Below are positions 1 through 38,339 of a stretch of 38,339 bases of DNA, one piece after another. The stretch covers positions 18,247 to 56,585 of the forward strand of contig CAYVUT010000001.1 of assembly GCA_964455225.1 (NCBI GenBank). The letters run 5' to 3'. The position numbers and the translations under genes were made by a program. The stretch's first letter is position 1; each line of letters begins with the position of its first letter. This stretch comes from an uncultured Candidatus Saccharibacteria bacterium (GTDB lineage Bacteria > Patescibacteriota > Minisyncoccia > Phycocordibacterales > Phycocordibacteraceae). The notes under the pieces were generated by a model. The model saw nothing but the letters and a program-made list of their open reading frames with translations, did no database searches and had not been told where the DNA came from.

Positions 1-119
1 CAACTACCGAACCGGTTCCTACCACGGCCGAGCCCGCTCCAGCTGATACGACCACCACGGACACTACGACTACTGCGCCAACCCCTGAACCAACCCCTGA
101 GCCTACGCCCGCTCCCTAA
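1..119 (+). CDS. 3' end of an upstream gene: Pro/Thr/Glu-rich C-terminal tail (partial, start outside window)
   Basis: Frame 3 is open from the window edge to TAA at 117-119. It reads TTEPVPTTAEPAPADTTTTDTTTTAPTPEPTPEPTPAP*. The PT-linker composition matches the surface proteins that follow. No family assignment is possible. Confidence 0.35.
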   Translation, partial: TTEPVPTTAEPAPADTTTTDTTTTAPTPEPTPEPTPAP

Positions 120-187
120 CGCTCCCCACAAATCCTTGACGGATGTCTCATAGTGCTCTAGAACCCACTACAGACTCCTCCATTTTT

Positions 188-232
188 CGTCCTGGCCACC
201 AGGCAGCAGAAGGGCCCTTGGTGGCCAGGACG
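188..232 (+). terminator. Perfect 13-bp stem hairpin downstream of the partial gene (possible terminator, no clear U-tail)
   Basis: cgtcctggccacc (188-200) pairs with ggtggccaggacg (220-232). TTTTT lies 5' of the stem and there is no T-run 3' of it. Confidence 0.35.
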
Positions 233-279
233 AACGCCATTTCGGCCTAAGTCCGCTGGCAGGCAAATGAGAGGAAATT

Positions 280-999
280 ATGCACATTCAAAGGTTGTAC
301 GGACTGAGGCATATCGCCTCGGCCCTTCTTGCGGTTGCGGTAGCCTTCGGAGCGACACTTGTGTCGCACTCGGCGGAAGCCGCAACCATCTACGCGTGCG
401 TGTCGAACCTGGGTGGTAACGTGCGCGTGGTCTCATCGACCACGACCTGCAGGGCTACCGAGAGCCCGCTCAGCTGGAACAGCGAAGGTGTCCCCGGCCC
501 CGCGGGTCCTCCGGGCCCTGCCGGAACCGGCGGCCCTGCGTGGAAGCTGGTCGATTCTGTCGGACAGGAGGTCGGTCGTGCAGCTTCGGACTTCATTGGC
601 GTTGACCTGACCATCGTCTTTGAGCATGCGGGCCGTCCGTTGTTTCTCGTGCTCCTGGACAAGAATCATCTGATTGGCCCGCTCACTCCATACTTCTCAA
701 CGCCGGACTGCAGCGGAGTGCCATACTATGAGGTTGGAACAAATATCGACCCCAAGGACGTTCCGCCCATCACGACATTTGTCGGTCCTCCTGGTCGGAC
801 GGTGTATATTCCTGATGATGCGGCGTCGCTCGTGCAGGTTGAGTTCCAGTCGTACTACCACACCACTATTGACCAATGCTTGCCGAATGTTTTCTCTGGC
901 ACGGCAGCACGCCCACTCGTGCCGCTCGTCGACTTGGACACCTACTTCACTCCGCCGTATCACGTGGAGATGGTGGGCACCACGCCGACGCTGCCCTAG
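280..999 (+). CDS. Secreted hypothetical protein with a short collagen-like G-X-Y stretch
   Basis: GAGAGG Shine-Dalgarno-like sequence about 6 nt before ATG 280. N-terminal signal peptide (ALLAVAVAFGATLVSHSAEA|A). A Cys-bracketed segment IYACV...TTTCRATE precedes GVPGPAGPPGPAGTGGPA. A C-terminal domain of about 150 aa follows. A strong terminator follows the gene. Confidence 0.7.
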   Translation: MHIQRLYGLRHIASALLAVAVAFGATLVSHSAEAATIYACVSNLGGNVRVVSSTTTCRATESPLSWNSEGVPGPAGPPGPAGTGGPAWKLVDSVGQEVGRAASDFIGVDLTIVFEHAGRPLFLVLLDKNHLIGPLTPYFSTPDCSGVPYYEVGTNIDPKDVPPITTFVGPPGRTVYIPDDAASLVQVEFQSYYHTTIDQCLPNVFSGTAARPLVPLVDLDTYFTPPYHVEMVGTTPTLP

Positions 1000-1019
1000 A
1001 CAGCACCGCAACATTGAAG

Positions 1020-1045
1020 GCACCGCGCAACGCGGTGCCTTTTTC
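1020..1045 (+). terminator. Rho-independent terminator
   Basis: gcaccgcg-caa-cgcggtgc followed by cttttt. Confidence 0.8.
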
Positions 1046-1052
1046 TATACCT

Positions 1053-1058
1053 TATAAT
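1053..1058 (+). promoter_or_regulatory. -10 box TATAAT, 7 nt before ATG 1066 (leaderless-type)
   Basis: TATAAT at 1053-1058 overlaps the first ATG of the ORF (1057). The second in-frame ATG (1066) sits at the 6-9 nt spacing seen at about 14 other genes in this window. Confidence 0.45.
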
Positions 1059-1065
1059 GGAGCGT

Positions 1066-3453
1066 ATGCGGCGACTGTTTTCCGTTGTATCAAGCACGAT
1101 GCGCCAGGTACTTGGCAGGGGAGCCGTGCTCCTGCTCGCTCTCCTCATCGCCCTCCCGCCGACGCTTCTTTCGTTTCCGCAGGCAGTGCATGCAGGATCG
1201 CAGAACTTTACCTACACAGGCGCAGAGGTAACGTGGACTGTCCCTGCCGGAGTGTTTTCAGTGACAGTCGATATGGCTGGAGCAGAGGGAGGGAATAATG
1301 CCGGACTCAACAATGGTACTGAAGGCTGGGGTGGACGCATGCAAGCAACGCTTACTACGACACCTGGAGAGACGCTTCGGATAGGGGTGGGTGGGAAGGG
1401 TGGGGACGGCTCTGGTGCGACCGGTGGTTCTGCCGGTTTTTATGCTGGCGGGGCAGGCGGTACTGGCGGCGGTGTCGGTTCCGGCGGAGGTGGAGGTGGA
1501 GGACAAAGCTACATCAAACGCGGCGGCTCAACCGACGCTCATCGCGTGCTTGTGGCGGGCGGCGGTGGCGGCACGGCAAACAACAATGCCGGCGGAGCTG
1601 GAAATGGCGGAATTACTTTGCATACCGAGGCAACCGCGTCCTCTGCGGCGACCGCAGGCATCTCGCCGCCCGCCGCCAACGGTGGCGGCGGCGGTGGCGG
1701 CGGTTGGGTTGGCGGTACCGGAGGAACTCAAAACGGTGGCGGCAACAATAACACTGGCTCTGGCGGTTCAAACATGGCTCACTCAACACAGACGAGCGGT
1801 GTGACCTCGACTGGCGCGTACCGAAGCGGTGATGGGTACGTGAACCTCTCCTATACCGACCCGACGAAAGTGACTATTACCACGACCGGGGATACGACGT
1901 GGACAGTTCCTGATGATTGGACGAACGACAACACGATTGAGGTGATTGGCGGCGGTGGCGGTGGTGGAACTGGTACCAATGGAGGTATCTTGGGTAATTC
2001 GGCAGGAGGCAATGGAGGTGGCGGTGGTGGCGGAGGGGCGTATTCAAGATCAATTGACATCGCTTCTATTTCACCAGGAGCGGACGTTACGGTGCGCGTA
2101 GGTGCCGCGACCGGTGACACGTATGTTTGTGATAGCACTTCAAATTGCGCAAGTATCGCAGGAAGCGCAGTGGTCGCTGGTGCAAAAGGAGGAGTAAATG
2201 CATCCGGTGCAACCGGTGGAGCGGGCGGAGTTGCGGCAAGCGGTGTTGCAAGTGGAACAGGGTCAGTCAAGACGAGCGGCGGCAGTGGAGGAAGCGCAAG
2301 TACTTCTCATGCGTCAGATGCAGATGGTGGGACGGGTGGTGGTGGAGGCGGAGGGGCCGGAGGATTCGTTGGAGATGGTGGTGGAGGAGGAGTAAGTGAT
2401 GGACTAGGGGCCGGTACTAATAATGGATCAACTGGAGGGGATGGCGGGGCTGCAAACACTTCTGCTGGTGTTGTTGGTGGGACTGGGGGTCTTGCAGGCG
2501 GGCTAAATGGATGTAATGACAACGGGTGTTCTGGTAGCGCAGGAAATACAGGGAGCAATGGTACTGAATTCGATGGGACCAACGGTTCTGGTTCCGGGGG
2601 TGGAGGAGGCGGAGGAGGTGAAGGAAGTTCGGCGGCTCCTTGTAGTGCAGCACAGTGTAACGGAGCCACGGGCGGCGCTGGTGGTAGCTATGGCGCAGGC
2701 GGTGGAGGCGGAGGAGGTGGAGCAAGTGGCGCTGGCGCTGAAGGCGAGGGCGCAAACGGCGGTAACGGCAGAAGCGGCATAGTAATTATTACCTACACTC
2801 CCGCCACCGCCCCCGATGCCTCAACGGGGCTTACTGCAACGGGGAGCGTCGGACAAGTCTCGCTCTCATGGACGGCACCGGTGAACGTGGGCGGCTCAGG
2901 CCAATCAATCACGAACTACAAGGTCTATCGCGATACCGCTTCTCCTGCGACGACGCTGCTCACGACTATCGGCAACACGACCAACTACACTGATACCGAC
3001 GTTACTGCCGGAACTACGTATTTCTATCGCGTCATCGCAGTGAACTATGCGGGACTTTCCGGCGCTTTTTCAAACGAAGATTCTGCGGCGCCAACCGCGT
3101 CGGTTCCAGATGCCCCCACAAACCTCGTGGCAACTGCAGGTTCAAATCAAGTGAACCTCTCGTGGACGACGCCCGCTTCAAACGGCGGATCTGCGATAAC
3201 CGGATATAAGGTGTATCGCGATGGCGCATCTCCTGCTACCACGCTTCTCGACACTATCGGCGTCACCAACACCTATACCGACTCGACTGCCACGAACGGC
3301 AACACCTATTTCTATCGCGTGAAGGCGACGAACGCGCAGGGCGATAGCGCCTTCTCAAACGAAGACTCGGCGATGCCGCAAGCGGGCGTAACCGCCCGCG
3401 TGATACGTATCAAGGGCGGCATCCGGCTCATGGGCGGCATACGCCTGCGCTAG
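1066..3453 (+). CDS. Large secreted glycine-rich protein: two glycine-rich beta-type domains plus two fibronectin type III domains
   Basis: The ORF runs 1057..3453; start 1066 (MRRLFSVV...) is preferred because of the -10 box. Signal peptide LLLALLIALPPTLLSFPQAVHA|G. Two modules open with FTYTGAEVTWTVPAGVFSVTVDMAGAEGG and TTGDTTWTVPDDWTNDNTIEVIGGGGGG. They close with GDGYVNLSY and GRSGIVIITY, the pattern of bacterial/phage glycine-rich domains. Two FN3 repeats follow (LSWTAP...YKVYRD...TTYFYRVIAVN and LSWTTP...YKVYRD...NTYFYRVKATN). The C-terminus is IKGGIRLMGGIRLR. Confidence 0.8.
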   Translation: MRRLFSVVSSTMRQVLGRGAVLLLALLIALPPTLLSFPQAVHAGSQNFTYTGAEVTWTVPAGVFSVTVDMAGAEGGNNAGLNNGTEGWGGRMQATLTTTPGETLRIGVGGKGGDGSGATGGSAGFYAGGAGGTGGGVGSGGGGGGGQSYIKRGGSTDAHRVLVAGGGGGTANNNAGGAGNGGITLHTEATASSAATAGISPPAANGGGGGGGGWVGGTGGTQNGGGNNNTGSGGSNMAHSTQTSGVTSTGAYRSGDGYVNLSYTDPTKVTITTTGDTTWTVPDDWTNDNTIEVIGGGGGGGTGTNGGILGNSAGGNGGGGGGGGAYSRSIDIASISPGADVTVRVGAATGDTYVCDSTSNCASIAGSAVVAGAKGGVNASGATGGAGGVAASGVASGTGSVKTSGGSGGSASTSHASDADGGTGGGGGGGAGGFVGDGGGGGVSDGLGAGTNNGSTGGDGGAANTSAGVVGGTGGLAGGLNGCNDNGCSGSAGNTGSNGTEFDGTNGSGSGGGGGGGGEGSSAAPCSAAQCNGATGGAGGSYGAGGGGGGGGASGAGAEGEGANGGNGRSGIVIITYTPATAPDASTGLTATGSVGQVSLSWTAPVNVGGSGQSITNYKVYRDTASPATTLLTTIGNTTNYTDTDVTAGTTYFYRVIAVNYAGLSGAFSNEDSAAPTASVPDAPTNLVATAGSNQVNLSWTTPASNGGSAITGYKVYRDGASPATTLLDTIGVTNTYTDSTATNGNTYFYRVKATNAQGDSAFSNEDSAMPQAGVTARVIRIKGGIRLMGGIRLR

Positions 3454-3456
3454 CGT

Positions 3457-3993
3457 ATGCACACCCGTATTGCTGTTACGTCGGCCCTCGTACTCCTTCT
3501 GGCGCTTGCGACTGGCTTCTGGGCCTCGCGCGACACATCTGAAGTGCCTATGAGTGCGCAGGAAGGAGCGGAAAAAAGCACGAATGTGCCGGATGGTTGG
3601 GTCGCGTACGAGAATCCTGGCCACCGATTTTCCTTTGCGCACCCGCCCGGGCTGTCCGTGAAAGAATACGATGAAGGGAATAACTCCGTAACGCTCGTGT
3701 TTAGCGAGAATGGCAGCTCGCGCAGCTTCCAGATATTCATTACCCCGTACACGGAAGATCACATCACGAGCGAGCGGTTTTCTATGGACGCCCCTTCGGG
3801 CGTCATTGAGAATCCAGTGGAAGTGGTGATCGGCGGGAGTGCGCGTGGATCGGTCTTTGACGGGGAACATGCGCTTCTAGGAAAGACGCGAGAGGTGTGG
3901 TTCATACACGGCGGATTTTTGTTTGAAGTGACGACCTACCGCGACCTCGATGCGTGGATTTCCGAAATCATGGCAACCTGGGTATTCTTATAG
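3457..3993 (+). CDS. N-terminally anchored hypothetical extracytoplasmic protein
   Basis: ATG lies 3 nt after the previous stop. One N-terminal hydrophobic helix (VTSALVLLLALATGFWA) precedes a soluble beta-rich domain of about 150 aa. No recognisable catalytic motif. Confidence 0.65.
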   Translation: MHTRIAVTSALVLLLALATGFWASRDTSEVPMSAQEGAEKSTNVPDGWVAYENPGHRFSFAHPPGLSVKEYDEGNNSVTLVFSENGSSRSFQIFITPYTEDHITSERFSMDAPSGVIENPVEVVIGGSARGSVFDGEHALLGKTREVWFIHGGFLFEVTTYRDLDAWISEIMATWVFL

Positions 3994-3998
3994 GAATT

Positions 3999-4343
3999 AT
4001 GAATTTCCGCTCGCCTACATTCCTCTCTGCGCTCGGTATTGCTCTTGCACTCGTGCTCGTGATCGGGCTCGGTCTCTGGTTTTCATATCGCGCACCAGAT
4101 GACGCCACGCGCGTTGCGCGGGCGATAGCAAAGCTGGTCATCGTTCCGCCCGAGACCCCGATCGTCACTACTGTCGTCGACCCGGAGAAACTCGCGGACA
4201 CGCCGTTTGCGGGCGAGGCAAAAGCGGGCGATCGCATCCTGTTTTATACGAATGCAGGTCGTGCCATCCTCTACGACCCAGTAGCTAACCGTGTCATCGA
4301 CATGGCTCGTACCGCATCGGCAGTAGAAAACACCTCTCGCTAG
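3999..4343 (+). CDS. Small N-terminally anchored hypothetical protein
   Basis: The ORF track starts at 3954 and overlaps the previous gene. The in-frame ATG 3999 (MNFRSPTFLSALGIALALVLVIGLGLWF...) lies 5 nt after the previous stop and begins directly with the TM helix. Confidence 0.6.
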   Translation: MNFRSPTFLSALGIALALVLVIGLGLWFSYRAPDDATRVARAIAKLVIVPPETPIVTTVVDPEKLADTPFAGEAKAGDRILFYTNAGRAILYDPVANRVIDMARTASAVENTSR

Positions 4344-4362
4344 GGGCCGTGGGTGGTATCTT

Positions 4363-4368
4363 TATAGT
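4363..4368 (+). promoter_or_regulatory. -10 box TATAGT, 9 nt before ATG 4378
   Basis: ctt-TATAGT-acggaacac-ATG. No SD is visible. Confidence 0.4.
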
Positions 4369-4377
4369 ACGGAACAC

Positions 4378-5679
4378 ATGAGGCGTTTCCGGCACATTGC
4401 ACGTTTATTTTCGCTGCTTGCGATCTTGGCGGTTTTTTCGCCGTTTGCACACGCGCAACAGGAAATGACCGGCACGGATTTCACGATCTCGACCCCGGTC
4501 ATCACGACCGGCGGCTCGCGCGCGACTTCCGCAAGCTACGAGCTCTACACGGCTTTCGGGCAGCTCTCAAGCGCCGAGACTGCTGCGGGGAGCTTCATCG
4601 CGCGCGGCGGATTCCTCTATTTTCCAGTCGCGACGACGCCGACGCTTTCTGGCACGGCGGGGAATGCAGAAATGGCGCTCTCCTGGACCGCGTCGACTGG
4701 CACGCTCGCGCGCGTCAATGACTACCAAGTCGGCTATTCGACTACTTCCGGCGGCCCCTACACATTCATCTCAGTGGGCGAGGTGACTTCGTATACGAAA
4801 ACAGGACTCACGAATGGCACTACCTACTACTTCGTGGTGCGCGCCATGGGTGGCACGCTCACGCTCGCAGAGTCGAATGAAATAAGCGGCACGCCAAGCA
4901 CTACTGAAACTGGTGGTGGCGGAGGCGGCGGGGGTGGTGGCGGAGGAGGTGGCACGTCGGGTGTCGGCACCATCCGCATCTCGGGGCTCGCGTCTCCCGG
5001 GGCGTCGGTCACACTGCTTCGCGATGGGGCGGTGGACGCGACCAGCACCGCCGACCCGGGAGCGAACTGGGCATTTACCCGCACCGGCCTCTCGACCGGT
5101 ATCTATTCATTTTCGCTCTATGCGTCAGACACGGATGGACGCCAATCATCGACCGTCTCGTTCGTGCAGTCCATCTCAAAAGGCGTAACGACCGAAGTGA
5201 AGAACATCCTTCTTTCGCCGACGATCGGCGCGAGCCATCAGCAGATCAAGCAAGGCGAGACCATCACGTTCTTCGGTCTCACAGCGCCGGAATCCCAGGT
5301 GGCGCTCTTCGTCAACTCGGAGACGAAACTGGTCGAGAAGCTCGTCGCGAACGCGAGCGGCGCTTGGGTGAAGCCGATCAACAGCTACTTCCTTGAGAAA
5401 GGGGATCACTCCGCGCGCTCGCAGTCCGCGGCGAACGATCTGCTCTCGACCTACAGCCCGACGCTTGCCTTTAAGGTTGGCGATGTGTCGCTCCTTGCCG
5501 AAGATTCGTGCCGACGCTCGGACCTCAACTGCGATGGGAAGGTGAACTTGACCGACTTCTCGATCCTTCTCTTCTTCTGGAATCAGCTTGCGCCGACGAA
5601 CGCGCGTGCGAACATAAACAACAGCGGCCGGGTCGACATCACGGACTTCTCGATACTTCTTTATGACTGGACGGGATAA
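4378..5679 (+). CDS. Secreted FN3 / Ig-like protein with C-terminal dockerin module
   Basis: Signal peptide LLAILAVFSPFAHA|QQ. FN3 repeat (LSWTAS...YQVGYS...TTYYFVVRAM). A run of 14 Gly acts as a linker. Beta-rich repeats follow. The C-terminus carries two Ca-loop plus helix segments, DLNCDGKVNLTDFSILLFFW and NINNSGRVDITDFSILLYDW, the type-I dockerin pattern D-x-N-x-D-G-x-V-x-x-x-D. Confidence 0.8.
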   Translation: MRRFRHIARLFSLLAILAVFSPFAHAQQEMTGTDFTISTPVITTGGSRATSASYELYTAFGQLSSAETAAGSFIARGGFLYFPVATTPTLSGTAGNAEMALSWTASTGTLARVNDYQVGYSTTSGGPYTFISVGEVTSYTKTGLTNGTTYYFVVRAMGGTLTLAESNEISGTPSTTETGGGGGGGGGGGGGGTSGVGTIRISGLASPGASVTLLRDGAVDATSTADPGANWAFTRTGLSTGIYSFSLYASDTDGRQSSTVSFVQSISKGVTTEVKNILLSPTIGASHQQIKQGETITFFGLTAPESQVALFVNSETKLVEKLVANASGAWVKPINSYFLEKGDHSARSQSAANDLLSTYSPTLAFKVGDVSLLAEDSCRRSDLNCDGKVNLTDFSILLFFWNQLAPTNARANINNSGRVDITDFSILLYDWTG

Positions 5680-6808
5680 GCAAAAGAACGAAGAAGGCAG
5701 AAAGCAGAAAGCGGTACTGACACTGCTTGCGGTGTTTTTTGTGCTTGGTTGGCACATGCCCGCGGCTCACGCGGCGAGCTTGATCGGCGTTTCAAGCGTG
5801 CCCTCGATACAGCAAGGAGAGAGCGTTCCTATCGAATGGTATCTCGATACCGAGGGCGCCATCATCAACGCAGTCGACCTCACGCTTGTCTTTTCAAGCG
5901 ACACGCTCGAGGTCGCTGCGGAGCCAGGACGTTCGCTCGTTTCGCTGTGGGTCGAGCCGCCCACGGCTCGCAACGCGGAGGGCGTAGTGACGCTCGTCGG
6001 CGGGATCCCGGGCGGGCTCTCTGGCGTGGTCCCGCTCTTCCGCACGAACGTAACGGGCCGCGCGGCGGGACCGGCGGTCTTCGCGCTCTCGGCAAGCTCG
6101 AAGGCATATCTCCATGACGGGAGCGGGACTCCGGTGGCTATCGAGCTCCCGCAATTCCAGCTCGCCGTCGGCAGCTCTACGGCCGCGTTTGCGCGCTCCT
6201 CAACACACCCTGATCAGGAACAGTGGTATCGCGCGCAGGACGTCAAACTCGCGTTCCCGTACGACGCGTCTGCGTCGTATCGCTACACCTTTACGCAGGA
6301 TTTCAACAGATTCCCGGATGGGGAGGCGCAAGAGACTGACGGCTCGCTCACCTATACCGATCTTGCAGACGGCGTGTATTTCTTCCGTGTCGTCGAAACT
6401 GGGGCGGACGGTGCCGCCACAGACAAGGGCGTATTTCGCGTGCAGATCGACCGCACTCCGCCGGAAGCATTTACGCCGCTTCTCGCTACCAGCACCGATC
6501 TCTTTGACGGCAAGCCGTTCCTTTCGTTCGCTACGGTCGATAAGACCTCGGGCATCACTCGCTACGAAGTCCGCTCCGGATGGTTCGGCCGCTCGCGCGA
6601 AGCACGCTCGCCGTATGCTGCCTCACGGCCGCTCCTTGGCGATTCGGTGCGCGTCCGCGCGTACGACGCGGCAGGGAACTCTCAGGATGCATACGTCTCG
6701 TATCCGGGCGTGATCGGTACGCTGACGCTTATCACCATCCTCGCCGTGCTCGGCGTGATACTGGGAATCGGAATACGGTATAGTCGTAAGAAGCGCCTGC
6801 TCCCATGA
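5663..6808 (+). CDS. Cohesin-like surface protein, C-terminal single-pass membrane anchor (paralog 1)
   Basis: Overlaps the previous gene by 17 nt. Signal peptide (KQKAVLTLLAVFFVLGWHMPAAHA|AS). N-terminal beta domain VPIEWYLDTEGAIINAVDLTLVFSSDTLEV...VVTLVGGIPGG resembles cohesin. The middle module is shared with the next gene (HPDQEQWY, DGVYFFRV, IDRTPPEAF, SGITRYEV, AYDAAGN). C-terminal TM helix GTLTLITILAVLGVILGIGI followed by RYSRKKR. Confidence 0.75.
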   Translation: MTGRDKQKNEEGRKQKAVLTLLAVFFVLGWHMPAAHAASLIGVSSVPSIQQGESVPIEWYLDTEGAIINAVDLTLVFSSDTLEVAAEPGRSLVSLWVEPPTARNAEGVVTLVGGIPGGLSGVVPLFRTNVTGRAAGPAVFALSASSKAYLHDGSGTPVAIELPQFQLAVGSSTAAFARSSTHPDQEQWYRAQDVKLAFPYDASASYRYTFTQDFNRFPDGEAQETDGSLTYTDLADGVYFFRVVETGADGAATDKGVFRVQIDRTPPEAFTPLLATSTDLFDGKPFLSFATVDKTSGITRYEVRSGWFGRSREARSPYAASRPLLGDSVRVRAYDAAGNSQDAYVSYPGVIGTLTLITILAVLGVILGIGIRYSRKKRLLP

Positions 6809-8217
6809 ATGCGACTCGTCTCATCCGGCGAATCTTCTTTCTGATCCTTGCTTTGAGTGCGTGGACGTTTGCGCCAGCTACTGCAGCCGCGGCAACGATC
6901 TATCTCTCGCCCGCAAGCGGCACGCACGCCGTCGGTACCACATTTTCCGTGCAGGTGCAGATGAACACCGAAGGGAAGGCGATCAACACGGGAGAAATCA
7001 CCGTTTCGTATACCGCGGGCACGCTTGAGCTCGTGCGCGCTTCTCAGGGATCCACCTTCACGCTCGCTACTCCTGGTTCGCCGCGCGCCTCAGGCGGTAC
7101 GGTCTACTTTGGCGGCGGGATACCGAACCCGGGATACACCGGCTCAAGCGGCACGCTCGGCACGCTCGTCTTCCGGGTGAAAGCGCCAGGAAAAGGCGTC
7201 GTCTCTCTTTCAGACGGCAAGGCGCTCTTGAATGATGGTTTCGGAACGGACGCATTCTCGCGCGCAACCGGCGGGGAATACACGCTCGTTTCTTCGGGTG
7301 CTCCCGAGCCGCTCCCAGTAACGAAAGGTGCGCCCGTCATCTCTTCGCCGACGCACCCGAACCAGAGCACCTGGTACGCAACTTCTTCGCCCGTATTCGT
7401 GTGGACGCTTCCGAGTGGCGCTGACGCGGTGAGCTTCGAGTTCGATCAGAAGAAAGATACGGCGCCCGACGGTGTCGCAGAGGAGGTTGATGGCGGGAGT
7501 ACGCAGTATGCGCCTGTCACGGATGGCGTCTGGTACTTCCACCTGCGCGCTCGCTCGAGCGGCTCGTTCGGCCCCACCGCGCACTACCGCATCCAGGTAG
7601 ACACCACGCCGCCGGAGCCGTTCTCGCTCTCGATCGTGACTGATATAGAAGGAACGCCCACGGTCAGTTTCGAGACCACTGACACGCCGTCCGGGGTTGC
7701 CCGCTACGAGGTGGCGGTCGACAATTTGGTGGTCGAGAAGAGTGCTACGTCGACCATGAAGATTTCCTCTATCTCGCGCGGCCGGCACATGATCTCCGTG
7801 CTAGCATATGACTATGCGGGAAATCTTCGTGCCGCGCGCACCACGATATTCGTAGATAAAAGCGTTATGGTATCGCTCACGCTCATCACTCTGCTGCTCC
7901 TCTTGAATCTCCTCATCACGATCCTGCTCCTGATCCTTATCTGGCTTGAGGTGCAGGATAGGAAGCGCCGCGCACCGCTCTCGCAGAGGGTGAAGCGCGC
8001 GCAGCGCGATATCGACGATCGCCTTGAGGCGCTTCGCGATGAGGCGCGTAACCGGCTCTCCACCATCTCGGATGTGCCCGCCAAAGACATCGTCGAGAAA
8101 GAGCAGACACTCGAAGACGAGATGACGCACATCCTTGAAGATGCGAAGATAAGCATCGATAAGACCATCGCTTCGCTCGGCCCGGTTCCCGAAAAAGACA
8201 AGGCAAAAGAGGAATAA
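6805..8217 (+). CDS. Cohesin-like surface protein, C-terminal membrane anchor plus charged cytoplasmic tail (paralog 2)
   Basis: ATGA overlap with the previous stop (6805-6808). Signal peptide ILALSAWTFAPATAAA|A. Cohesin-like domain GTTFSVQVQMNTEGKAINTGEITVSYTAGTLELV...GTLGTLVFRVKAPGKGVVSL. Shared middle module (HPNQSTWY, DGVWYFHLRA, VDTTPPEPF, SGVARYEV, AYDYAGN). TM helix SLTLITLLLLLNLLITILLLILIWL, then an ~89-aa Lys/Glu/Asp/Arg-rich tail. Confidence 0.8.
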   Translation: MNATRLIRRIFFLILALSAWTFAPATAAAATIYLSPASGTHAVGTTFSVQVQMNTEGKAINTGEITVSYTAGTLELVRASQGSTFTLATPGSPRASGGTVYFGGGIPNPGYTGSSGTLGTLVFRVKAPGKGVVSLSDGKALLNDGFGTDAFSRATGGEYTLVSSGAPEPLPVTKGAPVISSPTHPNQSTWYATSSPVFVWTLPSGADAVSFEFDQKKDTAPDGVAEEVDGGSTQYAPVTDGVWYFHLRARSSGSFGPTAHYRIQVDTTPPEPFSLSIVTDIEGTPTVSFETTDTPSGVARYEVAVDNLVVEKSATSTMKISSISRGRHMISVLAYDYAGNLRAARTTIFVDKSVMVSLTLITLLLLLNLLITILLLILIWLEVQDRKRRAPLSQRVKRAQRDIDDRLEALRDEARNRLSTISDVPAKDIVEKEQTLEDEMTHILEDAKISIDKTIASLGPVPEKDKAKEE

Positions 8218-8247
8218 GAAGGGCGGTGCGTGTAGAGAAAAATGAAC

Positions 8248-8270
8248 CCGCGCACCCTTTGGGTGCGCGG
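8248..8270. terminator. Bidirectional terminator between convergent genes
   Basis: ccgcgcaccc-ttt-gggtgcgcgg. The minus-strand reading is followed by TTCATTTTTCTC and the plus-strand reading by TGTCGTTGTG. Confidence 0.65.
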
Positions 8271-8280
8271 TGTCGTTGTG

Positions 8281-8652
8281 TCAGTGGATAATGGCGCTCT
8301 TGGTGAGGTCAATCGCCTCATCTTCCATGCGTGCCTTCTGGAGAAACGTTATCGGCTGTTCGTTCTCTTGGCCTTGTGGGACGGCGAATCTCAAGTCGTA
8401 CGCCCTGAGAAACAGATTTATGAACTCGGTCGATTCCACAAGCGATTGATTAAACCGTTCTTGGTACGCATGCGCGAGCGCGATCCCGAGAGTCGTCGGC
8501 CGCCTGCCGACTCGGTAGTCATACAGGAGCCGGTCGCGTTGCTCTTTCGTGATCTTCACCCGGTAGTGTTCGGCCTCGTTGCTCGTCTTGTCGATGATAG
8601 TAGCTGTAATGAACAGTGCTTCTTCGTGCTCAAACGCTCGGCGTGTCGCCAC
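8281..8652 (-). CDS. Hypothetical protein (123 aa) immediately downstream of ssrA
   Basis: The ORF runs 8281..8739, but ATG 8739 lies in the loop of the ssrA terminator. GTG 8652 is preceded by a strong AGGAGGTG (8659-8666, minus strand) at 6 nt. The product MATRRAFEHEEALFITATIIDKTSNEAEHYRVKITKEQRDRLLYDY... matches no family I recognise. The plus-strand ORF 8242..8757 looks like a shadow. Confidence 0.55.
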   Translation of the reverse strand: MATRRAFEHEEALFITATIIDKTSNEAEHYRVKITKEQRDRLLYDYRVGRRPTTLGIALAHAYQERFNQSLVESTEFINLFLRAYDLRFAVPQGQENEQPITFLQKARMEDEAIDLTKSAIIH

Positions 8653-8719
8653 GATACACCTCCTATGCGGGGCACTCCTGCACATAGCGTACCATACGCT
8701 GACGCATTCCCGCCTGCGC

Positions 8720-8753
8720 TGAAAAGCAAAATCGCCCATAAAGGGCGATTTTG
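8720..8753 (-). terminator. Rho-independent terminator of ssrA
   Basis: Minus strand reads caaaatcgccc-tttat-gggcgattttg followed by CTTTTC, starting 9 nt after the tmRNA 3' end. Confidence 0.7.
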
Positions 8754-8761
8754 TTGAATCA

Positions 8762-9167
8762 TGGAGGCGGGGGGAATTGAACCCCCGTCCGAATCTGGCT
8801 TAGAAAGCGCTTCTACGACGCATAGTCCCGATTAGGGTTTAGAAGAGGGTGCGAGGAATCAGGACGAAACCACTCCTCTTCGATCCCGAGATTGAAGCGG
8901 GCCGGATGGGCGTCCGGTCGCCGAACCCACAGAAGATTCCGCCCGCCCTTTCGCTGTGAGTGCCGAGAGAGGGAAGACGTCGCTTAGGCGAAAGCGCGTT
9001 ATGCGCGTGCGTAAGCGAACGCGAAGTCAGACATACCGAAGTACGGGGACTTCACGCTTGCAAGAGTATTCTTTGCAAGTATGGTGCTTCATGGATTTAC
9101 GTGGCATTGAAGCGTGCACGGCGTCGCGCGTCTTTCAAAGTACAGACCGTCAAGGCCGGTCACCCCC
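8762..9167 (-). ncRNA. ssrA: tmRNA (SsrA), one-piece, CCA not encoded
   Basis: The minus strand begins GGGGGTGACCGGCCTTGACGG and ends GGACGGGGGTTCAATTCCCCCCGCCTCCA. The 7-bp acceptor stem GGGGGUG/CGCCUCC includes the G3-U pair needed for alanylation. The T-arm is GGGGG-TTCAATT-CCCCC. smpB lies directly upstream. A candidate tag ORF sits about 81-116 nt from the 5' end, followed by a UUCG-capped helix. Confidence 0.9.
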
Positions 9168-9214
9168 GGAGAGAAGACGAGCGGATGCTCATCTGCTTTC
9201 CGTGATTGATCGCG

Positions 9215-9658
9215 CTAGCGGTGCTTGAGGGCGCGGGCAGTTTCCCGTGCCGCATCTTTCTTCTTCAGGTCTTCTCGCTTGTCGGCTTTGCCTTTGCCGC
9301 GCACGACCGCGATCTTAACCTTCAGATATCTTTTATTATTATACACCTCAAGTGGCACTATTGTCAACCCCTTTGCGGATTCGGCGTCAGCGATGATGTC
9401 GATCTCTTTCTTCGAGAGCAACAGGCGGCGCGGGCGCTCGGGGTCATAGTCTTTCGCGGTGTTCGCTGCTTGGTATGGCGGTATCGTCATGCCGACGAGA
9501 AAGGCCTCGCGCCCGCGCACGAGGACGCGTGACCCGTCGAGTGACCCGTTTTTCGCGCGGAGCGCTTTCACTTCACCTCCCGTGAGCTCGATACCCGCAG
9601 TCATCGCCTCGATGACTGCGAATCGCAGGAGCGCCTTTTTGTTTTCGATGAGAGCCAT
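9215..9658 (-). CDS. smpB: SsrA-binding protein SmpB
   Basis: The 147-aa product is typical of SmpB: IENKKA..., GIELTGGEVKALR, FLVGMTIPPY, RPRRLLLSKKEI, GLTIVPLEVY and a basic C-terminal tail. It is adjacent to ssrA. Confidence 0.93.
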   Translation of the reverse strand: MALIENKKALLRFAVIEAMTAGIELTGGEVKALRAKNGSLDGSRVLVRGREAFLVGMTIPPYQAANTAKDYDPERPRRLLLSKKEIDIIADAESAKGLTIVPLEVYNNKRYLKVKIAVVRGKGKADKREDLKKKDAARETARALKHR

Positions 9659-9660
9659 AC

Positions 9661-10500
9661 CTATTTATTGATACCAAGGAATGCCTCGATCTCCGCTCGC
9701 TTGTCGATGACGTCGTCGTGACCCATCTGGTATGCCTCCGCCACCTTGCGTCTCGTGCGGGTGACGAGTCCGGTCGGCAAAGGGTACGAGGGGCCGATGA
9801 CCATGATCTCAACGCCGCCCGGGATGTGATCCCACTCTGCTCTCCGGATGTCTCGCATGATGAGCTGGCGCAGCATAGGGGGCGAGAATGTGGCGTACCA
9901 ACGCATGAGAAAGGCGTTCAGGGGCGGGGTGTAGGTGGTGTTTGCCAGGCAGAGGATTTTCGTTGCGCCGGCCTCGTGCGCTTGCTTGAGAAGTGCGGCC
10001 ATGTTCGCCGAGACGCCGCCGTCGATGTAGGGACGCATGCCGAGCCGGACCGCGCCGCCGTAGAGGAAGGGAAGCGCTTTTGCTGCGCGCATCACCTCAT
10101 ACGGGTCGAGCCAGAACTCGTTCGTTACGTAGTGGGTGTGGCCGGTCTCAAGATCCGTAACCGGTACGAACCAGCGCGTTTTGGTCTTGTCGAGCGCCGC
10201 CTCATTAAGCGGGAGCTCGCGGCGGAGAATGGTGTCGATCAGGTAGTCGAGATTGAGTTTCGGCGGGAAGATGGTCGCCACTTCAGGCGAGGGGATATAG
10301 CGGAGCCAGAGCCGCTCGATATCTTCGGTCTGTCCGGCAAGGTAATAGAGCATGTTGCCCACAGAACCAGAGGCGGCGACGAAAATGTCCGGCTCCTTGA
10401 TGCCGAGCTTCTTCGTGAGCGCCACGAGCGCCCCTGCGCCGTATGCGCATTTCATTCCGCCGCCCGAGGTTACGATAGCGATTTTCTCTTCTTTCGGCAT
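9661..10500 (-). CDS. Patatin-like phospholipase family protein
   Basis: Oxyanion motif TSGGGMKCAYGAG, a nucleophile-elbow variant AASGSVG and the Asp motif YIDGGVSAN. The ORF track starts at GTG 10518. ATG 10500 (MPKEEKIAIV...) is preferred because TATAAT lies 7 nt upstream. The stop is 2 nt before the smpB start. Confidence 0.8.
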   Translation of the reverse strand: MPKEEKIAIVTSGGGMKCAYGAGALVALTKKLGIKEPDIFVAASGSVGNMLYYLAGQTEDIERLWLRYIPSPEVATIFPPKLNLDYLIDTILRRELPLNEAALDKTKTRWFVPVTDLETGHTHYVTNEFWLDPYEVMRAAKALPFLYGGAVRLGMRPYIDGGVSANMAALLKQAHEAGATKILCLANTTYTPPLNAFLMRWYATFSPPMLRQLIMRDIRRAEWDHIPGGVEIMVIGPSYPLPTGLVTRTRRKVAEAYQMGHDDVIDKRAEIEAFLGINK

Positions 10501-10507
10501 GTGTTCG

Positions 10508-10513
10508 ATTATA
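10508..10513 (-). promoter_or_regulatory. -10 box TATAAT (minus strand), 7 nt before ATG 10500
   Basis: Minus strand reads gga-TATAAT-cgaacac-ATG. Confidence 0.45.
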
Positions 10514-10545
10514 TCCACAAAAAGGAAAAAAGGCGCGGATTCTGT

Positions 10546-10551
10546 TATACT
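10546..10551 (+). promoter_or_regulatory. Extended -10 box TGtTATACT, 9 nt before ftsH ATG 10561
   Basis: tcTGtTATACT-tcccgcact-ATG. Divergent from the patatin promoter 33 nt away. Confidence 0.5.
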
Positions 10552-10560
10552 TCCCGCACT

Positions 10561-12504
10561 ATGGCACCGGAGCGCAACAAAAAACCTAAGGCAAAAAAAG
10601 ACACACCATCTCCGAAAGGAGGCGGTCCGAATCTCCCGTTTTTCGGCAAACCGTCATTCCTCGGCAATCTGCTCACCACGTTCCTCATCTTCCTGCTTCT
10701 CATGAGCGCGTATTCGCTCGCGACCGATTTTGGTACGCGCATCGAGGAGATACCGCTCTCGCAGGTGGCGCGGGATGTCGCCGCCGGCGAAGTGAAGAGC
10801 ATCACCGTGCATGGCGAGACGCTCAAGCTCGTGTATGCGGATGAGACAGAGCGCAAATCGCGCAAAGATCCTGCGGCTGGGCTTCCCGAGACGCTTACCT
10901 CATATGGCGTTACCGCCGAAGCACTTTCAAAAGTCGCCTTCACTATTGAAGGACAGTCAGGATTCCTGTACTGGTTCCTTGAGCTCGCACCGATCCTGCT
11001 CCCGGTATTCTTCATCGTGTTCCTCTTCTGGTTCTTGTCGCGGCAAGTGAAGGGTGCTGGCATGCAGGCGTTCACGTTCGGACAATCGAAGGCACGCGTG
11101 ATCGATCCGGCAGATACGACGCAGCGCGTGACGTTTGCGGACATCGCGGGCGCACGCGAAGCAAAAGAGGAACTGGTCGAGATCGTGGACTTCCTCAAGA
11201 ATCCGAAGAAGTTTCTTGATATCGGCGCACGTATCCCCAAGGGCATCATCCTCATGGGTGCGCCAGGTACCGGAAAGACCCTGCTTGCGCGTGCGGTCGC
11301 TGGTGAGGCGGGCGTGCCGTTCTTCTCCATTTCCGGATCCGAGTTCGTCGAGATGTTTGTCGGTGTCGGCGCGTCTCGCGTACGCGATCTCTTCCAGCTC
11401 GCAAAGAAAAGCGCGCCGGCGATCATTTTCGTAGACGAGATAGACGCGGTCGGCCGCGTGCGCGGCAGCGGTGTCGGGGGCGGGAACGACGAGCGTGAGC
11501 AGACCCTGAACCAGATCCTCGTCGAGATGGACGGATTCGAGCCGACGGAGAAGGTGATCGTGATGGCCGCAACGAACCGCCCTGACGTGCTTGACCCGGC
11601 ACTGCTTCGCCCTGGCCGCTTCGACAGGCGTGTCACTATCGATCCGCCCGACCGGAAGGATCGCGAGGAGATCCTCAAGATTCATGCGCGCAAGAAGCCG
11701 CTCGGTCCTGACGTGAACCTTGCAGTCGTCGCGGAGCGCACCCCAGGCTTCTCGGGCGCTGAGCTCTATTCGCTCATGAACGAGGGCGCGATACTTGCCG
11801 CTCGCGAGAATCGCAAGGAGGTCACACAGTACGACCTCATCCGTTCCATCGAGAAGGTGATGCTCGGTCCTGAGCGGAAGAGTCACCTGCTCTCGAAGAA
11901 AGAAAAGGAGCTCACGGCGTATCACGAAGCGGGCCACGCACTCGTCTCCTCGGTGCTCGAATATGCCGATCCGGTGCATAAGATTTCCATCATCAGCCGT
12001 GGCAGGGCTGCCGGGTATACGCTGAAGCTCCCGTTTGAAGACAAGAAGATGCAGTCCAGGAAGCAGTTCCTCGATGACATTGCCGCAACGCTTGGCGGAT
12101 ATGTCGCTGAAGAAATGGTTTTCGGCGATGTGACGACCGGTCCTTCAAACGACCTGGCGGTCATCACGGCGCTCGCGCGCGACATGGTGGCGCGCTATGG
12201 CATGTCGGAGAAGCTCGGGCCGATCGCGTTTGGCGAGCGAGAGATGGGCCGCGAGCCATTCTCTGAAGCGGTGGCTGCAAAGATCGATGCCGAAGTGGAG
12301 CGCATCATTGACGAAGCTAAGGCACGCGCCCGCACCACGCTCGAGGGAAATCGTCCAGCGCTCGACGCGATCGCGAAAGAGCTTGTCGAGAAGGAGACTA
12401 TCGAGCGCGACGAGTTCGAGAAGCTTTTGATCGCAAACGGCATTACGCCGAAGAAAAAAGAAGAGGAGGGAATCACGATCGCTCCTTCAAACGGGGTTGC
12501 GTGA
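10561..12504 (+). CDS. ftsH: ATP-dependent zinc metalloprotease FtsH
   Basis: Two N-terminal TM helices. Walker [24 protein letters not shown], Walker [13 protein letters not shown] motif [19 protein letters not shown] and the zinc site HEAGHAL. The ORF-track start 9718 is an antisense extension over the patatin gene. Confidence 0.96.
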
Positions 12505-12510
12505 TTATAA

Positions 12511-12538
12511 AAACCGCCGCGCGAATGCGCGGCGGTTT
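12511..12538. terminator. Bidirectional rho-independent terminator
   Basis: aaaccgccgcgc-gaat-gcgcggcggttt, with an A-tract 5' and a T-tract 3'. Confidence 0.85.
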
Positions 12539-12562
12539 GTGTTGGTTGCCACCATCGAAGAC

Positions 12563-12694
12563 CTAGATCTTCGTGGTGGAGCCGGTGATGCCGCCCTTGG
12601 TCTTGTCGGGGCCGTCCGAGACCATCGTCGTGATGCCTTTGTCGATGATGGACTTCTCATCCGACCAGGGCAGTTCACTCACGAATCCGTCCAT
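12563..12694 (-). CDS. Candidate 43-aa small protein
   Basis: Too short for the ORF track. GGAG lies 6 nt before ATG 12694. The product is MDGFVSELPWSDEKSIIDKGITTMVSDGPDKTKGGITGSTTKI*. It has its own promoter (12773-12800) and ends at the 12511-12538 terminator. The frame stays open upstream to about 12790 with no ATG, so this could also be a gene remnant. Confidence 0.3.
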   Translation of the reverse strand: MDGFVSELPWSDEKSIIDKGITTMVSDGPDKTKGGITGSTTKI

Positions 12695-12772
12695 GTGCTT
12701 CTCCGTGTTATGCGTCGCCACCCATGTGACGTCCTCCTGCTCGAACCGGTCTTGGCCGAGCTTCCAGAAATA

Positions 12773-12800
12773 AGCATAGGGTATTCGTGTCGCGGGTCAA
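12773..12800 (-). promoter_or_regulatory. Sigma70-type promoter TTGACC-N16-TATGCT (minus strand)
   Basis: Minus strand reads TTGACC (12800-12795), a 16-nt spacer, then TATGCT (12778-12773). It lies just downstream of the 12812-12850 terminator. Confidence 0.5.
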
Positions 12801-12811
12801 TAGAGCGTATT

Positions 12812-12850
12812 GCAAAAACAAGAGCCGCGTCCTCCCTGGACTGCGGCTCT
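12812..12850 (-). terminator. Rho-independent terminator of the 12860..13267 gene
   Basis: Minus strand reads agagccgc-a-gtcc-aggga-ggac-gcggctct followed by TGTTTTTG. Confidence 0.75.
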
Positions 12851-12859
12851 GCGCCTTAC

Positions 12860-13267
12860 TCAAACAACTTTTTGTTGCAGCGTTATTGTTTTTCCGGCAA
12901 GCGTGCGAATCGAGTGCTTATATTTCTGGAACAGCTCCTCGACGACTTCTTCAAGCTTGTCGGGCGGGAACGCGAGCGCTCTCTCCGTCTCGATCTGGCA
13001 CAGGTCATCTCGCGCGCCGCCAGGAGTCCTGGTGGCGCTGAAGATTATCGCGCTAGTCCACGGGTTCACGTTCTCACCGAACCTGATCTCAAACGTTGCG
13101 ACCGGACGGAGCATCTGTTCCGGGTCGCATGTATGAGGCCAGAGCCGGAGCAAGCATTCGATACGCGCCAGCATTCCACCAAGAGACGAACCTCCTGCTT
13201 TGCCGAACGTTTCAATGCGTGAGTCGTATTTACCCTTCTCAAACACCGTATACAAACGAATTCCCAT
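12860..13267 (-). CDS. Hypothetical protein (135 aa)
   Basis: The ORF track starts at TTG 13300; the first ATG is 13267 (MGIRLYTVFEKGKYDSRIETFGK...). The composition is protein-like, the gene has its own terminator, and I recognise no family. The overlapping plus-strand 241-aa ORF is Arg-rich shadow. Confidence 0.55.
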   Translation of the reverse strand: MGIRLYTVFEKGKYDSRIETFGKAGGSSLGGMLARIECLLRLWPHTCDPEQMLRPVATFEIRFGENVNPWTSAIIFSATRTPGGARDDLCQIETERALAFPPDKLEEVVEELFQKYKHSIRTLAGKTITLQQKVV

Positions 13268-13410
13268 TGCGTGTACCCCCCGTACCCTGCTTCCTGGCAA
13301 TCAGGAAACTTCCGAAGAGTAGCGTAGCAGAGGTGCCAGGCTGCCGCAAACGGTGTAGAGTAATTTCACCGCGCCCGTATGGACATACCATACGGCCGGT
13401 TCGTTCGGCG

Positions 13411-13443
13411 AAAAAGAATACGAAAGGTTCTTCGATTCTTTTT
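13411..13443. terminator. A/T-flanked hairpin (bidirectional terminator-like) 10 nt upstream of tRNA-Ile
   Basis: aaaaagaat-a-cgaa-aggttc-ttcg-attcttttt. It reads as stem plus T5 on both strands. Confidence 0.45.
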
Positions 13444-13453
13444 ACCTCACTCA

Positions 13454-13527
13454 CCACCCGTAGCTCAGTTGGTTAGAGCATCGAGCTTATACCTCGAGGG
13501 TCCTTGGTTCGAGTCCAAGCGGGTGGA
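13454..13527 (+). tRNA. tRNA-Ile, anticodon UAU (reads AUA); CCA not encoded
   Basis: Manual cloverleaf. Acceptor CCACCCG/CGGGTGG plus discriminator A. D-arm GCTC-AGTTGGTTA-GAGC. Anticodon arm TCGAG-CTTATAC-CTCGA, giving positions 34-36 as TAT. Variable loop GGGTC. T-arm CTTGG-TTCGAGT-CCAAG. All stems are Watson-Crick, 74 nt in total. Confidence 0.85.
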
Positions 13528-13535
13528 CACTAATT

Positions 13536-15704
13536 TTATTCCAAATGCATCTCGCGGTTCGCTTCCTCTAGGCGGCGCGCGAGCGCGGGGAAGCGGGCGA
13601 GGCTCGGATCAGTGCTCACGAGCGCGGCAGCTTCAGTGCGCGCCGCCTCGACGAGCTTGATGTTCTTGAGCGCTTCCATCGCGACGTCAGAGACGCCCCA
13701 CTGGCGGCCGCCCCCCAGTTCTCCAGAACCGCGGAGCGTAAGGTCGTATTCGGCAAGTTCGAAGCCGTTCTTCGCGGTCGTGAATGCCCTCATGCGCTCG
13801 CGCGTGTTCGGCCCCGCAGATTCCGGCAATGCAAAGCAGTAGGCCTGATGCGTGGAGCGGATGACGCGACCCCGGAGCTGGTGGAGCTGGGCGAGGCCGA
13901 AGCGTTCTGCGCCTTCAATCAGGATGACGGTCGCGTTCGGGACGTTTACGCCCACCTCGACCACCGACGTGGCGACCAGGATCTGGATTTCATTCTTCAG
14001 AAACATGTCCATCGTCGCCTCCTTCTCGGCGGGTGTCATCTTGCTGTGGAGTATGCCGATATCGAATTCGGGAAATACGTCTTTCGCAAGCCGCTCTGCT
14101 TCCGCTTTCACTGACTTTGCCTGGAGCGCCATTTCTTTCTTGGGATCAGGTTCGTCGATGCGCGGGCAGATCACATACGCTTGTCGCCCTGCCGTAAGTT
14201 CTGTACGCACGCGCGCGTACGCCTCTTCGCGCTTGTCTTTCGCAAGCACCTCCGTGGCGACCGGCTTTCTGCCGACCGGCATCTCGTCGAGAATGGTGAG
14301 ATCGAGGTCGCCGTAAATAGTGAGCGCGAGCGTGCGGGGAATCGGTGTCGCGGTCATGGAGAGCAGGTGCGGCGTATTGCCGTCTTTCCCGACGAGTTTC
14401 TGACGATGCGAGACTCCGAAGCGATGCTGTTCGTCGATGATGGCGTACGCCAAGTGCTTGAATGAGAGCGATTTCTCGACGAGCGCATGCGTGCCGATGA
14501 CGATCGGTATCTCGCCGTTCGCCACCATCTTCCGGAACGCGGCTTTCGAGAGGCTCGTGGATTCCTCGCGGCGTATCTTGGAGGGGAATTTCCGGCATTC
14601 TTTGCCGGTGATGAGTCCGATAGGGATCGGATGGTCTTTGAAATAGGAAACGAAGGTTGAGAAATGCTGTTTCGCGAGGATTTCCGTGGGGCAGAGATAC
14701 GCAACCTGAAGCGTGCCCGCGATTCTTCCGGGCGGCCGCGAGGTGGCGACCAGGTATGCGGTTGCCGCCGCGACCGCGGTCTTGCCGCTCCCTACGTCGC
14801 CCTCAAGGAGCCGCATCATGGGATGCTGCTTCTTGAAGTCGGCGATGATCGCATCGATCGCGCGCGTCTGCGCGCGCGTCGGCGGGAAAGGGAATGAGGC
14901 GACGAAGCTTTGCAGCGCGTCGTGGTCGACCGTGACCGCGAGCGCGTGTTCCTGCGCTGCTGCCGCCCGGCGTTGGTTCATGGCAAGCTGCAGAGCGAAT
15001 ACCTCCTCGAAAGCGAAGCGTTTGCGCGCTGCGTCCGCGTCAGCGCGCTTCTTCGGGTGATGCATCCACACGAGCGCAGTGGCAAGCGAGGGTAGGTGAT
15101 AGCGTTCGAGGATGTCGGTCGGGATAGGGTCTTCCATCCGCTCGTGCGCCCCCGACTCGAACACTTTCTTGAGCGCATAGAAGAGCCAGAGCGAAGAGAT
15201 CCCCATGCTTTCTGGATACACCGGATGAAGCGGTTCATCTGTGGGAAGGTCTGACCTTCCCACAAAAAGATTCTCGTGTGCCGTGTCGGGATTGACGGGC
15301 GTCTTGTCTATTTCCGGATTAGCGACATAGGGTTTTTCTGAGGTGCCGGTGACCTTGCCGCGAATCTTCACCACCATGCCATCGTGGAGCGTTTTTGCGA
15401 TATAGGGCTGAGAGAACCACATGAGCTTGATCCGCCCTGAAGCGTCTTCGAGCCATGCTTCAGCGATCGGCCTCCGGGATTTCCAGGTTTTCCGCACGTC
15501 AGGTTTGCGGATAGTGCCGTAGAGCGTCACCTCCGCTCCAGGCGCAACACTCTGCGTCGTGCCCGTGGGACTTGCAGTTTCATAGCGGGCAGGGAAGTGA
15601 TACAGCAGATCGCCAATGGTGCGTATACGAAGCTTCGAGAGCGCCCGTTTTTGGTCGGGCTTAAGCCGCGTAAAGTGCTTTTCGATGGGGTCGCCGGAAT
15701 TCAC
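13536..15704 (-). CDS. recG: ATP-dependent DNA helicase RecG
   Basis: Wedge/OB N-terminal domain. Helicase motifs LLEGDVGSGKT, IDEQHRFGV, LSMTATPIPRT, VEVGVNVPNATV and QLRGRVIR. The ORF-track start 15878 overlaps the malic-enzyme gene. GTG 15704 (MNSGDPIEKHFTRLKPDQ...) lies 6 nt after a TATACT box. Confidence 0.92.
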   Translation of the reverse strand: MNSGDPIEKHFTRLKPDQKRALSKLRIRTIGDLLYHFPARYETASPTGTTQSVAPGAEVTLYGTIRKPDVRKTWKSRRPIAEAWLEDASGRIKLMWFSQPYIAKTLHDGMVVKIRGKVTGTSEKPYVANPEIDKTPVNPDTAHENLFVGRSDLPTDEPLHPVYPESMGISSLWLFYALKKVFESGAHERMEDPIPTDILERYHLPSLATALVWMHHPKKRADADAARKRFAFEEVFALQLAMNQRRAAAAQEHALAVTVDHDALQSFVASFPFPPTRAQTRAIDAIIADFKKQHPMMRLLEGDVGSGKTAVAAATAYLVATSRPPGRIAGTLQVAYLCPTEILAKQHFSTFVSYFKDHPIPIGLITGKECRKFPSKIRREESTSLSKAAFRKMVANGEIPIVIGTHALVEKSLSFKHLAYAIIDEQHRFGVSHRQKLVGKDGNTPHLLSMTATPIPRTLALTIYGDLDLTILDEMPVGRKPVATEVLAKDKREEAYARVRTELTAGRQAYVICPRIDEPDPKKEMALQAKSVKAEAERLAKDVFPEFDIGILHSKMTPAEKEATMDMFLKNEIQILVATSVVEVGVNVPNATVILIEGAERFGLAQLHQLRGRVIRSTHQAYCFALPESAGPNTRERMRAFTTAKNGFELAEYDLTLRGSGELGGGRQWGVSDVAMEALKNIKLVEAARTEAAALVSTDPSLARFPALARRLEEANREMHLE

Positions 15705-15710
15705 AGGCCC

Positions 15711-15716
15711 AGTATA
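15711..15716 (-). promoter_or_regulatory. -10 box TATACT (minus strand), 6 nt before recG GTG 15704
   Basis: Minus strand reads gcgc-TATACT-gggcct-GTG. Confidence 0.45.
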
Positions 15717-15729
15717 GCGCCTTGGGGTA

Positions 15730-15735
15730 TATACT
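15730..15735 (+). promoter_or_regulatory. -10 box TATACT, 7 nt before ATG 15743
   Basis: ggggta-TATACT-ggcgcgc-ATG. Back to back with the recG box, 13 nt away. Confidence 0.5.
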
Positions 15736-15742
15736 GGCGCGC

Positions 15743-16882
15743 ATGGATAAAAAGACCAAAAGCATCGTGAAAGCATACGAGAAGCAGGGAGCGCGCATAG
15801 AAACCAAGGCGCGTGCCAGGCTGAAGAATAAGAAAGATTTTTCGCTCTGGTATACGCCGGGAGTAGGAAGTGCAGCATCGCACTTGGCCGCGCATCCGGA
15901 GGATGCGCGGAAGATGAGTGTGAAAAAGAACTCCATCGCAGTCATCTCCGACGGCTCTGCGGTCCTTGGCCTCGGGAACATCGGTCCCTATGGAGCGCTT
16001 CCGGTCATGGAGGGAAAGGCGCTCATCTTCAAAGAGATGGCGGGTATCGATGCGTGGCCGATCGTGCTCAACACCCAAAGCTCAGATGAGATCGTGCGCA
16101 CGATACAAGCGATAGCGCCCGCGTTCGGCGGCATCAACCTCGAGGACATTTCTGCGCCACGCTGTTTCGATATCGAGAAGCAGCTCGTCGAATCGCTTCG
16201 CATGCCGGTGATGCATGATGATCAGCACGGCACGGCGATCGTGGTGCTTGCCGGTCTCACAAATGCCGCAAAGGTGGTGAAGAAGCCTCTCAAGTCTCTC
16301 AAAGTAGTTATTTCTGGTGCGGGTGCCGCGGGCACCGCAGTCGCAAAGCTGCTTCTTGCAGCGGGTGTGGAGGACATCGTGCTTCTTGATCGTACGAGCA
16401 TCATCGGCCCCACGCGTCCTGATCTTGCTGGCCACAAGCATGAGCTTGCGGCGCTTACGAATCCGCGCCGGCTTGCAGGTGGTATTGAGACGGCGATGCA
16501 GGGAGCAGATGTGTTTGTGGGCGTCTCTGGAAAGGGGATTCTCCACACGGATCATGTGAAGCTCATGGCACCGCGTGCGATCGTCTTTGCGCTTGCGAAC
16601 CCTATCCCAGAAATCATGCCGAATGAGGCGAAGAAGGCTGGCGCAGCGGTGATTGCGACCGGACGCTCCGATTTCCCGAATCAGATCAACAACGCGCTCG
16701 TGTACCCGGGCATTTTCCGGGGCGCGCTCGACAAGGGCGTAGAGAAAATAACCGAGGAAACGAAATTGCGCGCTGCGCGCGCACTTGCGGGCCTTGTGGC
16801 GCGTCCGACTGCGGCAAAAATAATTCCCGATCTTCTCGACAAGCGTGTGGTGAAAGCTGTCGCACGTTCGGTAAAAGCGTAA
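15743..16882 (+). CDS. NAD(P)-dependent malic enzyme (short form)
   Basis: WYTPGVG, VISDGSAVLGLGNIGPYGALPVMEGKALIFKEMAGIDA, GGINLEDISAPRCF, HDDQHGTA and the Rossmann motif VISGAGAAG. The ORF-track TTG 15722 is less likely than ATG 15743. Confidence 0.9.
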   Translation: MDKKTKSIVKAYEKQGARIETKARARLKNKKDFSLWYTPGVGSAASHLAAHPEDARKMSVKKNSIAVISDGSAVLGLGNIGPYGALPVMEGKALIFKEMAGIDAWPIVLNTQSSDEIVRTIQAIAPAFGGINLEDISAPRCFDIEKQLVESLRMPVMHDDQHGTAIVVLAGLTNAAKVVKKPLKSLKVVISGAGAAGTAVAKLLLAAGVEDIVLLDRTSIIGPTRPDLAGHKHELAALTNPRRLAGGIETAMQGADVFVGVSGKGILHTDHVKLMAPRAIVFALANPIPEIMPNEAKKAGAAVIATGRSDFPNQINNALVYPGIFRGALDKGVEKITEETKLRAARALAGLVARPTAAKIIPDLLDKRVVKAVARSVKA

Positions 16883-16890
16883 AACGCTGC

Positions 16891-17331
16891 CTAGTCTCTT
16901 TGGATCGCTTCGGCGACTCTAGGTGCCACGCTCGCGTACCACGCACGGTCCCGTGCATCCTCAAGAAGCGTGCCAACTTCGCGAAATGGGGCCCAGCGCG
17001 CCTCTTCGATCTCGTGGCTGCCAAGCAGCGTGTCGGTGCGGCGCGCGGCATAGAGGAACATATGGATCTCTTTCACTTGCGATTCGTCGTACGTCTTGTC
17101 TGGCCGGATGCCTGGGCGCACGTATGAGCCCAGATCATCGAGGAGTTCGAGCTCAGTGAGCCCAGCCTCTTCGGCAATCTCGCGTCTAGCAGCCGTTTCG
17201 TCGGCCTCACCGTGCTCCACTCCTCCTTTGGGGAAAAACCAGAGTCGCCCAGCGTGCCGCCGTACGAGCGCGATCATAGCGCCATCGCCGATCACGATCC
17301 CCCCGGCACTTTTCCTGCGAATTGGTTCCAT
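16891..17331 (-). CDS. NUDIX hydrolase
   Basis: Nudix box GGVEHGEADETAARREIAEEAGL (G-x5-E-x7-REUxEExGU). Convergent with the malic enzyme gene across an 8-nt gap. Confidence 0.85.
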   Translation of the reverse strand: MEPIRRKSAGGIVIGDGAMIALVRRHAGRLWFFPKGGVEHGEADETAARREIAEEAGLTELELLDDLGSYVRPGIRPDKTYDESQVKEIHMFLYAARRTDTLLGSHEIEEARWAPFREVGTLLEDARDRAWYASVAPRVAEAIQRD

Positions 17332-17357
17332 GCCAAAACTCTAGCATGCAAAAATGG

Positions 17358-17363
17358 TATACT
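17358..17363 (+). promoter_or_regulatory. Extended -10 box TGgTATACT, 8 nt before lemA ATG 17372
   Basis: aaaaTGgTATACT-ctcaacat-ATG. The first ATG of the ORF track (17354) lies inside the promoter element. Confidence 0.5.
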
Positions 17364-17371
17364 CTCAACAT

Positions 17372-17926
17372 ATGACTACGCTCTATATCGTGCTCGGGAT
17401 TGTGGCTGTTATCGTGCTCTGGGCTATCGTAGCCTTTAACGGCTTTGTCGCGCGCGTGAACCGCGCAAAAGAGGCTCTGTCTGACATCGACATTCAGGCA
17501 AAGCGCCGCTATGACCTCATTCCGAACCTCGTCTCAACAGTGAAGGGCTACGCCACGCACGAGTCCGCTGCGTTTGAGAACGTGACCAAGGCGCGCTCAG
17601 CTGCCATGGGCGCAACCAGCATGCACGAGAAGGAGGGCGCGGAGAACATGCTCACGGGTGCTCTGAAGTCGCTCTTTGCGGTTGCGGAAGCATATCCGGA
17701 CCTCAAGGCAAATCAGAACTTCCTAGAGCTCCAGCGCGAGCTGTCAGACACCGAAAACAAGATTCAGGCAGCCCGCCGCTTCTATAACGGCACGGTGCGC
17801 GATCTCAATACGGCAGTCGAATCGTTCCCGGGCAATGTGATTGCGGGCACGTTCCATTTCGGAAAGATGGAGCTCTTTGAGCTTACGGATGCTGCGCAGG
17901 CAGAGCCGGTGAAAGTGCAGTTCTAG
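17372..17926 (+). CDS. lemA: LemA family membrane protein
   Basis: An N-terminal TM helix followed by NGFVARVNRAKEALSDIDIQAKRRYDLIPNLV...AYPDLKANQNFLELQRELSDTENKIQAARRFYN, the typical LemA pattern. htpX lies downstream, a widespread gene pair. Confidence 0.9.
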   Translation: MTTLYIVLGIVAVIVLWAIVAFNGFVARVNRAKEALSDIDIQAKRRYDLIPNLVSTVKGYATHESAAFENVTKARSAAMGATSMHEKEGAENMLTGALKSLFAVAEAYPDLKANQNFLELQRELSDTENKIQAARRFYNGTVRDLNTAVESFPGNVIAGTFHFGKMELFELTDAAQAEPVKVQF

Positions 17927-17935
17927 AGAGCATGT

Positions 17936-18042
17936 CTAAAAACCTCATCTGCATCGTTGCGGGTCCCGCCGATTTCTTCCGCCGTATCTCCAATACGTCT
18001 CCAGAAATCGGCAGCCCGCGCCTTGCATCTGAGGGTTTTTAG
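17936..18042 (+). other. Long imperfect hairpin (about 33 paired positions) filling the lemA-htpX spacer
   Basis: The left arm ctaaaaacctcatctgcatcgttgcgggtcccgccgatttct pairs with the right arm agaaatcggcagcccgcgccttgcatctgagggtttttag. The apical loop is about 25 nt. The stem base is A5/T5, so the element also resembles an oversized intrinsic terminator. Confidence 0.6.
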
Positions 18043-18060
18043 GCACGCTCTACACTCTCG

Positions 18061-18957
18061 ATGAACGCATACGCACAACGCTCCGCAAACGTGCGCCGCA
18101 CCTGGGGACTTATCCTGGGGTTCTTGGTGCTCGTTATTGCGCTCGGCTACGGGATTGCGTGGTACTTCGGCGAGCCCTCGATTCTCTATGTCGCGGTTAT
18201 TTTTGCCGTTGCGATGAACTTCTATGCGTACTGGTCTTCAGACAAGCTCGTGCTTTCTATGAGCCATGCGCGTCCGGCAACCCGCGAAGAGTTCTTTGAT
18301 CTCTATACGGTAACTGAAAATCTAGCCATGACGGCCGGGCTTCCGATGCCCAAGCTCTACGTCATAGACGATCCGGCGCCGAACGCGTTTGCGACCGGGC
18401 GCGACGAGAAGCATGCGGTCGTGTGCGCTACGACCGGACTTCTTGATCTCCTCACGCGTGCAGAGCTCGAGGGCGTGATTGCGCACGAGCTATCGCATAT
18501 CCAGAACCGGGACATCCTGGTCATGACCGTTGCAGTCGTGCTCGCGGGCTTCGTCGCCATTGTTGCGGACCTCTTTCTCCGCATGTCTTTTTATGGCGGC
18601 AATCATCGCAATCGAGAGGGCGGTGGTGCCATTGTGCTGGTGCTGGGACTCATCGGCATCATTCTCGCCCCGCTTGCGGCACAGCTCATACAGCTTGCTA
18701 TCTCTCGTCGCCGTGAATACTTGGCAGATGCCTCGGGCGTTCTGCTCACACGCTATCCAGAGGGCCTTGCTTCCGCACTTCAGAAAATCAGTGCGCATAA
18801 CGTGCCCATGCGGCATAAGAGCCACGCCACCGCGCACCTCTTCATCGACGAACCGTTCGGCCGCCCCGAAGGGAAGCGCTTGAGCTGGCTCGAGGGGCTG
18901 TTCTCAACCCACCCCCCAACAGAGGAGCGCATCAAGGCTCTTTTGGGACACCAGTGA
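18061..18957 (+). CDS. htpX: Zinc metalloprotease HtpX (peptidase M48)
   Basis: Two N-terminal TM helices, the motif NAFATG, the zinc site HELSHI, two further TM helices, the downstream Glu in REYLADASG, and C-terminal THPPTEERI. Confidence 0.93.
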   Translation: MNAYAQRSANVRRTWGLILGFLVLVIALGYGIAWYFGEPSILYVAVIFAVAMNFYAYWSSDKLVLSMSHARPATREEFFDLYTVTENLAMTAGLPMPKLYVIDDPAPNAFATGRDEKHAVVCATTGLLDLLTRAELEGVIAHELSHIQNRDILVMTVAVVLAGFVAIVADLFLRMSFYGGNHRNREGGGAIVLVLGLIGIILAPLAAQLIQLAISRRREYLADASGVLLTRYPEGLASALQKISAHNVPMRHKSHATAHLFIDEPFGRPEGKRLSWLEGLFSTHPPTEERIKALLGHQ

Positions 18958-18982
18958 GCGTGCTATAACACCCTCACGCCAC

Positions 18983-19069
18983 GGAGGCGTCGCATAGTGG
19001 TCTAGTGCACCGCCTTGGAAAGGCGGCAGGCTCGAAAGGGTCTCGAGAGTTCGAATCTCTCCGCCTCCG
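18983..19069 (+). tRNA. tRNA-Ser, anticodon GGA; CCA not encoded
   Basis: Acceptor GGAGGCG/CGCCTCC plus discriminator G. Anticodon arm CCGCC-TTGGAAA-GGCGG. Long variable arm. T-arm GAGAG-TTCGAAT-CTCTC. 87 nt in total. Confidence 0.88.
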
Positions 19070-19092
19070 CAAATTGAAACTTCCTCGCTCGT

Positions 19093-19428
19093 ATGTCCCA
19101 AAAACAATACAAAGGAATCATTGTCGAGGAGAGTCTCGAAAATCAGGACGTCTTGAAGGGTGTTGAGGTTATACAAAGCTCAATTTCTGAAGATGGGGCA
19201 TGGCATATGCATACGGTTCTTGTTTCTCCCGAAGTCATCCAGCAGCTTGTCGAAAGTATCAAGGATGGTTGGTATGCCCACTTTTGGAATAGTCGGGATG
19301 TGATTGCGGTGTTCAGGGGCCGAACATTCTGCTTCAATTTTGATGACAAAAGCACATGGAAGGAGGTTGTGGAGTACGGAAGGTCACTTGGTATTCCTGA
19401 AGTCCAATTAGATTTCCCTATCGACTAA
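19093..19428 (+). CDS. Hypothetical protein (111 aa), visibly AT-richer than its neighbours
   Basis: Clean ORF starting MSQKQYKGIIVEESLENQDVLKGVEVIQSS.... It has no signal peptide and matches no family I recognise. It lies directly after tRNA-Ser. Confidence 0.6.
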   Translation: MSQKQYKGIIVEESLENQDVLKGVEVIQSSISEDGAWHMHTVLVSPEVIQQLVESIKDGWYAHFWNSRDVIAVFRGRTFCFNFDDKSTWKEVVEYGRSLGIPEVQLDFPID

Positions 19429-19455
19429 CGTACGGGGTGGGGGTTGAGAACCGTG

Positions 19456-20073
19456 CTAATGATTATGCTGCTCGATACGAATTATGTGCGTATCTTCCGC
19501 GCTCGAATCGGGCGCGAGTACAAGCAGATCTGAATTGCCGAAGTGGAACATAGTGAGCATATCTTTCCATGGGAGCTCGTAGTACGCGGCGTAGAGCATT
19601 TTGCCGATATCGCCATGGGCTACGAGGAGTACTGAACCCTCCCGGCGTTTCTTCTTCACTTCTGCAAGTGCTTGTTTCCCGCGCTCAAGAAGCGTTGGGA
19701 ATGTTTCCGCCCCATCGGGAGACAAGAAGTAGGTAATCGTGTCGGTTTTGATGATATCTGGCGCACAGAGCTTCTCGATATCCTGGATAGGTTTGCCAGT
19801 CATGATGCCGAAATCGCGCTCAATGAGGCTCGGCATAACTTCTGGTTCTGGGAGTCCGAGTGTGGTGGCAACGGCAGCGGCCGTATCGTATGCGCGGCGA
19901 AGCGGGGAAGCATAGATTGCATCGAACGTCAGTCCTGCATCTTTGATTCCTTCGGCAAGCGTGTGCGCCTGCTCCATACCGAGTGGGGTGAGTGGAAGAT
20001 CCCGATGGCCGTTGAGGATACCGTGTGCATTGTCTTCATTCTGCCCGTGGCGCGCAATATAGATGCGGAGCAT
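19456..20073 (-). CDS. Histidine phosphatase family protein (phosphoglycerate-mutase-like)
   Basis: RHG motif in MLRIYIARHGQNEDN, a second Arg in ASPLRRA, and the distal His in LLVAHGD. ATG 20073 is preferred over the ORF-track start 20124. Confidence 0.85.
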   Translation of the reverse strand: MLRIYIARHGQNEDNAHGILNGHRDLPLTPLGMEQAHTLAEGIKDAGLTFDAIYASPLRRAYDTAAAVATTLGLPEPEVMPSLIERDFGIMTGKPIQDIEKLCAPDIIKTDTITYFLSPDGAETFPTLLERGKQALAEVKKKRREGSVLLVAHGDIGKMLYAAYYELPWKDMLTMFHFGNSDLLVLAPDSSAEDTHIIRIEQHNH

Positions 20074-20153
20074 GTGCTTTAGGGTACCGGAACATGTCTC
20101 CTGCGCCAACATGCATGATCCCATACATACGGTTTCACCTCGTGGTGTCGTGT

Positions 20154-20159
20154 TAGGAT
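20154..20159 (+). promoter_or_regulatory. Extended -10-like TGtTAGGAT, 9 nt before GTG 20169
   Basis: TGtTAGGAT-tttcgtatc-GTG. Confidence 0.35.
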
Positions 20160-20168
20160 TTTCGTATC

Positions 20169-21260
20169 GTGACGTTCTTTCATGCGCAGATACGGACGCT
20201 AATAGCGGTGCTCGTGGAGTTCGGGCCGATTACGGCCTTTTTCACTTCGCTGTATCTTCAAGGCGAAGCGGAGGGCGGATTCATCGCTTCGATCGAAGGG
20301 TTCGTGTGGTTCACTGCCGCATCGCTCGGAACGGCATTTGTGCTTGACCGGCGCGTTGCGCTTTTCCCGCTCCTTGCGGCGGTTGCAGTAATCGGCTTTG
20401 GCACGGCAGCGGTATATGTGGATAACCCGACGCTGTTTATCATCAAGGATACGGTTTACAACGGCCTCTTCGCGCTCGTGCTCGGCATAGGCGCACTCCA
20501 GGGTCAGGGACCGCTCAAGTACCTGTTCTCCTCGCTTTTCGACCTCACCGAGCGCGGGTGGTATCTCTTGTCGCGCCGGTGGGCCGTGTTCTTCCTCTTG
20601 CTCGCGGTCTCGAATGAGCTCGTGTGGAGGATCTTTTCGGAAGCAACATGGGTTTCCTACAAGCTCGGAGCGACGATCGCGACGCTCGTATTCGGGCTCT
20701 ACCAATTCACGCTCGCACGCCGCGAGCGCAGTGCAGCGGCAACGCCATGGGGCCTCAAAAACCGTGCGCTCGAAGAGGTGCCCGAAAGCCTGCCTAAGCT
20801 TTGGGAGCGGGCGCTCGCCATCCTTGTCATTGGCGGATGTCTTTTAGCGGGCACGATGTCCTTTAGGTCAGTCGAGAAGCCGCCGACCGTGAGTGCTGAA
20901 GTTGCAGGAGTGTCCTTGACGCTCTTCTTGGCGGACACGGAAGAGCTGAGGTCACTCGGTCTTGGTGGCAGAGAATCACTCGAGCAAGACGAGGGTATGC
21001 TTTTCATATTCCCGAAGGCCGATAGATATGGTATTTGGATGAAAGATATGCGTTTTCCGATAGATATATTCTGGATTGGTGATGATGGGAGGGTCGCATC
21101 CTTTGAGAAGAATGTAGGCCCAGAAACATACCCCCACGTCTTCTACCCGGACGCCCCTGTCCGCTATGTCCTTGAGACAAACGCAGGGTTTGCCGACCGC
21201 CACGGCATCGACTTCCTGACCCCCATACGCTTGCAAAAATGGCCGGTCGTTTCCGAATAA
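20169..21260 (+). CDS. Membrane protein: YciB/IspZ-like septation-protein domain fused to a C-terminal DUF192 domain
   Basis: The N-terminal ~190 aa has five hydrophobic helices with FGPITAFF near the start and W..FF....N pattern, like YciB. After one more TM helix the C-terminus reads EGMLFIFPKADRYGIWMKDMRFPIDIFWIGDDGRV...VRYVLETNAGF, the DUF192 pattern. Confidence 0.6.
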   Translation: MTFFHAQIRTLIAVLVEFGPITAFFTSLYLQGEAEGGFIASIEGFVWFTAASLGTAFVLDRRVALFPLLAAVAVIGFGTAAVYVDNPTLFIIKDTVYNGLFALVLGIGALQGQGPLKYLFSSLFDLTERGWYLLSRRWAVFFLLLAVSNELVWRIFSEATWVSYKLGATIATLVFGLYQFTLARRERSAAATPWGLKNRALEEVPESLPKLWERALAILVIGGCLLAGTMSFRSVEKPPTVSAEVAGVSLTLFLADTEELRSLGLGGRESLEQDEGMLFIFPKADRYGIWMKDMRFPIDIFWIGDDGRVASFEKNVGPETYPHVFYPDAPVRYVLETNAGFADRHGIDFLTPIRLQKWPVVSE

Positions 21261-21362
21261 ACTATCCACAAGGTGTTTTCCCGGAGCGGGAGTAAACTAC
21301 ATACATCACGCACTCCTGCCTTCCGCAAAGCGCGCGATTATTATCCCTAATCGCTTATCTGT

Positions 21363-23729
21363 ATGTCGAAAGCCGTTAAGACCGCATCAAAACCAGTCGT
21401 TATTGCGAAAGCGAAAGAAGAAAAATCGGTCTCTCGAGAGACGGCGCGCTACAGCGCGCTCGTGCCGCACATTGAGAAGCGCGACGGTCGCATGGTGCCG
21501 TTCGATTTCGATAAGATCGCGGCGGCAATCCACAAAGCGATGCTCGCTTCAGAGGAAGGTGATCAGGATGACGCGACCCTCGTCGCACATCAGGTGGCAG
21601 GAGAGCTCGCGCGCTTCGCAAAGAAGTACAAAAACTTCCTCCCGACCGTCGAAGGCATACAGGATTCGGTGGAGAAGCATCTGATTTTGAATGATTACGT
21701 CAAAACGGCGAAGGCGTACATCCTGTATCGCGACAAGCGCGCACAGATGCGTGCGGAGCAGGTGGAAGTGCCGCAGCGCGTGCGAGATCTCGCTGAAGAG
21801 AGCGCGCAGTATTTCAAAGATAACGCGCTCGGAGAGTTCGTCTACTTGCGCACTTATGCGAAATGGATTCCTGAAGAAGGTCGCCGCGAGACTTGGATTG
21901 AGACCGTTGATCGCTACATGGGATTCATGCGCGAGAATCTCGGCGAGAAGCTCACGGAAAAAGAATATGCGGAAGTGCGCACGGCAATCCTGAAACAGGA
22001 GATCATGCCCTCGATGCGCCTCATGCAGTTTGCAGGAGAGGCAGCGCGCCGCGACAACATCTGTGCATACAACTGCTCATACATCGCACCGTCGAAGCTC
22101 GAAGATTTTGCCGAAATCATGTATGTCTCGATGCGTGGTACGGGCGTAGGCTACTCCGTGGAGAGTCAGAATGTGCAGGCGCTCCCGCAGATCAAATATC
22201 AGACGGGAGAGAAGCTGGCGGACCACATTGTCGCAGACTCCGCTGAAGGCTGGGCGAACGCGCTCACGGCCGGACTCAAGGCGTGGTACGACGGCAAGGA
22301 TATTTCATTCAATCTCTCGCTCATCCGTCCTGCAGGCTCGCGCTTGAAGACCATGGGCGGCAAGGCCTCCGGTCCGGAACCGCTCCGCTCGCTCCTCGCG
22401 TTCGCGCGTGAGCGTGTGCTTGCGCGCCAGGGACGCCGACTGCGCAATATCGATGCGCACGACATCATCTGCAAGATCGGCGAGTGCGTGGTCGCCGGCG
22501 GCGTGCGCCGCTCGGCAATGATCTCGCTCTCTGATCTCGATGACACCGATGTGCGTGACGCGAAGAAAGGCCAGTTCTTCATGACAGATCCGCACCGCTC
22601 GGTTGCGAACAACTCTGCGGTGTACATGGAGAAGCCCGGGAACGAAGAGTTCATGGATGAGTGGGTCGCGCTCATGAAGAGCGGCAGCGGCGAGCGCGGC
22701 ATTTTCAACCGAAGCGGCCTCATCAAGCAGCTTCCGAAGCGGCGCATCGACTACTGGGAGAAGACGGGATATGTCTCGGGCGGTCGCGTGGTCGGTCTTG
22801 CAGGTACGAACCCGTGCGGCGAGATCATCCTCAAATCGAAGCAGTTCTGCAACCTCTCTGAAGTGGTTGCGCGTCCGAAGGACACGAAAGAGTCGCTCGT
22901 GCGCAAGGCGCGCCTCGCGACCATCCTCGGTACCTACCAGTCGACGCTTACCAAGCTGAACTTCCTCTCGAAAGAATGGACCGAGAACTGCGAAAGCGAA
23001 CGGCTCCTCGGTGTCTCCATCACGGGTCAGTGGGACTCGACTGCGGTGCGCGATGCAGAAACGCTTCGTGCGATGCGTGCCGAGACCATCAAGACTAATA
23101 AGAAGTACGCGGAGCGCTTCGGAGTCAATGCGTCGACGGCAATCACCTGCGTGAAGCCCTCAGGTACCGTCTCGCAGACGATCGGCGTTGCTTCCGGCAT
23201 GCATGCTCGCCATGCGCCGTACTACATCCGCCGCATCCGCATCAGCGCGACAGACTCGCTCTTCAAGATGCTGCGCGACCAGGGGATGCCGTATCACCCG
23301 GAGGTCGGCCAGTCGCTTGAAGAGGCGAATACCTATGTGCTTGAGTTCCCGGTCAAATCTCCTGATGGCGCGATCTGCAAAGACGACCTCTCGGCGCTCG
23401 ATCAGCTCGAGCATTGGAAGCTGGTGAAAGAGAACTTCACGGAACATAACCCGTCCGTCACCATTTCGGTCGGCGACAATGAGTGGATTGCCGTTGCAAA
23501 CTGGATTTACGCAAACTGGGACCTGGTGGGCGGCTTGTCGTTCCTCCCGCGCAATAACCACATCTACCAGCTTGCCCCGTACGAGCCGATCTCCAAGGAG
23601 CAGTACGAGACGATGGTCGCGCGCATGCCGAAAGTCGACTACAGCAAGCTCTATGTGTATGAGCGCCAGGACGAAACGGAGCTTAAGAAGGAGTTGGCCT
23701 GCACGAGCGGCGTCTGCGAGATAGTGTAG
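21363..23729 (+). CDS. nrdJ: Adenosylcobalamin-dependent (class II) ribonucleotide reductase with N-terminal ATP-cone
   Basis: ATP-cone IEKRDGRMVPFDFDKIAAAIHKA. Active-site loop GTNPCGEI. The C-terminus has a Cys pair (ELACTSGVCEIV). 788 aa. Confidence 0.9.
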   Translation: MSKAVKTASKPVVIAKAKEEKSVSRETARYSALVPHIEKRDGRMVPFDFDKIAAAIHKAMLASEEGDQDDATLVAHQVAGELARFAKKYKNFLPTVEGIQDSVEKHLILNDYVKTAKAYILYRDKRAQMRAEQVEVPQRVRDLAEESAQYFKDNALGEFVYLRTYAKWIPEEGRRETWIETVDRYMGFMRENLGEKLTEKEYAEVRTAILKQEIMPSMRLMQFAGEAARRDNICAYNCSYIAPSKLEDFAEIMYVSMRGTGVGYSVESQNVQALPQIKYQTGEKLADHIVADSAEGWANALTAGLKAWYDGKDISFNLSLIRPAGSRLKTMGGKASGPEPLRSLLAFARERVLARQGRRLRNIDAHDIICKIGECVVAGGVRRSAMISLSDLDDTDVRDAKKGQFFMTDPHRSVANNSAVYMEKPGNEEFMDEWVALMKSGSGERGIFNRSGLIKQLPKRRIDYWEKTGYVSGGRVVGLAGTNPCGEIILKSKQFCNLSEVVARPKDTKESLVRKARLATILGTYQSTLTKLNFLSKEWTENCESERLLGVSITGQWDSTAVRDAETLRAMRAETIKTNKKYAERFGVNASTAITCVKPSGTVSQTIGVASGMHARHAPYYIRRIRISATDSLFKMLRDQGMPYHPEVGQSLEEANTYVLEFPVKSPDGAICKDDLSALDQLEHWKLVKENFTEHNPSVTISVGDNEWIAVANWIYANWDLVGGLSFLPRNNHIYQLAPYEPISKEQYETMVARMPKVDYSKLYVYERQDETELKKELACTSGVCEIV

Positions 23730-23748
23730 ACGTGTTCTAGGTTTGTAG

Positions 23749-23754
23749 TATAAT
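23749..23754 (+). promoter_or_regulatory. -10 box TATAAT for rnpB
   Basis: gtag-TATAAT-aataga, then the P1 stem begins at about 23761. Confidence 0.5.
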
Positions 23755-23760
23755 AATAGA

Positions 23761-24104
23761 AGGACCGGGCTAGACGATCGCTCTCTGTCTTATGGGCAGA
23801 GGGAGGAAAGTCCGAGCACGACCCTCCGTTATGGAGTGGAGCAGGGTAGCGGGTAACGCCCGTCGTCCGCGAGGATAGAGGTGCCTACAGAGACGCTTCC
23901 GAGCGAAAGCGAGGTTGCGTCTCCGAGCCGAAAGGTTCGGAGATGAGCTCCCCAGGCGACTGGAGAGGTGCAACGAACAAATCCTTACCTTCGTGCAAGG
24001 CCGTATCGCCAATTTTTGGCGGGGTGCCGCTTGAGGTGGCGAGTAATCGCCATCCTAGATACATGATCGTTCACGACAGAACTCGGCTTACCGGCCCGTG
24101 TCCT
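23761..24104 (+). ncRNA. rnpB: RNase P RNA, bacterial type A
   Basis: P4 strands GAGGAAAGTCCGAGC (5') and ACAGAACTCGGCTTAC (3'). The P1 stem pairs AGGACCGGGC with GGCCCGTGTCCT. The GGTAACGCC region is present. Its own terminator follows. The ends are approximate to within a few nt. Confidence 0.9.
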
Positions 24105-24106
24105 AC

Positions 24107-24140
24107 AAAAACCGCCGCACGTTAGTGCGGCGGTTTTTGT
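24107..24140 (+). terminator. Rho-independent terminator of rnpB
   Basis: aaaa-accgccgcac-gtta-gtgcggcggt-ttttgtg. Confidence 0.85.
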
Positions 24141-24219
24141 GTGGATAGCGCGCGGGTGGCAAAGCAGGGTCGGCGGTATACTGGAAGCTATTAGCCGTTA
24201 GCGTACTTTTATCTTTACT

Positions 24220-26598
24220 ATGCCCCCGCAGACTAGTCAGGCTGCTGCGCGCTTCTCCTTCGAGCGCGCCAGCATGTTCGCTCTTATCGGAACTCTCATC
24301 GCGTCGCTCCTTATCGTGCTCCCCGGTCTCCCAGCACCGACGCTTCCCACGAAAGTGTTCGCGCTCGGTCTCGGCACCATCCTCACGCTCGCGCTCTTCG
24401 TGCTCGCACGGCTCACGCGTGGAAACCTCATCCTTCCGCCGCTTGCTCTCTACGGCGCTCTTTGGTTGCCGCTCGTTGCGTACATCCTCTCCACACTCTT
24501 TTCGGGAGCAGGCATGGCCGACGCGGTGTTCGGACGGACCCTTGGAAGCGATACGCTCGGATTCATCGTCGTAGCGACGGTGCTTGGAGCACTCGCAGCA
24601 CTCATCCTGCGTCGGGTTGATCAGTACGCGAGTTTCTGGAAGACGCTCGCGTATGCGTTTGGCGCTATCGTTCTCGCACAGACGCTCATCCTCCTCGTCG
24701 GACAGTTCATTCCTGAGCGTCTCTCACCAGCGTTCTCGCTCCTTGGCTCGTTCGCTGACCTTGGCATGCTCCTTGGTCTTGGCGTCGTACTCACTCTCGT
24801 AACGCTCCGGCTCGCACCGGTTTCTCCTCGCCGGCGCTCATGGCTCCTTGGCGTTGGCGCACTCTCGCTTCTTGTGCTCGCGGTCGTAAACTCCACGCTC
24901 GTATGGACCCTGGTTGCACTCACTGCGCTCGCGCTCTTTGTGGAAGCGGTGATGCAGCGTTCGTCTGCTTCTGCTGAAGGGGATTTGGAGGGCACGATGC
25001 CGCTTGCGGGAGACGATATGGATCATGGAGAAGGGAATCGCCCGCTTGCAGTACCGCTTATCGTACTTGCGGTTGCTCTCTTCTTCCTCTTTGGAAGCAC
25101 GCTTGGAAATGCGCTCGCGTCTAAGCTCGGGGTGAGCGTCCTTTCCGTGCGTCCTTCGTGGCAGTCCACCGTTGCGGTTGGCAGCCAGGTCTACAGCACT
25201 TCGCCGGTGTTTGGTTCTGGTCCGGGCACATTCCGCACGGAGTGGCTGCGCCATCGTGATGCATCCTTGAACCAGACTCTCTTCTGGAACGTCGACTTCA
25301 CGTCTGGTGTCGGATTCATCCCGACAGCCATGGTCACGACTGGCGTCCTCGGCGCGCTCGCCTGGATTGCCTTCCTCGCTCTCTTCCTCTTCTACGGCAT
25401 CCGTACGCTTATCTTCCGCGCATCGGAAGATCCGTCCGTGCGTCTTGCCGCGGTACTCTCGTTCATCGGCGCAAGCTACCTCTTCATCGTTGCATTCCTC
25501 GATGTGCCGAGTGCTCCGCTCATCGCGCTCGCATTCGTGCTTGCGGGCGTGTTCATCTCGACGCTTCGCTTTGCGAAGCTCGGAGGACAGTGGGGCATTT
25601 CCTTCGCGAAGAGCCCACGCGTCGGATTCGTGATCGTCTTCAAGCTCACCCTGCTTCTCCTTGCGTCGATCGGTGCTGCGTATCTCCTCATCGAGCAGTA
25701 CATCGCGCAAGTCGACTTCGCACGCGCTTCTTCCGCACTGAATGCGGGCGACATCGCTGGTGCTGAATCAGCGCTCTCGCACTCGCTCGCGTTCGCGCCC
25801 TCGGCGATCGCGTACACCGCACAAGCACGCATCACGCAGGTAAAACTTCAGCAGATCGCTGCAGGGGGAAACCTGAATAACGCAGACACCGCACAGGAGT
25901 TCCAGGCTGTCCTCTCAGCGGGTATCAACGCGGCAATCACTGGAACCCGCGTTGCGCCGACCGACTATCAGGCATGGCTTGAGCTCGGCAACCTGTACGC
26001 CTTTGTGGTGCCTATCGGCGTAGAAGGCGCAGATGCGAATGCAAAGACGGCATATGAGAAAGCGGCAGAGCTCAATCCGACGAGCCCGCTCATCCCGTAC
26101 GCGCTTGCACAGCTCTCGATCGCTAAGCAGGACACCGCGATGGCACGTGAGTACCTCAAGCAGGCCATCACGCTCAAGCAGAACTACACGGCGGCGATCT
26201 TCCTCCTCTCGCAGCTTGAGGTGCGAGCAGGCAACCTGAAAGAGGCGCTTGCAGCAGCGGAAGCCGCAGCGTACTTCACACCAAATGATCAGAACGTGCT
26301 CTTCCAGCTCGGGCTCCTGCGCGCCGCAAACAACGACACCGACGGCGCTATCGTTGCGCTCGCCAAGGCGGTCGGGGTGAATGCGGAGTTCGCAAACGCA
26401 CGCTACTTCCTCGCAGCAGCGTATGCGAAGAAGGGAGACTTCCCGAAAGCGCTGGCCGAGCTTGAGGCGCTCGCAGCGCTCTCTGAGGAGAATGCGAAAG
26501 CAGTGGCAGATGCCATGGCTAAGCTCTCGGCAGGGAAGAATCCGTTCCCCGCAAACTTGCTCTCGGGTACCGTCGAACCACTCGATTCTGAAGAATAG
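24220..26598 (+). CDS. Polytopic membrane protein, O-antigen ligase/polymerase-like (Wzy_C-type) with C-terminal TPR repeats
   Basis: About 12 hydrophobic helices. A periplasmic-loop motif SPVFGSGPGTFRTEW matches the G-x-G-x-G-x-F pattern typical of O-antigen ligase-like proteins. The C-terminal ~250 aa forms TPR-like helical repeats (AYEKAAELNP..., AREYLKQAITLKQNY..., EALAAAEAAAYFTPND..., ARYFLAAAYAKKGDF). The start codon is uncertain. Confidence 0.6.
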   Translation: MPPQTSQAAARFSFERASMFALIGTLIASLLIVLPGLPAPTLPTKVFALGLGTILTLALFVLARLTRGNLILPPLALYGALWLPLVAYILSTLFSGAGMADAVFGRTLGSDTLGFIVVATVLGALAALILRRVDQYASFWKTLAYAFGAIVLAQTLILLVGQFIPERLSPAFSLLGSFADLGMLLGLGVVLTLVTLRLAPVSPRRRSWLLGVGALSLLVLAVVNSTLVWTLVALTALALFVEAVMQRSSASAEGDLEGTMPLAGDDMDHGEGNRPLAVPLIVLAVALFFLFGSTLGNALASKLGVSVLSVRPSWQSTVAVGSQVYSTSPVFGSGPGTFRTEWLRHRDASLNQTLFWNVDFTSGVGFIPTAMVTTGVLGALAWIAFLALFLFYGIRTLIFRASEDPSVRLAAVLSFIGASYLFIVAFLDVPSAPLIALAFVLAGVFISTLRFAKLGGQWGISFAKSPRVGFVIVFKLTLLLLASIGAAYLLIEQYIAQVDFARASSALNAGDIAGAESALSHSLAFAPSAIAYTAQARITQVKLQQIAAGGNLNNADTAQEFQAVLSAGINAAITGTRVAPTDYQAWLELGNLYAFVVPIGVEGADANAKTAYEKAAELNPTSPLIPYALAQLSIAKQDTAMAREYLKQAITLKQNYTAAIFLLSQLEVRAGNLKEALAAAEAAAYFTPNDQNVLFQLGLLRAANNDTDGAIVALAKAVGVNAEFANARYFLAAAYAKKGDFPKALAELEALAALSEENAKAVADAMAKLSAGKNPFPANLLSGTVEPLDSEE

Positions 26599-26617
26599 TC
26601 GCGGAGTCATCCGCACA

Positions 26618-26652
26618 CGCGAAAAGCCCCGGAAGGGGCTTTTCGCGTGCTT
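26618..26652 (+). terminator. Rho-independent terminator
   Basis: cgcgaaaagcccc-ggaa-ggggcttttcgcg. Confidence 0.75.
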
Positions 26653-26665
26653 AGGAGCGTCCTGG

Positions 26666-26671
26666 TATGAT
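26666..26671 (+). promoter_or_regulatory. Extended -10 box TGgTATGAT, 6 nt before murJ ATG 26678
   Basis: ccTGgTATGAT-gaggca-ATG. Confidence 0.45.
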
Positions 26672-26677
26672 GAGGCA

Positions 26678-28348
26678 ATGGTTCGAGGATTGATGGAGAG
26701 GATTCGCGCACCGATACGCGGCCTGCATGAGGCCGCGTATGTGCTTGCTCTGCTCACGCTCGCATCGCAGGCGCTTGCGCTCCTGCGCGACCGCACGTTC
26801 GCCGACCTCTTTGGCGCAGGACAGACTCTAGACCTCTATTTTGCAGCGTTCCGTATCCCTGATCTCGTGTTCGCGCTCGTCGCCTCGCTCGTCGGCGCAT
26901 ATGTGCTCATTCCCCGCATCTCCGGAGCTGATCCGGCGTCTGTGCGCTCGGTCCTCTCGCAGTCGGTCTCGTTTCTTCTCATCATCGGAGGCGCGATCGG
27001 GCTCGTGCTCTCGGTCTTCATGGCGCCGCTTCTTGCGTTCTTGTATCCGGATCTTGCTGCATCGCCGGATGCTTCCGCATTCATTGCGCTTGCGCGGCTG
27101 CTTCTGCTCCAGCCGATCCTGCTTGGTCTCTCGGGCATCGTGACGAGCGTGACTCAGGTCAATAGGCGCTTCACGCTCTTTGCGCTTTCTCCGGTGCTCT
27201 ACAATCTCGGCATCATCGTGGGCGCGGTACTTCTGTATCCGCTCTGGGGTCTCGTGGGAATCGGAGCGGGTGTCATTTTCGGTGCAGCGCTCCATCTTGC
27301 CATTCATATCCCGCTCCTCATCGAGGGTGGTGTCATGCCACGTCTCACTCGTCCACGTCTTGCGGAGCTACTGCCCCTGATCGCACATTCCGTACCGCGT
27401 TCGTTCGCGCTCCTTATGGGTTCCATCACCGCACTTATTCTGACCATGATTGCGGCTACCATCGCGAATGGAAGCGTTTCCGTGTTCACGCTCGCAGGAA
27501 ACTTGGAAGCGGTACCGCTCGCGCTCATAGGAGTCTCATATGCAGTCGCCGCGTTCCCCGCGCTCTCTGAAGCGTCAGTCGCCGAAAAACGAGAAGAGTT
27601 CACGCGCATACTGGTCGCGTCCGCAAAACACTTGATTCTTTGGTCGCTGATCGCGCTCGGGCTCATTGTGGTGCTTCGGGCGCACCTGGTCCGTACCATC
27701 CTCGGTTCGGGTGCATTCGACTGGGACGCGACGCGTCTTACTGCGGCGATGCTCGCCATCCTCGCGCTAGGGCTCGTAGCGCAAGGACTCGTACTCCTTT
27801 TTTCGCGCGCGCTCTACGCGATACGCGAATCGTGGCGACCTTTCCTCTATAACGTCGGCGGCGGTTGTCTCACCATCGCTCTCGCGCTCTTCTTCCTCTC
27901 ACTGCCGTATGACGGATTTCCGCAGCAGCTTGCCGAGCTGTTCCGAGTGGGAGATGTGCCACACGCCTCAGTACTTCTTCTTGCGCTTGCCTCGACGCTT
28001 GGCCAGATAGCGGTCGCCCTCTTCGCGACGACGCGGCTCGCGCGTCTCTTGCCCGGATTTTTGCGAAGCCTCGTGCGCCCGACGGTTCATGGGATTGCCG
28101 CTTCACTTTTCGGTGCTGTCGCAACATACGCGGTCCTCGCGCTCTTGGGCGATATCGCTCCTTTGACTACGCTTGCCGCGGTCTTTACGGAGGGTCTCAT
28201 CGCAGGTATGGTGGGTCTTATCGTGTCTGCGCTCACGCTTCGGGCGCTTCGGAACGAGGAGTTTGATGACGCGCTCCGCAGCATCAAGCGATTACCGGGC
28301 ATCCGAAGCTTCTTGCCGCCATCGGCCGAAGAGCCTGTGCAGCCATAA
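26678..28348 (+). CDS. murJ: Lipid II flippase MurJ (MviN family)
   Basis: The N-terminus LASQALALLRDRTFADLFGAGQTLDLYFAAFRIPDLVF is typical of MurJ. About 14 TM helices. The ORF-track start 26381 overlaps the upstream gene and its terminator. Confidence 0.88.
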   Translation: MVRGLMERIRAPIRGLHEAAYVLALLTLASQALALLRDRTFADLFGAGQTLDLYFAAFRIPDLVFALVASLVGAYVLIPRISGADPASVRSVLSQSVSFLLIIGGAIGLVLSVFMAPLLAFLYPDLAASPDASAFIALARLLLLQPILLGLSGIVTSVTQVNRRFTLFALSPVLYNLGIIVGAVLLYPLWGLVGIGAGVIFGAALHLAIHIPLLIEGGVMPRLTRPRLAELLPLIAHSVPRSFALLMGSITALILTMIAATIANGSVSVFTLAGNLEAVPLALIGVSYAVAAFPALSEASVAEKREEFTRILVASAKHLILWSLIALGLIVVLRAHLVRTILGSGAFDWDATRLTAAMLAILALGLVAQGLVLLFSRALYAIRESWRPFLYNVGGGCLTIALALFFLSLPYDGFPQQLAELFRVGDVPHASVLLLALASTLGQIAVALFATTRLARLLPGFLRSLVRPTVHGIAASLFGAVATYAVLALLGDIAPLTTLAAVFTEGLIAGMVGLIVSALTLRALRNEEFDDALRSIKRLPGIRSFLPPSAEEPVQP

Positions 28349-28354
28349 CTTTCT

Positions 28355-30154
28355 ATGAACATCCGGAACTTCTCGATAATCGCGCATATCGACCATGGGA
28401 AAAGCACCCTGGCTGACCGGCTCTTGGAAAAGACCGGGACCATCCCAGAGCGCAAGATGCGCGATCAGGTGCTCGATCGCATGGATCTCGAGCGCGAGCG
28501 CGGCATTACTATAAAAATGCAGCCGGTCCGGATGCGATATCAAGCCGCCGACGGCACACCCTACATCCTGAACCTCATCGATACCCCGGGGCATATCGAC
28601 TTTTCGTATGAGGTCTCGCGGGCCCTGAAAGCCGTCGAGGGCGTGCTGCTCCTGGTCGATTCAACGCAGGGCGTGCAGGCGCAGACGCTCACGACGCTTG
28701 AGGCTGCGAAGGCGCAGCAATGCGTCATCGTGCCGGTGGTCTCGAAAATCGACTCTCCCTATGCGCGTGTCGCCGAGGTGAAGGCAGAGCTCGCGAAACT
28801 TCTTTCCGTCTCACCTGACACCGTGCTTGCGGTCTCTGGCAAGAGCGGGGAAGGCGTGAGCGAGCTCCTAGCGGAAATCGTAAAGCGTGTGCCGCCCCCG
28901 AGAGAAAGCCAATCGACTGGCGAGCCGCGCGGTCTCGTCTTCGACTTCTCCTATTCCACGCACCGGGGCATTGCCGTGTATCTGCGTGTGTTCGATGGCG
29001 TGTTTAAGAAGGGTCAGCCGCTTCGCTTCCATGCCGCGGGCAAGGAGTTCATCGCACTTGAGACCGGCATCTTCATGCCTGACGAGACGCCCGCTGAGTC
29101 GCTGTCTGCGGGTGAGATTGGCTACATCGTGACCGGTGTCAAAGAGGCAGGAGTGGTGGCGGTTGGCGACACGGTAGGTGCAGGGAAACCCACGCTCCCG
29201 GCGCTCGGAGGCTTCACGCGCCCGCGTCCGGTGGTCTGGGCGTCTGTCTATCCGGAAAGCCAGGACGACCTGCCCATGCTGCGGCAGGCGCTCGAGCGTC
29301 TGCGTCTTACCGACTCCTCGCTTTCTTTTGAGGAGGAATCGTCGGGCGTGCTCGGCAGAGGGTTCCGCTGCGGCTTTCTCGGCCTCTTGCATCTTGAAAT
29401 AATCACGGAACGTTTGCGCAGAGAATTCGACCTGGCTCTCATCGTCACGATTCCCACCATTTCATACACGGTGACGACCGTACACGGCGTGACGGAGACC
29501 GTGTATACGCCCGCGCGTTTTCCCGAACATGGAGACATCGCCGAAATCCGCGAGCCTTGGGTAAAAGTGATCATCATCACGCCGCCAGAGGCGGTGAGTC
29601 CGCTCGTGCAGATGCTCTACGACCATGAGGCGGAAACGAAAGCCACGGAGATGTATGGCGATGGTCGCATCGAGATGATCGCAGAGATGCCGCTTCGGGA
29701 ACTGATGCGCGGCTTTTTCGATAAGCTCAAGAACGTCTCGTCCGGATACGCGAGCCTCTCGTATGAATTCCTGGATGAGCGTGTCGCTGACGTCGTGCGG
29801 CTCGACATTCTGGTTGCGGAAGAGCCAGTACCTGCGTTTGCGCGAGTCATCGCAAGCAGGCGCATCCAGGAAGAGGCGGAGCACATGGTTGAAAAGCTGC
29901 ACAGCGTCTTGCCCAAACAGCAATTCGTGACAAAGATCCAGGCGCGCGCCAACGGGCGAATCATCGCATCGCGCTCGCTCTCGGCGATGCGCAAGGATGT
30001 TACGGGCTATCTTTATGGCGGCGACGTATCCCGGAAACAGAAACTCCTTCAAAAGCAGAAGCGCGGCAAGAAGAAGCTTCTGGAGCACGGCACGGGCAAG
30101 GTAAACATTCCCGAAGAGGTGTTCATGAAGATGGTGCAGGACACCGACCGGTAG
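28355..30154 (+). CDS. lepA: Translation elongation factor 4 (LepA)
   Basis: IRNFSIIAHIDHGKSTLADRLL, DTPGHIDF and the LepA-specific C-terminal domain (SGYASLSYEF...). 599 aa. Confidence 0.96.
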   Translation: MNIRNFSIIAHIDHGKSTLADRLLEKTGTIPERKMRDQVLDRMDLERERGITIKMQPVRMRYQAADGTPYILNLIDTPGHIDFSYEVSRALKAVEGVLLLVDSTQGVQAQTLTTLEAAKAQQCVIVPVVSKIDSPYARVAEVKAELAKLLSVSPDTVLAVSGKSGEGVSELLAEIVKRVPPPRESQSTGEPRGLVFDFSYSTHRGIAVYLRVFDGVFKKGQPLRFHAAGKEFIALETGIFMPDETPAESLSAGEIGYIVTGVKEAGVVAVGDTVGAGKPTLPALGGFTRPRPVVWASVYPESQDDLPMLRQALERLRLTDSSLSFEEESSGVLGRGFRCGFLGLLHLEIITERLRREFDLALIVTIPTISYTVTTVHGVTETVYTPARFPEHGDIAEIREPWVKVIIITPPEAVSPLVQMLYDHEAETKATEMYGDGRIEMIAEMPLRELMRGFFDKLKNVSSGYASLSYEFLDERVADVVRLDILVAEEPVPAFARVIASRRIQEEAEHMVEKLHSVLPKQQFVTKIQARANGRIIASRSLSAMRKDVTGYLYGGDVSRKQKLLQKQKRGKKKLLEHGTGKVNIPEEVFMKMVQDTDR

Positions 30155-30176
30155 TCCCGGTGAGCGGTTGCGGGGT

Positions 30177-30182
30177 TATACT
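30177..30182 (+). promoter_or_regulatory. -10 box TATACT, 8 nt before ATG 30191
   Basis: gggt-TATACT-agggggta-ATG. Confidence 0.4.
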
Positions 30183-30190
30183 AGGGGGTA

Positions 30191-30529
30191 ATGAAGGCAA
30201 AACAGTGGCGAGACGGACTCTGGATCGGACTCCTGCTTTTGGTAATCGCGTGGCTTGCGCACCTCATCTGGGGTCTTACGGGGAAGGTCTCGATCGCGTT
30301 TACTGAAGCGAAAGAGGTGCAGATGCGCTACGAAGCGCTTGAGGCGCGCCGTAGCGTGCTTGAGTCGGATCTGGCAGTACTTGCGACCTCGCGCGGGAAA
30401 GAAGCTGCGATACGCGAATCGTTCGGCGTTGCAAAGCCCGGTGAAGAGGTTATTGTAGTCGTGCCGCCGGTCGCGGCGACGTCGTCGCCCGAACGTTCGT
30501 GGTGGCAGAGGATTTTGGGTTGGTTTTAA
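30191..30529 (+). CDS. Septum formation initiator family protein (FtsB/DivIC-like)
   Basis: A single N-terminal TM helix, a coiled-coil segment (EVQMRYEALEARRSVLESDLAVL) and the family-typical EAAIRESFGVAKPGEEVIVV. Confidence 0.65.
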   Translation: MKAKQWRDGLWIGLLLLVIAWLAHLIWGLTGKVSIAFTEAKEVQMRYEALEARRSVLESDLAVLATSRGKEAAIRESFGVAKPGEEVIVVVPPVAATSSPERSWWQRILGWF

Positions 30530-30532
30530 TTT

Positions 30533-30603
30533 GCGGGATTGGTTTAGTGGTAGGACGCGACCTTCCCAAGGTTGAGGCGCGAGTTCGATTCTCGCATCCC
30601 GCA
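30533..30603 (+). tRNA. tRNA-Gly, anticodon CCC; CCA not encoded
   Basis: Acceptor GCGGGAT/ATCCCGC plus discriminator A. Anticodon arm CGACC-TTCCCAA-GGTTG. T-arm GCGAG-TTCGATT-CTCGC. It starts 3 nt after the preceding stop codon. Confidence 0.88.
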
Positions 30604-30717
30604 CTCGTTTAGTGGCAGAACCAGCTTTCCGTCGGAAAGCCGATGAAAGTCCGATATTTTGTCTGTGGATAACTCCGCGTGGTATACTTTCTCGCATAGT
30701 CACCAATAGCAATCAGT

Positions 30718-30960
30718 ATGGATAAACCAGTCACCATCTACAGCACCCCGACCTGCCACTTCTGCCACATGACCAAGGAGTTTCTGGCAGAGAAGGGCAT
30801 ACCGTTCACGGATTATGATGTCGCACACGATATGCAGAAGCGACAGGAAATGATCCAGAAGTCCGGCCAGATGGGCGTGCCGGTCATCTTCATCGGTGAC
30901 GAGATGATCATCGGCTTCGACAAAGAGCGCATCGCTTCGACACTCGGTATCGCTGCGTAA
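30718..30960 (+). CDS. Glutaredoxin-like small redox protein
   Basis: The 80-aa product has a thioredoxin fold. Active site TPTCHFC. GVPVIFIGDEMIIGFD resembles the Grx/NrdH-like cis-Pro and GG region. Confidence 0.85.
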   Translation: MDKPVTIYSTPTCHFCHMTKEFLAEKGIPFTDYDVAHDMQKRQEMIQKSGQMGVPVIFIGDEMIIGFDKERIASTLGIAA

Positions 30961-30970
30961 CTGATTAATC

Positions 30971-31006
30971 AAAACCCGCGACGGTTTCCCGTCGCGGGTT
31001 TTGTGT
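30971..31006 (+). terminator. Rho-independent terminator
   Basis: aaaacccgcgacgg-tttc-ccgtcgcgggtttt-gtg. Confidence 0.85.
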
Positions 31007-31020
31007 TACCCTCGATACAC

Positions 31021-31092
31021 GCCCTCTTAGTTCAATGGATAGAACGGCTCACTCCTAACGAGCAAATCCAGGTTCGACTCCCGGGGAGGGCA
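31021..31092 (+). tRNA. tRNA-Arg, anticodon CCU; CCA not encoded
   Basis: Acceptor GCCCTCT/GGAGGGC plus discriminator A. D-arm GTTC-AATGGATA-GAAC. Anticodon loop CTCCTAA. T-loop TTCGACT. There is one A-C mismatch in the anticodon stem and one in the T-stem. Confidence 0.7.
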
Positions 31093-31100
31093 CAACAGAC

Positions 31101-31128
31101 GCGACACCTGCCCTGCGGCAGGTGTCGC
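31101..31128 (+). terminator. 12-bp GC-rich hairpin after tRNA-Arg (terminator-like)
   Basis: gcgacacctgcc-ctgc-ggcaggtgtcgc followed by gcgttgtg. Confidence 0.5.
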
Positions 31129-31235
31129 GCGTTGTGCCTGGCGCAGCTATGTCCCGTCAGCAGACGGGACCGCGAGCCGGGGTCGAGAAAATCCGTGAGC
31201 GACGGCGAGCGGATTATTCGTGACCACGTAGAGAT

Positions 31236-31275
31236 AAAGAAAAAGCTCCAACGCATAGCGCCGGAGCTTGAAAAA
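31236..31275 (-). terminator. Rho-independent terminator of the lipoprotein gene
   Basis: Minus strand reads ttttttcaagctcc-ggcgctatgcgtt-ggagcttttt-ctttatc. Confidence 0.65.
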
Positions 31276-31292
31276 ACAACAGTAGGTGAATA

Positions 31293-32141
31293 TCAGCCCT
31301 TGCAGTCCGCGCCCACGCACGGTGGCGGAGGCGGCGGATTCGGCAGCGCGGTCGCGTTACCCGTCAGCACAGCCTGAGTGTCCTGAATCGTCTGCTCATC
31401 AGCTCCAAAGGAGCGGAGAAGCGATACGACCGAGTCCACCTGGGAATCTGTGAGAGCGCCGACATTTGCGGGCCGGAACGTCGAGACGTCCGACGGTAAG
31501 AACTGCACGACCGACTGGTTGAACGCTCCTTCGATGACGGCGCCCGTTGCGCCGCACGCACCGCGCGTGTCAGGTGCAAGTCGGATTGCCAGGAAAGGCG
31601 CACCGGCCGGTACCTGCTGGTTGAGCTCGATGAAAAGCTCGTCCAGGCCAGCGAACTGCGTACCATCAATCCGAATCGTTGCGGCACCGTCGCTGAGTGC
31701 GGCGGTGACGTATTCGGTAACTGAGTAGGTTGCGTCCCTGACGAACGCACCCACCTCGACTGGCCCGCCAGCGTACTGGTCGACGAACTCGTCGAAGTAC
31801 GCGGGAACTCCCGACACTTCAGACCAGCTCGTGCCAGCGGAGCCGTCCGTGTTGATGTCATTAATCACGCAGAACGTGATTGCCGACAGTGCAGACGGAT
31901 CGCAGCCAGTCATGCGCAAGCGCAGCTGTTGTGCCCGGCTGCCGACTGAGCCATCATTCCAGCCCTGGAGCGCGAGGCCGGCAGGGATATCGATGGTCTC
32001 AAGTACGGCGATGCACTCGCCTTGCGGCGTCGGAACGGACTGTACTTGCTCGGCCGGGTAGTTGTTGATGGTCTTCTCATCGGTACAGCCCGCGAGGGCC
32101 GCGAAGAGAAGGGAAGACAGCACTATGAAGATGTTGCGCAT
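31293..32141 (-). CDS. Lipoprotein, function unknown
   Basis: GGGAGAG SD-like sequence 5 nt before ATG 32141. Signal peptide with lipobox MRNIFIVLSSLLFAALAG|C. The C-terminus contains NPPPPPPCVGADCKG. Confidence 0.7.
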   Translation of the reverse strand: MRNIFIVLSSLLFAALAGCTDEKTINNYPAEQVQSVPTPQGECIAVLETIDIPAGLALQGWNDGSVGSRAQQLRLRMTGCDPSALSAITFCVINDINTDGSAGTSWSEVSGVPAYFDEFVDQYAGGPVEVGAFVRDATYSVTEYVTAALSDGAATIRIDGTQFAGLDELFIELNQQVPAGAPFLAIRLAPDTRGACGATGAVIEGAFNQSVVQFLPSDVSTFRPANVGALTDSQVDSVVSLLRSFGADEQTIQDTQAVLTGNATALPNPPPPPPCVGADCKG

Positions 32142-32251
32142 TTGACTCTCCCTACTGGTTGGAAAGGAACAGCAGCCCCGAAGGGGCAGTTAAAGCTGTG
32201 TATATTATAGCACATTATACTGATACACGTCAAGTGCGCCTGGAGGCCTGG

Positions 32252-32257
32252 TATACT
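32252..32257 (+). promoter_or_regulatory. Extended -10 box TGgTATACT, 6 nt before GTG 32264
   Basis: ccTGgTATACT-gcccag-GTG. It sits in an AT-rich divergent spacer. Confidence 0.45.
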
Positions 32258-32263
32258 GCCCAG

Positions 32264-32557
32264 GTGGACCCCGAATTGAAGCAGCTCCTCGCGGAGAATC
32301 TCGAGCTCTCGAAGCAGAACAATAAGATGCTGCGCGCCATGCGACGCGACGCGTGGATTGGCCTTATCTGGCGAGTCATCTTCTGGGCAATCGTTTTCCT
32401 TGCGCCGCTCTACTTTTACCAGAACTATCTGGCGCCCCTGGTCGCCCAGTACCAGGCAGCCTTTCCCGAGGGCAGCAGTCCCGCGCCTGGACTCTTTGGC
32501 CTCCCATCTTTCGCAGAAATACAAAAACTGGTAGACTCGTACCGATCGTCTCAATAG
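32264..32557 (+). CDS. Small membrane protein (97 aa)
   Basis: The ORF track starts at TTG 32159; GTG 32264 is preferred because of the -10 spacing. An amphipathic N-terminus (DPELKQLLAENLELSKQNNKMLRAMRRD) precedes one TM helix (WIGLIWRVIFWAIVFLAPLYFY). Confidence 0.55.
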   Translation: MDPELKQLLAENLELSKQNNKMLRAMRRDAWIGLIWRVIFWAIVFLAPLYFYQNYLAPLVAQYQAAFPEGSSPAPGLFGLPSFAEIQKLVDSYRSSQ

Positions 32558-32565
32558 GACGGCCT

Positions 32566-32638
32566 GCTTGGATAGCTCAGTTGGTAGAGCACTTCCCTGA
32601 AGAGGAAGGGGTCGTCGGTTCGAGCCCGACTCCAAGCA
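32566..32638 (+). tRNA. tRNA-Phe, anticodon GAA; CCA not encoded
   Basis: Acceptor GCTTGGA/TCCAAGC plus discriminator A. D-arm GCTC-AGTTGGTA-GAGC. Anticodon arm CTTCC-CTGAAGA-GGAAG. T-arm GTCGG-TTCGAGC-CCGAC. Confidence 0.92.
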
Positions 32639-32643
32639 CTTGG

Positions 32644-32649
32644 TATAGT
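32644..32649 (+). promoter_or_regulatory. Extended -10 box TGgTATAGT, 7 nt before ATG 32657
   Basis: TGgTATAGT-aagagcc-ATG, beginning 3 nt after the tRNA-Phe 3' end. Confidence 0.45.
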
Positions 32650-32656
32650 AAGAGCC

Positions 32657-33739
32657 ATGTTTCGACGATTTGTCGCATGGGTGGGCAGATACGAGCGGCA
32701 CCTCTCGGCGGCCGCAATGTTCTTCGGATTCGTCTCCGATGCATTCTTCTTTGAGCGGGTCGATCTACCGGGAACACAGCTTCTCTTTGCGGCCTATGCG
32801 TTCGTATGCCTAGTCTCCATCACCGTGCTGCATCGTATAGAGTCCCGCGCTCTTTCCGGGCAGCCACGCTCCTGGCTCCGGCCGTTTCTTCCGATCGTAA
32901 CGCAATTTGCACTCGGCGGCTTCCTGAGCGGCGTGCTCGTTGTGTACGGCAGAGGCGCATCAGTCGGTGTCTCATGGCCGTTTCTTCTGTTCGTGGCCGT
33001 CATGCTGATAGGTAATGAGGTCTTGCGCAAATATCACGATCGCCTGATCTTTACGAACACGCTCTTCTTTTTCGCACTATATGCGTACGCGATCTTCACG
33101 GTGCCGGTATACACGGGCGGCATCGGTGTTGGCACATTCCTCATAAGCAGTGCATGCGCTCTCGGATTCCTCTTTTTGTTTACTGGCCTACTCCGCTTCG
33201 TCGGCCGCGAACGGTTTCAACAGGACGTCAGGCACATGCGTCTCGGTGCGATCAGCGTACTCCTGGTCGTGAATCTCTTTTACTTCACGAACGTATTGCC
33301 ACCCTTGCCGCTCACGCTCCAGTCGGGAGGCATCTATCATGCGGTTCAACGCTCGGGCGATGCGTACATAGCCACTGACGAGGCGCAATCATGGAGGGTG
33401 GCGCTTGGTGCTCCGGCGATACTCCATGTCCGCGATGGGGAACCGCTGTATGCGTACAGCGCCATTTTTGCGCCTGTAAAGCTCAACACCACGATCATTC
33501 ATCGCTGGCAGCGCTACGATGAGGCGGCCGAGGCTTGGAAAGTGCAGTCGGTCGTGTCGTTTCCGATCATCGGAGGCAGGGATGGGGGGTATCGTGCCTA
33601 TTCCATCAAATCGAACCCAAGCGAAGGGCGGTGGCGGGTGAGCGTAGAGACTGCAGGAGGGAAAGTGCTTGGCAGGATCGATGCGACGGTCCTCAGGGCG
33701 ACCACGTCGCCAGCGTATCTCGAGCGTACGCTTGAGTGA
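32657..33739 (+). CDS. Polytopic membrane protein with C-terminal beta domain (DUF2914-like)
   Basis: About 7 TM helices, then a soluble C-terminal domain IIHRWQRYDEAAEAWKVQSVVSFPIIGGRDGGYRAYSIKSNPSEGRWRVSVETAGGKVLGRIDATV. That domain resembles the DUF2914 pattern. The family name is from memory and was not searched. Confidence 0.55.
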   Translation: MFRRFVAWVGRYERHLSAAAMFFGFVSDAFFFERVDLPGTQLLFAAYAFVCLVSITVLHRIESRALSGQPRSWLRPFLPIVTQFALGGFLSGVLVVYGRGASVGVSWPFLLFVAVMLIGNEVLRKYHDRLIFTNTLFFFALYAYAIFTVPVYTGGIGVGTFLISSACALGFLFLFTGLLRFVGRERFQQDVRHMRLGAISVLLVVNLFYFTNVLPPLPLTLQSGGIYHAVQRSGDAYIATDEAQSWRVALGAPAILHVRDGEPLYAYSAIFAPVKLNTTIIHRWQRYDEAAEAWKVQSVVSFPIIGGRDGGYRAYSIKSNPSEGRWRVSVETAGGKVLGRIDATVLRATTSPAYLERTLE

Positions 33740-33742
33740 CGT

Positions 33743-34243
33743 TTAACCGGCTTTGACGCGGAGTTTGGTCTGACGTGCCTTATCAAGTTTCGGCATGATG
33801 ATGACCAAGAGGCCGTCTTTTGCTGTAGCAGAAGAGCTCTCTACGTCCACTTCTTCAGGAAGCTGAATGGTACGGGAAAATGAGCCCCAGAAGAGTTCGC
33901 GCAGGAAATAATCGAGTTCGGGAATGTGCTCACGCTCCATGCGCGACCCTTCGATCTCAACGCGGTCGCGGCTGATAGAAATAGAGAGCTCGTCAGGGCG
34001 GACGCCTGCGACGAACGCGCGAACGACGAATTCATTGCCGGTCTGGTGGAGGTCGACGGGAAGCTGGCCTGCGCTCGTCGGTTCTTCTTCAGGCATTGCG
34101 CTTGGCGGAGCGAAGCGCGAGGAGTTGCCGCGCGTGATCGTCGGCGTTTGCGGCAGATTGTCGTCTTCGTCAAACGCGTCGAGGTTGTGTTCGACACGCA
34201 TAGTGCCGGAGAGGCGTTCGAAGAAGGTTGGTTTTTTGCTCAT
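33743..34243 (-). CDS. Small heat-shock protein, Hsp20/alpha-crystallin family
   Basis: Alpha-crystallin domain LPVDLHQTGNEFVVRAFVAGVRPDELSISISRDRVEIEG...GSFSRTIQLPEEVDVESSSATAKDGLLVIIMPK. Confidence 0.9.
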   Translation of the reverse strand: MSKKPTFFERLSGTMRVEHNLDAFDEDDNLPQTPTITRGNSSRFAPPSAMPEEEPTSAGQLPVDLHQTGNEFVVRAFVAGVRPDELSISISRDRVEIEGSRMEREHIPELDYFLRELFWGSFSRTIQLPEEVDVESSSATAKDGLLVIIMPKLDKARQTKLRVKAG

Positions 34244-34249
34244 AGGTAT

Positions 34250-34255
34250 ATCTTA
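34250..34255 (-). promoter_or_regulatory. -10-like TAAGAT (minus strand), 6 nt before hsp20 ATG 34243
   Basis: Minus strand reads gc-TAAGAT-atacct-ATG. It overlaps the prsW stop codon. Confidence 0.3.
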
Positions 34256-34963
34256 GCAGACATTTTTAGGCATATTGCGGTATCGGAAGTATTTGAGAAT
34301 CTCAAACGCAGCGAAGAAGACGAGAGCAGCCGTCCATACGAGGAAAAATGCACCGAGCACTTCTTGCCCGCTCTCTTTGATGATAAGCAGGTTGAATGCC
34401 GCGTGCAATGCGGTTGCGAGGATAAGTCCGATTGCAGCAAACGCGATGCGTGCTCCGGGTCCCCGGTGATACGACCACGCGAGCGCGAAGCCGATGATGG
34501 AAGAGGCGAGCACGTGAAGCAGAGTCGATCCGAGGAAGCGGAGATGGTTCGTGATGAGCGAAGCGGCGATACCGTCATTTACAAGCGGGTCAAGCAAGAA
34601 GAGCGCGTTCTCGGCGGCTGCGAAGCCGAGGGCGACGGTGAGCATGTAGATCACATAATCAGGAGATTCGTCGACGGCGCGTCGCCAGAGGATGAAGAGA
34701 GCGGCAAAGACGTATTTGACCGTTTCTTCGATCGCAGCCCAGGCGATAAAGAGGGCGGGGGTGAGCGCAAGCGTGTCGCGCGCAAGATTCTCTGGGTAGA
34801 TGACAAAAGGCACCGCAAGCATGCCTGCGACAAAGGCCAGGGTTACTACCGATCGGGGCTCTGGGCAACGACTGTCTTCTCGAAGGAGGAAGTAGAGCCA
34901 GATAAGCGCTGGCAAGAGCCCGCCGATGAATGCATAGCCGAGGATGAGCGGGTCGATTTCCAC
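34253..34963 (-). CDS. prsW: PrsW family intramembrane metalloprotease
   Basis: Seven or eight TM helices with the PrsW signature motifs AAIEETVKY (EExxK), GFAAAENALF and HVLASSIIG. The GTG start lies 4 nt after the valS stop. Confidence 0.75.
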   Translation of the reverse strand: MEIDPLILGYAFIGGLLPALIWLYFLLREDSRCPEPRSVVTLAFVAGMLAVPFVIYPENLARDTLALTPALFIAWAAIEETVKYVFAALFILWRRAVDESPDYVIYMLTVALGFAAAENALFLLDPLVNDGIAASLITNHLRFLGSTLLHVLASSIIGFALAWSYHRGPGARIAFAAIGLILATALHAAFNLLIIKESGQEVLGAFFLVWTAALVFFAAFEILKYFRYRNMPKNVC

Positions 34964-34967
34964 CTGG

Positions 34968-37121
34968 TTATCTTACCACTGGCCAGCGGGCTACCATGAG
35001 GAACTCCGCGTCTTTCTGTGGGAGAGATTGATAGATTTCTTCGGTCACGAACGGCATGAACGGGTGGAGGAGCTTGAGGAGCGCATCAAGCGTTTCCGTA
35101 AGGAAACGTGCGCGAGACGCTTTTGCCGCTTCGTCCGAGCCTTGGAATATCGGCTTCGATTCCTCGAGGATCTTATCGGCAAGCTCGTGCCATGCGTAGT
35201 GGTAGAGCTTTTCGGCAGCGAGATAGACGCGATATTCCTCGATGTCGGTCGTGACATCTCTTGCGATCGCATCGAACGCAGTCTTAAGCGCGCCATCGGC
35301 TTCGGTAAGCGGAGCGGAGGCATCTGCGTTCTGCGTATTCTCCAGGATGAAGCGGGTGATGTTCCAGAGCTTGTTTGCAAAATGTTTGTAACCTTTCACT
35401 TTGTCCTCGCTGATACGGGTATCAGTGCCAGGCGTATTTCCAACCACGAGCGCCATGCGTGCGGCATCTGCACCGAACTTCGCCGCAATGTCCAAGGGGT
35501 CGAGGTTATTGCCGAGCGACTTTGACATTTTGCGTCCCTGCGCGTCGCGCACGAGGCCGTGAAGATAGACGGTCTTGAAGGGGACAGTGCCGAGCGCGAA
35601 CTCGGTCATGAGGATCATGCGCGCAATCCAGAAAAAGAGGATGTCGTACCCGGTCTCAATGATTGCGGTGGGGTGGTAGGTTGCAAGGTCTTTTGTCTTT
35701 TCGGGCCAGCCAAGAGTGGAGAAGGTCCAGAGTCCAGAGGAGAACCAGGTGTCGAGCGTGTCTTCGTCTTGCTGCCACCCGTCTCCTTCTGGAGCTTCGC
35801 CGACAGCGATTTCATCGCCGCGGTACCACACCGGAATCCGGTGCCCATACCAGATCTGACGGCTGATGCACCAGTCGCGCAGATTCTCGATCCAGTGGAA
35901 GTACGTCTTCTCGAAGTGATCGGGAATGATCTTGAGTTCGCCGTTTCGAACCGGCTCCAGCATGAGCTCTTTCAGAGTCTTCCCGCGTCCCGGAACTTCC
36001 TTATTTACGGCCACCCACCACTGGAGCTTGGGCAAGGGCTCCACGATGCCGCCCGTGCGCTCTGCGGTAGAAACGTTCTGCTTAATATCTTCCTCTTTCT
36101 CAAGGAGTCCCTCGCTTCGGAGCCACTCCACTACCGCTTCGCGCGCGTCGGTTGTCTTCAGGCCAGAAAGGCGGCCGGGAACCGTCATCTTCGCGTACTC
36201 GTTGATGACAATCTTGTCCTTAGGAAGATTATGACGTTCGGCTATATCCCAGTCGATCTGGCTGTGTGCAGGCGTCACGCCAAGCGCGCCGGTCCCGAAC
36301 TCTTTCTCGACGCTCTGATCGGCAATGATCTTAATCTTGATCGGCACATCGCAGAAGACGGCCTCGTATTCTTTTCCGACAAGATCCTTGTACCGCTCGT
36401 CTTCAGGATGCACGGCAACCGCTACGTCTCCGACTTTCGTTTCTGGACGGGTGGTGGAAATGGCAATGGGGAAGTCCTTTGAGTATTTGAACGTGTAGAG
36501 CTTTGCGGATCGCTCCTCGTATACGATTTCGTCGTCGGAAATAGTGGTCTGCCCCTTCGGGTCCCAGTTCACGATGCGGTTGCCGCGATAGATGAGGCCG
36601 GCGTCATACATCTGCTCGAAGGCGGTGCGCACCGCCTTCGAGCGCGTCTCGTCGAGCGTGAACGCTTCGCGCGACCAGTCAAGCGATGCGCCCATGGTCT
36701 TTACCTGGCTCGTGATGGTGTCGTGGCTCTCTTTGGCGAACGCCCCAATGCGCTTCAAGAGTTCTTCGCGCCCGAGGTCGTGGCGACTCTTGTTCTCATC
36801 TTTCTTGATCTGTTTTTCCACTACTGATTGCGTGGCAATCGCCGCATGATCGGTGCCTGGTATCCAGAGCGTCTTCTTTCCGCGCATGCGGTTGAAGCGC
36901 ACGAGGATGTCCTCGATGGCGAGCATGAGCGCGTGGCCCATGTGGAGGCGGCCCGTAACGTTGGGTGGAGGAAGTACGATCGAGTACGGCTCGGCATTTT
37001 CGGAGGTTACTCCGTTTTTGATGCAGGTATCCGGGTTGAAGTACCCGCTCGCTTCCCACGCCTCGTATATGCGCGGTTCGGTTTCTTGGGGCTGGTAGGG
37101 CTTGAGGAACTTTTCGTCCAT
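34968..37121 (-). CDS. valS: Valine--tRNA ligase (short form, no C-terminal coiled-coil)
   Basis: PPPNVTGRLHMGHAL (HIGH region), an editing-domain insertion (TTRPETKVGDVAVAVHPED), WCISRQIWYGHRIP, KMSKSLGN and an anticodon-binding helical domain. 717 aa. Confidence 0.93.
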   Translation of the reverse strand: MDEKFLKPYQPQETEPRIYEAWEASGYFNPDTCIKNGVTSENAEPYSIVLPPPNVTGRLHMGHALMLAIEDILVRFNRMRGKKTLWIPGTDHAAIATQSVVEKQIKKDENKSRHDLGREELLKRIGAFAKESHDTITSQVKTMGASLDWSREAFTLDETRSKAVRTAFEQMYDAGLIYRGNRIVNWDPKGQTTISDDEIVYEERSAKLYTFKYSKDFPIAISTTRPETKVGDVAVAVHPEDERYKDLVGKEYEAVFCDVPIKIKIIADQSVEKEFGTGALGVTPAHSQIDWDIAERHNLPKDKIVINEYAKMTVPGRLSGLKTTDAREAVVEWLRSEGLLEKEEDIKQNVSTAERTGGIVEPLPKLQWWVAVNKEVPGRGKTLKELMLEPVRNGELKIIPDHFEKTYFHWIENLRDWCISRQIWYGHRIPVWYRGDEIAVGEAPEGDGWQQDEDTLDTWFSSGLWTFSTLGWPEKTKDLATYHPTAIIETGYDILFFWIARMILMTEFALGTVPFKTVYLHGLVRDAQGRKMSKSLGNNLDPLDIAAKFGADAARMALVVGNTPGTDTRISEDKVKGYKHFANKLWNITRFILENTQNADASAPLTEADGALKTAFDAIARDVTTDIEEYRVYLAAEKLYHYAWHELADKILEESKPIFQGSDEAAKASRARFLTETLDALLKLLHPFMPFVTEEIYQSLPQKDAEFLMVARWPVVR

Positions 37122-37130
37122 GATTCAAGA

Positions 37131-37136
37131 AATATA
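37131..37136 (-). promoter_or_regulatory. Extended -10 box TGcTATATT (minus strand), 9 nt before valS ATG 37121
   Basis: Minus strand reads ttTGcTATATT-tcttgaatc-ATG, between the tsaD stop and the valS start. Confidence 0.45.
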
Positions 37137-37150
37137 GCAAAAATAAGCCC

Positions 37151-38338
37151 TTATGCGAGAGATAGGTTTCCGTTTGCGGTAAGAGAATCCAGGTCAGTAA
37201 ATTCGTTGCGCGATGCGCGGTAGAAGCCGGAAAGGGCAATCATAATGGCGTTGTCGGTCGTGAGCGAGGCGTGGGGGATACGGAGCGCTACGTGCGGGTG
37301 CTCGGTTTTCACTCCTTCGGTAAAGACGCGACGGATGTGAGTGTTTGCGGAGACGCCGCCGCCGATGACGAGGGTTTGCGCGCCCGAGCCTGCGAGGGCG
37401 CGTGATGTCTTTTTCCATAGCACATCACCTACGGCGTTCTCAAATTCATGCGCGATATGTTTTTTTTCTTGCTCGGATATCTCTTTGTCTTTGAGGAGGT
37501 AGAGTACGGCGGTCTTGAGTCCTGCAAACGAGAAGTCGCAGCTCGCGTCATTGATCATCGGCCGCGGCAGAACGTAGGACCTCCGATGTCCTACATTCGT
37601 ATCGAGGTCCGACCTCGATAATTCGGCGAGGCGGGAGATTTCGGGGCCGCCCGGATAGGGGAGTTGAAGCATGCGGGCCACCTTGTCGAACGCCTCGCCC
37701 ACCGCGTCGTCTCGCGTCTGCCCGATGAGTTCGTACGAGAGCCATTCACGCATCAGCACGAGCTCGGTATGACCACCGGAAATCAGGAGCGCGAGTACGG
37801 GCATCGCTACGTTTTCTATCGCGAGTGAATCACCGTTATTCTTGGCGAGCGCAGAAAGGATATGGCCCTCCATGTGATTCACTGCGACAATGGGTTTATT
37901 CCAGGCTACCGAGAGTGCTCGGGCAAAGTTGATGCCGACCCAGAGCGCGGGTTCAAGTCCTGGTCCTGCGGTCACGGCAATCGCATCTATTTCTGGGACC
38001 TCGCACTCGGCAATGAACTCGAAGAATTGTTCGCCAAGGCCCGGTTCGCGCGACAAAATCGGTGCGATCTTGTCGCGCATCTCGCCCGGCATCGCCTGGG
38101 CGTCTTCTCGCAGCAGCTCCGCCTCTTCAAGTGCCGCTTCAAGGATGGGCACGAGGTTCTTCGCATGCTCGCGCTTCGCGAGCGCGGGGAAGACGCCGCC
38201 GTATTCTTTATGAATCTCGATCTGAGAGAGCAGTGCATTTCCGAGCACTTTGAACTCTGCCGCCTGCTCATTTCCGGTGGCTTCAACGATCGCAATCGCG
38301 GTCTCGTCGCAAGAAGTCTCAATCGCGAGGATTCTCAT
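37151..38338 (-). CDS. tsaD: tRNA N6-adenosine threonylcarbamoyltransferase TsaD (Kae1/Gcp family), with an ~40-aa insertion
   Basis: MRILAIETSCDETAIAIVE, GGVFPALAKREH, TAGPGL, NHMEGHI, ISGGHTEL, DDAVGEAFDKVARML, YPGGP, FSFAGLKT, GGGVSAN and TDNAIMIA. The start ATG lies 1 nt from the window end. Confidence 0.93.
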   Translation of the reverse strand: MRILAIETSCDETAIAIVEATGNEQAAEFKVLGNALLSQIEIHKEYGGVFPALAKREHAKNLVPILEAALEEAELLREDAQAMPGEMRDKIAPILSREPGLGEQFFEFIAECEVPEIDAIAVTAGPGLEPALWVGINFARALSVAWNKPIVAVNHMEGHILSALAKNNGDSLAIENVAMPVLALLISGGHTELVLMREWLSYELIGQTRDDAVGEAFDKVARMLQLPYPGGPEISRLAELSRSDLDTNVGHRRSYVLPRPMINDASCDFSFAGLKTAVLYLLKDKEISEQEKKHIAHEFENAVGDVLWKKTSRALAGSGAQTLVIGGGVSANTHIRRVFTEGVKTEHPHVALRIPHASLTTDNAIMIALSGFYRASRNEFTDLDSLTANGNLSLA

Positions 38339-38339
38339 G

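Follow-up and report, generated by a model that had tools for sequence, protein, structure and literature searches.

Several described systems join an anchored cohesin to a dockerin-bearing partner. In Clostridium thermocellum, the cell-bound cohesins of the cellulosome-anchoring proteins OlpA, SdbA and OlpB (PDB entries 3ul4, 4fl4 and 3kcp are among the matches to the present proteins) capture the type-I-like dockerin of a secreted protein. The cohesin-FN3 module of Clostridium perfringens GH84C (2w1n) and the cohesin of GH33 (2vo8) belong to non-cellulosomal toxin/glycosidase complexes, where they are parts of secreted glycoside hydrolases and link these enzymes to one another, a use outside cellulose degradation. 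Ruminococcus flavefaciens ScaE is a single-cohesin, cell-anchored protein that docks the non-catalytic adhesion protein CttA. Other archaeal and bacterial non-cellulosomal cohesin and dockerin modules occur on scattered single proteins of unknown role, and Archaeoglobus fulgidus, which does not degrade cellulose, has a cohesin of known structure (2xdh). In archaeal S-layers built of SlaA and SlaB, a membrane-anchored stalk holds an outer protein at a fixed distance.

The locus described here lies on the chromosome of an ultra-small bacterium of the Patescibacteria (CPR), probably a Doudnabacteria-like one, and is an operon in which three tightly packed plus-strand genes encode one dockerin protein and two cohesin membrane proteins. 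As in OlpA, SdbA and OlpB, a cell-bound cohesin would capture a secreted protein's dockerin, and the cohesin fold and the duplicated Ca-loop/helix dockerin design are common to both systems. The CPR system differs in its anchor, a C-terminal TM helix instead of SLH domains, in having one cohesin per protein, and in its client, a non-enzymatic FN3/Ig rod that carries neither CBM nor hydrolase. In contrast to the C. perfringens complexes, there is no enzyme partner, and the cohesin is carried by an integral membrane protein. ScaE and CttA offer a parallel, in that an anchored protein with one cohesin uses a dockerin to present a surface protein that is not an enzyme, although ScaE is sortase-anchored and part of an elaborate cellulosome, and CttA binds cellulose and has a dockerin of the X-dockerin type. 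Whereas the non-cellulosomal modules are scattered, the present genes keep to one operon layout, with a single dockerin gene and two to four TM-anchored cohesin genes, throughout a radiation. The resemblance to SlaA/SlaB is one of working principle: there is no relation in sequence or fold, and the joint there is not cohesin-dockerin.

The coordinates and overlaps of the three translationally coupled genes in the original prediction were borne out: gene 1 (4378-5679) encodes 433 aa, gene 2 (5663-6808) 381 aa and gene 3 (6805-8217) 470 aa, all on the + strand. Genes 1 and 2 overlap by 17 nt (5663-5679, +), from the ATG at 5663 to the TAA at 5677-5679, and these bases are read in two frames as Y-D-W-T-G-stop (gene 1) and M-T-G-R-D-K (gene 2). 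Genes 2 and 3 share an ATGA start/stop overlap (6805-6808, +). The nearest relative, locus L001, retains the whole trio with its overlaps, including that of 17 nt, and the protein P0007 begins with MTGQDK. A GC-rich hairpin with a 10-bp stem, of which 9 pairs are GC (8248-8270, no strand assigned), lies 30 nt past the gene 3 stop with convergent genes on either side, and the transcription unit likely has its 3′ end there. Upstream, an accessory gene on the + strand (3999-4343, ATG at 3999) encodes a product of 114 aa that has a TM helix at its N-terminus and a conserved domain spanning about 90 aa; searches of Pfam and the PDB found no relatives of this product.

Gene 1 encodes a secreted dockerin protein with the order signal peptide, N-terminal module, FN3 domain, poly-Gly linker, two Ig-like domains and dockerin. 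The signal peptide, MRRFRHIARLFSLLAILAVFSPFAHA (4378-4455, +), corresponds to a helix at residues 2-23 in the AlphaFold model, and its sequence contains an A-H-A motif at which cleavage is predicted. It is followed by a module of 58 residues (aa 27-84; 4456-4629, +) with invariant or near-invariant columns in the family alignment, which contains three to four short [ST]-x-[NDS]-[FY]-x-[LIV] repeats and GFLYFP at its end. This module has no predicted fold in the AlphaFold model (pLDDT ~30), and was absent from all other ORFs of the 82 loci analysed below. The FN3 domain (4630-4905, +) was identified by Pfam fn3 (E=2e-6) and PDB 3mpc (E=2.1e-8) and is modelled confidently. A linker of 14 glycines (4912-4953, +; pLDDT <50 at residues 179-193), whose Gly-rich character is conserved in the family alignment, leads to two Ig-like, Big_6-type beta-sandwich domains (4963-5484, +), with confident strands at residues 196-368 and matches to PF17936 on many gene 1 orthologs. 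Foldseek searches with gene 1 returned FN3/Ig strings only.

The type-I-like dockerin at the C-terminus of gene 1 (5503-5676, +) consists of two Ca loops, each followed by a helix, and ends in W-T-G. Loop 1, DLNCDGKVNLTD (5521-5556, +), is followed by FSILLFFW (aa 382-401 together), and loop 2, NINNSGRVDITD (5611-5646, +), by FSILLYDW (aa 412-431), with a repeat spacing of 30 residues. Gene 1 itself falls 0.3 bits below the Pfam Dockerin_1 cut-off (22.6 versus 22.9 bits, E=1.2e-4). At the family level the assignment is significant: a profile of the last 66 residues of the gene 1 family matched the solved type I dockerins 2y3n_B (E=1.8e-11), 4fl4_A (3.8e-9) and 1daq (1.4e-6). Helices at residues 391-399 and 421-432 are modelled with a pLDDT of about 90. 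No part of gene 1 is more conserved than the dockerin, with its invariant D, N, D, D and S positions and the W-T-G end. The D1/N3/D5/D12 Ca ligands of loop 1 are retained in 81-82 of 82 proteins. Loop 2 is degenerate, having N1, N3 and S5 in gene 1 and Asp at position 1 in just 29 of the 82, so that Ca dependence or binding mode may differ from those of canonical dockerins. In the classical C. thermocellum type I code, positions 10-11 are a Ser-Thr pair, whereas here both repeats have hydrophobic residues there, L-(V/I/T).

Genes 2 and 3 encode paralogous type I membrane proteins (32% identity, E=2e-28), each with a hydrophobic N-terminal signal, three beta domains, of which the first spans about 135 aa, and, as originally predicted, a single C-terminal TM helix. 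Gene 2 comprises a signal peptide (5663-5773), a cohesin (5774-6178), a Y_Y_Y-like beta domain (6185-6460), a Big_13-like Ig domain (6464-6706) and the TM helix (6719-6799). The corresponding features of gene 3, likewise on the + strand, are a signal peptide (6805-6891), a cohesin (6892-7308), a Y_Y_Y-like domain (7342-7596), a Big_13/OmpL47-like Ig domain (7597-7860; OmpL47 type, 1.4e-7) and the TM helix (7864-7947), beyond which a charged cytoplasmic tail of 89 aa extends (7948-8214), a feature absent from the original prediction. The earlier description of these proteins as tail-anchored was imprecise; since they carry signal peptides, the products are type I single-pass rather than strictly tail-anchored.

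The N-terminal domains of both proteins are cohesins by fold and by transitive homology to PF00963-positive relatives, in agreement with the original prediction. Neither gene 2 nor gene 3 gave a direct match to Pfam Cohesin. The AlphaFold model of gene 2 (pLDDT 92.4) found the cohesin-FN3 module 2w1n as its best Foldseek match (7e-11), which likewise places an FN3-like domain directly after the cohesin. Other cohesin matches were 2vo8, 6kgc, 1g1k and 2xdh (TM 0.72 for the last), and isolated cohesins aligned with TM 0.70-0.73 and rmsd 3.1-3.6. Of 36 members of the family, 11 matched PF00963. Gene 3, whose cohesin is orthologous to a widespread long class, aligns to the protein P0032 (E=1e-51), and the aligned N-terminus of P0032 passes PF00963 at 35.3 bits. 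Cohesin conservation peaks, above average, on predicted strands b3, b5 and b6, which by our strand assignment would be three of the four that make up the canonical dockerin-binding face.

The cassette is lineage-wide across Patescibacteria and not peculiar to one genome, a finding that is new here. Relatives of gene 1 are encoded at no fewer than 554 confirmed places in species-representative genomes, with more than 500 homologs under names including Doudna-, Kaiser-, Giovannoni-, Magasanik- and Taylorbacteria and Paceibacterota. Nearly all of the more than 500 proteins of the family are 425-465 aa long, and domain order is constant at ~38-50% identity across many classes. Linkage was counted in 75 loci with enough sequence, and dockerin ORFs and modules in 82 loci (~1 Mb). 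A cohesin gene directly follows gene 1 in 75/75 loci, which bears out co-conservation of the trio, with median gaps in the cassette of 4 nt and -22 nt. Two to four cohesin genes are present in 72 of the 75, and in 41 a homolog of the 3999-4343 gene immediately precedes gene 1 in the same orientation (median gap 40 nt). The system is thus not "minimal", as it had been called, since it usually has two to four cohesin genes and, in many loci, the small membrane protein encoded upstream as well. A single dockerin ORF per locus was found in 81/82 loci, with one other dockerin ORF in ~1 Mb. In locus L043, a second cohesin-dockerin gene pair lies nearby.

Glycoside hydrolases, CBMs and a second dockerin were absent from every sizeable ORF of the 38-kb window, the whole stretch of DNA analysed, where the only dockerin sits on an FN3/Ig protein as had been noted; gene 1 and its ~600-aa variants lack an enzyme domain. 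These absences bear on the idea that genes 2 and 3 anchor dockerin-bearing hydrolases encoded elsewhere, with gene 1 as one of many clients. Cohesin and dockerin proteins are expressed in situ in a CPR bacterium and were interpreted as a cellulosome in a metaproteomics study (bioRxiv 10.1101/2021.08.21.457207). Cohesin genes outnumber dockerin genes per locus, and the second pair in L043 also fits a cellulosome-like display. However, the products of genes 2 and 3 carry one cohesin apiece and are held by a TM helix and not by SLH or sortase, and the related loci are nearly devoid of further dockerins, making such a display very improbable. It is also unlikely, if slightly less so, that the two domain types do not pair, the dockerin being a Ca-stabilised terminal domain or binding something else, and the genes being neighbors through a shared envelope process. 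The degenerate second loop and the non-classical residues at positions 10-11 fit that view, but known partner domain types adjoin, with translational overlaps, at every locus in which linkage could be counted, and conservation within gene 1 is highest in the dockerin and, in the cohesins, above average on three of the four strands of the expected binding face.

A more serious contender, raised in the original prediction and regarded here as possible though not the favored reading, is that the docked FN3/Ig protein binds the host or partner of an episymbiont, with the cohesin proteins merely as anchors. The FN3/Ig rod resembles many adhesins, and domain order suggests that the tip module would be the most distal part of the assembly. 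Host-specific adhesins are usually far more variable than gene 1, whose order, length and identity are constant over classes expected to differ in hosts and whose tip module is among its most conserved parts. A conserved structural part therefore fits the near-fixed length and domain order better than a host-specific adhesin does. The organism does belong to the Patescibacteria, cultivated members of which are epibionts (PMC10633639).

We consider it likely that the cassette gives rise to a cohesin-dockerin assembly on the cell surface that lacks enzymes and that serves as a core structure of the envelope or of attachment, rather than as a cellulosome or a niche-specific adhesin. In the proposed assembly, gene 1 would be exported via its Sec signal peptide as a rod of FN3, Ig and Ig domains, with the 58-residue module at the N-terminal tip and the dockerin at the C-terminal end. 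In genes 2 and 3 the cohesin would lie outermost, kept at a distance from the membrane by a pair of Ig-like spacers, with the TM helix after them. Domain identity and synteny suggest that the dockerin, together with Ca2+, plugs into a cohesin, that of gene 2, that of gene 3 or both. The result would be a stalk in two pieces, with about six beta-sandwich domains in all, that presents the tip module far from the membrane, and the overlapping reading frames would ensure that its parts are co-expressed. The dependence on Ca, the choice of cohesin and the biological role are putative elements of this model. As there are two to four cohesin genes for one dockerin gene, partners encoded elsewhere may occupy some of the sockets. 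The nearly invariant architecture of the cassette and of gene 1 across CPR lineages points to a core envelope or attachment structure, and its recurrence in hundreds of related genomes makes it probable that this lineage has it as a core part of its surface.

The three open reading frames of the cassette lie on the plus strand where the original prediction had placed them: gene 1 at 4378-5679 (433 aa), gene 2 at 5663-6808 (381 aa) and gene 3 at 6805-8217 (470 aa). Both proposed overlaps are present in the DNA. The gene 2 ATG starts at 5663 and the gene 1 stop codon TAA occupies 5677-5679, which gives the 17-nt overlap, and genes 2 and 3 share an ATGA at 6805-6808. Bases 5663-5679 are read in two frames, as the near-invariant gene 1 C-terminus Y-D-W-T-G-stop and as the gene 2 N-terminus M-T-G-R-D-K; a distant gene 2 homolog begins with MTGQDK. 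A strong GC-rich hairpin is located 3′ of the gene 3 stop (8248-8270). Scanning for promoters returned one site versus 1.8 expected from shuffled sequences, and hence no excess.

The window has a GC content of 55-61% and the gene content of an ordinary bacterial chromosome, including tmRNA, RNase P RNA, tRNAs, FtsH, RecG, ribonucleotide reductase, MurJ, LepA, LeuRS and TsaD. Just upstream of the cassette, positions 1057-3453 (+) encode a secreted, glycine-rich protein of 798 aa whose C-terminal part holds two FN3 domains, and a gene 4 nt further on (3457-3993, +) encodes a 178-aa membrane or secreted protein. The matching position in L001, the nearest related locus, is occupied by a Peptidase_S74-domain protein of 4,687 aa. 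The trio may be only part of a larger cluster of surface-protein genes. Just downstream, the minus strand carries the tmRNA gene (8759-9167) and, immediately next to it, the SmpB gene (9215-9658); SmpB follows the trio in L001 as well. The FtsH reading frame (9718-12504, +) is 928 aa long as mechanically called, versus 649 aa for its L001 ortholog, and because its first ∼280 codons overlap a patatin-like gene on the opposite strand (9661-10518), the true FtsH start is probably near 10.55 kb. Further along, a tRNA-Ile with anticodon TAT (UAU; 13454-13528, +) represents an uncommon bacterial means of reading AUA codons.

Type I dockerins consist of a tandem 12-residue EF-hand-like calcium loop and helix, with ∼22 residues per segment, and calcium ligands are expected at loop positions 1, 3, 5 and 12 of both repeats. 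Gene 1 has this duplicated design, with calcium loops at residues 382-393 and 412-423, spaced by 30 residues, and helices at 391-399 and 421-432 that were modelled by AlphaFold with a pLDDT of ∼90. Although gene 1 alone scored marginally against PF00404 (Dockerin_1; 22.6 bits, E = 1.2e-4, 0.3 bits below the Pfam cut-off of 22.9), the family profile was significant against solved type I dockerins. A profile of the last 66 residues of the family matched 2y3n_B at 1.8e-11, in an alignment covering both repeats, 4fl4_A at 3.8e-9 and 1daq at 1.4e-6, versus only 2.5e-4 for the type II CipA module, and PF00404 is present on most gene 1 orthologs. The marginal score of gene 1 is explained by its second loop, which reads N1, N3, S5, D12. 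In the 82 family members compared, loop 1 follows the canonical pattern throughout its ligand positions (D1 in 81, N3 in 81, D5 and D12 in all 82); in loop 2, D12 is found in all 82 and D5 in 75, and Asp occupies position 1 in only 29. In 59 of the 82, loop 1 is flanked by a pair of cysteines, and 73 end in W-T-G. Positions 10 and 11 are hydrophobic in both repeats, which suggests a recognition code that differs from the classical one.

Identification of the cohesins took family profiles and a structure model. Neither gene 2 nor gene 3 gave a direct match to PF00963 (Cohesin) in Pfam scans even at E values up to 1, to any cohesin in NCBIfam scans, or to PDB sequences in single-sequence searches, and the full-length family profile produced weak cohesin matches in the PDB (E = 0.05-0.6). 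The direct hits expected for these two proteins were therefore not obtained; the assignment is supported by the fold of gene 2 and by PF00963-positive relatives of both genes. Gene 2 homologs include PF00963 proteins and one named cohesin domain-containing protein of Patescibacteria, and PF00963 was matched in 11 of 36 aligned family members (best 1.6e-8). The AlphaFold model of gene 2 built on that alignment (pLDDT 92.4) begins with a signal helix, which is followed by the beta domain of residues 38-170 (pLDDT ∼95), two more beta domains and a helix at 353-379. Its top Foldseek match was the cohesin-FN3 module of C. perfringens GH84C (2w1n, E = 7e-11), and it superposed on the isolated cohesins 2vo8, 6kgc, 1g1k and 2xdh with TM-scores of 0.70-0.73 and rmsd values of 3.1-3.6 Å; type II cohesins fitted less well. 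The N-terminal beta domain is thus predicted to be a nine-stranded jelly-roll superposable on solved cohesins. For gene 3, membership in the cohesin family is suggested by paralogy with gene 2 (32% identity, E = 2e-28). Gene 3 also aligns end to end (E = 1e-51) with P0032, a homologous protein whose aligned N-terminus passes PF00963 at 35.3 bits (cut-off 24.1), and a weak PF00963 match is on record for the L001 ortholog of gene 3.

Each of the two cohesin proteins carries a signal peptide and a single C-terminal TM helix, which indicates type I membrane proteins. Their middle domain is Y_Y_Y-like with a conserved start, S-x-T-H-P-D-Q-x-x-W-Y, their third domain resembles Big_13/OmpL47, and gene 3 has an extra 89-residue charged tail. 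Two homologs of gene 2, P0004 and P0009, bear a PD-(D/E)XK_3 nuclease-like domain N-terminal to the signal anchor, which is either a real cytoplasmic domain or read-through of a small upstream ORF. This domain is absent here and was taken as a side fusion.

The remainder of gene 1 contains an FN3 domain (Pfam fn3, E = 2e-6) and, in the structural model, two Ig-like domains. Foldseek matches were confined to strings of FN3 and Ig domains, and on this model the dockerin protein is not an enzyme; the ∼600-aa gene 1 variants contain an insert, and no enzyme domain was found in them. The 58 residues after the signal peptide (aa 27-84; window 4456-4629, +), which we call the tip module, are strongly conserved and carry three to four short [ST]-x-[NDS]-[FY]-x-[LIV] repeats. 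AlphaFold assigned them a pLDDT of ∼30, the rest of gene 1 being confidently modelled. Folding of the tip module may require binding or self-association; alternatively, too shallow an alignment may account for the low confidence.

Homologs of gene 1 number more than 500 proteins, nearly all of 425-465 aa, and are named in their sources as dockerin proteins of Doudna-, Kaiser-, Giovannoni-, Magasanik- and Taylorbacteria and of Paceibacterota. An exhaustive profile search returned 3,577 matches at E ≤ 1e-30, a count swollen by giant FN3-repeat proteins and so not a clean family size; only its single-stretch full-length matches of 414-493 aa are informative. SEML1_0315, a dockerin-bearing envelope protein that a Tn-seq study of Saccharibacteria found to be essential (PMC10633639), was ruled out as an ortholog of gene 1, as it is 927 aa long and monocistronic and has no cohesin neighbours.

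Conservation of the trio was examined in a species-level scan with one genome per species, which confirmed at least 554 places encoding a gene 1 relative. The L001 trio (432, 372 and 465 aa, on a 595-kb contig) retains the overlaps, including that of 17 nt, and is followed, as in the window, by SmpB, FtsH, RecG and malic enzyme. ORFs were called in 80 loci and scored with sub-profiles. Downstream sequence of at least 2.5 kb was available for 75 loci, and in every one of them a cohesin gene lies directly 3′ of gene 1 on the same strand, in agreement with the proposed co-conservation; there are two cohesin genes in 53 of these loci, three in 18 and four in one. Gene 1 and the cohesin gene next to it are separated by a median gap of 4 nt; for neighbouring cohesin genes the median is -22 nt. 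Gene 1 architecture is alike in almost all loci. In the layout seen most often elsewhere, gene 1 precedes a short cohesin-Ig-TM protein (∼290 aa), which in some cases is followed by a protein consisting of a cohesin alone, and the series ends with a long cohesin-Y_Y_Y-Ig-TM protein. This long, widespread class includes gene 3; gene 2 falls into a first-position class found in a minority of loci, the Doudnabacteria record among them. Directly upstream of gene 1, 41 of the 75 loci encode homologs of a small TM protein (3999-4343, +; 114 aa from the ATG at 3999) in which an N-terminal TM helix is combined with a conserved ∼90-aa domain; no relative of this protein was found in Pfam or the PDB.

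A second dockerin ORF occurs in one locus only, L043. There, an extra cohesin protein without a TM helix (13094-15287) consists of a signal peptide, a cohesin, a long proline-rich linker and three ∼45-aa repeats, and its gene is followed by the second dockerin-bearing ORF, which is truncated where the locus stops; these genomes evidently contain other cohesin-dockerin pairs as well. Two separate whole cassettes, L008 and L016, are on contigs of one metagenome-assembled genome and reflect a duplicated cassette or a mixed bin. Many carriers (L003-L079) have TPA titles, 'uncultured Gammaproteobacteria', 'Planctomycetia' or 'Candidatus Saccharibacteria', that look unreliable. Our taxonomy took no account of such titles, and records with lineage-specific names were all Patescibacteria. 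The enzyme-free, TM-anchored cohesin-dockerin cassette is widespread in this group. We found no earlier description of the operon in the literature searched, the coverage of which was incomplete, and a prior description is possible.

How might the cassette function? Metaproteomics has shown cohesin and dockerin proteins to be expressed by a CPR (Patescibacteria) bacterium, and these were read as a cellulosome (bioRxiv 10.1101/2021.08.21.457207). In a cellulosome, a multi-cohesin scaffoldin gathers dockerin-bearing enzymes; here each protein has one cohesin, which holds for the window as well as for almost all of the 172 cohesin genes from related loci. Cellulosomal dockerins sit on glycoside hydrolases or other plant-cell-wall enzymes and are accompanied by CBMs, whereas the window encodes neither a glycoside hydrolase nor a CBM, as originally noted. 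Cellulosomes are attached by SLH domains or sortase, and the cassette instead has C-terminal TM helices; a Pfam scan of the window gave no SLH or LPXTG match. Judged by those defining features that could be assessed in the window and the related loci, a cellulosome is excluded. The cassette corresponds to non-cellulosomal systems, an established concept in the literature, in which the modules occur on non-cellulolytic proteins of a non-cellulolytic organism. The molecular reading of the original prediction, an enzyme-free cohesin-dockerin cassette, was right.

Cohesins bind dockerins through the 8-3-6-5 sheet. Conservation among the cohesins peaks on predicted strands b3, b5 and b6 and on the LxNDGxGT loop. 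From the higher conservation of these strands, together with the strict adjacency and translational overlaps of the genes, we infer that the gene 1 dockerin pairs with the cohesin of gene 2 and/or gene 3. The domain order then implies a clear topology. From the membrane outward, genes 2 and 3 would present the TM helix, the Ig-like domain, the Y_Y_Y-like domain and the cohesin; the dockerin would meet the cohesin at the outer end of this stalk, and gene 1 would extend beyond the joint as Ig, Ig, Gly linker, FN3 and tip module. The suggestion that the displayed protein serves as a host-attachment adhesin fared less well, as the fixed length and domain order of gene 1 across classes argue against a host-specific adhesin and for a conserved structural part. 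Candidates for such a part are a scaffold of the envelope, a spacer and an attachment organelle of a general kind. An improbable extension is that the cassette provides these ultra-small bacteria with their main surface layer, a two-component envelope canopy. Gene 1 would make up the outer layer, its tip module folding by contact with neighbouring copies, and the cohesin-dockerin joint would pin each copy to the TM stalks of genes 2 and 3. If true, S-layer-like structures would have a further, novel mode of construction, and the cassette would mark much of the CPR almost universally.

These results caution against interpreting cohesin or dockerin matches in CPR genomes or metaproteomes as signs of cellulosomes or of carbohydrate breakdown. 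Recombinant fragments alone would suffice to test whether the two domain types pair, and if the joint is real, it would supply a naturally occurring cohesin-dockerin pair that is orthogonal and TM-anchored and whose recognition code is unusual in being hydrophobic. Most CPR lineages are uncultivated, and little is known of how their cells build an envelope and hold on to partners; the cassette is one of the few surface gene sets conserved across many CPR classes.
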